The notes under the pieces are model-generated. The model had not been told where the DNA came from and did no database searches. It was given only the letters and a program-made list of their open reading frames with translations. Below are positions 1 through 64,000 of a DNA stretch of 64,000 bases, piece after piece. The stretch's first letter is position 1. Every line of letters starts with the position of its first letter. Origin of the DNA: Flavobacteriales bacterium (lineage in GTDB: Bacteria; Bacteroidota; Bacteroidia; Flavobacteriales_F; PHOS-HE28); assembly GCA_016787995.1 (NCBI GenBank), contig JAEUTB010000188.1:9920-73919 (forward strand), read 5' to 3'. Made by a program: the position numbers and the translations under genes.

Positions 1-100
1 AGTGTGGCGGAGAGATTGAGCCAGGCATTCTGGGGAAGAATTCCGAGTAGCCTCGGAGCCACACGCATTTCCGTTCTTTGGTGCGGGCACCATTGCTGCT

Positions 101-670
101 ATGGACCATTACAGCACCCTCGGCTTAACACACATGGCCGACACGGCCGCGATCCGTGCAGCCTATCGGGCATTGGCGAAGGTGTACCACCCGGATGTGA
201 GCAAGCTTCCGGATGCGCATGAGCGATTCGTCGCCATAACCGAAGCATATGAAGTACTAAGCGATCCATCGGCACGGGACCGGTATGATCGTACACGCCA
301 GAGCCCGAGCCCGAAGCGAGCCTCGCCGCAGAATGAAGCTCGCTATGCGCGTGCCACCGAAGCCCGGCAACGAGCAGCGCGCGAACATGCGGAGCAGTAC
401 ACACGCATGCGGTACGATCAATTCGATCAGTACGCATTCGATACCGTTGCGGGATATCTCGTGCCGAAAGTGCTCGGGTGCTTCGGCATCGCGATCGTTG
501 CATTGGTGTTATTCGCGCTGCTCTTGATTATCCGCGAAGCGTTGGATCTGCCTGCATTCTTCGTGATGCTGGGGATGATGGTCGTGGTGGGATTGAGCGG
601 CTGGGCAAGCGCCACTTTCGATGTGTGGCACAATGAACGTCAAGTGCGGAAGAAGATGGGCCGACGTTAG
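101..670 (+). CDS. J-domain (DnaJ-like) membrane protein
   Basis: N-terminal J domain with an HPD motif (DHYSTLGL...AYRALAKVYHPDV...AYEVLSDP). The C-terminus has two hydrophobic helices (VLGCFGIAIVALVLFALLLII, FFVMLGMMVVVGLSGWA). Confidence 0.85.
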   Translation: MDHYSTLGLTHMADTAAIRAAYRALAKVYHPDVSKLPDAHERFVAITEAYEVLSDPSARDRYDRTRQSPSPKRASPQNEARYARATEARQRAAREHAEQYTRMRYDQFDQYAFDTVAGYLVPKVLGCFGIAIVALVLFALLLIIREALDLPAFFVMLGMMVVVGLSGWASATFDVWHNERQVRKKMGRR

Positions 671-895
671 TAGTCAGCCTTCACCGCCTGCAATTTGTCA
701 CAAGCGTTGAAGTTGGCATGCCACTGACGCGGATCGCGCCACACACCGAAGGCCGAAGCCGCGCGCCGAGTATTGCATGGTTTTCTAGTTGGCAGTAGAG
801 TCTTGAACTTGCAGCGCTGCTGCCTGAAGGAAATTCGCCATGCGTACTATAACCAGCTCGGAAATGGCCTTGCAGTAGGGAGGGGTCTACATCCA

Positions 896-955
896 CTAAA
901 CGCCGCGCTCTTCGGCGTCCGTGGTACCGTTATCACATTTCTGATCGGCCATGCC
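896..955 (-). pseudogene. degenerate relic copy of the asnS 3-prime end (about 60 nt including a stop)
   Basis: The reverse strand reads GMADQK / NVITVPRTPKSAAF-stop, against the genuine asnS end GMGNIRDVIPFPRTPKSAEF-stop at 1976-2038. A 19-nt core ccgcgctcttcggcgtccg is identical at 903-921 and 1984-2002. An indel breaks the frame. Confidence 0.55.
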
Positions 956-997
956 AAGTGGAAGAGCAGGTCGGGCCGCTCTTCGCACGATGTTTGA

Positions 998-1951
998 CTA
1001 GCGTATCGCCGAAGCAGGCTCATCCAGCAACTGCGCTATGGCTCCGAGCACGGTGGCCAGTGCCAGAGCGCCGTGCCCTTTGCCGGAGCGCATCGTGCCA
1101 TCGGTCGCTGCCTCCGTCCAGAAGAACGTCCCGCTGCCGCTAAGGACCTCCACATGAACGGCAGCGCAGCCGAGGCTCTTCGCCATTGCGGTGAACCCTT
1201 CCTCCGAAAGAGGCCCGTCCACCACCACGAACGGCGTCTGCATGATCGTGCTTGCGCGTTCATGCAGGCTCTCCGGCTCGGTTGATGCGAATGAAGAAAG
1301 GGCCGATCGCACTTGATCGCTTGTCGTGTTGACGAAGATGGAGCGAACAAGACGCTCCGCGTGCAATCCATCTATGTCCTCGATCGCATCGACGGGCGGA
1401 AGAGCGATCCAGCAACGAAGCTCGGCGTCCTCCGCCCATCGCAGATCCTGCTGGTGGCCGCGGGCGATCCAGTGGTGAAAGCGGATGAATTCCGATCGCG
1501 TGGAGGCCTCGTCGAGTGCCCTGTCGGTGGCGCACCACCCGAGCTGGTCGCGACCGTGGCGATGCAGCTCCGCCTCCAACGTGCGACCAGCATAGAATGC
1601 GGCCAACGCGAACTCCACTTGATGCCGATCCGATAGCATGCTGTACGTCCAGCCCCCTGCTGCCTGTGAAAGCGCGCGGATCAAGAGCGGGTCCCATGCT
1701 GTGGGCGCGGAACTGAACTCATGCATCAACGTGGCAGGATCGAAGGCGTTCGTTGGAATGGGATCGTTGCACACGAAAGCTCGTGAGCCCGGATGCGCTT
1801 CGAGCAAGTGCGTGAGCGTTGGAAAAAGCTCGCCGCTCCTATGGTTCGTAGTGCTGAGCACGCGCCACCGTTGTGCGCTGAAGTACTGTTCCAGCAAGCC
1901 ACTGAACTCGTTCAAGCCGCAATGCGGAAAGATGGAAACCTGCTCTCTCAT
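998..1951 (-). CDS. hypothetical protein (317 aa), no motif recognised
   Basis: Long ORF filling the space between asnS and the asnS 3-prime relic. It starts 25 nt after the asnS stop on the same strand. No family could be assigned by eye. Confidence 0.6.
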   Translation of the reverse strand: MREQVSIFPHCGLNEFSGLLEQYFSAQRWRVLSTTNHRSGELFPTLTHLLEAHPGSRAFVCNDPIPTNAFDPATLMHEFSSAPTAWDPLLIRALSQAAGGWTYSMLSDRHQVEFALAAFYAGRTLEAELHRHGRDQLGWCATDRALDEASTRSEFIRFHHWIARGHQQDLRWAEDAELRCWIALPPVDAIEDIDGLHAERLVRSIFVNTTSDQVRSALSSFASTEPESLHERASTIMQTPFVVVDGPLSEEGFTAMAKSLGCAAVHVEVLSGSGTFFWTEAATDGTMRSGKGHGALALATVLGAIAQLLDEPASAIR

Positions 1952-1975
1952 TGCCGGGCCAACTGGGCTTTACTC

Positions 1976-3427
1976 TCAGAACTCCGCGCTCTTCGGCGTC
2001 CGCGGGAAGGGGATCACATCCCGGATGTTCCCCATGCCCGTCACGAACAGCACGAAGCGCTCCAGGCCGAGGCCGAAGCCCGCGTGCGGCACGGTGCCGA
2101 AGCGGCGCGTATCCAAGTACCACCACAGTTCGTCGGCGGGCACGTGCATCTCCTTCATGCGCGCTTCGAGCACATCCAGGCGTTCCTCGCGCTGACTTCC
2201 ACCGATGATCTCGCCGATGCCGGGGAAGAGCACGTCCATGGCGGCCACGGTGGTGCCCTTGTCGCTGTAGCCGAAGTCGCCGGGGCCGTTGGTGCGCATG
2301 TAGAAGGCCTTGATCTTGCCGGGGTAACCGGTCACGATCACCGGCTTCTTGAAGTGCTTCTCCACCAGGTAGCGTTCGTGTTCGCTCTGCAGGTCGATGC
2401 CCCATTCCACCGGGAACTGGAACTGCTTCTTCTGGTGCGGCTTGCTGCGCAGGAGGATCTCGATCGCGTCCGTGTAGGTGATCCGCTCGAAGGGGTTCAC
2501 CAGCACGAAGTTCAGGCGGTCGATGAGACCCATCTCCGCGCGTTGCTCCTTCGGCTTGGTGGCCTCCTCTTCCTTCAAGCGCGCATCCAGGAACTGCAGG
2601 TCGTCCATGCTGTTCTTCAGCACACGGGCGATGAGGTGCTTGCACAGGCCTTCGGCGAGGTCCATGTCGCCCGCGAGGTCCATGAAGGCGGCCTCGGGCT
2701 CGATCATCCAGAACTCGGCGAGGTGGCGCGCGGTGTTGCTGTTCTCGGCGCGGAAGGTGGGTCCGAAGGTGTAGACCTTGCCCAACGCGAGCGCGGATAG
2801 TTCGGCTTGCAACTGGCCACTCACGGTGAGACGTGATTCGGCACCGAAGAAGTCCTCCTTGAAGTCCACTTCACCGGCCTCGTTCAGCGGCGGGTTCTTC
2901 GCATCCAAGGTGCTCACGCGGAACATCTCCCCCGCACCCTCCGCATCGCTGGCGGTGATGATCGGGCTGTGGAAATAGTTGTAGCCGAGGCTGTCGAAGT
3001 ACTCGTGGATGCCGAAGCTGACCTGGTGGCGGATGCGGAAGATGGCGCTGTAGGTGTTGGTGCGGAAGCGCAGGTGGGCGTTCTCGCGCAGGAACTCCAG
3101 GCTGTGCTTCTTGGGTTGGATGGGATACTTCTCCGCATCGCTGTCGCCCAGCACTTCCACATCGGTCACCTGCATCTCCACGCGTTGGCCGCTGCCTTTG
3201 CTCTCCACGATCAGCCCGGTACACTTCACGGCCGCACTGGTGGTGAAGCGTGCACGTGTGGCGGCATCCACCTGTTCCTGATCGATCACGCACTGCAGGT
3301 TGCGGATGGTGCTGCCGTCGTTGAGGGCGATGAAGCGGTCGTTGCGGAAGGTGCGCACCCAGCCGGCCACGGTAAGGGTGGTGCCGGTGAGGGCGCTGTC
3401 GTCGAGGACGGACTTGATGGGGGTCAT
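1976..3427 (-). CDS. asnS: asparaginyl-tRNA synthetase
   Basis: Class II aaRS motifs FRAENSNTARHLAEFWMIEPE and GFGLGLERFV, plus an N-terminal OB fold (GWVRTFRNDRFIALNDGS). The start is placed at ATG 3427 (MTPIKSV) rather than the track start at 3460. Confidence 0.95.
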   Translation of the reverse strand: MTPIKSVLDDSALTGTTLTVAGWVRTFRNDRFIALNDGSTIRNLQCVIDQEQVDAATRARFTTSAAVKCTGLIVESKGSGQRVEMQVTDVEVLGDSDAEKYPIQPKKHSLEFLRENAHLRFRTNTYSAIFRIRHQVSFGIHEYFDSLGYNYFHSPIITASDAEGAGEMFRVSTLDAKNPPLNEAGEVDFKEDFFGAESRLTVSGQLQAELSALALGKVYTFGPTFRAENSNTARHLAEFWMIEPEAAFMDLAGDMDLAEGLCKHLIARVLKNSMDDLQFLDARLKEEEATKPKEQRAEMGLIDRLNFVLVNPFERITYTDAIEILLRSKPHQKKQFQFPVEWGIDLQSEHERYLVEKHFKKPVIVTGYPGKIKAFYMRTNGPGDFGYSDKGTTVAAMDVLFPGIGEIIGGSQREERLDVLEARMKEMHVPADELWWYLDTRRFGTVPHAGFGLGLERFVLFVTGMGNIRDVIPFPRTPKSAEF

Positions 3428-3576
3428 GGAAGTGCGCTGGGGCGTATCGCCGTGGAACAATTCGGCGCAAAGATGGAAAGCCTTGCCGTAAGGGGATCAT
3501 CCTAGCGCGGAAGGCGGCTCGGGATATGAGCGATGCCTCTATCCGGATCTCGTCCGAAAGCGTGACGTTCCGCGGA

Positions 3577-5097
3577 TCAGCGCTCGATGATGACTTTCAA
3601 ACAGCCATCAACCCAGCGTACGGTGTACCATCCAGGGGCGAGGTCCCGCAAGATCCGCGACAGGGCCTGGCCTTCGGGCATGGTCCATTGCATCACCATA
3701 CGTCCGGAGGCATCCACCAACTGCAATGGGAGTTCCGTGTCGCTATCCGTGCGCTGGATGGTGAACGCGCCGTTGTTCGGGTTCGGGTGAAGGTTGATCG
3801 CCGCCTTTTCGGTGAAGGTCACCGGAACGGCCTGTGAGTAGCTGGTGGTACCGTCAAGATCGGTCTGGCGCAAGCGGTAGTAGCTGGTGCCGGTGTAGGG
3901 CGCTGGATCATCGAAGGTGTAATGCAGTACCGTATTGGAATTGCCGGCACCGGCCACGGTCCCGACCGGTTCGAATGAAATGGCATCGCGGCTGCGTTCC
4001 ACGGTGAAGAAGTCATTGTCGCGTTCGCTGCCCGTGGCCCAGGTGCAGTGTGTGTAGGAGTTGTCCAGCGCTTGTGCTTCGAACGCGACGAGCTCGATGG
4101 GCAGGGGCGTGGCATCGTAGGCCATGGCCCAGATGTGTTCATCCTCGGGGTTGATCAGATCACTGAAGGGCACCGATGGCACCTGCACCTGGCGCAATAC
4201 GGGGTTTGTTTGAGAGGGAAGTGGTGGTTGCCAGGTACCCGATGTTTCCAGCCATCGTTGAGCGCGTATCGGACCCGCACCCAGGAAAGCGTCGTCGGCC
4301 GGGGCGTGGCTCAACAGCAGTGTTCCGGTGAACGCGGCGTTGGGAAGATCGGTAAGCCAGAAACGGTTCACAGTGTTGGCGCTGTTGTCGGCCACGGATG
4401 TACCCGCCATGTGCAACACGGTCTCATTCGTCGTTACCGGATACGGCATGTTGTTCACCGCTGTGGGATACGTGGCCACGGCGAGCAGGGTATTGGCAGG
4501 GAAGGCCGCGCCTGGGGTGAAGGAAAAAGGAAGGATCGTACCAGCCGCGTTGCTGAAGGGGATCGTATGTGCGCCGACATCGGCCCCCAGGGCCCAAATG
4601 AATCGACTGAGAAGGTCGGTGCTTTCGCTGCGCACGCTACCCCCGTTGTCCAGTACTGCGGTGCTGGCCGGGTTGAACACGGTGAAGGAATGTCCGTTCA
4701 GTCGAAGCACGGCTCCAAGATCCACCGTGCCGTTCGCTGCCGCAACCCTTCCGGCCATGGCATCCAGCAGCAGCGTCTTGTCGCCACCGGTGATCACCAG
4801 GTTTCGGAAATCGGTGATGTCCGCACCGGTGATGTCCTGCGCACCACCGTACAGCACGACCGAGCCGGTGCTCGTTGCCGTTGTGGCCGATCCTCCGCTG
4901 CTGTTGTCCCATTCGCCTTCCACCCGCACGCTGCCGTTGTTGGCGAAAAGCGCCGCTGCGTTCAGATGTACATCACCTTCCACCACGAGTTGCGTTCCAG
5001 TGTTCACCACGATGCTGACGGCCGATGCCTGGAAGACCGATTGGGCGTGGGTCCCATCACTTGCAACCACTGCCGTGATGAGGTGGAAGAGCAGCAT
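3577..5097 (-). CDS. secreted protein with T9SS C-terminal sorting domain
   Basis: The C-terminus LHPNPNNGAFTIQ...GWYTVRWVDGCLKVIIER is typical of a Por/T9SS CTD. A signal peptide follows the internal ATG at 5097 (MLLFHLITAVVASDGTHAQ). The track's upstream extension looks non-coding. Confidence 0.8.
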   Translation of the reverse strand: MLLFHLITAVVASDGTHAQSVFQASAVSIVVNTGTQLVVEGDVHLNAAALFANNGSVRVEGEWDNSSGGSATTATSTGSVVLYGGAQDITGADITDFRNLVITGGDKTLLLDAMAGRVAAANGTVDLGAVLRLNGHSFTVFNPASTAVLDNGGSVRSESTDLLSRFIWALGADVGAHTIPFSNAAGTILPFSFTPGAAFPANTLLAVATYPTAVNNMPYPVTTNETVLHMAGTSVADNSANTVNRFWLTDLPNAAFTGTLLLSHAPADDAFLGAGPIRAQRWLETSGTWQPPLPSQTNPVLRQVQVPSVPFSDLINPEDEHIWAMAYDATPLPIELVAFEAQALDNSYTHCTWATGSERDNDFFTVERSRDAISFEPVGTVAGAGNSNTVLHYTFDDPAPYTGTSYYRLRQTDLDGTTSYSQAVPVTFTEKAAINLHPNPNNGAFTIQRTDSDTELPLQLVDASGRMVMQWTMPEGQALSRILRDLAPGWYTVRWVDGCLKVIIER

Positions 5098-5348
5098 CCG
5101 GGTCCGGCCCCACCGGTGTGGTTGACACGCGCAGGGCATCGCCCGGGTGATCGCTTGTTCCAGCGTTCGTGGAAGTACCACCGTCCCGAGCGGCGCGCGT
5201 GTGGGAGCGGACCTCTGGCGCATGGTCGCAAGTTTCAACCAGCCATTGGGTGCGTTCAATACCATACAAGTGGTACTGGTCTTTCCAGGCGCGCGCAAGT
5301 CGAGGTGCGCTGCTTAGGCGTGAAGCCGGGCGGCCAACTGGCGGGTGC

Positions 5349-6002
5349 CTAGGCCCCGGGGTACACCTTCTTCACAGCGTCGTGCCGGCTGCTCACCTGG
5401 AGTTTTTCGTAGATGTTGCGGATGTGTACACGCACCGTACCGATGCTGATGCCCCCCTTTTCAGCGATCTCCTTGTACATCAGCCCTGCGGCAAGCCCAT
5501 CCACGATCTCTCGCTCCTTCGCAGTTAGCTGCTGATCGCTGATGGATGCACGCGCCTGCCCTTGGAAGCTGGAGACCACCAGGCGTGCGATGGCCGGGCT
5601 CATGGGCGAACCCCCTTGCACCACCTCGTGTATCGCAGGCACGAGTTCTTGTGCGCTCAAGCTCTTCAGCAGATACCCGGTGGCTCCGGCGCAGAGGGCT
5701 TGGAAGATGTAGTTCGGATTCTCGAAGACGGTGCTGATGATGAATTGCACCTGGGGGTTCAAGGGCTTCGCTCGTGCCACACAATCAATCCCGTTCACCC
5801 CGGGCATGTTGATGTCCATCACCACCACATCCGCCTCTACCCCGGTGAAATCCTTCAAGAACGTTTCGCCGTTGGGATAGGCCTTGATGAAGCGGATCGA
5901 CGCATCGTCGGAGAGGATCCTGCGTAAGAGGTCACGGATCTCCCGATCATCCTCCACGACCATCACACGCACGTCTTTTCGCATGGCTCCGGAAGGGTTC
6001 AT
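5349..6002 (-). CDS. NarL/FixJ-type response regulator (REC + LuxR HTH)
   Basis: REC domain (VMVVEDD...VVVMDINMPGVNG...) and a C-terminal LuxR-type HTH (LTAKEREIVDGLAAGLMYKEIAEKGGISIGTVRVHIRNIYEKL). Its ATG overlaps the kinase stop (ATGA at 5999-6002). Confidence 0.9.
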   Translation of the reverse strand: MNPSGAMRKDVRVMVVEDDREIRDLLRRILSDDASIRFIKAYPNGETFLKDFTGVEADVVVMDINMPGVNGIDCVARAKPLNPQVQFIISTVFENPNYIFQALCAGATGYLLKSLSAQELVPAIHEVVQGGSPMSPAIARLVVSSFQGQARASISDQQLTAKEREIVDGLAAGLMYKEIAEKGGISIGTVRVHIRNIYEKLQVSSRHDAVKKVYPGA

Positions 6003-7816
6003 TTCAGTGGCCCATGAGCGTGTAATGCGGTGCCTTTGCCGGGCGCGCTGGTGATGGTGAGCGAGCCACCATGCTGCCTCATTCGGGCGGGCATGTTCGC
6101 CAGACCATTGCCACGTCCGCGTGCTTGTTCGGGATCGAAGCCAACGCCGTCATCATCCACGCGAAGTTCGAAGGTATCGGTCCGGAGCTCCATCTTCACG
6201 CGCACCGACTTGGCGTGCGCGTACTTGAGGATGTTGTTGAAGCACTCGTTCAGCACCAGGTGAAGATCGCGCTTCAGTGCGGGTTCCATCTGGGCTTCAG
6301 TTCGAAGGGCGCGCAGGTCCAGTTCATGGTGGATGCCATTGTCGCCGAGCAGCCGCTGCGAAAGATCGCGCACATGGTCCAGCATGCCTTGGTGAGTGTC
6401 TTGTTGGGGATCCACGGCCCACACCACATCACAGAGGGCGCGGCTCACGTGTTTTGCGTGTTCGCTGATCCGGGTGAATGATCGGCCGGCCTCCGCCGCG
6501 TCGTGGGAGCGTTGCGAGGCGACCCCGCTGAGCAAGGCGATCTTGGTGAGGGTGGCTCCGATATCGTCGTGGATATCGCGTGCGATACGTGTGCGCACCA
6601 GTTCGGCCTCACGCTGCTTCTCGCTCCTGACCAGTTCGGCCTGTGCTTGGTGCAGCGCCTGGTTGGCTCTGCTCTTCGCTCGGTAGGAGCGGTACCACAC
6701 CAGGGCGAGCAACACGCCGAGCACGCCAATGGCGAATGCCGCCCATTTCTGTGAGCGCTGTTTATCGGCTTCGGCCCGTGCCAGTGCCATGGTCTTCTCA
6801 TGTGCGAAAGTGGCCCTGGCCTTTTCGGTGGCGCGTACCTTCTCCAGATCCATGTCGGTGACATACGCATCCATGGCCAGTGCCTGGTCGATGAACGCGT
6901 CGGTCATCCGCCCGGCGTTCGCATCCACCAGGGAGCGCAACGATCGCAAGTGGTACACCGCGTTGAATTCGTCCATCCCCTGGGCAAGTGTGATGGCACT
7001 ATCCAGCATGTGGATCGCTCGTGCTCCTTCGCCGAGCCTCAACATCATTCGGGTTTCGCCAACCACCCAGCGAACATATTGCGAAGGATCCTCGATGCGC
7101 GGAAGCAGCCTGCCAGCAAGGCGCTGCACGGAATCCGCTTCCCGCCAGCGCCTGGCCTTGAACAAGCCTTCACCAAGGTTCACCAGGTTGTTCACGAGGT
7201 GGTGTACGTCCCCCTGGGCTTCATAGAGATCTCCTGCCTTCGTGTGCCAATGGATCGAACTGTCCAGTTGATGCTGGTCGCCATAGAGCACGCCAAGCTC
7301 GTGGTAGCAGTTCGCCAGATCCGGTCCCGGCGGCAGTTCCTGCAGCAGGTAGATGGCCTTCAATACCATATCCATCGCCCCACTCCGGTCTTCTACCTGC
7401 CGCAATGCGAACCCTTGATAGGAAAGCGCGGCCGCCATGTCCTTGATGATCCGCTGCTGCTCGGCGAAGCGGTACATCTGCTGGAAGGCCACGATGGAGG
7501 AATCGAAGCGGGATGCGGTGTACCACCCCATGCCGCGTATGCGCCACAGTTGAACGCGCCAGAATCCAACGCGCGGATCCGTCGTCTGGTCGTTCTCCAG
7601 TCGTTGCAACCCGCTCTTCGCGAAATGGGCCACGCTGTCCGGGTTGCCCAGGCGGAAGTGGGCCCGGGCCAGGTAGTAGGCTGCTCGCGCGAAGCTCGTG
7701 TCATGCGCGGCCATGCGCAGTTCTCGGCGCAGGCTATCCACTTCTTGCGTGGCGCCGTTCAGCGCGGCGATCAACGCGCACGGAAGGAGGAGGCTTCGAA
7801 GGATGGGGCGTACCAT
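5999..7816 (-). CDS. TPR-repeat sensor histidine kinase (HisKA_3 / HATPase_c)
   Basis: Signal peptide, a long TPR-like helical-repeat region, and one TM helix (WAAFAIGVLGVLLALVWY). H-box RIARDIHDDIGATLTKI. ATPase motifs NNILKYA, DDGVGF, GNGLANM. Confidence 0.9.
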   Translation of the reverse strand: MVRPILRSLLLPCALIAALNGATQEVDSLRRELRMAAHDTSFARAAYYLARAHFRLGNPDSVAHFAKSGLQRLENDQTTDPRVGFWRVQLWRIRGMGWYTASRFDSSIVAFQQMYRFAEQQRIIKDMAAALSYQGFALRQVEDRSGAMDMVLKAIYLLQELPPGPDLANCYHELGVLYGDQHQLDSSIHWHTKAGDLYEAQGDVHHLVNNLVNLGEGLFKARRWREADSVQRLAGRLLPRIEDPSQYVRWVVGETRMMLRLGEGARAIHMLDSAITLAQGMDEFNAVYHLRSLRSLVDANAGRMTDAFIDQALAMDAYVTDMDLEKVRATEKARATFAHEKTMALARAEADKQRSQKWAAFAIGVLGVLLALVWYRSYRAKSRANQALHQAQAELVRSEKQREAELVRTRIARDIHDDIGATLTKIALLSGVASQRSHDAAEAGRSFTRISEHAKHVSRALCDVVWAVDPQQDTHQGMLDHVRDLSQRLLGDNGIHHELDLRALRTEAQMEPALKRDLHLVLNECFNNILKYAHAKSVRVKMELRTDTFELRVDDDGVGFDPEQARGRGNGLANMPARMRQHGGSLTITSAPGKGTALHAHGPLK

Positions 7817-7817
7817 A

Positions 7818-8849
7818 TCAGCCGAACCTGGTGGAGTAATCGTTGAGGTCGAGAAGTAGACGTTGCTCGCGCAAGTTGAGTGATCCTGCTCTTGTTATGT
7901 GTTTGATCAGTTCCAGGGCCGCGATGTTGGCCATGATGGCATTGCTTGCGGCCATGGTGGGAGCGATGCTGCGGGCGTTGAACGCGGCGATGTTCTCCGG
8001 TTGCGCATCGATCAGGTCTCCCCACGAACTGAAGAGTTCCTCGTAGCTGCGTGTATCCGGGCCCAACAAGGGGCCGATCAAACCCTGCGTGCTCATGTAG
8101 CCGCACTTGATCACGTGGTAGTTGAACGCGATGCGTGCTTCGCTGATCCAGTTCACCAGTTGTACGGGTTTGTCGGCGCTCAGAACGATGTGTCGCACTC
8201 CGGGCTGGGCGTTCATCAGGGCATTCCACGCTGCCGCGGTGCTCACGAACATCTCGTGCACGATCACCTTGCAGCCCGGGGCGATGCGCAGGATGCCGTC
8301 GCGCGCAGCCTCCACTTTGGCCCTGCCCGTATCGCTGGCGCCGAACAGGATCTGCCGGTGCAGATTGCTCTCTTCCACCAGGTCTCCATCCACCAGCACC
8401 AACGAGCCGATGCCTGCTGCCGCAAGTGACTGCGCCATCTGGTGGCCGATACCACCCATGCCGAGGATGAGCACCTGTGCGTCGGCCAATCGCTGTTGCC
8501 GGGCCAGGGACCCAAGGTGGTCGCTAACGGGCTCCAACGCATCGAAGAGGAGCAGTTGCCGATCGAAACGAACGTCGCAGCTGGTCTTCGGGTCGAAATG
8601 TTCGATGAGCTTCAGGGCTGAAAGACGGTCCATCAGTCTATCGATCATTGCCGGGGGAACATCAAGGCGCTGTGCCAGTTCGGCTCTGGCCCGCTCTTTC
8701 GTCGGTGCGTCGCTCAGTACGACAAGCAGCTCCTCGAACGCACGGCCTGCGGGTAGCGAAGCTTCGTCGTCAAGGTCCCTCACCACACGGATGAGTTCTC
8801 CTTCTTGCAGGAAGCGCAAGTGTCGTTTGAATCTCACGTGCCGGTGCAT
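7818..8849 (-). CDS. ThiF/MoeB/MccB-family E1-like adenylyltransferase with N-terminal RRE/peptide-clamp-like domain
   Basis: E1 ATP loop LILGMGGIGHQMAQSLAAAGIGSLVLVDGDLVEESNLHRQ, then GRAKVEAA and SADKP. The first roughly 95 aa resemble a PqqD-like winged-helix RRE. Only 3 isolated Cys, no CxxC pairs. Its stop lies 1 nt before the kinase ATG. Confidence 0.8.
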   Translation of the reverse strand: MHRHVRFKRHLRFLQEGELIRVVRDLDDEASLPAGRAFEELLVVLSDAPTKERARAELAQRLDVPPAMIDRLMDRLSALKLIEHFDPKTSCDVRFDRQLLLFDALEPVSDHLGSLARQQRLADAQVLILGMGGIGHQMAQSLAAAGIGSLVLVDGDLVEESNLHRQILFGASDTGRAKVEAARDGILRIAPGCKVIVHEMFVSTAAAWNALMNAQPGVRHIVLSADKPVQLVNWISEARIAFNYHVIKCGYMSTQGLIGPLLGPDTRSYEELFSSWGDLIDAQPENIAAFNARSIAPTMAASNAIMANIAALELIKHITRAGSLNLREQRLLLDLNDYSTRFG

Positions 8850-8892
8850 GGATCGAGTTTACGGATCTTGCGATGGCACCTGTCGTACCCGC

Positions 8893-9054
8893 TTAGTTGC
8901 GATCCCATCCGCCGCGCTTGGGCGCGCCGTGCGCCTTGTCAGGCGCTGGCTGAACGGTCTCTGGTTTCTTCGGCTCATCGGCCTGGTTCGATCGCGCTGG
9001 CACGGGGGTACTGTTGATGCCCATGAGGAAAGCGATGAAAGCGATGGGGTTCAT
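8893..9054 (-). CDS. candidate precursor peptide (53 aa; 43 aa from ATG 9024) ending in C-terminal Asn
   Basis: Reads MNPIAFIAFLMGINSTPVPARSNQADEPKKPETVQPAPDKAHGAPKRGGWDRN-stop, on the same strand and 43 nt upstream of the E1-like gene. Support is positional only; no homology is claimed. Confidence 0.4.
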   Translation of the reverse strand: MNPIAFIAFLMGINSTPVPARSNQADEPKKPETVQPAPDKAHGAPKRGGWDRN

Positions 9055-9223
9055 GGTGAAGGGGTTTGTTGGGCAAAAGTGCGCGAGCACATAAAGGTCT
9101 CGCCATACCATGTGGATGGTATGCTGTCGTTCTACCGGTTGATCGAGGTGCGCCTATGATGAAGATGGTATGGCGTGTGTGCAGAGGGTCGAGGAACCTT
9201 TGGCCCTTCTACCCGAACAGGCC

Positions 9224-10654
9224 ATGATACGCGCGATCCTGATCACTCTTTCCATCGTTCATGCTGCAACATCCTGTATCGGGCAGAACGTCGGGATCAA
9301 TGCGAACGGCGCAGCGCCGAATGCAAGCGCCCTGCTCGATATCGATGGTAGCGCGATCGTGGGTCCCAAGCGCGGACTGCTCATTCCGCGCGTGACCACC
9401 ACCGAGCGCTTGGGCATCGTGGCACCGGCCACGGGTCTGCTGGTTTTCGATACCTCCTTCCTGGAATTCTGGTTCTTCGATGGCCTGGTGTGGGTGCCGC
9501 TGAACAACGGGCGAGCGTGGCGCACGAGCGGCAATGCCGGCATCGTTGGTGGCACACATTTCATCGGTACCACGGACGCCGCACGCCTGGACTTCCGTGT
9601 GAACAATGAACCGAGCGGCCACCTGGGCCATTTCTTGCGGAGCACAGCGTTCGGATATCGCTCCGGCGCATCCATCGTTAGTGGACAACGGAACACGTTG
9701 ATCGGTGCTCACGCTGGCGAACTATGTACCACGGGCTCTTACAACACGGCGGTCGGTTCGCACAGTTTGGAGACCAACACGACGGGCAGCTCCAATGTGG
9801 GCATCGGTGTATTCTGTTTGCAGAATAGTACCACCGGCTCAGGCAACACCGCTGTCGGGAACGAGTCCCTTACCAGCAATACAACTGGATACCGGAATTC
9901 GGCCGTAGGCGAGTCCGCTCTGCTGGACAACACTACGGGAGCGTATAATGTTGCTTTGGGTTCGTCTGCGTTAGCGAACAATACAACGGGCAACGACAAT
10001 ACGGCGATCGGCAGCGGCGCTGGTGATCAGAACATCACGGGGAACGGGAACGTCGCCATTGGGCATCAAAGCGGACCCGTCTGGTCTGGTCTACAGAATA
10101 CTACGAACTTGGGTCCGCAATGCTACACGTATGCGGACAACGCTGTGGCCGTGGGCTATGTTGCGCAGGCAGAAGGCGGCAACAGTATGGCGCTAGGGTA
10201 TGGCTCACGAGCGGTGGGTGCCAATAGCACGGCCATCGGTCAAACCGCGCTGGCGCTATCCCCCAATAGCCTGGTCCTGGGCGGCACCGGTGCGAACGCG
10301 GTCAGTGTGGGGATCGGCGTGTCGGCGCCATCGGCTACCTTGGAGGTGAACGGCTACACCAAACTGGGCTCCGACGCACCTGCGATCCGGACGAAGAAGA
10401 TCACCGTGAACACGCCCACCTCACAAGGAGCGGTGCTTTGGATACCCCACGGCGTCATCGGTAACCGGATCCTCTCCGTGCAACTGATGGTAGAATACGC
10501 TGCGGGGCAATTCGTGCCGGACAATTACGCCTTTACGGGCTATTACCTACGATGGACGATCACTGGAGCGAACATCGCTGTGGAGACCGTTGCGGCGTCA
10601 TCGGCAAATGTCCTGAACAAACCCATGAAGGTGTTCATCACCTATGAGCAGTAG
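9224..10654 (+). CDS. secreted tail-fibre/adhesin-head-like repeat protein
   Basis: Signal peptide from ATG 9224 (MIRAILITLSIVHAATSCIGQ). NVGINANGAAPNASALLDI lead-in. Many NT-A-[VI]-G repeats similar to YadA-head/Hep_Hag repeats. Paralogous to the central part of ORF 15505-18471, but it lacks the S74 domain. Confidence 0.75.
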   Translation: MIRAILITLSIVHAATSCIGQNVGINANGAAPNASALLDIDGSAIVGPKRGLLIPRVTTTERLGIVAPATGLLVFDTSFLEFWFFDGLVWVPLNNGRAWRTSGNAGIVGGTHFIGTTDAARLDFRVNNEPSGHLGHFLRSTAFGYRSGASIVSGQRNTLIGAHAGELCTTGSYNTAVGSHSLETNTTGSSNVGIGVFCLQNSTTGSGNTAVGNESLTSNTTGYRNSAVGESALLDNTTGAYNVALGSSALANNTTGNDNTAIGSGAGDQNITGNGNVAIGHQSGPVWSGLQNTTNLGPQCYTYADNAVAVGYVAQAEGGNSMALGYGSRAVGANSTAIGQTALALSPNSLVLGGTGANAVSVGIGVSAPSATLEVNGYTKLGSDAPAIRTKKITVNTPTSQGAVLWIPHGVIGNRILSVQLMVEYAAGQFVPDNYAFTGYYLRWTITGANIAVETVAASSANVLNKPMKVFITYEQ

Positions 10655-10663
10655 GGGCACGTT

Positions 10664-11247
10664 TCACTTCGCTTCCGCTGCGGTACCTGTCGGGTGGAGC
10701 GCAAGTACGCGCATTTTCATCGCTTCCAATTCCGCACGCACTTCCAACAACTGCTCCTGTTGCTCCTGCACTGCTTTTACCAAGGGCACCACGAACTGCT
10801 CGTAGCCGATGGTGTAGTGATCGGTCGGTACTCTTGGCCGATGCACACCGGAGAATTCATAGCCCAGTGCGATCGCGAGGCTGTCCACTTCCTGGCCAGG
10901 AAGCCGGTTTGCCTAACGTTTGGAGCGTTGGCCATGGCCTCGGCGTATGCGCGTTGTTCCTCCGCGTCCGCACTGTCGCGCATGTGCTTGGCCACACCGT
11001 TGAAGTCGTGGAACGCCGCGATGTCGAACCTGTACGTGACCGGTCGTAGTGCGTTGATGAATGCAAGTCCTGGGACATCCTCGCGCACGTCGTTCTTGAA
11101 GCGCGAATCGCTGATGTTCTGCCACGCACCGTACCCCCCGGCGAGGTTGGTGTTGTACAAGGGATCGCCGAACCGGATGACGTTGGCGGCCGTGCTCACC
11201 GTGTTGTAACCAACGGCCGTTCGACTGTTGCCGCTTCCGCGCGGCTG
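10664..11247 (-). pseudogene. 5-prime-truncated, frameshifted relic of a tail-fibre-like gene (Peptidase_S74 chaperone domain)
   Basis: The open frame begins at the codon right after the FG-GAP gene stop (QPRGSGNSRTAVGYNTVSTAANVIRFGD...SDSRFKNDVREDVPGLAFINALRPVTYRFD). It continues in another frame (DSLAIALGYEFSGV...[22 protein letters not shown]). There is an apparent 1-nt deletion near 10895 (GGCC where GGGCC would restore GFLAQEVDSL). It aligns to the C-terminus of ORF 15505-18471. Confidence 0.6.
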
Positions 11248-14200
11248 TCAGCGCTTGATCACGCGTTCGGCGGCCAGCACCTCGCCTCCATCATTGAGGA
11301 GCAGCAGGGTATAGGCGCCCGTGGGCAAGGAAGCCAGGGAGATGGGCGTTGGCGCTTCTGCAATGGACAACGAACCACTGCGCACCATGCGGCCCTGGTC
11401 ATCGATCACGGTGTACTGAACAACCTCGTCGCCCATGGCAGCCGCATCGACCCGGATGAGGTCCTCGGTAGGATTGGGGAAGACCCGTATCGTGTTCGAG
11501 ATACACGTTACGCTGGCCGTAGGGAGCGTGGTGCTCTGGCCATCCAGGTCGAACTGCAAGAGGCGGTAGTAGAGCACGGCCGCTGGTGTGGGCGCGGGAT
11601 CATGGTGAGCATAGTCCACCTGTTGATGGCTGTGGCCAGCTGCTGTTACCTGGCCGATATCCGTCCAGTGGGAACCATCCGCGCTGCGTTGCACCACGAA
11701 GTGGCTGCTGTTCTCTTCGCTGGCGGTGGTCCACGCCAATTGCACCGTACCGTTCGAACAGGTCGCATCGAACCACAGCAGCTCCACCGGCAGGGGCACG
11801 TTGTTGTGCGTGCCCAGCCCGTCGAGGTAGCCGGGCATATAGCGCCATGGCCCGAAGACCTGGCCTGTTATGGCTGTGGCAAGATCGAAGCGCACGCGGG
11901 CGCGCACCTTCGTGGCGGTGATCCCCGTTCCGCCACCGGGTTTGCCGATCAGGTTCTTCAGCTCCACGCCGGCCACAGCACCGGGGTTGAAGGTGGCCTG
12001 CTCGGCCGTGTGCGCGGTGCTGTTGTTCACAAGGCCATTGCTGCCGGTGCTGAAGGCGGCACCCTGGATCCGGGTCTCCCAGACGAGTTTCGTTCTCGTG
12101 CGGCCCAGGAAGGGGCGTGCGAACAGCCCCGCCCCGAATTGCGGGATGGGGATGTTCGCTGCAGTGATCGGTGTGCTCAGGTCCGTCTCGTAGAGCCTGA
12201 AGTGGCCTCGGGCAAGGTCTGAGCTGGTATTGCCGAAGTGGACGACGGCGATGTTCGACGTGTATTGACCGATCAACAGATCGCTGTACCCATCCCCGTT
12301 CACATCACCCGCACCAGCCGCGCTGTGCGAGCCACTGCCAAAGATGGTCAGGTCCGGCAAGTTGGTGGGCGCCCCGAAAATGGGGCCACCCAGTCCCCAT
12401 TGCCCACCGAAGTAGATCCTGGCCCCCACAGCGCATTCACTGACCACCACATCGCTGTAACCATCGGCGTTCAGATCGCCCGCGCTGGCCACCGTGGCGC
12501 CGTAGAAGCCCCCTCCGCCCAGGAAGGAGCTCCAAGATGGAGCGATCGACACACCAGCGGGACCACCGTGATGGATGTACGCCTGGAAGCCCATCCGCGC
12601 CATGATCACATCGCTGTAGCCATCCCCGTTCACATCGCCGACGCCACTGGCACAGGCCCCGCTGTGGGGGTTCGAGCCGAAGCGCTGGCCTACGAGAGTA
12701 TGGTTGAAAATGGAGGCGGGCAATGCGGGCAATCCCCCTGGTCCGCCATGGAAGATCACCACCCGGCCCCGGTCCGAGTTGAAGCCACCTGCACCGATGA
12801 TCACGTCGCTGTAGCCGTCGCCGTTCACATCGCCCGCGCCATCCACGCCTTCGCCGTAATTGCTGTTCGGCAGGTGCGGTGCGTCGAAGGGCGCCGAGAT
12901 CCAATCGGGTGTGGCGCTGAGCCCTGCGGGGCTTCCGTGGTACACCATGGCACGGCCTGCACCGGTGTTGTATCCCGGGTGCCCGATGATGACATCGGCA
13001 TAGCCGTCGGCATTCACATCGCCCGCGCAGCTCACACTGAAACCGAAGCGGGTGTTCACCGTGCCAGAAACCGTCCAGTTCGGTGCAGCCGACAGTCCGG
13101 CGGACGAGCCGTGGTAGACATGCACCGTACCTCCTTGCTCAGCCCCGATGATGACGTCGCTGAAACCATCGCCGTTCACGTCGCCCGCGCCGGAGACGCA
13201 GTACCCGAAGCCGGCGATCGCCATCTGGATGTATGTTCGGTCAGGCACGAGTGAGGTGCCCGCCAGAGACCCGTAATGGACGTATGCTCTATTTCCGCCC
13301 GGTGCACCGATGATCACATCGCTGTATCCATCGCCATTGACATCGCCAGCACTGGCCACGGTCCTGCCGTAGGCTGATGAACCAACGGGCCCCGGGAGCA
13401 CGCGATCGGCCGTGTTGCTGATGGACGCGGCTGCACCGGGATAACACCGCACACGTCCCTCGTTGGTGAGGGTACCATCGTGGAATTGGGCACCAACGAT
13501 CACATCGCTGAAACCGTCGCCGTTGAAGTCTCCTGCACTGGCCACGCTGCGTCCGAAGCGGGCATTCGCTTGGAACCCGGACAGGCTCGTGGGCACTGCA
13601 CTGATGCCGGTGGACATGCCCAAGAACAGGTCCACTTCTCCACCGCTCGAGTGTAGCGGTGAACCGGACAACACATCGGCGTAACCATCGCCGTTCACAT
13701 CACCCGCACAAGCCACGCTGCTGCCACGCTGTTCACCAGCAAAGTCCGGTTCAAGGGTCTGGTGAACGATGGTCAAGCCCGAGGCACTTCCGCGCGCGAT
13801 CTGGATACGGCCTTCGTCCGTTTGACCGCCATCCCAAAGCGGTGTACCCACCACCACATCGCTGTACCCATCGTTGTCCACATCGCCGGCGCTGGACACG
13901 CTGGTGCCAGCATTGGCGCTGGCCTGGTCGCTTTCCGCGGTCCAGTGCGCGGCCGTCAGCAGACCGGTGGCGCTGCCCAAGTGCACCACCGCCCGTCCTT
14001 CATCGGCCTGGCCGTTGTCGTAGAGCGGTGCGCCGTAGATGATGTCGCTGTATCCATCACCGTTCACATCACCGGCGCATGCCACGCTGGCTCCGGCGTT
14101 CGCACCGTCCTGGTTGCCTTCGGTGAGCCAGGTGACCGAGCTGGGCAGTCCGGTAGCGCTCCCGTGGAAGACGAAGACCCTGCCTTCGTTGGTGTTGCCC

Positions 14201-15432
14201 GAGTCGAAGAACGGTGCTCCGAAGATGATGTCGCTGTATCCATCGCCGTTCACATCGCCGGCACAGGCCACGCTGCGCCCCAGATAGGACGTGGCCTGAT
14301 CGCGCTCGTAGGTCCAGTTCGGCGTGGCCGAGAGCCCACTGCTGCTGCCCTGGAACACGTAGACACGTCCCTCATCGGTCTGGCCGTTGTCCAGGTAGGG
14401 CGCGCCAACGATCACATCGCTGTAGCCATCGCCGTTCACATCGCCGGCCGTGGATACGCAGTACCCGAACTGCGCCGATGCGGAATTGGATTCATAGGTC
14501 CAGCTGGGGGTTGTGGCTGGCCCCGAAGCGCTGCCATGGTACACCACCACGCGGCCTTCATTGGTCTGGCCGTTGTCGTAGAGATGATGCCCCACGATGA
14601 TGTCGCTGTAGCCGTCGCCGTTCACATCACCAGCGGACGCTACGCTCCAGCCGAACTCGCTGTTGGATTGTCCGCCGTCCATGGTCCACACCGGTGTGGT
14701 CACCAGTGGATCCACGGTCACGGGGTAGTGGGCCAACGCATCATCCACGGTGATGCGGATGGTATCACCGCTCAGGGTCATCTGTGCGGGCAACGTATCG
14801 CCATCGGCGTCCCAAACGCACAGTTCGCTGTAGCGAAGGACCTTGACCGATCCGGCGTTGGTGAACGAGATCGAGTTCTGGCCATCATCCGTGGGGTGAA
14901 GGCCACCGGCCACGGACAGGAACAGTTCCACAGGTCCGGTGCCGTGCAGGCGCTCATGCAGGATGAAGTTCTGCCGGATGCCTTCGGCGGTGTTCACATG
15001 CTCCACATCGAAAGGGCCGTGCCGCGCCAGCGTGCGCTGTTCCGATCGCTCCACCTCGGGCGTGGTCACCGGAAGGAACCGATCATCGGAGCGGCTTACG
15101 CGATCCAACAATATGGACACGGACCATGGCGCCTCCCCTTCACCTGTGGGCGAAAGGAGCATGCCGTCGTTCCGAATGGAGGCCTTCAGCCCTTGCGGAT
15201 CGGTCCACTCCACGTTCTTGGTCGACGAAGCACTGACCGACCGTTCCTCCCCGGCTGGCAACACGGGCAGGTCGCGCTGCGCTGCCAAGTGTTCTGACCG
15301 GTCTTGTTGAAGTGGATCCGGTTCCTCGGTCACGCCCCGCAGGGCCGGTGCTGCCGTTCTGGTGCATGCGGTCAATGCCAACAACAGCCCTGTCGACCAA
15401 AGCAACGAACTCAGAGATGATCGCGGGCGCAT
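11248..15432 (-). CDS. FG-GAP/VCBS (integrin-alpha-like) repeat protein with T9SS C-terminal sorting domain
   Basis: Lipoprotein-type signal (LLLALTAC). Fourteen copies of the GD[VFL][ND]xDG[YF][SA]D motif. C-terminal VFPNPTEDLIRV...GAYTLLLLNDGGEVLAAERVIKR. Confidence 0.9.
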   Translation of the reverse strand: MRPRSSLSSLLWSTGLLLALTACTRTAAPALRGVTEEPDPLQQDRSEHLAAQRDLPVLPAGEERSVSASSTKNVEWTDPQGLKASIRNDGMLLSPTGEGEAPWSVSILLDRVSRSDDRFLPVTTPEVERSEQRTLARHGPFDVEHVNTAEGIRQNFILHERLHGTGPVELFLSVAGGLHPTDDGQNSISFTNAGSVKVLRYSELCVWDADGDTLPAQMTLSGDTIRITVDDALAHYPVTVDPLVTTPVWTMDGGQSNSEFGWSVASAGDVNGDGYSDIIVGHHLYDNGQTNEGRVVVYHGSASGPATTPSWTYESNSASAQFGYCVSTAGDVNGDGYSDVIVGAPYLDNGQTDEGRVYVFQGSSSGLSATPNWTYERDQATSYLGRSVACAGDVNGDGYSDIIFGAPFFDSGNTNEGRVFVFHGSATGLPSSVTWLTEGNQDGANAGASVACAGDVNGDGYSDIIYGAPLYDNGQADEGRAVVHLGSATGLLTAAHWTAESDQASANAGTSVSSAGDVDNDGYSDVVVGTPLWDGGQTDEGRIQIARGSASGLTIVHQTLEPDFAGEQRGSSVACAGDVNGDGYADVLSGSPLHSSGGEVDLFLGMSTGISAVPTSLSGFQANARFGRSVASAGDFNGDGFSDVIVGAQFHDGTLTNEGRVRCYPGAAASISNTADRVLPGPVGSSAYGRTVASAGDVNGDGYSDVIIGAPGGNRAYVHYGSLAGTSLVPDRTYIQMAIAGFGYCVSGAGDVNGDGFSDVIIGAEQGGTVHVYHGSSAGLSAAPNWTVSGTVNTRFGFSVSCAGDVNADGYADVIIGHPGYNTGAGRAMVYHGSPAGLSATPDWISAPFDAPHLPNSNYGEGVDGAGDVNGDGYSDVIIGAGGFNSDRGRVVIFHGGPGGLPALPASIFNHTLVGQRFGSNPHSGACASGVGDVNGDGYSDVIMARMGFQAYIHHGGPAGVSIAPSWSSFLGGGGFYGATVASAGDLNADGYSDVVVSECAVGARIYFGGQWGLGGPIFGAPTNLPDLTIFGSGSHSAAGAGDVNGDGYSDLLIGQYTSNIAVVHFGNTSSDLARGHFRLYETDLSTPITAANIPIPQFGAGLFARPFLGRTRTKLVWETRIQGAAFSTGSNGLVNNSTAHTAEQATFNPGAVAGVELKNLIGKPGGGTGITATKVRARVRFDLATAITGQVFGPWRYMPGYLDGLGTHNNVPLPVELLWFDATCSNGTVQLAWTTASEENSSHFVVQRSADGSHWTDIGQVTAAGHSHQQVDYAHHDPAPTPAAVLYYRLLQFDLDGQSTTLPTASVTCISNTIRVFPNPTEDLIRVDAAAMGDEVVQYTVIDDQGRMVRSGSLSIAEAPTPISLASLPTGAYTLLLLNDGGEVLAAERVIKR
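12223..14670 (-). repeat. coding tandem array of 14 FG-GAP-like repeat units
   Basis: Counted from the translation (for example SAGDVNGDGYSDIIVG, TAGDVNGDGYSDVIVG, ... GAGDVNGDGYSDLLIG), spanning about aa 255-1070 of ORF 11248-15432. Confidence 0.85.
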
Positions 15433-15504
15433 GGCAGTGCAGGACCGGTCCGATCCGGGTGCAAGCTCCGCGTAGACACAGCGCGGGGCAATAACCCGTG
15501 CGGG

Positions 15505-18471
15505 TTAGCGTCGCTCCAGCTCTGCGATGCGCTTCTCCAGCCGTTCGATGATCGCTTGCTGCTCTTGCACCGCTTTCACCAGGGGTACTACGAATTCGGC
15601 GTAGCGCAGACCGTAGAGATCCTGATCGTTCTTCGGTTCGTCTACACCACTGAAATCGAAGCCGGTCTCGTTGGCGACCTTCTCCACCTCCTGGGCGATG
15701 AAACCCGTATAGCGAATGGCCGCCTGCTCGCTGCTGCTTTGCTCCGCATCGTTGTCGTCCGTGGGCAGCACATTGCCATCCTTGTCCTTCGTTACACCTT
15801 CTTTGCGGAAGGCGCGGAGTTTTGACACATCGTAAGTGTAGGTCACCGGTCGAAGCTTCAGAATGAAATCCAGCCCTTTGACATCGGATCTCACCTGCTG
15901 TTTGAATCGTCCATCGCTCACGGTGGTCCATCCCACCTGACCACCGATGCTGGTGACCAAGGAGTTGCCTACACGCACCATGTTGGTGGCCGTTGGCCGT
16001 GCATCGTATCCGAGGGCGGTGGTGTTACCGAAGCCGTTCGCCGACGGACCCGCGGTGCGGCCGATAGCCGTGTTGTTATGACCGGTGCTGTTGTTCTCGA
16101 GCGCATTGAAACCGATCCCGGTGTTGTAGCGAGCCGATGTCAGAGCCCCTCCGGCGCTGAAGCCGAGCGCCGTGTTGTACTCGCCGTTACCAGCGGTCTG
16201 GCCAAGTGAATAGGCGCCGACGGCCGTATTGCCTGCGCCAGTGGTATTGGAGGTCAGCGCACCGGTACCCACGCCCGTATTGGATGTGCCACTCGAATTG
16301 CTGGTCAGTGTGAACGAACCAACAGCGGTATTGTCCGATGAGAGCGAATTGCGCAAGGTGTTGTAGCCCACCGCGGTGCAGTTGAGGCCTGAGATGTTCG
16401 CGAACATCGCCTTGCTTCCGACGGCCGTGTTGTAGTAGCCGTCCGGGACGGGGATCTTCCCACCAGGTAGAGCGAGGCCATCGGCATTGTTGTACAATGC
16501 GCTATCGCCGATGGCCACCAGATTGCCCCGGTTGTTGTTGCGCCGCAGGGCATGCACACCGACCGCAACATTGGAATAACCGATGGTGTTGTCCGCAGCA
16601 GCATTCGCCCCAACGGCCACGTTGTTCGATCCCGTGGTGGTAAGCAAAGTGCCCAGGCCCACGGCCGTGTTCTGGGTGCCACCGTTCCCGCTGAACATGG
16701 ATAGTGCGCCCACTGCCGTGTTGGAAGTGCCGGTAACGGAAGATCGCAACGCACCTGCACCGACCGCGCAATTGCTGGAACCCGAGGTCAGGTTTGTGAG
16801 CGCAGCGGCTCCGATGGCTGTATTCGTGCCCCCTGTTGTAACGGTGTCCAACGCGTTCGATCCCACTGCGGTGTTGTCCGCTGCCGTGGAATAGCGTAAC
16901 GCAGCTTTGCCAACGGCCGTGTTACTTGTGCCGGTGGCGTTCGCCATGGCTTGGTGTCCGAAAGCGGTAAGTGCCGTGGACGGGCTCACCCACCCCGCGC
17001 GCTGGGCGTTCACCCGCATCTCCAACGCCACGTTGTCCGTGGTGCCGATGAAATTGGTGCCCGCTATCGTGGCCGCGTTGCCCGTCAATGCCCAGCCGTT
17101 CGCGCTCCCAGCGGGTCCTTGAGGTCCTTGGGGGCCGATCAGTGATGTGCCCGTGCCCCAACCACCTGCGGTCTTCGGGCCGAAGATGGCATCGCTCGTG
17201 GTGTTGATGTAGAAGTCACCCAGCGCACCGATTCCGACCGCTGGATCGGTGGTGCCGTTCAGCACGGACTTACCATCCGCACCGTTCGTTCCATTGGTAC
17301 CCGGAGTTCCTTGTGGGCCTGTTGCACCAGTAGGGCCAGCAACACCTTGTGGACCTTGTGCACCGGTAGCCCCGTTGGCACCGGGAGGGCCTTGTGCTCC
17401 AACTGCACCAGTAGCGCCCTGTGGACCTTGAGGACCAGTAGCACCCGCAGTACCAGTAGGACCTTGCGGCCCCTGTGGCCCCACAAGCGATGTTCCGACG
17501 CCCCAGCTACCAGCTGTCTTCGGGCCGTAGATCATATCGCTCGTGGTGTTGATGTAGAAGTCGCCGTTGGCACCGAGGGCACTTGCCGGTGCCGTCGTTC
17601 CATTGAGCACGGTGCGGCCGTCAGCACCTGCGGCCCCGGTCGCGCCTGTGGCTCCGGTCGCCCCTTGCTGGCCCGCTGGCCCTGTGGCGCCCGTGGCACC
17701 GGTAGCACCGGCAGGCCCCGTGGCTCCTTGTGGCCCCGCAGGTCCTTGCGGCCCGGTCGGCCCTTGAATGGAGCCGACATTCTCCCATGTATTGGTGTTG
17801 TTGCTCCACACATACAGGCTGCCGTTCACCAGGTAAGCATCACCGGGGTCGCCCGTACCAGGTAGTTGGTTCACGTTGGTGAGCGAGCCGAGGATGGTCA
17901 CCCCGGTCCCATCCGCACCTGCGGGTCCTTGCGGCCCTGCAGGTCCTTGGGCACCTTGCGGCCCCTGTGGTCCTTGCGCACCTGTGGCGCCGGTCGGTCC
18001 AGTAGCGCCGGCGGGCCCGGTTGCGCCTGTCGCTCCGGCGACCCCCTGCGGACCTGGAGGGCCTGCAGGACCTATCGGCCCGGGTGTGTTGCTGGTCTCT
18101 GCGAACAAGGCGTACGGCACGCTCATCAGTTGTGTGGTGCCCATCGGTGTCCCGTTCACGCTAGTGCGGACGAACCAGGGTCCATTGCTCCAATCGATAC
18201 TGGCGAACGAGCCACTGACCACCGTGCCACCGCCGATCGCCACGTTGGCCAGGCCGAAGGTGTTGGTGGTCACCGCATGGTTCTCGTTGTACACCACGGT
18301 GCCGCTACTGCTGCCTTGCAGCACGGCGATGCCCAGCGTCGCGGCGGTGTTCGCTTGAATTGTACCACTTGCATCGCGCAGGATCGCTTGGTAGTTGATG
18401 CGTTGCGGTGCTTGTGCCCACACGGCCGTAGCGAGTGCGAAGGCGAAGAGGAGGGAAACGGACTTCTTCAT
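15505..18471 (-). CDS. collagen-like, tail-fibre-domain protein with C-terminal Peptidase_S74 intramolecular chaperone domain
   Basis: Signal peptide [20 protein letters not shown]. Four G-X-Y tracts. NT-A-V-G head-like repeats. C-terminus [30 protein letters not shown]...[10 protein letters not shown]...[30 protein letters not shown], as in endosialidase/tail-fibre chaperone domains. Confidence 0.9.
17272..18081 (-). repeat. collagen-like G-X-Y triplet-repeat tracts (coding)
   Basis: aa 131-189, 237-286 and 331-400 of ORF 15505-18471 are uninterrupted GXY (for example [58 protein letters not shown]). A short fourth tract lies at 17107-17136. Confidence 0.9.
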
Positions 18472-18474
18472 GGC

Positions 18475-18945
18475 TTAGTGGGTGATGGAGATCTTGAAGG
18501 ACTTCAGGGTGGTATCGTTGCCGAGCACGCGCAGGATGTAACCTCCGCTGGCGTAAGCTTCCATGTCGAGATCGGTGATCGAGGATGTGATGCGTCCTTC
18601 GTTCACCAAGCGTCCAGCAGCGTCGTGCAGGAAGTATTGCTGTGCGTTCGCGGCGTCTTCACACGCGATGTGCAGGGTGTGCGATACCGGGTTCGGGTAC
18701 ACGTTGATGACGATCGTGTTTGCCGGGGAGTCATCTACCAGGGTGGTGATGTCCGCCCAGGGTTGCTGAAAGCCTTGGGTGAGAACCACGTTGTTGGCGC
18801 CCGCCGTGGCGATCACCGGTTCACCGATGGTGTAGGTGATACGGGTCGCGGCATCGGCATGATGCCCGCCACCTCCGGAGACTACGGTCTGCGCAGTCCC
18901 GGCGATCGGAGCTGCGAGCGGAAGGAGAACGAGTAGGGATCGCAT
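18475..18945 (-). CDS. small secreted protein with T9SS C-terminal sorting domain
   Basis: Signal peptide MRSLLVLLPLAAPIAGTAQ. C-terminus VYPNPVSHTLHIACE...GGYILRVLGNDTTLKSFKISITH. Its stop is 3 nt before the collagen-like gene ATG. Confidence 0.75.
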   Translation of the reverse strand: MRSLLVLLPLAAPIAGTAQTVVSGGGGHHADAATRITYTIGEPVIATAGANNVVLTQGFQQPWADITTLVDDSPANTIVINVYPNPVSHTLHIACEDAANAQQYFLHDAAGRLVNEGRITSSITDLDMEAYASGGYILRVLGNDTTLKSFKISITH

Positions 18946-19017
18946 GGTACTTCGCTTTGGATGATGCGAAGTACCCGGGTTGCCGAGCGCGCATCAATAC
19001 CCCATGCGTAGTACATC

Positions 19018-21054
19018 CTACCTCACTTCCACAAGGCCGGGCATTTCAACGATACGGGAAGAGCCGCCATCAGCATACACGGCTTTCACGGCATAGCGGT
19101 AGCTACCGTTACCGGGCACGCGAACGTCGGCGAAGGTGGTCGCGTCCGATCCGGCCGAACCCACCGTGTTGGCCATCGCGCCGTTCTTGGAGCGGTAGAT
19201 CACATAGTGCTTCACCGGTCTGGTCGGTGGCACCCAGCTCACTTGTATGACATCATCGACCACCACTGCTTTTACCGCTTCGGCCGAAGGATGCTCCGGG
19301 CGCTGCGGAATGCGCACTTCCAAGGGCACCGAACGTGGCGATCGGTTGCCGGCGCTATCCACGGCCTGCATCAGGTAGGTGTATGCTGCGGCAGCCGTCA
19401 CCGTTCGATCGGTCCAGGTGCGCGGCTGTTCACTGGCATTCCAAGCGACCACCTCGCGCCATGTGGTGTCCACAGGGGATCGACGCAGCAGAACGTGCCT
19501 TGCAACGTCATCGTTGCTACTGGGGATGAAATGGATCACCACTGCACTGTCGTTCACCGCATAGCGCTCGATAACTGGGGCGACCGGTGCCACCTGGTCC
19601 GGCTTCACCAGATGGAGAACCGCGCTGAGTGGGCTATGGTTGAAGTTCCTGTCCACTGCCACCACCTTGTAATAGATGTGCTTGGTGAGCGTGCGCAGTG
19701 GAATGGTATCGTGGAACACGGTGTCCTGCTGAGGTTCGGGAGAAAGGTTGTTGAAGTTGTGATCGGCGGCGTTGGCGAAGAAGACACGGTAGCCCAACAG
19801 GTCCTGCTCTTTCCCCCATGGCCAATGGACCGTCACCACGCCAGCGGTGTCTATGCTTCCCTTCAGGCCGATGGGTGGTGCGGGCGCGACGGAATCCGCA
19901 AGCACACCATATCCGCTCAAGGAAACGGAGGCGTTGCCTGCGGTATCCACGGCCCACACCCTAAAATGGTTCTCGCCGATCAGGAACGAGGAGGTGTCCG
20001 TGAATTGCCGGGTGGAAGGTGGTAGCAGGTCCCGGTGCAAGGGCTGGTAGGCAGCATTGGTATGGTAGGTCTTCTCCACGCGGAATCCTTTCAGATCCGC
20101 AGTAGTTCCGGGCTGATCCCAATACACCACCAGCTTGCCCTGCTCATCGTTCACGCGCCGCATCACTGGGTTCGGTGGCGCGGTGCGATCACGGCCCATC
20201 GCGGTCACCACTGGAGCCTCACTGCTGATCATCCCGAAAGGCGTGATGCCCAGCACCCTGTACTGGTAGGGAACATAGTCGCGAGTGATGGTGGTGTCCG
20301 TATACGCATGATGCGTGGCCGCACCGCGTTCATTGTCCATGGGTACGAAGGGCACATCGTTCAAGCGCTGCCAGGCACCGGTGCCTTGTCGGCGTTCGAT
20401 CCAAAAGGCGCTGAATGAACTCTTCACCTGCTCGCGCTCCCAGCGCAGGGTGATGGTGTGTTCCTTCTCCTGCACGCTGAGCGCGGGCCCATGCGGTATG
20501 GTATGCGCACCGTCTTTCCGGTCGATGGCGATCATGGCCGTGTCCGCTTGTTGGGGGTCCAGTGTGATCAGCCGGTACAGGTAGTAGCCGGTCGCGCTCA
20601 CGTTCTTGTCCACCCAACGATAGCCAAGTGCATCGGCGATCTCGGGATCGATATCGGCATACAACGCACACAGCGACCAGCGCATGGTGGCCTGGTCGGC
20701 GGCGTCCATCTGCGCGCGCACATCACCGGTGTTGGGTCGCATATCATCACCATGGAGGGCTTGTGCGATGATAGGTGCATGGCTATTGGCGGCGAGGTGT
20801 TGTTTCAATGCCTCCAAGGACATTGGTTTGAGCGTGTCGGCATTCAGTCGTTGGACCTTCCGCTCTGGAGTGGACACGTCCACACGTTCGATACGGCAGC
20901 CGTAGCGGTTGAAGCGCTCCCAAGCCTGTACGCTGCTCGGTGCCCAGCGTACGATGACGGAATCAGCGGTATTGAAGGCCGTGGTCTGTAAGCTTTGACC
21001 GGCGACCGTTCGGCAAAGTGCGAAGCAGAGGAAGGCAAGGATGGAAGGGCGCAT
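19018..21054 (-). CDS. secreted multi-FN3-like domain protein
   Basis: Signal peptide (MRPSILAFLCFALCRTVAGQ). Five or six modules with FN3-type tyrosine-corner patterns (YYLYRLITLD, YQYRVLGITPFG, HFRVWAVDTAGN, YYKVVAVDRNFN, YTYLMQAVDSAGN, YRYAVKAVYADG). The ATG at 21054 is preferred over the track's TTG at 21060. Confidence 0.75.
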   Translation of the reverse strand: MRPSILAFLCFALCRTVAGQSLQTTAFNTADSVIVRWAPSSVQAWERFNRYGCRIERVDVSTPERKVQRLNADTLKPMSLEALKQHLAANSHAPIIAQALHGDDMRPNTGDVRAQMDAADQATMRWSLCALYADIDPEIADALGYRWVDKNVSATGYYLYRLITLDPQQADTAMIAIDRKDGAHTIPHGPALSVQEKEHTITLRWEREQVKSSFSAFWIERRQGTGAWQRLNDVPFVPMDNERGAATHHAYTDTTITRDYVPYQYRVLGITPFGMISSEAPVVTAMGRDRTAPPNPVMRRVNDEQGKLVVYWDQPGTTADLKGFRVEKTYHTNAAYQPLHRDLLPPSTRQFTDTSSFLIGENHFRVWAVDTAGNASVSLSGYGVLADSVAPAPPIGLKGSIDTAGVVTVHWPWGKEQDLLGYRVFFANAADHNFNNLSPEPQQDTVFHDTIPLRTLTKHIYYKVVAVDRNFNHSPLSAVLHLVKPDQVAPVAPVIERYAVNDSAVVIHFIPSSNDDVARHVLLRRSPVDTTWREVVAWNASEQPRTWTDRTVTAAAAYTYLMQAVDSAGNRSPRSVPLEVRIPQRPEHPSAEAVKAVVVDDVIQVSWVPPTRPVKHYVIYRSKNGAMANTVGSAGSDATTFADVRVPGNGSYRYAVKAVYADGGSSRIVEMPGLVEVR

Positions 21055-21056
21055 GA

Positions 21057-24000
21057 TCAAGGTGCTGTTTGCATGACGCCGCTGCCCGGCGGTGAGAGCG
21101 GTGAGTGGCTCACGGGTGCCACTGGACCCAGCGTGTGGTTGAACACCGCTTCGCCGTAGCTAACCGCCGCCTGCTGGTTCCAGTCGGTGAAGGGCATGCA
21201 TGTGGGTGGAGGGTGGAAGCTGAAGCGCACGCGGTAGTTGCCACGATAGGCGCGCTTGAACCCGGAGTTCTGGAAGCGGATGACCATGCTGCGGAGGGGC
21301 TCGGGCATCAGGCCGAAATACTCGGCTGGCGGTGGTGGCGCCTGCAGGGGGCCACAGTTCGCGATGACGTCGGCCGTGATGGTGAGCAACCGTTGATGGT
21401 CGTTGCGCACCACGATGGCCGTGGTGTGGTCCAGCCGCACGGATGCTGTAGAGGCCCCGGCGCTTACTGCGAGGTTGTTCGTGTTCTGGGCCACAAGGCC
21501 ATTGGCGGGTAACGGCACGGTCTCGTCTGGTGTGAGCGGCTGTCGGGTCGGGTTTCCAACGCGCCATTTCACTGTCTGGAACGGTGGGATCCCCGGAGCG
21601 GAAGGTGTATCGCTGTAGCGTGGTACACCGAATGCGTTATAGGTGACACTGCGCATCAGATCGATGGAGCTGCAATTGCGTGCTTCGATCTCCGCGTAAT
21701 AGTCATACAACACGGGGTCGCTCCACTGCACGGACCATGCATCGGTCAACGCATCGCTGAGAGAGATCAGCGGGGGTAGAACGAAGCTGGTGTTCTGGGG
21801 TGAGGTATAGCCGTTGACATCGAACACATCGAAGGACTCACCTTGGAGATCCGGGCGCAGCGTTTCCCTGGGTGGTGTTGCGCCATCGCTTTCGAGGAAG
21901 GTGGTGTTGTTGGTGAGCGCGGCCGCCTTGGCAGCGATAGTGTTGTGCGCCGATGTGCGGAAGTAATAGGTGAAGAGCAGCTTCTCGTTCGGCCTCACGG
22001 AGTACCCGGTCAACCTTCGCTGCCGAAGGTGGAAGGTGTGGCCTTGTTGACTGGTGGTGCTCGTACTGCTGGATGCGGTGGACATCATGCCCAGGTCGGC
22101 CAACGGGATGTACGCTTGTGGCCCGGTGCCGGACTGCACCAGACTATCCCGGTATATCACCTGCGCCACATAGGTCTTGCTGTTCAGCAATTGCGGCAAT
22201 GCGAAGGAGAGCGTGGTCGGTGTGTTCTCGTCCAGGTAAGGCGCAATGGGGCAGGTGATCGTTGGCCCGCCGGCGAGCGGTGTCAACATCATCTTGTAGA
22301 TCCGGACCCGGCCCGCTACCGCCTGTCCGAAGATCGCATCCTGCCCGGACAGATCGGCCTTGCAATGGATGATCGCGGAGCGGCATTCGTCCTGAAGCAC
22401 ATAGCGTTGGCCGATGAAGGGATACGTGTACAGCAGGTCCTGTTCGCGGATCTCTTTCAAACCTTCGCCGGTCTTGAACGTGACGGTGGTGTCCCAAATG
22501 GCCTGCTCACCTTGGGTGATCGCCGTTGCCCAAACACCTTCACTGTTGCGCTCTTCTGCACGCAGCCGCACGTTGAACGTGTATCTGGTCAGTGGGTCGA
22601 GGTAACGAGAGGGGATGACCAGGACTTGATCCTTCGAAGGAGCTATCGACTGGGTGGTCTGCTGTTCGGTACCCGACTTCTTCAAACTGACACCATCGAG
22701 CACCAATCGGAACGTACGCCAGTATGAGCTTCCATTGGAGCGATATTCCTTCATGTTGAACGGTGTGTCGAGCTTCATGTTCAACGCTACTTCACAATTC
22801 GCGCCCACATCCACGGGAGTGCTGCCAGGTGTGATGCCGTCGTTGTGTCGTGGAGTGATGTCGCCGATGGGATCAAGACCTGCTAAAGCGCCCGCACCGA
22901 AATCGTCACATGGGTGGCCCGCGGAGAACGGGAAGTTGAACGATCCGTCGATCATTCCGCCCAGGATGCTGTAGCGTCCGCCCACTTCGCCCCGCACCCA
23001 GTTGGGGTCGGCGAAGCCTCCTTGCAGTAGGGCTGCGGCGGCGATATTCATGATCTCGAAATCGCCCTCGGCGAACCACACGTCCACATGCAGGCTCACA
23101 CTTCCGCCCAGGTAGGCGAACACCTGACCGGTGGCGTAGAATCCCGCAATGCCTGGATCGGCGATGCCCTCACAGGTCATGTTGGCGGCTGAAACGAAGG
23201 CCATGTCGAAGCCCAAGCCCGCTTGCAATTGCATCCGCAAGAGGTAGAAGTCGAACTTCTGATCCAACGCGCCACGTGCCCCGAAGGCGATGCCATTGGC
23301 TTCATCCACGCCCGCAGGCCAGTTGAAGTCGGTGTTGCCGAGCAACGCGAGCACGGCGGCTGAGTCCGGTGGCAGCGGGTCGGGGAGTCCTTTGCCTACC
23401 ATGAAATAGCTGGTGGTGGAGAACAGACCGAGGAAGTCCAGCCCCACCGGCGTTTGCGGTGTGCCCACGAAGAGGTGCCAGGTATCGGGCGTGATCAACA
23501 ATTCGGCCGCGCCTGCCAGGTCATCCGGTCCGGTCCCCGCGACAAGGCCGCTGCCAATGGTTACCTTCATGGCGAAGTTGGCCTGGAAGACGTCATTGGG
23601 GAAGTCGAAGGTGATCTCCGCGCTGCCACGAATGGGCACGTAGGTGCGATCGTTCCGTTCGCTCATCATGTACACGTTGCCGTTGAGGAAGGCAGTGTTC
23701 ACGCCACCGCTTTCGCTGAAGGACATGCCAGCTGTGAGATCGCCATTGTACGCGCGACCACTGGCGCCATCGCCGAAGATGACGGTGGCCTGGAATCCGA
23801 AGCTGATGGCGGCGTCGGGTACGAACCGGATGCTGGTGAGCGTGAGGCCCGGCGTGTATTCGTCATCATCCTGAGCGGCGACCGTCGCTTGTGTCACCTG
23901 TTGTGCGCTCGGCAGGTCAGTGGTCCGGCGCATATGGTACCATGCACCACCACCGAAGCCGTACACGTTGAACGGTTGCCCGGGTGAGAAGCCACCCTCC

Positions 24001-27000
24001 TTCGCGAACATGGCATCGGCGTACCAGTAACGCATGCTGTTCACCGTTCCGAATTGCGCAGCGGCACGCACTTGCAAAGCCCCTTTCATGAACCAGGCGT
24101 TCACCAGCCCGTTGATGCCGTTGCCATAGACGGGATCATCGTGGTACCAGCGTAGGCCACCGATGATCTTCACCGCACCGGTCTCGCCGGTCACACCGAT
24201 CGAATCCAACTCGATGCTGTGATGGCCCCATTGGTGGATGGCCGTGGTGTTGAGCTGCCCGAGCACCACGATGCGCGTGGTGGCCACGAAGATGTTGGTC
24301 TGCCCGCTCAGGTCCAGGTTGATATCGAACCCGATCCCGGCCATCACGCCCCCTTCGGAATTGCGCCGTTCGGTGGTCACCCGGGTGATGCTCACCGGGA
24401 ACCCGCCGGAACTTCCGCCGGAGCTGTCTTCCTCGTCATCCAATTCCGGACTGTCATCCGCCAGGAATTTCTGCGGGCTCACGAGCGAGAATACACCGCT
24501 CTGGTCCACGTTCGTGTACGGGTCGTTGGTCTGGAAGTAGAGTTGTTGGAAACCGATGTCGCGGAAATTGATCTTCAGTTGAGCGGGTGCGTTCACATCG
24601 ATGCTCAACTTCCCGTTCAGTTCGGCCCGCGCGCTGTTGCCGGTGCTGGCATCGCCGAAGATGGCGCGCACGGTGCTGGTTTCGTAAAGCTCGGCGTGCG
24701 CCACGTACATCGGCACGTTCAGCGTACCATCCGGGTGCAGCAGGAATTCCATGCGCACATCCTCCGTCTGCGGATCGTGCTGGATCATACCGGTGTACAC
24801 GAGCAACGTATCGGTGAAGGGCATCTTGATGCGTCCTTTGAATCCGCCCTGGCTGAAGGTGTTCACCACGATGTCCATCTGCAACGTGTCGAGCGAGAAG
24901 CCCCAACCATCGAGGTTGCCTTCGTTGGCGTCGAGGATATTGGCCACTTTGAACTGCGCCGAAACACCTGTTCCGAACTCGTAGATGAAGTCGTCCACCT
25001 GCGCGGTGACGCGACCGGTGCCTTGGAAACGTTCGATGGTCGGTGGCAGGCGCAGCATGGTGCGTTCCACGTACACGCCGGTCCACGCGGGATCCACGGT
25101 GCCATCCTCCTGCATGTGCGCGCTGGCCAGGAAGTGTGCAGGTGGCAACTGCATATCCGGTGGGTTGGTGTAGCTCGCCAGATCGAGCCACGCTTCCTGG
25201 ACATCGAATCCCCAACTCTTCGCCTCGTTCAGATGGAAGGCCGTGTTCATGTCCATGCGACCCATGAGACCACCACGTCCGGTGCGCACACGTAGCGCAC
25301 CGATCACTTTACGCGGTCCATCTTCGCCGTTCGCGAGGTCTTCGCGTAGCTTCTCACGGCTGAAGCGGTATTCCGCATCGAACGTCACTGCACGGAAGCC
25401 GTTGCAGTCCCACGCCACGAAGGTGCCGCTGTCCTGTACGGTGGTGAAGCCGTCGGAGAAGCGGGCGCCTTTGAACTTCAAGGTGTCGTCGCCGAGGTCG
25501 ATGTTAAGGTCGCTCAGTAGGTAGAGCGTGGCCTCTTCGGTGAGGTCGCCGAAGCCGCCTGGGTGGAAGGGCATCGCCATGTTGCCCAAGCTGAGCGAGG
25601 TGCCCAGTTCATGCACGGGTAAGGACATGCCTGCGTTCATCCGCGCGATGGTGTCCGTGAACTGCATGCCAAGGATGCCGATGACCACGCGACCGATGCC
25701 CGGTACTTCCTTGTCCACGCCGAGCGGCAACCCCATGGGTGCGGCACCGCTGAATTGGCTGATCAAACGGCCGGCGGTATTCAGGTAGTCGTCCAACGCC
25801 TGCGCAGCTTGCGGACTGAAGCCCGCTGCCAACGAGCCACCTTGGATGAAGGCCGGCGGGATCACGCCTTCGTTGTCGTACAATGCGTTCACTTCGCCTT
25901 GGTACAGCCGTTTGTTCGCGTTGATGAGCGCCTGACTGAATCGGACACGGAGCAGCGCGTCCATCACTGGCACGGAGATCAAACCTTCGCCTGAAGCCAT
26001 GTTGCCAGCCCCGTGCAGGATGCTGGTGATGCGCATGTGGAACTTGCCCACCTGCACCGTGTCGCCCACTTGGGTGGTGTTCACGGCGTTTCGCTCAAGG
26101 ATGGGTGTGGGTGCGCGTCGGCTTTCGGCCAGGCATTCAGCCGCCGGTATCTCCTCTTCCTCAGCCGTTCCGCCGCCACCACCTTCACCGTCCTCAGGCT
26201 CTCCGATGCTGAAGCTGTAGGTGGGGCCGGCGCGATAATGGGCGCTGAACTCGTTGTTGTGGTCGATCACCCACACGATGCGCCAGTAGTAGGTGCCTTC
26301 CGCGTTCGGTGTGAAATCGAAGGTGATCTCCTTGTAGAATTCGGCGAGCATGCAGGGGAGGTCGCAACTGCCGTTGAGCAGGCTCAAAGTACTCCCGACC
26401 CGTTCGCTATGGGTGGCTTCGGTCTGGTTGAAATCAGCGGTCCTCGAGACGTCGATGCGCCAGCGTTGGTAGATGCGTCCGTCGGTCTGTGTGCTCAGGC
26501 CATCCACGTTCTGAATGATCGCGAAGGGAGGAAGCAAGCTCACCGGTGGTTCGGCGGTCTTGAAGCGCAAGGGCACAGCGGCGAAGCCGGTCTCTTCAGG
26601 GTTACCGCCGTTGCGCGGCAGCACGGCTTGGTGAGCAGGGCTGAGCATGCGTGGCGTTCCCATGCCGGTGGCGAACCCTCCATCGATGTATCCGCTGATG
26701 GGATCACCGTTGTCGGGGCTCAGCGTGATCTGTGCGTTCATCAAGTGTTCCTCGCCGCTCTCGAAGTACATCACGCCCTCTTCTCCAGGCCGTTTGTACA
26801 CGTTGATGTGGCGCGCTTGGTCCTCGGTCACAGGGGTGCCAAGCACATCCTCCTGCGACTCGCGCGGCCCATCGGCCCAGATCACCTCGCGTTGGTAAGT
26901 GGCTTGTTCACCGCCCACGTGGATCAACGTGAGCTCGCTATTGAACTGTGTGATGTCATCGCGGTAGGGATCGAAGCGGGCTACGATGGGCAGGAAGTCC

Positions 27001-27938
27001 CAGGGGAGTGTATCACCAACGACAGGAAAGGCGAAGGAGAAACCGGCATCACCGCTCCACGTGAAGGTGCAGGGCTCGGACCAGCCATCGTTCTGGAACA
27101 CATGCACTCCGCTCACGTCCACCGCGCGCACGTACCACGCGTACCGACGACCGGTCAACAACGCGGGCATGAGCTGTGTATACAGCACCTGCGCATTCAT
27201 CACATCATCCTCCCAGACCGGATCATTGGAGCTTTGCAAAGCCGACAGCGGATCGATGGCGTTCTCCTCTGACAGCAGTACGAGTTTGAAGTGGTACTGC
27301 ATGTTGGCCCCCATCGGCGGACCGGAGGGTAGGATCCAGTTGAAGAGCAGCGATTGGGGCTGGGCACCCTGCACCATTTGGTCGCATGCCGGAGCGAGCA
27401 ACTGTGGCGGTGGGGGATAGGCCACGGTGAATACATTGGAGCAGCCATCGCTGGGCGCACCTGCACTCAGTGGGGCGTTGGTGAAATAGTCGAACGCTTG
27501 GAGGCAGATCTGGTATTCACCTTCCGGGAGGAGCCCGAGCCGGATATCCTCTTCGGTGATGCCGGTGTACTGGAGTTGGCCGCCTGCATTGGAAACGAAG
27601 GGTTGTAGGTCGGTGCCCGAGATCGCGGTGAACCCGACCGGGACATTGAGCGGTGGAGCGTTCCACGGCTGGCCACCCTCGATGGTGACCGAGATGCTGC
27701 CATCCATGGTGCTGATGGAACCAGCGAGGTAGATATCGTGCGCAACGGCTCCTGGCAGATCGTTGTGGATCAAGACCGAGATCTGCTGCGGGTTCTGGAA
27801 GTATTGTACGTAGCTCGCGGTGTACGGCGGGTTCACCGTGGTGCTCAACGTCAGCGGGTTCAGCTGAGCGCGCACGCCGATGATGGTGAGGAGCGTGAGA
27901 GCGGTCAGCGAAGAGCGCAAGGCGGATCGGTGGGCCAT
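21057..27938 (-). CDS. giant (2293 aa) secreted protein of unknown function
   Basis: Uninterrupted ORF. Signal peptide (LTALTLLTIIGVRAQ). N-terminal Ig/FN3-like modules (YAWYVRAVDVSG, YYWRIVWVID). Acidic Gly/Glu linker GEPEDGEGGGGGTAEEEE. A long beta-rich remainder. No T9SS CTD and no catalytic motif recognised. Confidence 0.85.
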   Translation of the reverse strand: MAHRSALRSSLTALTLLTIIGVRAQLNPLTLSTTVNPPYTASYVQYFQNPQQISVLIHNDLPGAVAHDIYLAGSISTMDGSISVTIEGGQPWNAPPLNVPVGFTAISGTDLQPFVSNAGGQLQYTGITEEDIRLGLLPEGEYQICLQAFDYFTNAPLSAGAPSDGCSNVFTVAYPPPPQLLAPACDQMVQGAQPQSLLFNWILPSGPPMGANMQYHFKLVLLSEENAIDPLSALQSSNDPVWEDDVMNAQVLYTQLMPALLTGRRYAWYVRAVDVSGVHVFQNDGWSEPCTFTWSGDAGFSFAFPVVGDTLPWDFLPIVARFDPYRDDITQFNSELTLIHVGGEQATYQREVIWADGPRESQEDVLGTPVTEDQARHINVYKRPGEEGVMYFESGEEHLMNAQITLSPDNGDPISGYIDGGFATGMGTPRMLSPAHQAVLPRNGGNPEETGFAAVPLRFKTAEPPVSLLPPFAIIQNVDGLSTQTDGRIYQRWRIDVSRTADFNQTEATHSERVGSTLSLLNGSCDLPCMLAEFYKEITFDFTPNAEGTYYWRIVWVIDHNNEFSAHYRAGPTYSFSIGEPEDGEGGGGGTAEEEEIPAAECLAESRRAPTPILERNAVNTTQVGDTVQVGKFHMRITSILHGAGNMASGEGLISVPVMDALLRVRFSQALINANKRLYQGEVNALYDNEGVIPPAFIQGGSLAAGFSPQAAQALDDYLNTAGRLISQFSGAAPMGLPLGVDKEVPGIGRVVIGILGMQFTDTIARMNAGMSLPVHELGTSLSLGNMAMPFHPGGFGDLTEEATLYLLSDLNIDLGDDTLKFKGARFSDGFTTVQDSGTFVAWDCNGFRAVTFDAEYRFSREKLREDLANGEDGPRKVIGALRVRTGRGGLMGRMDMNTAFHLNEAKSWGFDVQEAWLDLASYTNPPDMQLPPAHFLASAHMQEDGTVDPAWTGVYVERTMLRLPPTIERFQGTGRVTAQVDDFIYEFGTGVSAQFKVANILDANEGNLDGWGFSLDTLQMDIVVNTFSQGGFKGRIKMPFTDTLLVYTGMIQHDPQTEDVRMEFLLHPDGTLNVPMYVAHAELYETSTVRAIFGDASTGNSARAELNGKLSIDVNAPAQLKINFRDIGFQQLYFQTNDPYTNVDQSGVFSLVSPQKFLADDSPELDDEEDSSGGSSGGFPVSITRVTTERRNSEGGVMAGIGFDINLDLSGQTNIFVATTRIVVLGQLNTTAIHQWGHHSIELDSIGVTGETGAVKIIGGLRWYHDDPVYGNGINGLVNAWFMKGALQVRAAAQFGTVNSMRYWYADAMFAKEGGFSPGQPFNVYGFGGGAWYHMRRTTDLPSAQQVTQATVAAQDDDEYTPGLTLTSIRFVPDAAISFGFQATVIFGDGASGRAYNGDLTAGMSFSESGGVNTAFLNGNVYMMSERNDRTYVPIRGSAEITFDFPNDVFQANFAMKVTIGSGLVAGTGPDDLAGAAELLITPDTWHLFVGTPQTPVGLDFLGLFSTTSYFMVGKGLPDPLPPDSAAVLALLGNTDFNWPAGVDEANGIAFGARGALDQKFDFYLLRMQLQAGLGFDMAFVSAANMTCEGIADPGIAGFYATGQVFAYLGGSVSLHVDVWFAEGDFEIMNIAAAALLQGGFADPNWVRGEVGGRYSILGGMIDGSFNFPFSAGHPCDDFGAGALAGLDPIGDITPRHNDGITPGSTPVDVGANCEVALNMKLDTPFNMKEYRSNGSSYWRTFRLVLDGVSLKKSGTEQQTTQSIAPSKDQVLVIPSRYLDPLTRYTFNVRLRAEERNSEGVWATAITQGEQAIWDTTVTFKTGEGLKEIREQDLLYTYPFIGQRYVLQDECRSAIIHCKADLSGQDAIFGQAVAGRVRIYKMMLTPLAGGPTITCPIAPYLDENTPTTLSFALPQLLNSKTYVAQVIYRDSLVQSGTGPQAYIPLADLGMMSTASSSTSTTSQQGHTFHLRQRRLTGYSVRPNEKLLFTYYFRTSAHNTIAAKAAALTNNTTFLESDGATPPRETLRPDLQGESFDVFDVNGYTSPQNTSFVLPPLISLSDALTDAWSVQWSDPVLYDYYAEIEARNCSSIDLMRSVTYNAFGVPRYSDTPSAPGIPPFQTVKWRVGNPTRQPLTPDETVPLPANGLVAQNTNNLAVSAGASTASVRLDHTTAIVVRNDHQRLLTITADVIANCGPLQAPPPPAEYFGLMPEPLRSMVIRFQNSGFKRAYRGNYRVRFSFHPPPTCMPFTDWNQQAAVSYGEAVFNHTLGPVAPVSHSPLSPPGSGVMQTAP

Positions 27939-27942
27939 GGCA

Positions 27943-29676
27943 CTAGGTCTTGGGTTGGAACACGAACACGTAACCGGCCAGCAGGCGTATCTCGGTGAAT
28001 TCGCGGGAGGCCACGAACGTGGTACTGTTCAACAGGCCGTTCACCGTGAGTTGAAAGCGATGCATCGCCGTTACGCGGTACTGCCAAGTGGTGTTGGCGT
28101 TCACGGTATTGCCCGCGTTGGCGCCATCCTGCAGGGCGGCGTTCCATGAAGCGGAGAGCGCACCGGTGAGCCTTTGCCTGGCCATGGTGCGGGAGATCCC
28201 GAATGTGGGCCCTACGAGGATGTAGGTGCTGCTGACCGAGGTGTTGCGGCTGAAGTTGATGCCCCCGTTCACCGAAAGGTTATCTGCATTTCGGGTGCGA
28301 TTGAGGAAGAGGTTGCCATAGATCACTTCATTCTCGGCGGTGGCGAAGGTGTTGTAGGGATTGAGGTCCTGCAGTTGTTGCAGGCCACCGGTGAGGCTGA
28401 TGGTGAAGGTGCGCTGGCTGTTGGTGCGCACATACCGCTGCGAAAGCGTCATGCTCCGGTTCACCTGTGCTACGCGGAACGTATCGCTGAGCGCGCGCAG
28501 ACCGGCTTGTTGTTCAATGCCGTAGTTGCTGAGGTTGATATCCGCACCGTACGTGCGTGAAGGGTTCCAGCTCACGTTGGCCGAGCCGATGCGACGGACC
28601 GAGGTGGCCATTTTGCGGCCGCTCAAGTTGTCCTGCTGCTGGCCGTAGCTGCCGCTCAGACGTAGTTTGTTCTTCCACAGGCGGAGGCTCGGTGCAACGG
28701 TGATGGCGCGCAGATCGGCCGCTTGGTAGTAGGCGCCGAGCGAACGGTAGTCCGGATCCACTTGCTTCACTTCGCCACGCAAGCTGAAGATCTTGTACGC
28801 ATAGGTGAGGGAGGTGTGGCCGGCGAACAACAGCTTCGCACCCAGGCGCGGGTTGAAGACGCCCTGCAAGGAAGCGGGCACATCGGTGGCCACGATGGCT
28901 GGTGCGCGCAGGTCCTCGTTCATGGCGCTGCCTCCTGCATCGAATTGCCAGGTGATGCGTTTGCCTAGAGCGAGTCTGCCGCTAACACCGAGCGCCACGT
29001 TCTGTTTAGGTGCCGATGCGGGATCGTTGCTCACCACCTCGGGAATGGAGGTGGTGTCATCCTCGGCCTGGAAGACCATCACATCGAAGTAGTTCCGCCG
29101 GTTGCCTACACCCACCTTGACACCGTAGCCGGTGCGTTCGTAAGCCGGCCGTGGTGCGATGGAGGCGAGCGTGTCCTGCGCCACCGGCTTGTTGAAGCGG
29201 CCGTAGAACGCGGCGAAGCGGAACCCCTTCGGCTCCAACTCCACGCCTGCGCCGAAGAACTGCACGCCGGCCATGGTGTACGGGTTGAAACGAATGCTGC
29301 GGTAGCCCAAGTGCAACTTGGCCCACTTGTAATAGGGGCTCATGCCATAGCGGTTGAAGGGCTGGGTCCACGTGCGCTGTTGCGAACCCACGTTGAAGCT
29401 CACCGGCACCTGCCAGCCATAGAGGCTCAGGGTAACAGCACCGGTGGTGTTCCACCAGAAGGGCTCGTTGCGCGGGGTGCCGTCACCGCTGTAGAAGTAG
29501 GGCCCGCCCATCACCGAAAGGCTGCCGTTGACCCGCACCGGCTTCTCCTTGCCGATGGCGCCCAGGTCCTGTGCGGTAACGCTCAGCACCATGGCCCAAG
29601 GGAGGAGCGCGGCTAAGAGGTGGTGCAGCGGAAGACGGTACATGCTGGCCTTGGTGGACGTTCCACGCTTGGCCAA
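27943..29676 (-). CDS. predicted outer-membrane beta-barrel protein (uncharacterised family)
   Basis: Signal peptide (LLAALLPWAMVLSVTAQ). Gly/aromatic-rich sequence with alternating amphipathic strands throughout (YGVKVGVGNRRNYFDVMVFQ, LTVNGLLNSTTFVASREFTEIRLLAGYVFVFQ). No POTRA or plug motif seen. Its stop is 4 nt before the giant gene ATG. An alternative start lies at 29643. Confidence 0.6.
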   Translation of the reverse strand: MAKRGTSTKASMYRLPLHHLLAALLPWAMVLSVTAQDLGAIGKEKPVRVNGSLSVMGGPYFYSGDGTPRNEPFWWNTTGAVTLSLYGWQVPVSFNVGSQQRTWTQPFNRYGMSPYYKWAKLHLGYRSIRFNPYTMAGVQFFGAGVELEPKGFRFAAFYGRFNKPVAQDTLASIAPRPAYERTGYGVKVGVGNRRNYFDVMVFQAEDDTTSIPEVVSNDPASAPKQNVALGVSGRLALGKRITWQFDAGGSAMNEDLRAPAIVATDVPASLQGVFNPRLGAKLLFAGHTSLTYAYKIFSLRGEVKQVDPDYRSLGAYYQAADLRAITVAPSLRLWKNKLRLSGSYGQQQDNLSGRKMATSVRRIGSANVSWNPSRTYGADINLSNYGIEQQAGLRALSDTFRVAQVNRSMTLSQRYVRTNSQRTFTISLTGGLQQLQDLNPYNTFATAENEVIYGNLFLNRTRNADNLSVNGGINFSRNTSVSSTYILVGPTFGISRTMARQRLTGALSASWNAALQDGANAGNTVNANTTWQYRVTAMHRFQLTVNGLLNSTTFVASREFTEIRLLAGYVFVFQPKT

Positions 29677-29724
29677 AAGTGCCTGCGCCGTGCTGGCCCG
29701 GCAATACCCCGTGTGTAGTACGCG

Positions 29725-30363
29725 CTACCGCCCGGGGTAGACCTTGCGCACGGCCTCCATACGCCCGTTCACCTGCAGTTTGCTGTAGATGCGCCGCACG
29801 TGCACACGTACGGTCTCCGTGCTGATACCCGCTTTGGCGGCGATCTCTTTGTACTGCAATCCGGAGGCGAGGCCATCGAGCACTCCTTTCTCCCGGTCGG
29901 TGAGCAGCTCGTCGTTGATCTGTTGCCGGGTCTCCTGCTGGAAGCTGCTCACCACCAAACGAGCGATGGCGCTGTTCATGGGCGATCCTCCTTTGTGGAT
30001 GTCGTGGATCGCTTCGAGCAGTTCTTCGGTGGTGGTGCTTTTCAACAGGTAACCCGTGGCACCGGCACAGAGGGCCTGGAAGATGTAGGCCGGGTTCTCG
30101 AAGATGGTGAGCATCAGGTATTGTACCTCGGGCTTCACCACCTTGGCTTCGCGCACGCAATCGATCCCGCTCTTACCGGGCATATTGATGTCCATCAGCA
30201 CCACTTGCGCCGTGAGCTCTTCGATGTGTTCCAGGAACGCATCGCCACTGGCATACGTGCGTACGAGTTGAAGCCCATCGGCCCGTTCGATACGGCGACG
30301 TAGCAATTCGCGCAGTTCATCATCGTCCTCAACGATGACGATACGGACCGGGGCGCTTGCCAT
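29725..30363 (-). CDS. NarL/FixJ-type response regulator (REC + LuxR HTH)
   Basis: Paralog of 5349-6002 (IVIVEDDDELRELLRRRI...VVLMDINMPGKSG...LTDREKGVLDGLASGLQYKEIAAKAGISTETVRVHVRRIYSKL). ATG 30363 is preferred over the track's TTG at 30396. Confidence 0.9.
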   Translation of the reverse strand: MASAPVRIVIVEDDDELRELLRRRIERADGLQLVRTYASGDAFLEHIEELTAQVVLMDINMPGKSGIDCVREAKVVKPEVQYLMLTIFENPAYIFQALCAGATGYLLKSTTTEELLEAIHDIHKGGSPMNSAIARLVVSSFQQETRQQINDELLTDREKGVLDGLASGLQYKEIAAKAGISTETVRVHVRRIYSKLQVNGRMEAVRKVYPGR

Positions 30364-30392
30364 GTGGGCAAGATAGCGTTTCCCGCTGGATA

Positions 30393-32243
30393 TCAAGTGT
30401 TGAGGGCAAGGTCCAGCTGGAGCCGGGTGCCCTTGGTACCATCCAAGCTCAAGCGTGCACCGATGCGTTCCGCACGTGCCCGCATATTGGACAGACCATG
30501 ACCACTCGCCTGTTCCTTGTCGCCCATTCCTTTGCCATCATCCTCCACCACCAGGCGAATGGACCGTTGGTCGGTACGCATCACCACCCCGATGTGCTCC
30601 GCCTTGGCATATTTGATCGCATTGTTCAGCCCTTCCCGCAGGATGAGGTAAACGTCCCTTTTCGTTCCTGGATCAAGGGTCACATCGGGCCCTTCGTGCA
30701 CGCAGTCTATCGTGTACTTGACGTGGCTCCATTCGAGCATCCGTTCAGCATGGGCACGCACCCGTTCGGTAAGCCCGGCGAGCGAGTCGTGGTGCGGGTC
30801 TATGGCCCAAACGATATCGCCGAGCGAACGATTGGCTTCGGCAGCGACACGTTCGATATCCCGTGCGGTACGTGCCAGCGCAACGGGATCGTTCTTCAGT
30901 ACGATGCCCACCTCACTGCTCAGCATGGCGAGTTTGGTAAGGTCGCTGCCGAGTTGATCGTGCACGTCGCGGGCGATACGGGTGCGCACTTCGGACGCTT
31001 CACGTTCCTTTTCGCTGATGATCAATTGCTCCTGTGCGCGCACCAGTTCTTCATTCTTAGCGCGCATGGCAAGGGCGCTACGTGCGCTGTTGCGGTAGAG
31101 GCCGAACCCGAGCGCGGCGATGACAAGAAGTAGACCGCCGCCGAGCAGTGCATTGCGCTTCTTTCGCTTTTCCTCAGCCAGTTCAGCGGCCACCCTCTCG
31201 GCCTCGCGTTCCTGCTCCGCCTTCATACGCACTTCGGTGATCGCCTGTGTCTTTTCGATATCGAGGTCGTTCGTGTGAGCTGTTCGGGCTTTGTCCAGAT
31301 AGGACAAGGCCTGTGCACTTTCTCCGGTGGCGCTTGCCACCAGCGCGAGCAGTTCGTAGGTACGGGATCGGTACTCGTTGTTCTCCAATTCAAGGGCGAT
31401 GCGTTCGGCTTCCAGCAGTATCGAACGCGCCTCTTGATACTTGCCGACGCCACAAAGGGCTCGTGCCAACTGACCGAGGTAGATGCACCGTTGGCCGAGA
31501 TTCTCATCGTTCCGGAGCTCCGAGGCGGCCATTCGCAAGTAGTGCAAGGCACTGTCGAAGCGCTCCTCTTTCATGTGGATCTCGGCGATGTCCATGCGGC
31601 ACAGCGCTGCATGGTTGAGGAGCTCCATACGCTCGTAGATGCCGAGTGTCTTGCGTTGGATGAGCAATGCGCTATCCCGGTCCGCCTCATCGAAGAGGAT
31701 GGTCCCGAGTCCCGAATAGGTGTTGGCCAGGTTACCATCCTCGGGCAGCTTGTCCAGGATGGCCAGCGCTTGGAGCGTGAGTGATTTCGCGCGGGGGATG
31801 TCGTCCGTGGCGCGGAACTGATAGGCCTGGTAGTTCATGGCGGCCGCCCGCAACTTCAGATCGCCCATGCGCTCGGCCACACGTTCCATGGTGGTGAAGG
31901 CCGCCAAGGCTTCGGCATACCGACCGGCATAGTGGTGGGCGACCCCTTCGAGCTTCGCGGCTTGCAAAGCGCGCTGGTCCAGCAGCCTCTTGTCACCGCC
32001 GTCGTCGATGGCATTGATCGCGTCGGCAGCGAGGCGCGCTGCCCTGTACGATCGTTCCGTTTCGCCGGTGGCCACCCACGCTTTCGCACTGTCCAACAGC
32101 TGATCGACCCGCACGGTATCGGCCCATCGGCCCGCCTTTCCGTTCGCGGGGAAAAGCGACTCCACTGCGATGTGGGTACTGTCCTGTGCAAGGACTGATG
32201 CTGCTGTGCAAAGCAGGAACAGGACAGGAGCGAGCATCCTCAT
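30393..32243 (-). CDS. TPR-repeat sensor histidine kinase (HisKA_3 / HATPase_c), array member 1
   Basis: Signal peptide from ATG 32243 (MRMLAPVLFLLCTAASVLAQ). TPR-like region, one TM helix. H-box RIARDVHDQLGSDLTKL. ATPase motifs NNAIKYA, DDGKGMG, GHGLSNM. Confidence 0.9.
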   Translation of the reverse strand: MRMLAPVLFLLCTAASVLAQDSTHIAVESLFPANGKAGRWADTVRVDQLLDSAKAWVATGETERSYRAARLAADAINAIDDGGDKRLLDQRALQAAKLEGVAHHYAGRYAEALAAFTTMERVAERMGDLKLRAAAMNYQAYQFRATDDIPRAKSLTLQALAILDKLPEDGNLANTYSGLGTILFDEADRDSALLIQRKTLGIYERMELLNHAALCRMDIAEIHMKEERFDSALHYLRMAASELRNDENLGQRCIYLGQLARALCGVGKYQEARSILLEAERIALELENNEYRSRTYELLALVASATGESAQALSYLDKARTAHTNDLDIEKTQAITEVRMKAEQEREAERVAAELAEEKRKKRNALLGGGLLLVIAALGFGLYRNSARSALAMRAKNEELVRAQEQLIISEKEREASEVRTRIARDVHDQLGSDLTKLAMLSSEVGIVLKNDPVALARTARDIERVAAEANRSLGDIVWAIDPHHDSLAGLTERVRAHAERMLEWSHVKYTIDCVHEGPDVTLDPGTKRDVYLILREGLNNAIKYAKAEHIGVVMRTDQRSIRLVVEDDGKGMGDKEQASGHGLSNMRARAERIGARLSLDGTKGTRLQLDLALNT

Positions 32244-32320
32244 GGTCGGTGGTCGGATCTTACACGTCGGATGCAACGAAGATCCAACTTCATTCCGATC
32301 GTGGAAATAACCCACGAGGG

Positions 32321-34432
32321 TTAAGCGGGCGATAGGTCCACGCGGAACCGTATGCATGTTCCTGATCCGGCATCGCTGGCAATGGTCAATGAGCCGCCGA
32401 TGTGTTCAGCCCGATGGCGCATGTTCTCGAGTCCATGACCGCTTTTGGGTGCGCCGCTCATACCAATGCCATCATCGCACACCTCGAACTGCACGAACGA
32501 AGCGGATGTCTTGAAGACCACACGGATGTGTTCTGCCTTCGCGTATTTGATGGCGTTGTTCAGGGCCTCGCGGAGGATCAAATAGATATCGCGTTTGGTG
32601 GCAGGGTCCAAGGATGTGTCGGGCCCTTCATGCCTACAGTCGATGGTATGGGCCACATGGCTCCACAGGAGCATACGTTCACAATGCGCACGAACGCGTT
32701 CGGTGAGTCCCGCCAGCGAATCGTGATGGGGGTCCACGGCCCATACGATGTCGCCAAGTGAGCGGTTCGCTTCAGTGGAAACGCGTTCCATGTCTGCGGC
32801 CAATTCGGAAAGCGCCGTCGGGTCCTCGTTGGCCAAGGCCTTCGCTTCACTGCTTAGCAGGGCGAGTTTCGTGAGGTCGCTACCCAATTGGTCATGTACA
32901 TCACGAGCGATGCGCGTTCGCACTTCGGCGGCTTCGCGCGCGCGTTCACTCACTACCAGTTTCTCCTGGGCGGCTTCGATGGCGCGTTTGGCCCTCGTCG
33001 TGTACCGCATGCGCACCCACGCCGCGGATCCCAGCACAGCAGCGATCACCAGCAAGGCCAACAACCAGGTACGTTGTTCCCGGTGTCTCGCCTCGGTCCG
33101 TGTTCGTTCGGCCACATGGCGTAGGCTGTCCGTTTCCGCCGCGCGCTCATAGGCGTACTTGAACCCGCTGCGCAACAATTCGCGCTGGTTCTCTTCGCGG
33201 AGGATGCTGTCGTTCAGCAGCACGACGCGCTCGTGCACCGTTAGTGCTTCTTGCCAGCGACCGAGCGCCTTCAAGGCCGCATATCGCGCAGCGGCAGCAT
33301 CGCGCTGCAGGTTCAGTTCCTCGGCGCGTGCTGCGGCGCTGTCGGCGGCCACGGCCATCGCGAGCGCAAGGGCTGGTTCACCTGTCCGTAGGAGCACATT
33401 GCTCATCCCCACGAGTGCATTGCTCAACCCGTATGGCAGGTCTTCTTCCCGGGCCATCACCACGTTCTGCTCGAAGAGCGCCTTGGCTTCACTGGTCCGG
33501 TGTTGTGCGAGCAGAAGCGTTGCCAAGCGGTTGCGCACGTTCACCAGTCCGTGGTGGTCGCCGATGGCCAGTCTGATCGCTTCGCTACGGCGGTAGGCTT
33601 GCCTCGATCCGGTGGTATCGCCCAGTTCTTCGAGGCACGAACCGATCTCCTCTAGTTGCGTGCCCAATTGATGCTGATCGTCGAGTTCCTCCGCCATCGC
33701 TGCGGCACGACGGTAGTATCCGAGCGCCTCGTTCCAGTCGCTTTGGTTGAGGTACAGGCCGCCGAGGTTAGCCAGCGAGGTGCAGATGCCGCGCTTGTTG
33801 CCTAGCAGCTCCTGGATGTGCAGGCTCTGTTGGTAGAGGTCCACGGCCTTGCCATGGTCGCCGCGGAGCATCTGCACGCGTCCGATGGCGTTGAGGTCGT
33901 TGGCGATGCTCGCGCTATCCGCCAGGCGCTCGTGGAGGGCCAAGCCTTCTTGATAGAGCGTGAGCGCGGAATCCAGATCCCCGAGGAAGGAGAGCATACT
34001 GCCCATGTTGCTGATCACGTCGGCCTGTCCTTCGGCATCGCCATTGCGCCGATGGAGAGCAAGCGCCGTGTCATAATGCAACAGGGCGGTCCGCATATCG
34101 CCGCGCACGTACCATACGGCGGCCAGGAGCTCGCTCGCTCGAGCGACGAAGACCGGGTTGTTGCGTTCACGTGCATCGTGCTGCAGTTGAAGTCCGAGGG
34201 CGTACGCACTATCCGGATCACTGAACAGGAAGCCGTCCCAGACCAGGTCGTAGTACGCCCTGAAGCGGATGCTGTCCGGCTGTGCCGCATCGTTGGCGAG
34301 CGTGCGTAGCGAGTCGATGCCGGTTTGGGAGAATGATGGTGCACCGAGCAGGATGAGCGCACCCGCTATCCAAGATCGCAGTCCGGTCGATGCGGTCAGT
34401 CGTGGCATCCGTACTTCAGGCCAATGGAGCAT
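32321..34432 (-). CDS. TPR-repeat sensor histidine kinase (HisKA_3 / HATPase_c), array member 2
   Basis: Same architecture as member 1, with H-box RIARDVHDQLGSDLTKL. An alternative ATG at 34408 (MPRLTAST...) would remove the 17-nt overlap with the upstream kinase. Confidence 0.9.
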   Translation of the reverse strand: MLHWPEVRMPRLTASTGLRSWIAGALILLGAPSFSQTGIDSLRTLANDAAQPDSIRFRAYYDLVWDGFLFSDPDSAYALGLQLQHDARERNNPVFVARASELLAAVWYVRGDMRTALLHYDTALALHRRNGDAEGQADVISNMGSMLSFLGDLDSALTLYQEGLALHERLADSASIANDLNAIGRVQMLRGDHGKAVDLYQQSLHIQELLGNKRGICTSLANLGGLYLNQSDWNEALGYYRRAAAMAEELDDQHQLGTQLEEIGSCLEELGDTTGSRQAYRRSEAIRLAIGDHHGLVNVRNRLATLLLAQHRTSEAKALFEQNVVMAREEDLPYGLSNALVGMSNVLLRTGEPALALAMAVAADSAAARAEELNLQRDAAAARYAALKALGRWQEALTVHERVVLLNDSILREENQRELLRSGFKYAYERAAETDSLRHVAERTRTEARHREQRTWLLALLVIAAVLGSAAWVRMRYTTRAKRAIEAAQEKLVVSERAREAAEVRTRIARDVHDQLGSDLTKLALLSSEAKALANEDPTALSELAADMERVSTEANRSLGDIVWAVDPHHDSLAGLTERVRAHCERMLLWSHVAHTIDCRHEGPDTSLDPATKRDIYLILREALNNAIKYAKAEHIRVVFKTSASFVQFEVCDDGIGMSGAPKSGHGLENMRHRAEHIGGSLTIASDAGSGTCIRFRVDLSPA

Positions 34433-36449
34433 CCAAGCGGATCAAGGTACCACCTCCGGCCTCACTGGCAATGACCAGATCGCCGGCCAAGCGATCGGAC
34501 CGCTCCTTCAGATTGCGTAGCCCGTTGCCGGTCCGCAACGCACCCGGAACATGGAAGCCCACCCCATCATCCTTGACCTGGATCCGCACCCGCTCCTCCC
34601 GTGCGGTAAGGTCCACTTCGATCATCGAGGCTTGGGCATATTTGATCGCGTTGTTCAATGCTTCGCGTAGGAAGAGGTATAGATCACGCTTGCGGGCTGG
34701 ATCGATGTGGCGGTCGCGCCCCTCCAACACGCAATGGACACGATAGGCGACCCCACTTCGTGCGAGCATGCGTTCCGCGAACTGTTTCGAACGATCCGCC
34801 AGACCGATCAGGCTATCATGTTCGGGATCAACGGCCCAGACGATGTCGCTTAACGATCGGCCGGCTTCATGGGCCACGCGATCGATGTCCGCCACCAGTT
34901 GCGGTACGGAGGCTGGATCATCCTTCAAGCTGGCCTGCACCTCGCTTCCAAGTAGGCTGAGCTTGGTGAGGTCACTTCCAAGCTGATCGTGCACATCACG
35001 TGCGATGCGTGTGCGCACTTCGGAAGCTTCCCGTTGTTTTTCCGCCGAGATCAGTCGTTCCTGCGCTTCCAGCACCATCGCATTCGCCTGGCGTTGTGAG
35101 CGCCATCGGAGCCAGAACGCGGTTGCGGCACCCACCGCGGCGCATGCGAGGGCGATCAAGAGCCAGCGTTGATTACGCTCCCGATCGGCTCGGTAGGCCT
35201 GGATGATGCCTTCGCTACGCAACGTCTCCGCTCGCCCGATGCTGTCTCGCACTTCTTTTTCCCGGAATGCAGCCAGCAACAGCTCTTCCCGCCCGCTCAT
35301 GGCGGCCACACTGTCCTTCAGAACGGTCCACACCTCGGTCAGGCGCAGGGCGTCGGCCGTACGGCCCTGCTGTTTGTACAGCTCTTTGAGCTTGCCAGCC
35401 GCATATAGCATGGAGCCTTCGTCGCCCAGTTCGCGCGCCACGCCCACGTAGCTGTTCTCCGATGCCATTCGGAACCCCTCCAACAGCCGGTTTTCGGCCT
35501 CCTGTGTACGACCAAGTCGCCACAGGCCTTCACCGATGAGTACCGTACACGCGCAATGCGCCGCGTCATCGTCCATCCGGCCAGCCAGTACCTCGCATTG
35601 TCGTGCGCGTCGGACGCCCTCTTCCACGCGTCCTTGTCCGTACAACAAGCGCACCAAGGGCACGAGCGTAGGCAAACTGTCCCATGCGTTGTCCGTCCGC
35701 GCTGCTGTGATCAAACCCTTCAGCAGCAAAGCCTCTGCGGCCGATGTGTCGCCTTGTAGCAGCGCGAGATCGGCGCGTTCGTTCAATACCGCGATACTGT
35801 CTACCGGAGAGGTGGCGCGCACGGAGTCCAACAAGGCCGATGCCCTCTCGGTCTGTTTGCGCTGCACGGCGCATCGTGCCAGGTGGACGATGGCTTGCGT
35901 ACTGAGCCGAGCGTCGTTCAGTGCTTCGGCAATGGCCCGTTCCCTTCCGAACGCCTCCACGGCGCGAGTCCACGAGCCGGTCACCTGATAGACCAGACCG
36001 AGCGCATCCCAACATTCTCCCACGGCTCGTTGGTGGCCAACGGCCTGGAATTCCTCCATGGCCGCCTGTAGGGAGGCCAATGCGAGCGGGATGTTGCGGG
36101 CGAACTTGGCCCGGTAACCGGTGAAGAAGTGGAAGGCCCCGCGCGCATGGCGGGCGCGCTGGCGCACAGCCGCTTGCGGATGTAGCAGGAGTTCAGCGCT
36201 CAGCGGATCCAGTCGGTGGAGGTAAGGCAAGGCGCGGTCCGAAGTGGTCCAGGACTCCACTGCCCAAATGAGCAGGCGCAATTGCAACGTGTCTTTCTTC
36301 TGCGGATCGAGCAGCGGCGTGATCGAATCCAAGCGCGCGGCGTTCTCCTGTGCCTGGGAGGAGGAGGCCGGAACGCACGATGCTAGAACGGTGAATACGA
36401 GCGCTTTCCGCATCGGGTCAAAAGTGGTGCCTCTTCTCGGCTGCAGCAA
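34416..36449 (-). CDS. TPR-repeat sensor histidine kinase (HisKA_3 / HATPase_c), array member 3
   Basis: Same architecture, with H-box RIARDVHDQLGSDLTKL, NNAIKYA, DDGVGF, GNGLRNL. Alternative ATG at 36413 (MRKALVFTVLASC). Confidence 0.9.
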   Translation of the reverse strand: MLQPRRGTTFDPMRKALVFTVLASCVPASSSQAQENAARLDSITPLLDPQKKDTLQLRLLIWAVESWTTSDRALPYLHRLDPLSAELLLHPQAAVRQRARHARGAFHFFTGYRAKFARNIPLALASLQAAMEEFQAVGHQRAVGECWDALGLVYQVTGSWTRAVEAFGRERAIAEALNDARLSTQAIVHLARCAVQRKQTERASALLDSVRATSPVDSIAVLNERADLALLQGDTSAAEALLLKGLITAARTDNAWDSLPTLVPLVRLLYGQGRVEEGVRRARQCEVLAGRMDDDAAHCACTVLIGEGLWRLGRTQEAENRLLEGFRMASENSYVGVARELGDEGSMLYAAGKLKELYKQQGRTADALRLTEVWTVLKDSVAAMSGREELLLAAFREKEVRDSIGRAETLRSEGIIQAYRADRERNQRWLLIALACAAVGAATAFWLRWRSQRQANAMVLEAQERLISAEKQREASEVRTRIARDVHDQLGSDLTKLSLLGSEVQASLKDDPASVPQLVADIDRVAHEAGRSLSDIVWAVDPEHDSLIGLADRSKQFAERMLARSGVAYRVHCVLEGRDRHIDPARKRDLYLFLREALNNAIKYAQASMIEVDLTAREERVRIQVKDDGVGFHVPGALRTGNGLRNLKERSDRLAGDLVIASEAGGGTLIRLDAPLA

Positions 36450-36559
36450 TAACCCGCTCAGGTTAGATCATGCCACATCGCGTTCATCCAGCTCGGTCAC
36501 CACTCATCACAATGGAAACATTATTCAGTGCAAAACGTTTCCAGTGTGTTCGGATCGCC

Positions 36560-36567
36560 ATACGTTT
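36560..36567 (+). promoter_or_regulatory. candidate Bacteroidetes -7 promoter box (TAcgTTTG)
   Basis: Matches the TAnnTTTG consensus, 37 nt upstream of the TetR ATG at 36605. No clear -33 element was seen. Confidence 0.3.
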
Positions 36568-36604
36568 GCACCCCGATCCGAAAAGGATCACCTGGAGAAC
36601 GGCC

Positions 36605-37219
36605 ATGGAGCCCAAGAAGAAGGACATCCTGGAGCAAGCGCTGAAGTTGTTCATGCGCTTCGGTGTCAAGAGCATGACCATGGATGATGTGGCCACACAG
36701 CTCCGCATCAGCAAGAAGACGCTTTACGAGCATTTCTCCGACAAGAACGACCTGGTGGAGCAAGTGGTGATGGGGGTGTGCAAGCACCACCGTGTCACGA
36801 TCGAGGCTATTTGTGAGCGCGGGCTTAACGCCATCGACGAGAACCACGAGATCACCAAGTTCATCGTGGCGCAGATCGGCGGGGTGCACCCCAGCGTGCA
36901 GTTCGATCTGCAGAAGTACCACCCGAAAGCATGGTCCATCCTGGACGAGACCGAGCGCACTGATATCTACCGCTGCGTGAGCACCAACCTGAAGAAGGGG
37001 CTCAAGGAAGGCCTCTATCGGGATGATCTGGATGTGGAGGTGATCACGCGCCTGTACATCGCCCGCATGGATGCCACGTGGGATGGCCAGGTCTTCCCGC
37101 AGGACCAGTTCAACATCAGCGAAGTACTTTGGAAGCACTTCGAATACCACATCCGCGGTATCGCCAGCAAGAAGGGGCTGGACTACCTGGAGAAGAAAGT
37201 GAAGAAAGAACGACCATGA
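36605..37219 (+). CDS. TetR/AcrR-family transcriptional regulator
   Basis: N-terminal TetR HTH (ILEQALKLFMRFGVKSMTMDDVATQLRISKKTLYEHFSDKNDLV). Start at ATG 36605. Its stop overlaps the next ATG (ATGA). Confidence 0.85.
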   Translation: MEPKKKDILEQALKLFMRFGVKSMTMDDVATQLRISKKTLYEHFSDKNDLVEQVVMGVCKHHRVTIEAICERGLNAIDENHEITKFIVAQIGGVHPSVQFDLQKYHPKAWSILDETERTDIYRCVSTNLKKGLKEGLYRDDLDVEVITRLYIARMDATWDGQVFPQDQFNISEVLWKHFEYHIRGIASKKGLDYLEKKVKKERP

Positions 37220-38550
37220 GATCAATAGCGATCACCATCAGCCTGGCCATGGCCACCACCCTGGCCGCCCAAGGTCCTGTGAGCCTTAGCCTGCAACAGG
37301 CCCTGGACCTGGCCGCCAAGCAGAGTTATGCCGTGCAGGCCAGCGAGCTTGAGGCGGAGAAGTCGCGCGCCAAAGTGAAGGAGATCACGGCCATCGGTCT
37401 GCCGCAGATCAATGGCGAGGTGCAGCTCCAGAACTTCATCGATGTGCCCACGCAGCTGATCCCGAATTTCTTCTCGCCACCCGGCACCGGAGGTCCGGAG
37501 TTCATCGCCGCGCAGTTCGGTCTGCCTTGGAACGCCAGCGCGGGCGCCACCTTGTCGCAGCTCATTTTCGATGGTAGCTACATCATCGGCCTAAAGGCGA
37601 CCAAGGCTGTAGCCGAGCAGAGCCAGCAGGAATTGGAGAAGGCCGCTGCCGACGCCCGTAACCAAGCCGCGAAAGCCTACTTCGGTGTGCTCAGTGCGGA
37701 AGAAGGTGCACGGTTGGCCGGAGAGGGTATTCCCTTGCTGGAGAAAAGCCTGATGGAGGTCGGTGCCATGCGCGATGCGGGTTTCATGGAATCCATCGAT
37801 GTGGATCGTATCACCATCCAACTGGAACAGGCCAAGACCTTACAGCGCAGCTTCCAGCAACAGGCCGCCGTGGCGCGCATGATGCTCGCACTCGCCTTGG
37901 GCATTCCGCAAGGAACTCCCATCACGTTGACCGATGACCTGAACAAGATCCTGAGCGATCCGAATGAGACGGCGTTGAGCGAGATGGCATTGGAACCCGC
38001 CAGCCACATCGAGCAACAGGTCGCCGAGAACATCGTGTTGCTCTCCGACCTTCAGCGAAAGAACGAGCGCAGCAAGGCGCTGCCATCACTGGGCGGCTTC
38101 GTATCGCACCAGCAGGTGTGGAACGGGCCGGACTTCGATCCCGGAGGCACCTATCCGTTCTACCCCACCACGTTGTGGGGCCTCAAGCTCACGGTGCCCA
38201 TCTTCAGCAGCACCAGCCGTATCCAGAAGGTGAAGCAGGCCAGCCTGGCCCTGAAGCAGGCCGAGGTGAACCGCACCGCCACCACCGAACGCTTGAAGGT
38301 GTTCGCGGAACAGAGCCGCACACAGGCGCGCACGGCGTATGACAACTTCAAGACCGAAGAACGGAGCATGGCGTTGGCCAAGAGCATCTTCGATCGTACG
38401 AGCATCAAGTTCACGGAAGGTGCCGCAGCCAGTTTCGAGCTCACCCAAGAGCAAGGGAACTACCTCATGGCCCAACAGACGTACATCCAACGCGTGATCG
38501 AATTGCTGATGGCGCGTGCCGACCTGCGCAAAGCGCTCGACCTCTACTGA
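37216..38550 (+). CDS. TolC-family outer-membrane efflux protein
   Basis: Signal peptide MRSIAITISLAMATTLAAQG. SLQQALDLA lead-in. Two-fold helical-repeat pattern typical of OEP/TolC. Confidence 0.85.
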   Translation: MRSIAITISLAMATTLAAQGPVSLSLQQALDLAAKQSYAVQASELEAEKSRAKVKEITAIGLPQINGEVQLQNFIDVPTQLIPNFFSPPGTGGPEFIAAQFGLPWNASAGATLSQLIFDGSYIIGLKATKAVAEQSQQELEKAAADARNQAAKAYFGVLSAEEGARLAGEGIPLLEKSLMEVGAMRDAGFMESIDVDRITIQLEQAKTLQRSFQQQAAVARMMLALALGIPQGTPITLTDDLNKILSDPNETALSEMALEPASHIEQQVAENIVLLSDLQRKNERSKALPSLGGFVSHQQVWNGPDFDPGGTYPFYPTTLWGLKLTVPIFSSTSRIQKVKQASLALKQAEVNRTATTERLKVFAEQSRTQARTAYDNFKTEERSMALAKSIFDRTSIKFTEGAAASFELTQEQGNYLMAQQTYIQRVIELLMARADLRKALDLY

Positions 38551-38572
38551 ACCACCCTCTGCATAACCGAAG

Positions 38573-39727
38573 ATGAAGAACATCCTTCTACCCCTTACAA
38601 TAGCCGCACTGCTCGTCGCTTGCGGAGCAGCCGCGCCGGAAGGCGAGATCGGCCAGAAGAAAGCCGAGTTGGAAACGCTGAAAGCGAACTACAAGGAGCT
38701 GGCTTTGCAGATCAAGGACCTTGAGACCTGGATCGCCGCGAATGACAGTAATGCCGTGCGCAACTTGCCCGTGGTCACCGCTCAGCCCTTGGCCATCGGT
38801 CCGTTCACGCACTACGTGGATGTACATGGCACGGTGCGCGCGGATCAGGCGGCTGCCTTGTACTCGGGAGGTGGTCGAGTGCGCCGCATCCTGGTGAGCC
38901 CAGGTGATCGTGTGCGTACCGGGCAGCTGATCATCAGCATAGACAACGACCTGGCCGCGGAGCAGATCCAACAAGCAGAAGCTGCCTACGAGCTGGCGCG
39001 TACCGCCTTCGAGAAACAGCAGCGCCTGTGGGACCAGAGGATCGGCAGCGAAATGCAGTTCCTCCAAGCCAAGAGCCAGAAGGAACAGGCCGAAGCCGGT
39101 CTGGCGGCCGTACGTGAACAACAGCGGCTCACGAATATCACCGCCCCCTTCGATGGTACGGTGGACGATATCATGGTCCGCGTCGGCGACATGACCAGCC
39201 CGATGCAGCCTGCTGCGCGCGTGGTCAATCTCAGCGGTGTTCAGTTGGAAGCCGATGTGCCCGAAGGCTATCTGCGCACCGTGCGTTCCGGCGCTCCGGT
39301 CAAGGTGTACTTCCCATCGGTGGGGGATACCCTCAGCGCGCAGTTGGACCATGTAGGCCAGTTCATCGACCCCAGCAACCGCACCTTCAAGGTCACCGTA
39401 CGGGTGCCCAAGGGCGAGGAGATGATGCGTCCGAACCTGCTCAGCGACATCAGCATCCAGGACTATCACACCGATAGTGCGCTGGTGTTGCCAAGCCGGG
39501 CCGTGCTGCAGGATGTGAATGGCAACAATTACATCTACGTGCTGGACCGCGGTACGGGCGACGAAGCCAAGGCCCGCAAGGTGTTGGTGAACCGTGTAAG
39601 CGAATACAAAGGCCGCCTGAGCGTAACGCCGGCGGAACCCGGTGGACTGAAAGGTGGCGAGATGATCGTGGATGAAGGCGCCAAGAACGTGAGCGACGGT
39701 CTGGCCGTACGTATCGCGAACAATTGA
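38573..39727 (+). CDS. RND efflux periplasmic adaptor (membrane fusion protein)
   Basis: Lipoprotein signal (LTIAALLVAC), coiled-coil hairpin, and barrel-sandwich/beta-barrel pattern (ITAPFDGTVDDIMVRVGDM) of the HlyD_D23 family. Confidence 0.85.
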   Translation: MKNILLPLTIAALLVACGAAAPEGEIGQKKAELETLKANYKELALQIKDLETWIAANDSNAVRNLPVVTAQPLAIGPFTHYVDVHGTVRADQAAALYSGGGRVRRILVSPGDRVRTGQLIISIDNDLAAEQIQQAEAAYELARTAFEKQQRLWDQRIGSEMQFLQAKSQKEQAEAGLAAVREQQRLTNITAPFDGTVDDIMVRVGDMTSPMQPAARVVNLSGVQLEADVPEGYLRTVRSGAPVKVYFPSVGDTLSAQLDHVGQFIDPSNRTFKVTVRVPKGEEMMRPNLLSDISIQDYHTDSALVLPSRAVLQDVNGNNYIYVLDRGTGDEAKARKVLVNRVSEYKGRLSVTPAEPGGLKGGEMIVDEGAKNVSDGLAVRIANN

Positions 39728-39734
39728 TCAGAAC

Positions 39735-42700
39735 ATGAGCACCAACGATATCGAGAAGGACCTGCACGGGCCGGAACGTCAGTTCGCCATCACCACTTGG
39801 GCGGTGAACAACCGCACTACGGTGATCGTGCTCACGATCTTGATCTGCATCCTCGGCATTCGAGCCTACTTCGTGATGCCCAAGGTGAGCTTCCCGGATG
39901 TGGTCACCCCCGAGGTTTTCATCGCCACACCGTACAACAGTAGTTCGGTGGTGGACATCGAGAAGCTCATCACCAAGCCCATCGAGAAGGAGCTCAACAC
40001 CATCACCGGTGTCGATGAGATCAAGAGCACCAGCGTGCCCAACTTCAGCTCCATCCACATCAAGTTCGATTACAGCGTAACCCCCACCGAAGCATTGCGC
40101 AAGGTGAAGGATGCGGTGGACAAGGCACGCGGTGATGCCAATTTCCCGACCGATCTGCCCGCCGAGCCGAACGTGTTCGAGATGAACTTCTCCGAACTGA
40201 TGCCGGTGATGAACATCAACCTGAGCGGCGACTACCCGATGGAACAGCTCCACGAGTACGCCAAGCACTTGGAGGACCGCATCGAAGACCTGTCGGAGAT
40301 CAACAAGGTGGAGATCCGTGGTGTGCCCGAGCGGGAGGTGAAGGTGAGCGTGGACCTGGCCTCCATCGAGGCGCTTCAACTGAACTTCGACGACATCGCC
40401 AATGCGTTGCGAAGTGAGAACCTGACGATGAGCGGCGGCGACATCCTCACCAAGGACCAACGCCGGAGCGTGCGCGTGATCGGGGAGTTCGTGGACATGG
40501 AGCAGATCCGGAACATCGTGGTGAAGAACGAAGGCCAGCGCGAAGTGCGTCTCCGCGATGTGGCGGATGTGACCTTCGGCTTCAAGGAGCCCGAGAGCTT
40601 TGCCCGGGAATATGGCAAGAGCGTGGTGATGTTGGATGTGATCAAGCGTGCCGGCGAGAACCTGCTCGACGCCAGTGACAAGATCAACGCCATCATCAAG
40701 GAGGATCATGGCACGGTGCTACCCAAGGACCTGAACATCTCCCTCACCAGCGACCAGAGCGATCAAACGCGTGTGAGCGTGGATGAGCTGATGAACCACA
40801 TCGTGCTTGGTGTGATCCTCGTCGTGGGGGTATTGATGCTCTTCCTGGGCTTGCGCAACGCGCTCTTCGTCGGTCTCGCGATCCCCATGTCCATGTTCAT
40901 CTCCTTCACGCTGCTCAACGCGTTCGGGGTCACCTTGAACATGATGGTGCTCTTCGCGCTTATCCTCGCCTTGGGCCGCTTGGTGGATGATGGTATCGTG
41001 ATCGTGGAGAACATCCACCGTCACATGACCAACGGCGAACCGGCCCTCAAGGCTACCCGATTAGCCGTGGGCGAGGTGACCATGCCGATCATCGCCGCCA
41101 CTACGGCCACGGTAATGGTCTTCGTGCCCTTGTTGTTCTGGCCGGGTATGATGGGTGAGTTCATGAAATACCTGCCGATCACGTTCATGATCGCCCTGGC
41201 CAGCTCGCTCTTCGTAGCCCTCGTGGTGAACCCTGCGTTGGCTTCCAAGTTCATGAAAGTGGAGGAGGAGCACATGCCTACGAAGAAGATGTGGCGCCTG
41301 GCCATCATCCTGACCATCGTGGGCGCTGTTGTGGGGGCACTGGGAGCAGGGGCGCAGAGCAAAGGCCTATTCGGTCTCGGCATGCTCACGATCTTCTTCG
41401 GTGTCATGGGTGTGGCCAACGAGAAGCTTTTCGTCCCCGCCGCCAACTGGTTCCAATACAAGTGGCTGCCTCGACTGGAGGCTCGCTACGAACGGTTGCT
41501 GCGTTATGCGCTCGTGAAACATCACCCGCGCACCTTCCTCTTCGGGACCTTCGGCCTGCTGATCCTGGTGATCGTGGCGCTGATGTTGTTCCCGGTGCCG
41601 AGCGTGTTCTTCCCCACCAACCAGCCCCAGTTCATCAACGTGTTCATCGAGGCACCCATCGGCACGGACATCCTGAAGACCGACAGTGTGACACGCCTTG
41701 TGGAAGCACAAGTGATGAAAGTGGTGAACACCCCCGAATACCTGGAGGTGCGCGAGGTGAAGAACGACCAAGGAGAAGTGGTGGGTACCGATACGGTGAA
41801 CTTCCTGGTGAACTCGGTCATCGCCCAAGTGGGTGAAGGCACCAGCGACCCAGGGAGTCAGGAAGTGGAACTGAGCGCAACGCCCCACAAGGCGCGGATA
41901 CAGATCAACTTCGTGAAGTTCGCCGACCGCCATGGGATCAACACGAACGATGTGCTCGCGCGTCTGCAGCAGAACGTGGTCGGCTATCCCGGCGTGGTCA
42001 CTACCATCGCCAAGAACGCCGATGGTCCGCCGGTGGGCAAACCCATCAACGTGGAGATCCGCGGCAAAGAGATCGAAGGGCTGTTGGATGAAGCGGAGCG
42101 CGTGAAGAAGTTCATCGAAGACCGCAACGTTCCCGGTGTTGAGGCATTGCGTATCGACATCGACCGTGCCAAACCCGAGATGCCCATCGTGATCGACCGG
42201 GAGAAGGCGCGTCGGTTGAACGTGAGCACCTACCAGGTGGCCGATGCCATCCGCACGGCGCTCTTCGGCAAGGAGGTGAGCACGTTCCGGATCGAAGGTG
42301 ACGACGATGACTACGAGATCAACGTACGCCTGAAGGATGAATATCGCTACGACACACAGCGGATCATGGACATGCGCATCACCTTCCGCGACATGCTCAC
42401 CGGTCAGATCCGTCAGGTGCCCATCAGCGCCGTGGCGAAGGAGGAGTACCGCACCACCTTCAGCGCGATCAAGCGCAAGGATCTGGACCGGGTCGTGCAG
42501 GTGAGCAGCAACGTGATCGCCGGCTACAACAACAACGAAGTCGTGCAGCAGATCAAGGACGAAATGGCCAGCGGCTTCGAAGCCGATGACCGTTACGCCA
42601 TGCGCTTCACCGGTGAACAGGAGGACCAGGCGAAGGACCAAGGCTTCCTGGGAATGGCTTTCCTGGTGGCCATCTTCGTGGTGTTCCTCATCATCGTGGC

Positions 42701-43319
42701 ACAGTTCAACAGCATCAGCTATCCGGTGATCGTGATGAGCACCGTGGTGTTCAGCACCATCGGCGTGCTGCTCGGACTGGTGGTCTTCCGCATGGAGTTC
42801 GTGGGTCTCATGACCACTTTGGGCATCATCTCCCTCATCGGCGTGGTGGTGAACAATGCGATCGTCCTCATGGACTTCGCACGGCTCCTGTTCCAGCGGG
42901 CACAACGCAAGTTGGGGCTGGATGAGAACACGATCATCCCCATCGAGGAGAGCCGGGAAGCGTTGATCATCGCGGGTCACACGCGACTACGTCCGGTACT
43001 GCTCACCGCGGTAACGGCCGTGCTGGGTTTGTTACCCCTGGCCATCGGGCTCAACTTCAACTTCTTCACGCTCTTCAGTGAACTGGACCCGCATATCCAC
43101 ATGGGTGGCGACAACGTGGTGTTCTGGGGCCCGCTCTCCTGGGCGGTGATCTTCGGCCTCATCTTCGCCACCTTCCTCACCTTGATCATGGTGCCGGTGA
43201 TGTTGCTGATCGTGATGAAGATCAAACACCGCAGGCAGTGGAAGCGCCAGTTGCGCGCCCAGGCCGCAACGGCTACGCCAGGTATTACACCCAACACGTT
43301 ACGTCCGGGTACCATCTGA
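39735..43319 (+). CDS. RND-family efflux permease (AcrB/CzcA-like)
   Basis: 12-TM two-fold architecture with two large periplasmic loops. Conserved stretches FAITTWAVNNRTTVIVLTILI, GRLVDDGIVIVENI, VVVNNAIVLMDF. Confidence 0.95.
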   Translation: MSTNDIEKDLHGPERQFAITTWAVNNRTTVIVLTILICILGIRAYFVMPKVSFPDVVTPEVFIATPYNSSSVVDIEKLITKPIEKELNTITGVDEIKSTSVPNFSSIHIKFDYSVTPTEALRKVKDAVDKARGDANFPTDLPAEPNVFEMNFSELMPVMNINLSGDYPMEQLHEYAKHLEDRIEDLSEINKVEIRGVPEREVKVSVDLASIEALQLNFDDIANALRSENLTMSGGDILTKDQRRSVRVIGEFVDMEQIRNIVVKNEGQREVRLRDVADVTFGFKEPESFAREYGKSVVMLDVIKRAGENLLDASDKINAIIKEDHGTVLPKDLNISLTSDQSDQTRVSVDELMNHIVLGVILVVGVLMLFLGLRNALFVGLAIPMSMFISFTLLNAFGVTLNMMVLFALILALGRLVDDGIVIVENIHRHMTNGEPALKATRLAVGEVTMPIIAATTATVMVFVPLLFWPGMMGEFMKYLPITFMIALASSLFVALVVNPALASKFMKVEEEHMPTKKMWRLAIILTIVGAVVGALGAGAQSKGLFGLGMLTIFFGVMGVANEKLFVPAANWFQYKWLPRLEARYERLLRYALVKHHPRTFLFGTFGLLILVIVALMLFPVPSVFFPTNQPQFINVFIEAPIGTDILKTDSVTRLVEAQVMKVVNTPEYLEVREVKNDQGEVVGTDTVNFLVNSVIAQVGEGTSDPGSQEVELSATPHKARIQINFVKFADRHGINTNDVLARLQQNVVGYPGVVTTIAKNADGPPVGKPINVEIRGKEIEGLLDEAERVKKFIEDRNVPGVEALRIDIDRAKPEMPIVIDREKARRLNVSTYQVADAIRTALFGKEVSTFRIEGDDDDYEINVRLKDEYRYDTQRIMDMRITFRDMLTGQIRQVPISAVAKEEYRTTFSAIKRKDLDRVVQVSSNVIAGYNNNEVVQQIKDEMASGFEADDRYAMRFTGEQEDQAKDQGFLGMAFLVAIFVVFLIIVAQFNSISYPVIVMSTVVFSTIGVLLGLVVFRMEFVGLMTTLGIISLIGVVVNNAIVLMDFARLLFQRAQRKLGLDENTIIPIEESREALIIAGHTRLRPVLLTAVTAVLGLLPLAIGLNFNFFTLFSELDPHIHMGGDNVVFWGPLSWAVIFGLIFATFLTLIMVPVMLLIVMKIKHRRQWKRQLRAQAATATPGITPNTLRPGTI

Positions 43320-43335
43320 CCCCAGCGACCTTGAA

Positions 43336-43374
43336 GCAAGAAGCGCGGCCAACAAGGCCGCGCTTCTTGCTTTT
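43336..43374 (+). terminator. rho-independent terminator after the RND operon
   Basis: Perfect 15-bp stem gcaagaagcgcggcc / ggccgcgcttcttgc, 5-nt loop, followed by tttt. Begins 17 nt after the RND stop. Confidence 0.7.
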
Positions 43375-43404
43375 GGGCTATCCTGTGCTGCGGGCTCCCG
43401 CGCC

Positions 43405-43719
43405 TCACACTTTCGCCGTCTGCTCCAGCAATTGCCGCTGCGCCTCAGGGTCCATGTTCACCACGGGAAGGGCATGCATGCGCACCAGATCGCTGCCGAG
43501 CAGGTCCATGGCCGTGCGTTCGAGATCGCGGTAGAGCAGGGCTTTGCTCATGCCTTGGAGCAGGAGCTGACTGCTTCGATGCAAGCGGCCGTCCACCCGG
43601 GTGAGCTCTTCGTGGTCGGTGTCCAGCGTGGGGAACAGCAGGAGATGTTTCTCCATGAGCACGGCAGCGAGCTTTTCAGCGGCGGCGACCGTGCGGGTCT
43701 GGAAGGTCACGTGGATCAT
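43405..43719 (-). CDS. small hypothetical protein (104 aa), last gene of the ABC/HlyD/TolC operon
   Basis: ORF starting 9 nt after the TolC stop on the same strand. No signal peptide. Only a vague CutA-like alpha/beta pattern, so it is left unassigned. Confidence 0.5.
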   Translation of the reverse strand: MIHVTFQTRTVAAAEKLAAVLMEKHLLLFPTLDTDHEELTRVDGRLHRSSQLLLQGMSKALLYRDLERTAMDLLGSDLVRMHALPVVNMDPEAQRQLLEQTAKV

Positions 43720-43728
43720 GGGGATGGG

Positions 43729-45156
43729 TTAAGGACGCCAGGCCTGCCACAGGATACCGGCTTCGTGGTCCAGGCTGAAATACGATTTGCGAAGGCGTGC
43801 TTCAAGATCGACCTGTCTAATGCGCGCATCGATCAGCGGCACCTCGCGGGCGTTCACCAGGAACAAGGAGCTCTCACCGGCGTTGAAGCGTTGATTCTCC
43901 CCAGCGAGCAGGCGTTCGTTGTTCACCACCATGTTCGCTCCCAGCTGCACCTGGTCGCCGAACACGGCGATGTCGTTCACGCGCTCGCGGATGCGGTTGC
44001 GGATGCGCAAGCGATCGCGTTCCAGGCCGAGGTCGGCATCGGTCAGGCGCAACCGGGCGATGGTGAGTTCGCCCCGCTCGCGGCGAAGGAACAACGGCAC
44101 TTGGAAGCCCACGCCGAACTGGTGGCCTTGTTGCAGCAGGCCCACGCCGGGTTCGTTGTTGAGCGCGCCGCCGTCGCCGAGCCACTGGTACTTCAGGTCC
44201 AACTCGGGTTTCAGCATCTCGCTGCGTAGGCGGCGGTCCACCTCCAGCTGTTCGATGCGCGCGGTGGCTTGCGCGAGCAACGGGTGTTGCACCAAGGCGC
44301 TATCGATGGTGGCCTCGTTCAGTGCGGGCGCAGGAGGGGAGAAGAGATCGCTTCCATCGGGCAGTGTCCCGGGGGCGAGCTCGAGCGGGCGTTGAGCCGC
44401 ATCCCACAAATGGTTGCTCAGGCGCAGGCCCGCGTTGCGGAAGTTGAGCGCGGCCTGCTGTTGGCGCATTTGTCGATCCTGCAGTTGGATGTACGCTTCG
44501 AGCGTGTCGATCGCGGGTCGGTCGCCGCCGCGCCAGCTGCCGCGTACGGCCTCCAAACGGATGCTGGCCAAGGCCACTGCGGTATCGCTCACCTGCAATG
44601 CCCGGTACGCGGCCACCCAGTCGGTATGGTCGTTCAGCGCTTGCAGGAGCAGGTCGTTCAACAGTTGCACCTGCTCGGCTTCGGTGGCGCGCTGGTAGGC
44701 CTGCGCACGGCGCAGCGCGGCTCTTCGCTGATCGATGAAGAGCCCTTGTCCCAGGCTGATGCTGCCACCGACCTTCAGCAAGCCATCATCGGGAGTGCTG
44801 GCTTGTGGATCCAGGAATTGCCCGGCGTTCTCCTGGAAGGCTGCGAACAATTCCACGCCGTACCACGTGGGCACCTTCAGGCCCGCATCGAAGAGCTGGA
44901 AGTAGTTCTTCTCATCGAAGGTCTTCTCGTCGTAGTTCGCTGTGGCTTTTGGATCGAAGCCGCCGCGCGCACTGCGCACGCTGGCCGCCCCGAGTTCGGG
45001 TCGCAAGGCGGCCTGGCGAGCCATGGGGTGGTTCTCCAGCACGATGCGCACGAAGGCCTCGCGGGTGAGCACGGGGGGCACCTGCGCCTGCGTGGAGGCC
45101 CCGAGCATCACCGCGACCAACACGGACCACCAACGAGAGGGAAGCCTGCCCATCAT
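43729..45156 (-). CDS. TolC-family outer-membrane protein
   Basis: Signal peptide (WWSVLVAVMLGASTQAQ) and an OEP repeat pattern. Overlaps the HlyD stop by 4 nt. Confidence 0.85.
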   Translation of the reverse strand: MMGRLPSRWWSVLVAVMLGASTQAQVPPVLTREAFVRIVLENHPMARQAALRPELGAASVRSARGGFDPKATANYDEKTFDEKNYFQLFDAGLKVPTWYGVELFAAFQENAGQFLDPQASTPDDGLLKVGGSISLGQGLFIDQRRAALRRAQAYQRATEAEQVQLLNDLLLQALNDHTDWVAAYRALQVSDTAVALASIRLEAVRGSWRGGDRPAIDTLEAYIQLQDRQMRQQQAALNFRNAGLRLSNHLWDAAQRPLELAPGTLPDGSDLFSPPAPALNEATIDSALVQHPLLAQATARIEQLEVDRRLRSEMLKPELDLKYQWLGDGGALNNEPGVGLLQQGHQFGVGFQVPLFLRRERGELTIARLRLTDADLGLERDRLRIRNRIRERVNDIAVFGDQVQLGANMVVNNERLLAGENQRFNAGESSLFLVNAREVPLIDARIRQVDLEARLRKSYFSLDHEAGILWQAWRP

Positions 45157-46520
45157 TCCTTCTTATTCGCCTTGTCCTCTGCTTTCGTTTCCTCGGCAGC
45201 CGCAGCGTAGAGGTCGGGCGGGAAGCCGTTGACCTGTCGCCACAGTTCGTACCAGATGGGTACATCGCTCATCAGGGCGAAGCCGACCGCACCACCACCC
45301 ACGCGCAGGGCCGTAGGCCACTCTTGATCGGCCTTGTCGGGGCCCACCAGGATGCGGTACTTGCCATTGGGGCTGATGAAGTTGTCGATGGCCACCACGG
45401 TGCCCCCGAAGGTGCCGTAGCTGCTGTTGGGCCATCCGCTGAACACGATGCTGGGCCACCCGTCGAAGATGAAACGCACCTTCTGGCCTGCGGTGATCAG
45501 GGGCATGTCCATCGGGCGTACGTAGAGTTCCACGGCCAGGTCGAAACGTGCGGGCATCACGCTCACCAACGGGTCGCCTTCCTTCACCGTTTCGCCCACC
45601 CCGGTGACGATGGCCTTGGTGATGTAGCCGCGCTGCGGAGCGGTGACGTAGTAGTTGCCTGCACGCACCGTGTAGTTGGCCAGGTCCACCTGCATCTTGC
45701 TCACCTCGCCTTCGGTGGTGTACATCTGGCTCATGCTCGCGAACTTCTCGCTCTCCGCCTTGCTTAGCTTATCGCGGTAGTCGTTGCGTATGCCGTTCAC
45801 TTCAAGCTGCGCGTTGAGCAGTTCGTTGCGCGCGTCGAGCAATTTGTTGCGCGCATCGATGAGCGTTGCGTTCGCTCGCTGTTGCGCAACCTGGCGGCGT
45901 TCGAGTTCCACCTTGCTGATGAGACCTTCCTTGAACTGTTGTTCGCCGCGGAGGTACTGGTCATCGGCCACCTTGATCTCCGTTTCGGCGGCCACCACGC
46001 GGATGCTGTCGCTTTGCAATTTGAAGCGCGCCTGCTGGATCTTGTTCTGTGCCTGTTCCAGTTTGATGCGCAAGCCCGCCGTCAACGCATCGATCTGTGC
46101 ATCCAGCGCATGCACCTTCTCCTCGTAGCTCTTGGTGGTCAGCTCCTTCGCAGTGATCTGTTGTTGCGTGCGTTCCAGGAGCTGTGGATCGAAGTACTCG
46201 GGTTTCACCTCGCTCAACCGCAGGATGGTATCGCCCTTCTCCACCAGCTGTCCTTCGCGCACGAACCACTCTTCCAATCTTCCCGGAATGATGCTGTGGA
46301 TGGTCTGTGGACGTTGATCGGGGGTGAGGCTGGTGACGGTGCCTCGCGCGCGGATGTTCTGGGTCCAGGGAAGGAACATGCCTGCCAGCACGACCAGGCA
46401 GATCGCGATGAGCCAGCGGGAGAAGAGGTCGGTGGCACGCGCCCGGCCTATGGTGCGGAAACACGTGAACGTGCTCCTATTGAGCACGGGCACCGGGTTC
46501 TGTGGGCTGAGATCGAGCAT
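45153..46520 (-). CDS. HlyD-family secretion/membrane-fusion protein
   Basis: N-terminal TM helix (WLIAICLVVLAGMFLPW), long coiled coil, and a C-terminal beta domain (VTAPQRGYITKAIVTGVGETVKEGDPLVSVMP). Confidence 0.85.
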   Translation of the reverse strand: MLDLSPQNPVPVLNRSTFTCFRTIGRARATDLFSRWLIAICLVVLAGMFLPWTQNIRARGTVTSLTPDQRPQTIHSIIPGRLEEWFVREGQLVEKGDTILRLSEVKPEYFDPQLLERTQQQITAKELTTKSYEEKVHALDAQIDALTAGLRIKLEQAQNKIQQARFKLQSDSIRVVAAETEIKVADDQYLRGEQQFKEGLISKVELERRQVAQQRANATLIDARNKLLDARNELLNAQLEVNGIRNDYRDKLSKAESEKFASMSQMYTTEGEVSKMQVDLANYTVRAGNYYVTAPQRGYITKAIVTGVGETVKEGDPLVSVMPARFDLAVELYVRPMDMPLITAGQKVRFIFDGWPSIVFSGWPNSSYGTFGGTVVAIDNFISPNGKYRILVGPDKADQEWPTALRVGGGAVGFALMSDVPIWYELWRQVNGFPPDLYAAAAEETKAEDKANKKE

Positions 46521-46529
46521 GGTCTATGA

Positions 46530-48191
46530 CTACGCGGTCCGTCCGTTGCGCAAGTGAATGGTGCGTGAGCAACGCTGCTGCACCCAGGGGTCGTTGCTCA
46601 CGATCAGCAGTGTCCAGGGTCGCTCGGGCGCGGTGATCCAGCCGAGCAGTTGTTCGCGGTCGTGTACCTCCCAATCCTGCAGGCTGTCCTCCAGCAGGAT
46701 CATGCGTGGGCTGCCAGCGATGGTGCGGGCTTGCACGATGCGTTTCACCAGGCTGCGGGGAAGACGGGCACCCTGTGGGTCGAGTTTCGTGAGAAGGCCA
46801 TCGGGGAGCAGGGCCAGTCGTTCCATGAGCCCTGTGACACGGCAGGCTTCGATGATCTGTTCTTCGGTGATCCAGGAACGACCCACGGCGATGTTGTCCA
46901 TCACCGTGCCGGTGAAGACATCCTCATCGCTCAGGCTATCACCGATCAACGAGCGCACATGCTCAAGGTCGAGGCTGTTCACTGGATGACCGTCCAACTG
47001 CAAGCTGCCTTCCGTAGGGGCTATGCCGCCACCCAGGATGCGCAGCAAGGTGGTCTTGCCCGATCCGTTGGTGCCGCTCAGGCACACCTTCTCGCCCGGG
47101 GCCAGGTGCAGGTTGATGCCGGCGAGCACCGACCGTTCGTTCCACTTGGAGGTGAAGCCCAGGTCGATCGCATGCACCTCAAGGCCCTTGTTCGGATCCT
47201 GGGAGAGCGGGGTAAGGCCGCCGGTCCGTTCCAGTTCGATGTCCGTGACCTGTCCGATCTTCTCCAGCGCGGTCAGCACATCGTATACCGTGGCGATGTT
47301 GAGGATGATCTTCTCCACGGCGTTGATCATCAACAGGATCACGATCTCGGCGGCCACGAACTGACCCAGGTTCATCTGTTCGTTGATCACGAGCAGACCG
47401 CCCAGTGCGAGCAGCCCAAGGGTCACCACCACCTTGAACACCACCATGGCCGAATACTGGCCCAGCAGGATGCGGAAGTGCTTGCGGCGCGCGCCCACGT
47501 AGTGCTCCACGAGCTTGTCGGTGCGGTCGATGGGCAGGTCGGTGGTGCCCACCATCTTGAAGGTGTCCTGACTGCGCCCCAGCTCCTCCAGCCAGAAGGC
47601 CACCTTGTACTTGTAGGAGCTCTCCTCCAGGCTGGTGGCCAATCCACGCTTTCCGGTGAATCGGAAGATGAGCGCGAGTAGCAATAGGAGCAAAAGGCCG
47701 AACACGATGAAGAAGGGGTGGTAGATGGCGAGCAGGATGATGCAGAGGATGATCTGTAACACGGCGAGCGGAAGATCGAGGAGCAACTTGGCCAGCCCCT
47801 TCTGCACACTGATGGTATCGAAGAAGCGGTTCACCAGCTCGGGCAGGTAGCGCCCCCCGGCGGCCTCGAAGTGGATGCGCGGCAGGCGGTAGGCGAATTC
47901 CAGGGCGCTACGGGCGAACAGCCGCTGTTGGATGTTCTCCGCCAAGGCCAGCTGCATCACCTGCAGGGCCCCGGTGAATCCCACGCCGATGGTGACGAAG
48001 GCGATGAGCACACCCCAGCTGGTGGCCACCTGGCCGCCGCTGATCAGGTTGATGATGGCCTGCACGCCCAGGGGCAGGCTAAGGCTGATGGCCCCGCCCA
48101 CCAAGGCGTAGAGGTAGATGTGGCCGATCTCGCGCTTGTCCACCTTCAACAGGCGGCCCAGGCGTTGCCAGGGGGTGATGGGGTCCATCAT
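46530..48191 (-). CDS. ABC transporter, fused permease/ATPase (exporter type, no peptidase domain)
   Basis: Six-helix TMD followed by an NBD with Walker A LSGTNGSGKTTLLRIL and Walker B RMILLED. The signature motif is degenerate. Confidence 0.9.
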   Translation of the reverse strand: MMDPITPWQRLGRLLKVDKREIGHIYLYALVGGAISLSLPLGVQAIINLISGGQVATSWGVLIAFVTIGVGFTGALQVMQLALAENIQQRLFARSALEFAYRLPRIHFEAAGGRYLPELVNRFFDTISVQKGLAKLLLDLPLAVLQIILCIILLAIYHPFFIVFGLLLLLLLALIFRFTGKRGLATSLEESSYKYKVAFWLEELGRSQDTFKMVGTTDLPIDRTDKLVEHYVGARRKHFRILLGQYSAMVVFKVVVTLGLLALGGLLVINEQMNLGQFVAAEIVILLMINAVEKIILNIATVYDVLTALEKIGQVTDIELERTGGLTPLSQDPNKGLEVHAIDLGFTSKWNERSVLAGINLHLAPGEKVCLSGTNGSGKTTLLRILGGGIAPTEGSLQLDGHPVNSLDLEHVRSLIGDSLSDEDVFTGTVMDNIAVGRSWITEEQIIEACRVTGLMERLALLPDGLLTKLDPQGARLPRSLVKRIVQARTIAGSPRMILLEDSLQDWEVHDREQLLGWITAPERPWTLLIVSNDPWVQQRCSRTIHLRNGRTA

Positions 48192-48269
48192 GGGCGCAAA
48201 TATAGTAATACTATAACGTCAAATAGGACTACTAAGTTCGTCGATGGTGTTACTATATTTGCGCCCATG
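48189..48269. promoter_or_regulatory. perfect 20-bp inverted repeat forming a symmetric bidirectional promoter/operator
   Basis: CATGGGCGCAAATATAGTAA (48189-48208) is the exact reverse complement of TTACTATATTTGCGCCCATG (48250-48269). Each arm ends in the ATG of one divergent gene and contains TAtaTTTG (right arm 48254-48261), matching the TAnnTTTG -7 box. Confidence 0.6.
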
Positions 48270-48938
48270 GTCCGTTACCTGATCGAGCCCGACCCCGGAC
48301 TCGCGCTCCGCGATGTGAACAGCCCCACCGGCGGTCGCATCCTGCACGAAGGTATCCACCTGATGGACGAGCTCGGCTTGGAGGCCTTCACCTTCAAGAA
48401 GCTCGCCGATCGCATCGGCTCCACGGAGGTGACGGTGTACAACTACTTCGCCAACAAACAACGGCTGCTGCAGTACTATTACCAGGTGTATTGGCTCTGG
48501 TTGGCCATGCACTGCGAGCAGGAAGGTCGCCTGCTCAAGGACCCGTACGAACGCCTCTGTGGCGACATCCGCGTGCTCTGTGGCCTCTGGGATACCGACC
48601 ACCGGGCGGGCCAGTTCGATCCGCAGCTCCTGCGCAAGCTGGTGGTGAACGAAGGCGCCAAATCCTTCCTCCACAAGAACGTGGATTCGGACAACGAGCT
48701 CATGCTCTTCAAGCCGTACAAGGACCTCTGCGGGCATATCGCCAGTGAGGTGAAAGCGTGCGCGCCGCGTCTGCGCACGGCCCGCTCCTTCGCCACCACC
48801 TTGGTGGAGATGTCGCATTCCCTGGAATTCGCCATGGAGCACTTGCCCGCCCTCACCGAACTCAGCGTGAAGCAGGACCGCAAACAGCTGTCGGCGTACC
48901 TGATCGACCTCGCGGACCGCTACGTGAACGGCCGCTGA
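48267..48938 (+). CDS. TetR/AcrR-family transcriptional regulator
   Basis: HTH ILHEGIHLMDELGLEAFTFKKLADRIGSTEVTVYNYFANKQRLL. Start at ATG 48267. The track's longer ORF (from 47871) is antisense to the ABC gene. Confidence 0.8.
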   Translation: MVRYLIEPDPGLALRDVNSPTGGRILHEGIHLMDELGLEAFTFKKLADRIGSTEVTVYNYFANKQRLLQYYYQVYWLWLAMHCEQEGRLLKDPYERLCGDIRVLCGLWDTDHRAGQFDPQLLRKLVVNEGAKSFLHKNVDSDNELMLFKPYKDLCGHIASEVKACAPRLRTARSFATTLVEMSHSLEFAMEHLPALTELSVKQDRKQLSAYLIDLADRYVNGR

Positions 48939-48948
48939 GCGCCTGGCT

Positions 48949-49797
48949 TCATCCTATGGCGGCCACTGCCAGCACCGGGCATTCCGCCTGGCGCAGTACG
49001 CGTTCGGTGGTGTTGCCACGCATGGCATCCAGGAAACCCTCGTGGCCTTTGGTGGCCATCACGATCAGGTCGGCGTTGGTGTGCGATGCCACCTGCAGGA
49101 TCATGCGTTCCACATCGCCACTCACCACGAGGTGCTCCGTGTGTACGCGCTGGGCAGGTGGCAGTTCGGGTCTCGGTGCGCTGCCCTGATCGCCTACATG
49201 CAGCAGGGTGATGTGTACGCCTGCAAGGCCCAGCTGCTGCGCCAGGCGCACGACGAGCTCCACAGCGTGTTGCGGATCGGGATCATTGGCCACGGGTATC
49301 AGGATCCGCCGCAGGCGCACAGCACCGGTCGCAGGGTCCACGAAACCGGGCCTGTCGTGTGGCACGAAGAGGGTGGGCGTGGCGCTGCCCCGCGCCAGCG
49401 GCTCGGCCACGCGTTTGTGCAACCACGCGGTGCGACCGTTGTGCTGGTGTGTGGCCAGCACGATCAGGTCGGCCGGGTGGCGGTCGAGGTAGTCCAAGCA
49501 GGCCACCACGGGGTCTTCGCCTTCGGCCAACACCTTCTTCACACCCAGACCCAGGGCCATCAGTCCATCCATATCGTGCGCACCGCGGATCAGGCCCCAT
49601 TCCGCCAACTTGGTGCGCACCTGCGGCAGGGTGGCTGCGCTCAGGTCATCCGCGTCATTCACATGCATCAAGGTGAGCCGCGTGTGTGCGGCAGTGGCCA
49701 GGCGCAAGGCGTGCAAGAAGGCGGTGGCACTGCCCGCGCTAAGGTCGGTGGGGTGGAAGATGTGCTGCATCACCGAAAGGTGCGCGGCGCACACCAT
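48949..49797 (-). CDS. tandem universal stress protein (UspA family)
   Basis: Two Usp domains (ILIPVANDPDPQHAVE...; C-terminal ATP motif MATKGHEGFLDAMRGNTTERVLRQAECPVLAV). Alternative start at 49770 (MQHIFHPTD). Confidence 0.85.
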   Translation of the reverse strand: MVCAAHLSVMQHIFHPTDLSAGSATAFLHALRLATAAHTRLTLMHVNDADDLSAATLPQVRTKLAEWGLIRGAHDMDGLMALGLGVKKVLAEGEDPVVACLDYLDRHPADLIVLATHQHNGRTAWLHKRVAEPLARGSATPTLFVPHDRPGFVDPATGAVRLRRILIPVANDPDPQHAVELVVRLAQQLGLAGVHITLLHVGDQGSAPRPELPPAQRVHTEHLVVSGDVERMILQVASHTNADLIVMATKGHEGFLDAMRGNTTERVLRQAECPVLAVAAIG

Positions 49798-49848
49798 TGG
49801 CCGGCTGACGAACGACAGTCGGCCGGTGGTGTGCGCCGTGTCGCTGCT

Positions 49849-50733
49849 TCACTCCTTGATGAAGCGCGTCACCTGCGCCGCACCTTCCCCTTCCTGCACC
49901 AGCAGGTAGGCGCCCGGCAGCAACGCTTCGGTATCCACCACCGTGCTGGTGGGGCTGGTGAAGCGGCCTTCGGCCACGGTGCGGCCTTGCAGGTCCACGA
50001 TGCGCCAGGGTCCACTGGCGGTGGGCTGCACCACCAACCGATCGTGGCAGGGTACGGGGTGTACCACCAGGCGCGCATCGTTGCGCTCGTCCACCCCCAC
50101 GTTGGCCGGTGGGCCCACGGCCAGGATCACGCCATTGCGCACCAGGAGCAGGGGCACAAGAGGGTCGGTGCGCCACATGGCCACTTCGCCACTGGCGCTC
50201 AGCATCAGCGCCACCTCGTTGAAGGTGCCCACCGGGGTGATGGCCGTGCCGGAACCTGCATACGTCCAGGTGACGGAACCGCTGCCCGCCGTACCGGCCC
50301 AGCTATCCGAGAACCAGTTGCCGAAGTTCAAGGGCAAGCCCATCACCATCAGGGGGTCGGTGTACACGTTCGGTTCCTGGGGAACATCGGTGGCCAACAT
50401 CTCCAGGTACGGGGTCAGTTGCAGGTAGGTATAGTTATCACCCAGTGCACCCATGGCCATGTGCCAGACGAGGTCGGCCTCCGGATAGGTGCTGGCATAG
50501 GGCGTGCCGGCGGCGGGCCGGTGGGTGAAGGTGCCGATGTCCAGCAGGGTGGCCGTGGAAAGGTCCCACACCTGGTTCGCGCCCGGCGTGGGGTCCTCGG
50601 ACTGGCCTTGGGAGGTGACCACGTAAAGGCGATCGGTGAAGGTGCCCGTGGGCAGCATGCTCGCGGTGATGGTGGGCTGGGCCTGTGCCAAGGAGGCCAC
50701 CAGCAGGGCGGGAAGGGTAAGGGTCCGGGTCAT
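49849..50733 (-). CDS. secreted protein with T9SS C-terminal sorting domain
   Basis: Signal peptide from ATG 50733 (MTRTLTLPALLVASLAQAQ). C-terminus VHPVPCHDRLVVQ...GAYLLVQEGEGAAQVTRFIKE. Confidence 0.75.
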   Translation of the reverse strand: MTRTLTLPALLVASLAQAQPTITASMLPTGTFTDRLYVVTSQGQSEDPTPGANQVWDLSTATLLDIGTFTHRPAAGTPYASTYPEADLVWHMAMGALGDNYTYLQLTPYLEMLATDVPQEPNVYTDPLMVMGLPLNFGNWFSDSWAGTAGSGSVTWTYAGSGTAITPVGTFNEVALMLSASGEVAMWRTDPLVPLLLVRNGVILAVGPPANVGVDERNDARLVVHPVPCHDRLVVQPTASGPWRIVDLQGRTVAEGRFTSPTSTVVDTEALLPGAYLLVQEGEGAAQVTRFIKE

Positions 50734-51000
50734 GCGGTAGGGTGAAGGCACCCCGCTGGGCCATGCAACGGCGCATGGTACCCCGGAGCACCGTGGGTAC
50801 ATCGGGAAGGGGGTGGGGATGTGAACAGGGCCCTCAACTTTCAACCCACACACCGCGCACCACCTTGGCCAGGCCGTGACGCGTCGTTGTCCGGTGAATT
50901 CGTGACCCGGAGGTATGCAGAGAAGCATCCGCGCAAAACGGAGAAGGAAAGCCGCAGGTAGTATGGTGAGACTTCTACACGGAAGGCCGTAAGGCACAAA

Positions 51001-51032
51001 GCAAAGGACCCCGGCTTCCCGGGGTCCTTTGC
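51001..51032. other. perfect 14-bp stem-loop in a 348-bp non-coding gap
   Basis: gcaaaggaccccgg cttc ccggggtcctttgc. It lies between two divergent gene starts, so its function as a terminator is unclear. Confidence 0.3.
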
Positions 51033-51081
51033 TTGGGTCACGGTTGGGCGCATCACTAAATCCAACATCTTCGCATGAGCC

Positions 51082-51813
51082 ATGGCCGCCACACACTACA
51101 AGATCGCCAATTGGGGTGACCCTGTCGGAGAGGGCGTTTCGGATTCACAGTACATCAATGTGACCGGTATCGCCAAGACCAATTCGCCAGCCGAACCAAA
51201 CATCGTGGCGAACGAGTACATCTGTGCGCGCCTTGCAGCAGCGGTTGGGCTACCAGTGCCACCTGGGTTCCTGGTCAAGAAGGACGATGAGCCATGGTTC
51301 GTGTCGATGGATTTCAACCTGGCCGGGGACGTGCTGCCGCCGATCATTCCCCAAATCCTGCTGGCACGCAAGCCTGAGCTGTGCGCTGGGATCGTTCTCT
51401 TCGACGCTTGGATCCTGAACCCGGACCGCCATGCCCGGAACCTGGCGCACGATACCACCACGGACGCCGTTATCATCTTCGACCATTCCCGAGCCCTCAT
51501 GCCCACCGATCTTCCGCAGCGGCAGTACGCCGAGGCCATGGTGGACAAGCCAGCCATTGGCGCTCACTGCTTGGGTACCATACTAAAGGACGCCAGCACC
51601 TTCAAATACTGGCATCAGCGCATCCTGGCCGTGGCCGAGCACCAGATCACGGATGCCCTGAACGATGCGGCTGAAGTTGGCCTTGAACCCGGCAACGTGC
51701 ATTTCTTCCGCCAATACCTCTTGGATCGGCGCCAGCGTTTGCCAAAGATTGTTGCCAATAACCCTGGGGCCTTCCCCAGTCTTACCTTAGGGACCCTCCC
51801 TTGGACACCATGA
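51082..51813 (+). CDS. HipA-like / PI3-4-kinase-fold protein kinase (uncharacterised subfamily)
   Basis: Catalytic-loop-like FDAWILNPDRHARNLAHD (DRHxxN, as in the HipA C-terminal domain and lipid-kinase fold). About 240 aa, no HTH partner upstream. Confidence 0.6.
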   Translation: MAATHYKIANWGDPVGEGVSDSQYINVTGIAKTNSPAEPNIVANEYICARLAAAVGLPVPPGFLVKKDDEPWFVSMDFNLAGDVLPPIIPQILLARKPELCAGIVLFDAWILNPDRHARNLAHDTTTDAVIIFDHSRALMPTDLPQRQYAEAMVDKPAIGAHCLGTILKDASTFKYWHQRILAVAEHQITDALNDAAEVGLEPGNVHFFRQYLLDRRQRLPKIVANNPGAFPSLTLGTLPWTP

Positions 51814-52661
51814 CCGAGCGCGTCCAATACCTCATCGCCCAGTACCAGGCCGACCCCTTGCGCAAGGAGCCCCGCAATGTGGGGGTGATCGCACGCATGG
51901 ACGGACGGACCCTTGCCCGCTTCATGGGCGAAAAGGAAGACGGCCGAATCGACGGACGGGAATTGCGATGGATGAGCTTCCCTGATGTTTATCGCCAGTG
52001 GGTATTCTTCTGGCGCGAGTCGGGGAATTCTGTTGCCCACTTGGAGCAGCTCCTCGCTTCCAATAAGGGCAACTACGGGCTGGTGCGCGGGGGTAAGGTG
52101 TCCGATATAGGCAGCGACAGCCTAGAGCAAGTGGTGGACCACCTCTTCACCCGCTTCGTGAGCGGTGGATTCGCTGAAGCCATGCGCACAGTGGACCAGA
52201 TCACGGTACCGAGCAGGAAGTTGGAGAACGCGATCGAGATCGAGCTACTTGGCATGGACATCCTCGTGGAGGATGATATGCCCAAAGAAGGCGTGAAGCA
52301 TCCGGTACGCCGCAAACATGTCGTGCAAGGCCGCAGAGAGGTTCCTTTCACTCCAGCCTTCTCCCAGGAGAATGGGGCGCTGTGGCTGATCGAGACCTTT
52401 GACTTTACAGGGCCGAAACAACGCCCACTCTTTGAGCATGCCGGCTTTACGGCATACATGTTCAGCGATATCCGCAAAGCACGAGGCACATCCAAGGTTC
52501 AAGCCATCTCCGTGCTGAAGACGGACCCCGAGGCCGAAGAGAGCAAGCATATTGCCAATAGCAGGAAGGTACTCCTGAACGAGGGCGAAGTGGTCGATTG
52601 GAACGACGAGGTCCAACGCAAGGCCTTCCTCGAAGAGCGCCGCCATGTGGCGGTTGGCTGA
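51810..52661 (+). CDS. DUF3037-like protein (uncharacterised), translationally coupled to the kinase
   Basis: ATG 51810 overlaps the kinase stop (ATGA). The N-terminus VQYLIAQYQADPLRKEPRNVGVIARM resembles the DUF3037 signature as I remember it. The rest is unassigned. Confidence 0.55.
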   Translation: MTERVQYLIAQYQADPLRKEPRNVGVIARMDGRTLARFMGEKEDGRIDGRELRWMSFPDVYRQWVFFWRESGNSVAHLEQLLASNKGNYGLVRGGKVSDIGSDSLEQVVDHLFTRFVSGGFAEAMRTVDQITVPSRKLENAIEIELLGMDILVEDDMPKEGVKHPVRRKHVVQGRREVPFTPAFSQENGALWLIETFDFTGPKQRPLFEHAGFTAYMFSDIRKARGTSKVQAISVLKTDPEAEESKHIANSRKVLLNEGEVVDWNDEVQRKAFLEERRHVAVG

Positions 52662-52729
52662 CGTTTTGCATCCGCTAGTCCTCAGGTATCTGAGCACCGT
52701 GGATTGAAGTCTCACCTCCGTCAGCCCGG

Positions 52730-53578
52730 TCACCCCAGCGACTTCATTCCCTTGAGCAGCGCTACGATTTGATCATGGTGTCGCGCGAATGCTGGATCAA
52801 TGACTGTGCTGGGAATTGGACTAGGATCCATTTTCTCAAAGACTATGATGCCATATGGCTTGCCGGCATCAGTGTTGTTGAACCGGTACACATAGAACGA
52901 AGTACTGTGCATGTTCATCTTGGTCAATACATCATCTGTAATTGAGCAAGCCTTCTTCATGTATGCCCTGTAGCTCGATCCGTTACCCTTCCATACCGGG
53001 ATGCCGCTATCAATGAACGGCGAGCTTGACCACCCCTTCGCTATGAATCCCTCATTGACGGGATATTTAGGTCGACCTCGCTTGCCGTGCAGCGGATTCT
53101 GGGCTTCTCGGCCAACGAGTACGAAGTGATCATCGATATAGCGATATAGGCTTACGCGACCTTGGCCACCGGCTGAATCGAAGAACTCCTTGAAGCAGTA
53201 CTTAATCGTTGTGCTGCAAAGTTCGAAGTAATCACGGCGCGTTGCCTCCACCTTCTTTCTTGACTGTTCCAATTCAGCTTCGAGTACCAAAAATGATGTC
53301 ACTTTCGACTTCTCAATACCGGAAATAACAATTCCAATAGCACCCAGTATGACACCTGATGCTGTTAGGACAGGGTTCATCTGCTTCCAACTATATCCGA
53401 ACATCACGATTGTATCGAGATCCGACTTAGTGTCTGCAAGCAGCCATACGTAGCCACCAGAAATGGTGAACAACTCTGCTCTGAGGCGCTTCAGAAAGTC
53501 GCGAACAGGGGCAATCATCCATGCGATGAAAATTGCTAGAGCATAGAGAAGTATGTATAAAATCTGTTCCGTCATCAT
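52730..53578 (-). CDS. membrane protein with cytoplasmic GAF-like domain (uncharacterised), distal gene of the R-M operon
   Basis: At least two TM helices (ILYILLYALAIFIAWMIAPV, VLTASGVILGAIGIVISGI), a coiled segment, and a C-terminal alpha/beta domain with a weak GAF-like pattern (GRVSLYRYIDDHFVLVGRE...GKPYGIIVFEK). Visibly more AT-rich than its surroundings. Confidence 0.6.
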   Translation of the reverse strand: MMTEQILYILLYALAIFIAWMIAPVRDFLKRLRAELFTISGGYVWLLADTKSDLDTIVMFGYSWKQMNPVLTASGVILGAIGIVISGIEKSKVTSFLVLEAELEQSRKKVEATRRDYFELCSTTIKYCFKEFFDSAGGQGRVSLYRYIDDHFVLVGREAQNPLHGKRGRPKYPVNEGFIAKGWSSSPFIDSGIPVWKGNGSSYRAYMKKACSITDDVLTKMNMHSTSFYVYRFNNTDAGKPYGIIVFEKMDPSPIPSTVIDPAFARHHDQIVALLKGMKSLG

Positions 53579-53763
53579 TCTCTGCTATTTGACCCATACT
53601 TAATAGGCACCTCCGCCGCCATCCCCAACCCCACCTTCTCCTCCGCAGGTGTCACGTCGAGCGGAGCCGAGACGCGCACCTGCCCGTTCATCAGCAGCGG
53701 CAGCAACCAGTCCCGCAGCGGCGGGAGCTCCTGATCACCACAATATGACCCTGATGTTGTCAC
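53575..53763 (-). pseudogene. orphan HsdS C-terminal tail (relic of the original hsdS 3-prime end)
   Basis: Encodes ELPPLRDWLLPLLMNGQVRVSAPLDVTPAEEKVGLGMAAEVPIKYG. Compare the HsdS internal segment ELASLRDWLLPLLMNGQVRVAEAEEKVG...GLAMAAEPQTPYG. Confidence 0.6.
53609..53730. repeat. direct repeat copy 1 (hsdS CR2/tail coding sequence)
   Basis: The 57-nt block 53674-53730 differs at 3 positions from 54478-54534. Additional shared blocks: ctccgccgccatc.ccaaccc and caccttctcctccgc. Confidence 0.8.
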
Positions 53764-55769
53764 TTCCCTATTTTGGACTTAACCGGCTTAGCTCCGCCCG
53801 TAGGCACCAGACAATTTTCCCGCAACCACTTCAGCCCCCATTCCCACTCACTGAACTCAATGTCCATCTTATGCTCATGCCACTCGGCTGATGCAGCGAT
53901 GAAGATATTCTTTTCCGAAGTCGGTTTGCCGTCCTTCAGCAAGTCGTTCCAAGCCGAATAGAGCGTGGCGACCACCTCGCAACGTTCCGTCCTCAGGGGC
54001 TTCATGAGGCGCACAATGCGCTCTGCTTCTGCGAGGTGACTTCCAAGCAAGGTCTCTGCTCGTTTCACTGCAACGCCCACATTCGGGCCGCTGTGATATT
54101 GATACATGATACCACCCGAACGCAGATCCTTTTCCTCGACAATCCCCCAACGGTGACGCTGCATCAGCGACTCAACCGCTCTTCGGCTCTTGATATCAAC
54201 GGGGCCCGCCGCATCGCGGATCGCATCCCTCCGATGGTCGTTTCCAAGATGGCCTTCAAGGATGTGCTCGATCTTCTCAGCCTTGGTGCGACCTAGCCGG
54301 TGATCTTTGTTGGATACATGTACCACCCATGCGTTAATGGCAGCACGGTCTTCCAGTGCGAATGTGAGCGGCGCTGGCTTGCCGTACGGTGTTTGTGGCT
54401 CCGCCGCCATCGCCAACCCTTCGGTCGCCGAAGCCCTGGGCGAAGGCGTACCCACCTTCTCCTCCGCCTCCGCCACCCGCACCTGCCCGTTCATCAGCAG
54501 CGGCAGCAGCCAGTCCCGCAGCGACGCGAGCTCCCGGTTCTGAGCCTCGAGTTTCCGCTGCTCATCGAACATGGGTCGCGCGATCTTCTCGAATGCGCTG
54601 ATCACTTCCTTATCGGCCAGGACGACCTTCAAGCCGAACAGATCATCCTTGCCAATGGCGCCGAAGGTGGTGCCTGCCGTATCGCGGCGTTGGAAGATCT
54701 GCTCGAAGTACTTCATCACCTCGTAGAGGTAGGCAATGGCTCCATGCTTGCTGTTGAGGGCAGCCAGACCACGACCAATGGCACAATCTTCAAAGGCCAC
54801 GTTCATGGTGCCAACAGGGGCTCGTACACTGAGCAGAATGTCCTCAGACTTGGCGCGGCGAGTAGGCTGGGTCGTGAACATGCGGGTAAGTGGGAAGCGT
54901 GTTCCAAAGTCCGTTGACCCTTGAAAGAAAATGCTACCCTCACCGGAATCGTTGTAGGATGAACCGGGCGGTGATTGCCCCATCGTAATCGTGGCAATAT
55001 CACTGAGTACTCCGGCTCCCCACCCCTCCGGCACCTCCCGCTTCAGCTCCGCGTTGTACACCATGGGCCCGCCGCTGCTCTTGTAGGGCTTGCCTTCCAG
55101 CTTTGGCTTGCCCAGGCGCTTGGCCTGCACGGTGCTCATCGGGAAATCGAACTGCACGAACCAGTAGTCGTACAGCAACTTGGCCATGGCCACCAGCTCC
55201 GCGTTGATCCGCTGGTTCAGCGTGATCTTGGCGTCTAAGGCGGAGAGGACGGAGGCGATGCGCTTCTGTTCGTCAAGCTCAGGGAGCCGTACCGGGAAGT
55301 CGGGAAAATCCGCGATGGGTAATCGATCAACCGTTGCGCCAACGATCGTGTTCCGCTTGACAACGCCGCGCCATTCGTCGCTGAAGAAGTAGTAGTACAA
55401 GAACTCGGGATCGGCCTTCTTGCGATCAACCCTGATCAAAGCCATCCTACGACCCAGACAACAGCGCAGGTCCTCGGGTATTAGGGCGTATCGATTCAGG
55501 GTCGCCTCATAAGAGAACACAATGTCGTCCTTTCTAGGCAGCACGCGTTTGGTCCATCGAGGGAACTCTCCTTCAGCAATGTGCCTAACCGATGAAAGGT
55601 CAAGACGACCATCCTCAGTGATGTTCTTGATGCCCAGGAATACAGGCCCTTCGACCGATGGTGTCGGTGTGGCATGTGGTCCATCATAGACCCCTTCCGC
55701 GAGCCAGCTGATCGTACGATGTTGCCAGTTCTGCCGCATAGGAACTACCTCGTCAACAACTGCCTTCAT
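53760..55769 (-). CDS. hsdS: type I R-M specificity subunit with about 235-aa non-canonical C-terminal extension
   Basis: Two TRD/conserved-region halves (...VPEGWGAGVLSDIATITMGQSPPGSSYN..., ...LRDWLLPLLMNGQVRV). The ORF then continues in frame for about 235 aa unrelated to HsdS. TGATG overlap with hsdM. Confidence 0.85.
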   Translation of the reverse strand: MKAVVDEVVPMRQNWQHRTISWLAEGVYDGPHATPTPSVEGPVFLGIKNITEDGRLDLSSVRHIAEGEFPRWTKRVLPRKDDIVFSYEATLNRYALIPEDLRCCLGRRMALIRVDRKKADPEFLYYYFFSDEWRGVVKRNTIVGATVDRLPIADFPDFPVRLPELDEQKRIASVLSALDAKITLNQRINAELVAMAKLLYDYWFVQFDFPMSTVQAKRLGKPKLEGKPYKSSGGPMVYNAELKREVPEGWGAGVLSDIATITMGQSPPGSSYNDSGEGSIFFQGSTDFGTRFPLTRMFTTQPTRRAKSEDILLSVRAPVGTMNVAFEDCAIGRGLAALNSKHGAIAYLYEVMKYFEQIFQRRDTAGTTFGAIGKDDLFGLKVVLADKEVISAFEKIARPMFDEQRKLEAQNRELASLRDWLLPLLMNGQVRVAEAEEKVGTPSPRASATEGLAMAAEPQTPYGKPAPLTFALEDRAAINAWVVHVSNKDHRLGRTKAEKIEHILEGHLGNDHRRDAIRDAAGPVDIKSRRAVESLMQRHRWGIVEEKDLRSGGIMYQYHSGPNVGVAVKRAETLLGSHLAEAERIVRLMKPLRTERCEVVATLYSAWNDLLKDGKPTSEKNIFIAASAEWHEHKMDIEFSEWEWGLKWLRENCLVPTGGAKPVKSKIGK
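54409..54534. repeat. direct repeat copy 2 (inside hsdS)
   Basis: Partner of 53609-53730, offset 804 nt. Together they bracket the C-terminal extension module of HsdS. Confidence 0.8.
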
Positions 55770-57388
55770 CAGTTCACGTGTAGCGTCGAAAGGCCATCAA
55801 GGATGGCTTTATTCAAGGCAGCCCCCTGTTCGAACATGCCCTGGAGCCTTTTCTCGCGTATATCAACTTCTTGCCGGAATTGAGCTTCGGTGATGTCCTC
55901 GTGATTCAACTTAATCTCGAAGTACTGGCCAGCACTGAATGAGTAGTTCTTGGCCTTGATATCCTCATAAGATACCACCACTGCGAAGTCGTCAACAGTT
56001 TGGTGCCTGTTGAATGTGGTGATGATGAGGTCCTCCTCAGTTGGGGACAGCAAGGTCTTTTGGTTCTTGCCATCCTTTACAGTCGTCCCCAACTTGCTGG
56101 CATCCATCAGTACGATGTCACCCTTGGTGTTCGCCTTGTCCAGAAAGAGCACGCTCACATTGGTGCCCGTGGTGGCGAAGATGTTGCTGGGCATGCCCAC
56201 CACACCGCGCAGCATGCGCCGCTCCACCAATTGCTCACGGATCTTCTTGTCGATCCCGCTCTGGGCGGTCACAAAGCCGGTGGGTACCACAATGGCCGCC
56301 TTGCCCTTAGGCCCCAGCATGTGCATGATGTGCTGGATGAAGAGCAGGTAGATGGCCATCTTATCCTTCTCCTTAGTGGGCACGTTGGGAATACCGGCGA
56401 AGAAGCGGTCGGTGTTGGCCTTGTTGTCCAGCTCGTCCCGGTAGTCGCTGAAGTCGAGCTTGAATGGCGGGTTGCTCACGATGTAGTCGAAGCGCTCCGG
56501 CCAACTGCCCCCCGAATAGGGGTGGCGGATGGTATCCCCTTGGATGATGTTCGGGATGGAGTGCACCAGGTTGTTCAGGACCAGGTTCAGGCGCAGCATG
56601 CTGCTGCTCTTCTGGCTGATGTCCTCGGCGTAGAGGCTGCATTGCTTCTCCCCAATGGCGTGGGCCAGGCTCATGAGCAGCTGGCCCGTGCCCGCACTGG
56701 GGTCGTAGCAGGTCACGTCCTTCACCGGCCCATCCACCAGAATGGCGGCCATGATCTTGGCGATGGCGTGCGGGGTGTAGTACTCGGCGTACTTGCCGCC
56801 GCCGTCCTTGTTGTAGTCCTTTATCAGGTACTCGAAGATGGTGGCGAAGAAGTCGAACTTCTGGGTGAAGATGGCCTCGAAGCTGAAGGGCACCAGCTTG
56901 TTCACGATGGCCCGGCAGAAGGCATCCCGCTTGGTGGGCGAGGTGATGAACTGGCTGAGCGCATCGAAGAGGATGATCTTTTCGCCGGTCTCCTCCTTCA
57001 CGCTGAAGATGTCCGTGTTCTTGACGGCGATGGCGTGCAGCGTGTCGTCGAAGAGCTTGTGGAACTCCTCCCGGTTCTGGTTGTTGTAGAGGTAGGTGAG
57101 CGTGTGCTCGCGCTCCAGCTTGGCGCAGTCCGGCCCCAGGCGGTGCAGCAGCTTCGCGTAGTCCTTGTCGCTGTATCCCGCAGCCACCTTCTCCCAATCC
57201 TCGGCCTTGGCCAGCTTGGGGTCCAGCTGCTTCACCTCGTGGGCGAACTTGTCGTTCAGGAACTTATAGAGGAATGCCTGCGTGATGATCTTGTACTCGT
57301 TGCCGTCGTTGCCCAGCCCGTAGCTAGCGCACACGGCCTTCAGTTCATCGATCAGCGCCTTGGTCTTGGTGTTCAGGTCGGTCACCAT
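55769..57388 (-). CDS. hsdM: type I R-M N6-adenine DNA methyltransferase subunit
   Basis: HsdM N-terminal domain, AdoMet motif YDPSAGTGQLL, catalytic VSNPPFKLDF. The ATG at 57388 overlaps the hsdR stop (ATGGTGA). Confidence 0.95.
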   Translation of the reverse strand: MVTDLNTKTKALIDELKAVCASYGLGNDGNEYKIITQAFLYKFLNDKFAHEVKQLDPKLAKAEDWEKVAAGYSDKDYAKLLHRLGPDCAKLEREHTLTYLYNNQNREEFHKLFDDTLHAIAVKNTDIFSVKEETGEKIILFDALSQFITSPTKRDAFCRAIVNKLVPFSFEAIFTQKFDFFATIFEYLIKDYNKDGGGKYAEYYTPHAIAKIMAAILVDGPVKDVTCYDPSAGTGQLLMSLAHAIGEKQCSLYAEDISQKSSSMLRLNLVLNNLVHSIPNIIQGDTIRHPYSGGSWPERFDYIVSNPPFKLDFSDYRDELDNKANTDRFFAGIPNVPTKEKDKMAIYLLFIQHIMHMLGPKGKAAIVVPTGFVTAQSGIDKKIREQLVERRMLRGVVGMPSNIFATTGTNVSVLFLDKANTKGDIVLMDASKLGTTVKDGKNQKTLLSPTEEDLIITTFNRHQTVDDFAVVVSYEDIKAKNYSFSAGQYFEIKLNHEDITEAQFRQEVDIREKRLQGMFEQGAALNKAILDGLSTLHVN

Positions 57389-60300
57389 GGCGATCGTCCG
57401 TGGAATTCGTTCATGTATTCGCGCAGCACGCAAGCGTTGATGATATCGGCCCCGGCGGGGTCCCAATCCAGTTTCTGCTTGTCCAGCGCGCTGGTCACCA
57501 GCTTCATCAGCATCTGTCCGAAGTAGGCCTCGTTCGCCAGCAGCTTACTGTTGCCGCTCACCTGCGCATCGGCCTCCCGCTTCACGTCCATCAGCAGGGC
57601 GTTCACCTGGCTCTCGCGCTGGCTGATGTCGCCGCGCTCCAGGATCCGCTTATGCACCACTGCGAACTTCCGGTCGTGCTCATACTTGGCCTTCAGCAGG
57701 TCGTTGCGGCGGTTCAGCTCGGCCACCTTGTCGTGGATTCTGCGCAGCTCGCCGATGTTGGCGGTCATCTCCTCCTGGCCTACCTCATCCAGGTTCTTGC
57801 GGTCGAAGAGGCGCTTCAGTTCCTCGTACAGACTGATGAACTCCGGGTCCTTGGGGTCGAAGTTGGCGGCCAGCGCTTCGCGGGTGCGGCGCAGGGTGTT
57901 CTTCAGCTCGTCAGCGATGCGCAGTTCGTCCTCGCTCACCTTGCGGAACAGGAAGAGCACGTTCTCCAGCGCCACGTTCAACAGGTTGGTGCTGTCCACG
58001 TTGTTCTGCACCGCGTCCTTCAGGTTCAGCAGGTCCAGGTGCCGGGCGGCCTCGTTGTGCAGGGTGGCCAGTTTGCGGAAGTCCAGCCGGTCCACCAGTT
58101 CATAGTGGCCGAGCAGCCGCATCAGGTTGTACAGGCTGCGAGCGTTCTCCAGCGCCTTCTTGATCCCCAGCATTTCCCTACGGTCCTGGATCTGGCTGAT
58201 CTGCTGGCTGAAGACCTCGGCGTTGCTGAGGTCGAAGCGGAAGAGACGCTCCTGGATGTCGGCCAACTCGGCCTCGATCTCCTCCTTGCTCTTGAACAGG
58301 CTGCTGTACGTGCCCATCTCGTCGCCCAGCTCGGCTTGCAGCTCCTCGAAGTAGGCCTTGTTGGTGGCGTCGAACTCCTTGGTGATGTCCGCGAAGTCCA
58401 CCACATAGCCGTAGCGGTGCTTCTTGTAGGTGCGGTTCACCCGGGTGAGGGTCTGCAGCAGGTTGTGGCTCTTCACCATGCGGGCCAGGTACAGCTTCTT
58501 CAGCCGTGGCGCATCGAAGCCGGTGAGCAGCATGTTGTACACGAAGAGCAGGTCGATCTGGCCGCCCTTGAAGTTCTCCACCTCCTCGTCCCGCGCCTCC
58601 TTGTCGCCCACATCGTGCAGGATGAGGCTTGCTGTGAGCTTGCGCTTGTGGCGGGTGGTATAGTCGCCATAGCTCGCGGCGGGCTCGGCGGCGATGGCGT
58701 AGTCCGCCACCGTTTCCAGCGTGCGCAATTGCGGGTTGTACTTGGCCTTGAACACCTCCAGCAGCTTCTCTGCCTGCTCGCTGCTGTCGCACACCACCAT
58801 ACCCCCGATCGAGTGGTCGTCCAGTCGTTGGCGGCTCTTCACGAAGTCCTCCACGATGTAGTCCAGCAGCGGTTCCACGAACCGGGCATGGGCATACACG
58901 AGCTTTTTGTTGCCGCTGCCCTTCAACACCTCCAGTTCCTCCAGGGTCTTCTTCAGCTGCACCTTGTAGCCGGTCTCGATGCCTTCCCGGATCAGCTTCA
59001 GGGTGTAGCCGTCGGCGATGCTCTGGTTGTAGTAGTACTTGTGGATGTAGTCGCCAAAGAGGGCCTTGCTGCTGCGGTCCTCACCAATCAGCGGCGTACC
59101 GGTAAGGCCGATCATGATGGCATCGCGGTCCGCGTTCACCAGGTTCGCGAGGAAGCTGCCCTTGGGGTCGTAGCTGCGGTGTACCTCGTCCAGGAAGAAC
59201 ACGCGCTGGGTCTTGATGGCGTAATCGCCGCCTTTGATCACATCCGTCTCCTCCTTGAACTTCTGGATGTTCACCACGGTGATCTCGCGATCCCCGCGGT
59301 CGTTGTGGACGGCACCTGGCTTGCTGAAGTCCTTCACCATCTCGTCGCGCGAGTTCACCACATGCACCTTCAGCCCGCGCATGGTGAACTCCCGCTTGGC
59401 CTGTTTCAGCAGGTCCAATCGGTCCACGATGAAGAAGAATTTAGGCACGATGCCCTTGCCCTGGAAGTAGTCCGTCAGGTACTGGACGTTGTAGTAGGCC
59501 AGCGCGGTCTTGCCGCTGCCCTGCGTGTGCCAGATGATGCCCCTCTTCACTCCCTTCTCCAACTTGGCCTCTATGGCCTTGGTGGCGAAGAACTGCGGGT
59601 AGCGCATGATGTGCTTCTCCACGCCCTTCTCGGCGCGCACGTACGCAATGCAGTACTTCAGCACCGTGGCCAGTCGCTCCTTGCTGCACAGCGAGGTGAG
59701 GATGCGGTTGGTGGGCGTGCCCGGGTGCTTGTTGGTGCCGAACTCCGGCGAGTGCTTGATCACCGCCAGGTTGTTATCCTTCAGCACCAGGTCCTCCAAG
59801 GTGCCGTCCTCAGGCTGCAGCAGGGTAGTAAGGTCAAGCTGCTCCTCTTCCCGGAAGCGGTTGAAGTGGGCGCTGCCATACGAAGCGGTGGCATAGAAGG
59901 CCCCTTGGATGGGTTCGATGTCCTCCGGGTCGTACTCCATGTTATTGGAGAAGACCAGCAGCTGGGTCAGGTTGATGAAGCGCCGGAACTTGGCGTTCTT
60001 GAACCGGGTGTCGATACGGTCGCGCTCTTCAAGGATACCCTGGTGATTGTTCGGCTTCTTCACCTCGATGAAGGCCAGCGGTATGCCGTTCAGCAGCAGC
60101 GTGATGTCCGGCCGGAACTCATCCTCCCCGTTCTTGTAGGTCAGCTCTGTGACCACATGGTAGCTGTTCCGGCTCGGGTCCTTGAAGTCGAAGAGCTTCA
60201 CCCCCGATGCCGAGATGAGCTTGGTGTAGAAGGCCTGGCCGAGGTCCTCGTTATCCAGTACCAACTTCACCGCCTCCAACTCCCGCTTGATATCGTCCTT

Positions 60301-60465
60301 GGACAGCTCCGGGTTCAAGCGCCCCACGCTCTCCAGGAAGATGTCCGTGAAGATGTTCGTTTCCGCATCCCATATGGCCTTCCTGAGCGGCAGGTACGTG
60401 TAGCCCAGCCTGCACAAGTGCAGGATAGCGGGGAGCTTCACGCGGGTGTTCTCGTTGAAGGCCAT
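57382..60465 (-). CDS. hsdR: type I R-M restriction endonuclease/translocase subunit
   Basis: N-terminal PD-(D/E)xK (RPDITLLLNGIPLAFIEVKK). SF2 helicase motifs HTQGSGKTALA and FFLDEVHRS. C-terminal helical domain. Confidence 0.95.
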   Translation of the reverse strand: MAFNENTRVKLPAILHLCRLGYTYLPLRKAIWDAETNIFTDIFLESVGRLNPELSKDDIKRELEAVKLVLDNEDLGQAFYTKLISASGVKLFDFKDPSRNSYHVVTELTYKNGEDEFRPDITLLLNGIPLAFIEVKKPNNHQGILEERDRIDTRFKNAKFRRFINLTQLLVFSNNMEYDPEDIEPIQGAFYATASYGSAHFNRFREEEQLDLTTLLQPEDGTLEDLVLKDNNLAVIKHSPEFGTNKHPGTPTNRILTSLCSKERLATVLKYCIAYVRAEKGVEKHIMRYPQFFATKAIEAKLEKGVKRGIIWHTQGSGKTALAYYNVQYLTDYFQGKGIVPKFFFIVDRLDLLKQAKREFTMRGLKVHVVNSRDEMVKDFSKPGAVHNDRGDREITVVNIQKFKEETDVIKGGDYAIKTQRVFFLDEVHRSYDPKGSFLANLVNADRDAIMIGLTGTPLIGEDRSSKALFGDYIHKYYYNQSIADGYTLKLIREGIETGYKVQLKKTLEELEVLKGSGNKKLVYAHARFVEPLLDYIVEDFVKSRQRLDDHSIGGMVVCDSSEQAEKLLEVFKAKYNPQLRTLETVADYAIAAEPAASYGDYTTRHKRKLTASLILHDVGDKEARDEEVENFKGGQIDLLFVYNMLLTGFDAPRLKKLYLARMVKSHNLLQTLTRVNRTYKKHRYGYVVDFADITKEFDATNKAYFEELQAELGDEMGTYSSLFKSKEEIEAELADIQERLFRFDLSNAEVFSQQISQIQDRREMLGIKKALENARSLYNLMRLLGHYELVDRLDFRKLATLHNEAARHLDLLNLKDAVQNNVDSTNLLNVALENVLFLFRKVSEDELRIADELKNTLRRTREALAANFDPKDPEFISLYEELKRLFDRKNLDEVGQEEMTANIGELRRIHDKVAELNRRNDLLKAKYEHDRKFAVVHKRILERGDISQRESQVNALLMDVKREADAQVSGNSKLLANEAYFGQMLMKLVTSALDKQKLDWDPAGADIINACVLREYMNEFHGRSPW

Positions 60466-60552
60466 TGTGTGGCCGCAAAATACGGGTCACCCCCTCAAGA
60501 GTAAGGCTCTGGTTAAGCCATCGCTGCGATTTTTGCATTTTGCACCGTTCCC

Positions 60553-61080
60553 ATGCACCGCCTCACCTTCCTTCGCACCCTTCTCGGCAGCCCGGCCCTG
60601 CTCACCTTGCCGCCGTTGGAACTGCTCGGCACCGCGGAGCAGGATCGTTTGGCGTGGACGAAGGACTGCCATCAACTTTTCGTGTACGATGGGTTCGTAC
60701 GCGGTTTTCAATACCATGCCGGTCCGCAGGTGATCGGCCAAATGAAGGCGCGCGACGAATTGGATCTGGTGCGCGAATACGATAACGAACACGACCCCGA
60801 TGCGGTGGCCGTGTATTGGCAAGGGCAGAAGCTGGGGTACTTGGCCATGTTCGAGAACAGGGCACTGGCCAACCTGATCGATCACGGGATGTTGCTGGCC
60901 GCCTACGTGGCTTACACCGCGCCGGAGCTGGAGCCTTGGGAGCAGTGCTTCATTGCGGTGGAGCTGTTGGTGCCTGCCAACGACAGTTTCGATACATACC
61001 TCGTGCATTACTTGCAACGCCGCGATGCGGGTTTCAAGCAGCACCAGCATTATGGTGGCGAGAAGGAAGGCTCGGGGTGA
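60553..61080 (+). CDS. HIRAN-domain protein
   Basis: FVRGFQYHAG...DELDLVREYDNEHDPDAVAVYWQGQKLGYLAMFENRALANLI matches the HIRAN pattern. Divergently transcribed from hsdR across an 87-bp gap. Confidence 0.7.
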   Translation: MHRLTFLRTLLGSPALLTLPPLELLGTAEQDRLAWTKDCHQLFVYDGFVRGFQYHAGPQVIGQMKARDELDLVREYDNEHDPDAVAVYWQGQKLGYLAMFENRALANLIDHGMLLAAYVAYTAPELEPWEQCFIAVELLVPANDSFDTYLVHYLQRRDAGFKQHQHYGGEKEGSG

Positions 61081-61290
61081 CTTTTCGCAAAGCCCGTGTG
61101 GAATGCACGCGCACGCCCTGCCGGATCAGCACGACCCTGCCGCAAGCTGTACGCTTACGGGTACAGGGTGCGCGGGCTGTCCACGGCTTGCGCGCCTGCC
61201 TGCGGTAGGCAGGGTCGTACCCAACTCGGGGAGCTTGTGCGGCGTGCCCGTGCGAGTTGGGCTGCGACTTAGCCGTGGCGGCTTTTTGGC

Positions 61291-61318
61291 TCCACCTTTT
61301 TGCCGTCAAAAAGGTGGA
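61291..61318. terminator. 11-bp stem-loop between convergent genes (candidate terminator)
   Basis: tccaccttttt gccgtc aaaaaggtgga, 49 nt downstream of the nuclease stop. No clear U-tract beyond the stem itself. Confidence 0.35.
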
Positions 61319-61366
61319 AGGACATGCTTCAAGAGCGCAGCCCGCCGTACTCGTCGGTACAGCTGA

Positions 61367-62263
61367 TCACCACACCACCCCCGCATCCTCCTCCTCTTCC
61401 AACGCCTCTTGCACGCTGGTGGGCAGGGCATCGAGCAGGTCCAGGCCGGTGCTTTGTTCGATCGCGTCCACCGTGGTGCGGTAGGCGTACCAAGGCTGGG
61501 CGGTGGCGCTGGCGCTGTTGGGCATGTCCACGGCGATCACACGGGCGCCTTCGGTGCTGATGCGTTCCAGGTCGTTGCTGTCGTCGGGGATGATCACGAG
61601 CACCTTCCAGAAGCGGGCGGGCACGGCGATGGCGCCGCCGGCGAGGTGGGTGGTGAACACGCCTTGCGCGTTGGTGCCCCCGTTGCCGTAGCCACCGGCG
61701 ATGGTGTAGATCTCGTAACCGTCAGCGATGAGGTCGCGGGCGAAGGCCTCGAGTTGGAACCAGGTGTCCTGGTTCATGTCGGGCGCTTGGGGTGCGATGT
61801 TGGTGAGCAGGAAGGTGGCGGCGTTGTCGGCATCGGAGGCGTCGCGATCATCGCTGGGGCAGAGATGGCCGCGGTCGAAACCGGTGCCGCTGTAGGCGAA
61901 GGTGCTAACGGCGTAGAAAGAGGCGGGCAGCAGCGGGTCGGGTTCGAAACAGTCGCAGCGTTCGGCGCTGCCTTTCCACGCGGCGCTCAGGTGCCAGCTT
62001 ACCCAGCGGGCCTGGCCGCGGCTGTTGTCGTAGCCTGCGGTGAATTGCGGGTGAACGATCAGGTAGTTGTTGGCGGCCACCACGTTGGCGATGGCGCCGC
62101 TGGGATTGCCCAGGGCCATGTTGTCGCCGCGGGCGTTGTCGCTGGTGGGCGTGGGCTCGGGGTCGGGCTCGGGGATCTCCACCTCCTTCTGGCAGGCGGC
62201 GAAGAGCAGCACGGCGGCCAGCAGCAGCGGCGCGCGGGAACGCGAATGGGGAGAGCGGAACAT
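61367..62263 (-). CDS. secreted DNA/RNA non-specific endonuclease (NucA/EndoG beta-beta-alpha-Me family) lipoprotein
   Basis: Lipobox LLAAVLLFAAC. Catalytic GFDRGHLCPSDDR (DRGH motif) followed by NIAPQ. Confidence 0.85.
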   Translation of the reverse strand: MFRSPHSRSRAPLLLAAVLLFAACQKEVEIPEPDPEPTPTSDNARGDNMALGNPSGAIANVVAANNYLIVHPQFTAGYDNSRGQARWVSWHLSAAWKGSAERCDCFEPDPLLPASFYAVSTFAYSGTGFDRGHLCPSDDRDASDADNAATFLLTNIAPQAPDMNQDTWFQLEAFARDLIADGYEIYTIAGGYGNGGTNAQGVFTTHLAGGAIAVPARFWKVLVIIPDDSNDLERISTEGARVIAVDMPNSASATAQPWYAYRTTVDAIEQSTGLDLLDALPTSVQEALEEEEDAGVVW

Positions 62264-62451
62264 GGGGTCGGGAGAGGGACCGGGTTAAAGATCGGTGATC
62301 CGGGAGTGGGTCGGTTGGTGGTGGGTCGGTTGTGCGGCTACGAGGGGTCTGGTCAGGGCGGACGGGCTGGTCCATGGAAATCGCCTGCCTTCAGCACCAA
62401 CACGGATGATCGCCTATATTATCATCCGCCGATCGACGAAAAATCCGACAC

Positions 62452-62871
62452 ATGCTCCTTCACCTTCCCATGCCTCATACCATGCTCTCCTTCGCGGCCG
62501 TGCAGGCCGAGTGGGCCGATACGCTGGACCGCATCAACCAGCTCTGCCCCGTATTGCGTGCCGCCGAAGCGGTGCGACCGGACAAGTTCGCGTACATCAT
62601 CATCGATCAGGTGCACGAAGACCAAGTGCCCGCCATCGAGCGCATCCTCTTCGGCAACCTCTTGTTGCGGCCCTTGCAGCGCATCGAGGATCGGGGCACC
62701 ATCGAGTTCCAAGCGGATTGGTTGTGGAGCTGGCGCAAAAGCGTACCGTGGAGTTGCGCGCGCACCAGCTGGGTCAACCGCCTTTTCCCCGATGCGCCTG
62801 AGCGCAGCTACGTGTACCGCTTCGATCTGGTGTCGGTTGACCTGAGCAGCGAGCGCGACGAAGCGGTGTAG
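62452..62871 (+). CDS. hypothetical protein (139 aa; alternative start 62482)
   Basis: ORF with coding-like composition. No motif recognised. Confidence 0.45.
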   Translation: MLLHLPMPHTMLSFAAVQAEWADTLDRINQLCPVLRAAEAVRPDKFAYIIIDQVHEDQVPAIERILFGNLLLRPLQRIEDRGTIEFQADWLWSWRKSVPWSCARTSWVNRLFPDAPERSYVYRFDLVSVDLSSERDEAV

Positions 62872-62931
62872 CCGATTTCATGGTTTTCCATGATTGTGCC
62901 GAGCGGTTGATCGGGGGTGCTTTGCTGAACG

Positions 62932-64000
62932 ATGTTCGGCGCAGGATATAGGTTGGTCTGTCGTTCAGTAGTACTGGTATCGCTGCTCCGGTGTGGCTTG
63001 CTCCTTTCAGCCAACGATCTTGTGGTGAGCCCGGCCACCTTGGTGGATGGCGACCTGAGCGATGGCTTGGTGTTCGTGCAGTTCGACATCGGTTGGCAGA
63101 ACAGTTGGCGGGTGAGCACGGCCCCCAACAACTGGGATGCGGCGTGGATATTCATCAAGTTCAGGGCAGGGGCCTCCGATCCGGTGCTCGCAGGTGCTAG
63201 CAGCGCAGGTGCGACGATCACCTTGCCGAGCACCGCGTTGCTGCGCGTGGGCATGCCGATCAACTTGGTATCCGGAACAGGTACGCTCGCCCCCGCCACG
63301 GTGATCACGGCCATCACCTCCGCCACCACCATCACAGTGAACCTTACTCCTTTCGTAGCGCTGAGCGGCGCCACCCTGCGCTTCGATCGGATCTGGGAAC
63401 ACGCGCACCTGGGCAACAGCGCGACGCACAGCTCACCTGCGGGCACCACCATCACCGTGGGCTGTGCGGATGCGTTGCTGGCCTATTCATCCACGAACCC
63501 GGGAGTTGGTGTGTTCATCCATCGGTCGGTGGATGGCACCGGAGCCTTCTCGGCACCGGGCTGCCAGTTGCAATGGCTGCACGGCGCACAGGGCATCGCC
63601 ATCGGCACGGCGCTGGAAGTGTGCGTGCACGCGGTGGAAATGGTGCTGGTACCCACGGGCAGTTATTACATGGGTGGCACCGGAGTCTGGGCTTTCCGCA
63701 ATGGATCGAGCGGTACCACGCCCCGGCAGATCACCTCCGAGGGCGCTGTGTCCTATACCGGTCCGCTTACCGTTGGGTTCTCCTATGGCGGAGCTGGTAA
63801 CGGGAGCGATCTCGGATCGGGTTTCCCGAAGGGTTTCGAAGGTTTCTATTGCATGAAGTATGAGCTTTCGCAGAGCGAATACGTGGCCTACTTGAACAAG
63901 CTGACCCGGGTGCAACAAGCCTTGATGGTGGCCACCAACGTTCTGCCGGGGGTGACAAGTGTGGCCAACCGCTACGTGATGTCGAACAGCGCCACCGTGG
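62932..64000 (+). CDS. SUMF1/formylglycine-generating-enzyme-fold domain protein (GldJ/GldK-like), 3-prime partial
   Basis: An open frame from ATG 62932 (stop at 62926-62928 upstream) to the window end. It is absent from the ORF track because it has no stop. Hydrophobic N-terminus MFGAGYRLVCRSVVLVSLLRCGLLLS. MVLVPTGSYYMGG and FYCMKYELSQSEYVAYLN match the FGE-sulfatase domain lead-in. Confidence 0.7.
   Translation, partial: MFGAGYRLVCRSVVLVSLLRCGLLLSANDLVVSPATLVDGDLSDGLVFVQFDIGWQNSWRVSTAPNNWDAAWIFIKFRAGASDPVLAGASSAGATITLPSTALLRVGMPINLVSGTGTLAPATVITAITSATTITVNLTPFVALSGATLRFDRIWEHAHLGNSATHSSPAGTTITVGCADALLAYSSTNPGVGVFIHRSVDGTGAFSAPGCQLQWLHGAQGIAIGTALEVCVHAVEMVLVPTGSYYMGGTGVWAFRNGSSGTTPRQITSEGAVSYTGPLTVGFSYGGAGNGSDLGSGFPKGFEGFYCMKYELSQSEYVAYLNKLTRVQQALMVATNVLPGVTSVANRYVMSNSATV

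Follow-up and report, generated by a model that had tools for sequence, protein, structure and literature searches.

How does a type I specificity gene come to run on, in frame, into an additional domain, and why is the end of the same gene repeated just behind it? Both questions are raised by an hsdS locus in the window, the whole 64,000-nt stretch of Flavobacteriales DNA that we analyzed, which belongs to a MAG that is 74% complete and consists of 271 contigs. The first-pass annotation had described a 669-aa HsdS whose two-TRD body is followed in frame by an extra C-terminal stretch. The ORF calls agree, and the PADLOC Specificity_I models stop at HsdS residues 437-439. The features of the locus are as follows.

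57382-60465, minus strand: hsdR, type I restriction subunit of 1027 aa (Pfam HSDR_N, SWI2_SNF2, ResIII, T1R_D3-like; 89% nucleotide identity with the L004 locus).
58666-58698, minus strand: AIAAEPAASYG inside HsdR, a short motif shared with the HsdS linker.
55769-57466, minus strand: hsdM, N6-adenine methyltransferase, listed ORF of 565 aa (Pfam N6_Mtase, 2.7e-61; gene calls in L004, L189 and L190).
55769-53760, minus strand: hsdS, full ORF of 669 aa.
54453-55769, minus strand: HsdS core, two TRDs with central and distal conserved helices, residues 1 to about 439 (PADLOC Specificity_I PDLC03068, 1.4e-101, residues 34-437; Pfam Methylase_S in two stretches).
54470-54534, minus strand: tail A, the distal conserved helix of HsdS (ELASLRDWLLPLLMNGQVRV) and repeat copy A, 65 nt (repeat search; alignment of four tails).
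54384-54419, minus strand: linker motif LAMAAEPQTPYG, 16 aa ahead of the folded extra domain.
53775-54365, minus strand: extra C-terminal domain, HsdS residues about 469-665, predicted winged helix and helical bundle with a DarG-CTD/Panacea-like fold (AF2, Foldseek, phmmer).
53667-53731, minus strand: repeat copy B, 65 nt (repeat search).
53575-53763, minus strand: tail B, a second HsdS 3' end, 62-aa ORF in the -1 frame (ORF calls; L004 homology).
53647-54467, minus strand: 821-nt segment between 17-nt identical blocks, holding linker, extra domain, stop and second distal-helix copy (missing from the extension-less allele L192 in a three-way junction alignment).
52730-53578, minus strand: TM-GAF protein gene, 282 aa (AF2 pLDDT 86, N-terminal TM helices and a C-terminal GAF fold).

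HsdS qualifies as a type I specificity subunit by test, since PADLOC and Pfam find two TRDs that are separated and then trailed by conserved helices. With hsdM and hsdR directly upstream, the genes form a type I restriction-modification (R-M) operon in the order hsdR-hsdM-hsdS. The true start of hsdM probably lies further in, because its relatives are 539-542 aa long. HsdS is built from an ordinary two-TRD part (residues 1 to about 439), a linker and a folded domain of about 200 aa. The linker motif, [AG][ILMV]AAEP...Y, has only two occurrences in the whole genome, and it is found at the equivalent position in L106, L107, L108 and L010.

A repeat search bore out the proposal that a copy of the hsdS 3' end lies on each side of the module. 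The copies form a 65-nt direct repeat with six mismatches (91% identity), and a match of this length and identity inside 3.5 kb is far beyond chance. The 57-nt core with three mismatches given in the first-pass annotation stands, whereas its offset of 804 nt does not, the measured start-to-start spacing being 803 nt. The longest exact block in the pair is 31 nt long, and 16 residues, LRDWLLPLLMNGQVRV, are encoded identically by both copies. Further shared blocks measure 21 nt (at 53611 and 54399) and 17 nt (53630-53646 and 54451-54467, 100% identity, spacing 821). The ORF directly downstream of hsdS is a second HsdS tail, as had been suggested; its GTG start overlaps the hsdS stop (GTGA), and its TGA stop overlaps the ATG of the TM-GAF gene (ATGA). 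When 803 or 821 nt are removed in silico, the result is an in-frame HsdS of 463 or 457 aa, respectively, with tail B at its end. The distal helix alone is duplicated: we found no alternative TRD copies (silent hsdS'), and no third copy of the tail DNA elsewhere in the genome.

To what does the enclosed sequence belong? The last ~230 aa of HsdS match no Pfam or NCBIfam model, and a PDB sequence-profile search of the extension returned nothing relevant. Even at E <= 10, Pfam gave no match for the window's domain or for any of 80 family members, PF13274 (SocA/Panacea, DUF4065) included. Structure prediction, a check proposed in the first-pass annotation, returned a folded domain (AF2 pLDDT 94.2). 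Its best structural match is the C-terminal domain of DarG (DarTG2; M. tuberculosis DarG, PDB 7YK3): the best PDB matches in Foldseek are 7yk3_B/D of the DarTG complex (probability 1.0, E 9e-3, TM 0.53 for the query and 0.63 for the target). We take these two chains to be the DarG CTD from their length of 187-188 aa and from the literature, in which the DarG fragment of 7YK3 is the C-terminal, DarT-inhibiting domain, homologous to DUF4065 (PMC13621843). The two domains are alike in size (~190 aa) and in layout (winged helix plus helices). The extra domain thus appears to share the fold of the DarG CTD, and hence to be of the SocA/Panacea type, a likeness at the fold level only, given the marginal E-value. 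An hhalign comparison of domain alignment A4 with a thin profile, built from the Panacea sequences of eight relatives' entries, returned E 0.073 with a probability below 1% over 106 columns; this weak alignment superposes the K..K, GP and W signature positions of the domain and Panacea. Unlike DarG, the extra domain has no macrodomain, and unlike a two-gene toxin-antitoxin pair it is covalently fused to HsdS.

The first-pass annotation had read the extension as foreign, unrelated sequence. Instead, it is a member of a domain family that is widespread and regularly found fused to the C-terminus of HsdS. An exhaustive phmmer search with HsdS residues 440-669 reached 1,211 cluster representatives, as against eight proteins by a word-indexed homologue search. 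Most of the matches lie at the C-terminus of proteins of 580-720 aa, and Methylase_S is present in 54 of the 75 that were sampled. Relatives were confirmed by tblastn in 223 stretches from a one-genome-per-species collection and in 364 metagenome stretches; in most of the 160 loci kept, the domain closes an ORF of 500-830 aa. In the homologue comparison that had been called for, the domain is almost always C-terminal on HsdS, in many phyla, and sometimes fused to HsdM or to type IIG enzymes. It has no description in the literature searched, and PADLOC HsdS and HsdM models already include it at their C-terminal ends. A conserved family of long HsdS proteins without flanking repeats had been named as the counter-picture to recombination at this locus. 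Such a family does exist, with about 95% of the HsdS-domain fusions free of a flanking repeat; the window is among those that have one.

We considered two candidate partners of the domain and retained neither. DarT (PF14487) was found neither in the window's own genome nor in 12 other domain-carrying genomes, in a search run without a positive control. The TM-GAF gene was rejected because it and the domain each mostly occur without the other: the gene lacks the domain in L192, L194, L191 and a Thoeris-adjacent contig, and it is absent from 131 other genomes of the family. No adjacent cognate toxin, DarT or other PanT, was seen. The genes downstream of the domain are heterogeneous, often hsdR itself and otherwise Schlafen/AlbA_2-HATPase_c_4 proteins, RhuM, Fic, YhcG and others.

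Related loci speak to the age of the second tail. L004 and L005 share tail A, the domain and tail B with the window at 81% nucleotide identity (81-89% for the locus overall), and homology between the window and L004 reaches position 53611, where it ends. An 18-nt insertion is common to the B tails of the window and L004 and is missing from the A tails. Tail B of L004 has decayed: it does not open with a start codon, the first one being an internal ATG (in AWMLPLL), and conserved residues are lost. Judged from these alignments, the tail duplication is old, because it is common to L004 and L005, where tail B decayed.

Second tails are also found elsewhere. One directly follows the domain in about 5% of the ~146 loci tested, a figure to be read with its control, in which tails were scored against the downstream regions of other loci and which is not clean in the metagenome set because the tails of one HsdS family match true second tails at other loci. 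In L010, L050, L064, L129, L146 and L120 the second tail lies 6-65 nt past the domain stop, and each matches its own tail A. The first five tails were all in the -1 frame, a bias that would have pointed to frameshifting or obligatory coupling; this idea was dropped once the metagenome set had added frames 0 and +1. Sequence inspection revealed no slippery heptamer ahead of the hsdS stop.

One may ask whether the 62-aa tail-B ORF functions as a gene in its own right. It would then yield a free distal helix by translational coupling, which might modulate assembly of the methylase core, or it might relay translation from hsdS to the TM-GAF gene. A function is conceivable because its core is nearly identical to that of tail A (the 16 shared residues differ by one synonymous change) and because its start and stop codons overlap those of its neighbors; the second tail of L010/L008 is, moreover, a 29-aa ORF that starts at an ATG of its own and ends at a natural stop. 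We nevertheless consider such a function doubtful, as the L004 copy has lost both its initial start codon and conserved residues, other second tails, compared with the domain ORF, occupy any of the three frames, and most family members have no such ORF.

The locus also exists in other forms. L192 is collinear with the window except for the 821 nt between the 17-nt blocks: its TRD2 and tail are 90% identical to the window at the nucleotide level, and the tail end and TM gene follow directly, so that a single tail runs straight into the TM gene. The junction alignment locates the crossover between L192 and the window in the shared GCGGAGGAGAAGGTGGG block. L194 has the same empty layout, and in both loci it is a homologue of the TM-GAF gene that directly follows hsdS. 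L190 is syntenic with the window, in the order hsdS (460 aa), 224-aa gene, second tail, TM gene, 283-aa gene, HipA-like gene; here a different gene, of 224 aa, lies between the two tails. The first-pass annotation had predicted that recombination between the repeats would bring back an HsdS of normal length, coupled to the TM gene. This form occurs in nature (L192, L194), and the in silico deletion keeps the frame. The alternative forms therefore lend support, at the level of sequence, to recombination in the hsdS 3' end as the means of gain and loss. As to the direction of change (insertion versus deletion), the one indication is that hsdS adjoins the TM gene in three of five alleles.

The comparisons above document how the locus is built, that the fused architecture is conserved across the family, that the duplication is old and that the locus has alternative forms. 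On this basis we think it likely that the hsdS 3' end is a tail-flanked recombination slot, that HsdS belongs to a large unannotated subfamily with a C-terminal DarG-CTD-like domain, and that cargo is gained and lost by homologous recombination. In this lineage the domain lies between direct copies of the hsdS 3' end, each comprising the distal conserved helix and the linker, and the conserved tail-coding DNA would serve as the homology arm. Translation passes in frame from tail A into the domain, a predicted winged helix plus helical bundle of ~200 aa joined to HsdS by a flexible linker. Tail B would be the 3' end that hsdS had from the outset; its natural stop codon continues to overlap the TM-GAF start. 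Accessory cargo may enter and leave by general homologous recombination, either as a small circle through a single crossover or through a double crossover from an already flanked donor, giving empty alleles (L192, L194), alleles with the fused domain (window, L004) and an allele with another gene (L190). Deletion in this strain would then be an occasional RecA-type event only, not a programmed switch. The domain itself may serve the methylase core as a tethered module that binds a partner or acts as a guard, independently of DarT.

Direct repeats that flank parts of an hsdS locus also recall phase-variable systems such as the pneumococcal tvr locus (SpnIV). There, direct repeats guide the shuffling of hsdS segments, which proceeds by way of circular intermediates; parts of hsdS can leave as a circle and re-enter, and repeat-guided recombination reshapes the specificity gene (PMC6265443). 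By analogy, the 0.8-kb module could be repeatedly excised, and perhaps re-integrated, so that one population would hold both the long HsdS and a short, TM-GAF-coupled HsdS. The 31-nt exact block, the two in-frame deletion products and the natural occurrence of the predicted short form fit this picture, as does a tail-B core in the window that was kept, or converted, near-identical to tail A. Yet what is shuffled at tvr are alternative TRDs, and the locus has a tyrosine recombinase of its own (TvrR), whereas the window's repeats are the distal conserved helix, its cargo is an accessory domain or gene, and it has no recombinase gene within about 10 kb of hsdS; Pfam scans found no integrase or recombinase domain in the larger ORFs from ~43.7 kb to the window end at 64.0 kb. 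The repeats carry six mismatches, the orthologous tail B of L004 is decayed, which is unexpected for a maintained switch, the separate assembly contig L189 shows the long form only, and about 95% of family members are repeat-free. Active phase variation is thus unlikely.

A more far-reaching scheme, which we regard as improbable, is a recombinase-free cassette system. Circles of tail plus cargo, arising by recombination between two tails, would move modules between R-M operons that share the tail, with DarG-like domains and small membrane proteins as examples of cargo. As the 0.8-kb module toggles in the population, cells would alternate between two HsdS forms, one bearing an antitoxin-like guard domain on a tether and a plain one that is coupled to a TM-GAF effector, and AAEPxxxYG on HsdR and the HsdS tail would be a docking site for the guard domain.

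An assembly artefact, in which two hsdS alleles with conserved tails in common misled the assembler of an incomplete, fragmented bin and their collapse or chimeric joining produced the second tail, has next to no probability, because the repeat copies are diverged and shorter than one read, L189 from a separate ENA metagenome assembly is 100% identical over 7,980 nt spanning both tails (contrary to the assembly duplication that the first-pass annotation had allowed for), a 196-kb contig on record carries the same HsdS and TM proteins, and the layout recurs in L004 and L005, which come from two other samples.

The recombination slot that we favor has parallels in known systems. PrrC in EcoprrI is an accessory gene embedded in a type I R-M operon. 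Similarly, the DarTG2 genes of EPEC lie within type I R-M operons (PMC12255303). Such operons regularly carry accessory defence genes, and at the loci studied here the genes downstream include RhuM, Fic, Schlafen/AlbA_2 and YhcG. As in TRD swapping, or 'Domain Movement', in Helicobacter pylori hsdS (PMC3077401), conserved hsdS segments provide the homology for exchanging neighboring variable DNA. Unlike in TRD swapping, the exchanged unit is located beyond the distal conserved region, between the copies of a duplicated gene end, and one cargo is translated as an in-frame part of HsdS.

Extra defence genes favor type I restriction operons as a home, and the route by which they arrive is rarely visible. 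Here one orthologous locus is seen in three states, empty, with a fused domain and with another gene, and in both filled states the joints lie at the duplicated gene end. The comparisons support the view that the repeated hsdS tail marks a recombination slot where accessory modules may plug into restriction operons. This would be a concrete, testable route for the modular evolution of defence islands without mobile-element enzymes, and the DarG-like domain that is so commonly fused to HsdS may connect restriction enzymes with guard mechanisms of the toxin-antitoxin type.

The hsdS gene encodes 669 amino acids, and full-length PADLOC specificity models cover the protein as far as aa 437–439. 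The last ~230 aa (the extension, a linker plus a folded ~200-aa extra domain) match no Pfam or NCBIfam model. We call the distal end of HsdS before the extra domain tail A, and its second copy after the hsdS stop tail B.

60465..57382, minus strand: hsdR, directly upstream of hsdM
57466..55769, minus strand: hsdM
55769..53760, minus strand: hsdS, 669 aa
53763..53575, minus strand: 62-aa ORF encoding the second HsdS tail (tail B)
53578..52730, minus strand: TM gene, 282 aa
53667–53731 / 54470–54534: 65-nt direct repeat, 91% identity, spacing 803 nt (repeat search)
53630–53646 / 54451–54467: 17-nt direct repeat, perfect, spacing 821 nt (repeat search)
Tails A and B: further shared block of 21 nt (repeat search)

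The first-pass annotation had described direct repeats of the HsdS tail around the module and a second tail in the downstream ORF. The repeat search (65, 21 and 17 nt) and the 62-aa ORF bear this out, with a spacing of 803 nt instead of the 804 nt first given. The longest exact stretch common to both tail copies is 31 nt. The 62-aa ORF overlaps its neighbours at both ends: its GTG start shares GTGA with the hsdS stop, and its own stop shares ATGA with the start of the TM gene. When 803 or 821 nt are removed in silico, the reading frame is kept and the resulting HsdS, of 463 or 457 aa, has tail B as its end. Past hsdR, right at the border of the lower-GC island, is a gene for a DNA/RNA non-specific endonuclease (61367–62263, minus strand; Endonuclease_NS, 4e-45).

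An exhaustive phmmer search with HsdS aa 440–669 returned 1,211 cluster representatives at E<1e-3 (792 at E<1e-10), with matches mainly at the C-termini of 580–720-aa proteins. Methylase_S was present in 54 of 75 sampled matches, and a few of the 75 were type IIG or MmeI-like enzymes. Pattern scans confirmed by tblastn placed relatives in 223 stretches of a one-genome-per-species collection and in 364 metagenome stretches. The 80 genome loci retained come from Bacteroidota, Pseudomonadota, Acidobacteriota, Planctomycetota, Verrucomicrobiota, Nitrospirota, Bacillota and others, and in most of the 160 loci kept overall the extra domain is the end of a 500–830-aa ORF. None of 80 extra-domain sequences matched a Pfam model at E<=10. 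The C-terminal ends of PADLOC HsdS and HsdM models already contain the domain: it aligns to the last ~180 positions of PDLC03039 (MTase_I), PDLC03196 and PDLC03088 (Specificity_I). It is therefore silently part of existing defence-system profiles, and its alignment to the end of the MTase_I model indicates that it is also fused to HsdM-type methyltransferases. Judged by its phmmer and tblastn relatives, the extension is a widespread HsdS-fused domain and no stray insert; the earlier description of a foreign module is not supported.

In a locus of the same genus (L105, G096:C218, 2653–2760) the extra domain is reduced to its last 36 codons, which lie outside any hsdS and have 74% nucleotide identity to window 53866–53782. 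The same conserved intergenic sequence follows 3′, and then an ORF whose N-terminus, judged by eye, resembles the TIGR04255-type gene that follows the domain in two related loci, L106 and L107. This fragment is a deletion remnant of the extra domain.

Duplication of the tail is genuine, old and recurrent. Over 7,980 nt spanning both tails, a separate ENA metagenome-assembly contig (L189) is 100% identical to the window, which answers the concern that the duplication might be an assembly artefact. The closest other locus (L004/L005) has an extra domain 82% identical in protein; DNA identity is 89% for hsdR and hsdM and 81% for the block from tail A through the extra domain to tail B, and the TRDs are different. 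Homology ends at window 53611, within the end of tail B, with other genes beyond. An 18-nt insertion is common to the B tails of the window and L004 and absent from the A tails. In L004, tail B lacks an initial start codon, its first being an internal ATG, and conserved residues are gone (LRAWMLPLLLNEVVV). The core of the window's tail B is one synonymous base apart from tail A, a near-identity that either gene conversion or selection acting on the small ORF could explain. We also compared each locus's own tail with the 400 nt after its own stop. Among roughly 146 loci, about 5% (L010, L050, L064, L129, L146 and L120) had significant second tails, 6–65 nt after the stop; L010 is from the same genus as the window and belongs to a different R-M family. 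Since the natural HsdS stop closes the second tail in L010 and L064, the second tails are the original gene ends. The first five cases suggested a frame bias, which did not persist as cases were added.

Three further loci (L190, L192 and L194), reached through homologues of the TM gene, show other contents between hsdS and that gene. The hsdS of L192 encodes 437 aa, and its second TRD and tail share 90% DNA identity with window 55283–54451. The tail continues straight into '...AEAEEKVGLAMAAEGAGKYTKGGKSS*' and then, through an ATGA overlap, into a TM gene whose product is 75% identical to the window's. In a three-way alignment L192 tracks the left flank of the window up to GCGGAGGAGAAGGTGGG and the right flank afterwards, and so matches a window from which the 821 nt between the 17-nt blocks are missing. 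L194 is likewise empty at this position. L190 keeps the gene order of the window from hsdR through the HipA-like gene. Its hsdS (460 aa) has its own stop and is followed by a different, 224-aa membrane-protein gene (3140–3814; N-terminal TM segment, no Pfam or PADLOC match), a decayed second tail (3830–3967) and the TM gene. The tail-flanked position is thus a slot with variable content: empty, holding an in-frame DarG-like domain, or holding another gene. These natural alleles support the proposed recombination within the hsdS 3′ end, and L192 and L194 show the normal-length HsdS coupled to the TM gene that excision had been predicted to give. Because hsdS–TM adjacency is the commoner state, we infer that insertion is the more economical direction of change. 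A small circle carrying tail and cargo could have entered by Campbell-type integration, or an already flanked donor could have supplied the cargo by double crossover; both routes would fit the alleles.

An active switch by recombination between the two tails is improbable. Pfam scans of the larger ORFs from ~43.7 kb to the window end at 64.0 kb turned up no recombinase, the repeat copies do not match perfectly, decay has affected the orthologous repeat in L004, and L189 has the long form only. On these grounds we read the repeats as a recombination scar, at which the 31-nt exact block would still allow rare RecA-type deletion. The closest described direct-repeat and circle system, the pneumococcal tvr locus, depends largely on the recombinase TvrR and moves TRDs (PMC6265443).

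The peptide motif [AG][ILMV]AAEP...Y occurs in HsdR (58666–58698, AIAAEPAASYG) and in the HsdS linker (54384–54419, LAMAAEPQTPYG); these are the only two copies in six frames of the 3.3-Mb genome. A degenerate copy lies at ~53596–53631 in tail B. The motif is the natural C-terminal tail of HsdS lacking the extra domain in L194 and L190 (degenerate in L192, LAMAAEG...Y), stands 16 aa ahead of the extra domain in other HsdS families as well, and is also found in HsdR of L004 and L106. It may serve as a docking peptide or mark a recombination joint.

The TM gene product (52730–53578, minus strand) has 2–3 N-terminal TM helices, a long helix and a C-terminal GAF domain (AlphaFold2 pLDDT 86; many GAF structures match with probability 1.0) and matches no family model. 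Homologues of this TM-GAF gene lie after hsdS, beside Thoeris genes (ThsA/ThsB) on one contig, and near PcfJ/PcfK in Flavobacterium phragmitis; the protein may be a single-gene membrane effector. Convergent with it, at 51082–52661 (plus strand), are two overlapping genes, one for a HipA-like kinase (243 aa) and one for a 286-aa protein that matches no family. The TM-GAF, 283-aa and HipA-like genes are syntenic in L190 and L193 and may form one module.

The AlphaFold2 model of the extra domain (98-row alignment, pLDDT 94.2) starts with a winged helix and continues as a helical bundle. In the PDB, chains B and D of the M. tuberculosis DarTG complex (7YK3) match best (probability 1.0, E 9e-3, TM 0.53/0.63), followed by PadR/MarR winged helices that cover the N-terminal half only. 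The part of DarG present in 7YK3 is its C-terminal domain, which inhibits DarT and to which DUF4065 proteins are homologous (PMC13621843); from this and their length (187–188 aa) we infer that chains B and D are that domain. When eight SocA_Panacea sequences of related genomes were compared with it profile to profile, the GP and W signature positions aligned at E 0.07, which is suggestive only. DarTG2 is located within type I R-M operons (PMC12255303), a plausible source of the extra domain. A DarT search, run without a positive control, found none in the window's genome or in 12 other genomes with the domain.

Downstream of the HsdS fusions lie mixed genes (hsdR, Schlafen/AlbA_2–HATPase_c_4 proteins, RhuM, Fic, YhcG, reverse transcriptases and others), and no single partner emerged from this survey. 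The closest relatives carry a conserved trio 3′ of the fusion (L004 7094–8777, L106 4972–6672, L107 4967–6674): a TIGR04255-family protein (~255 aa), a 173-aa protein and a ~140-aa protein. This trio is found in two type I families, with T1R_D3-type and EcoEI-type HsdR, and may be an accessory module travelling with the extra domain. Function is the least secure part of this account, and the winged helix might also bind DNA. DarG C-terminal and Panacea domains act by binding and holding a partner, and by analogy we propose that the extra domain would be tethered to the M2S core as a binding or guard module.
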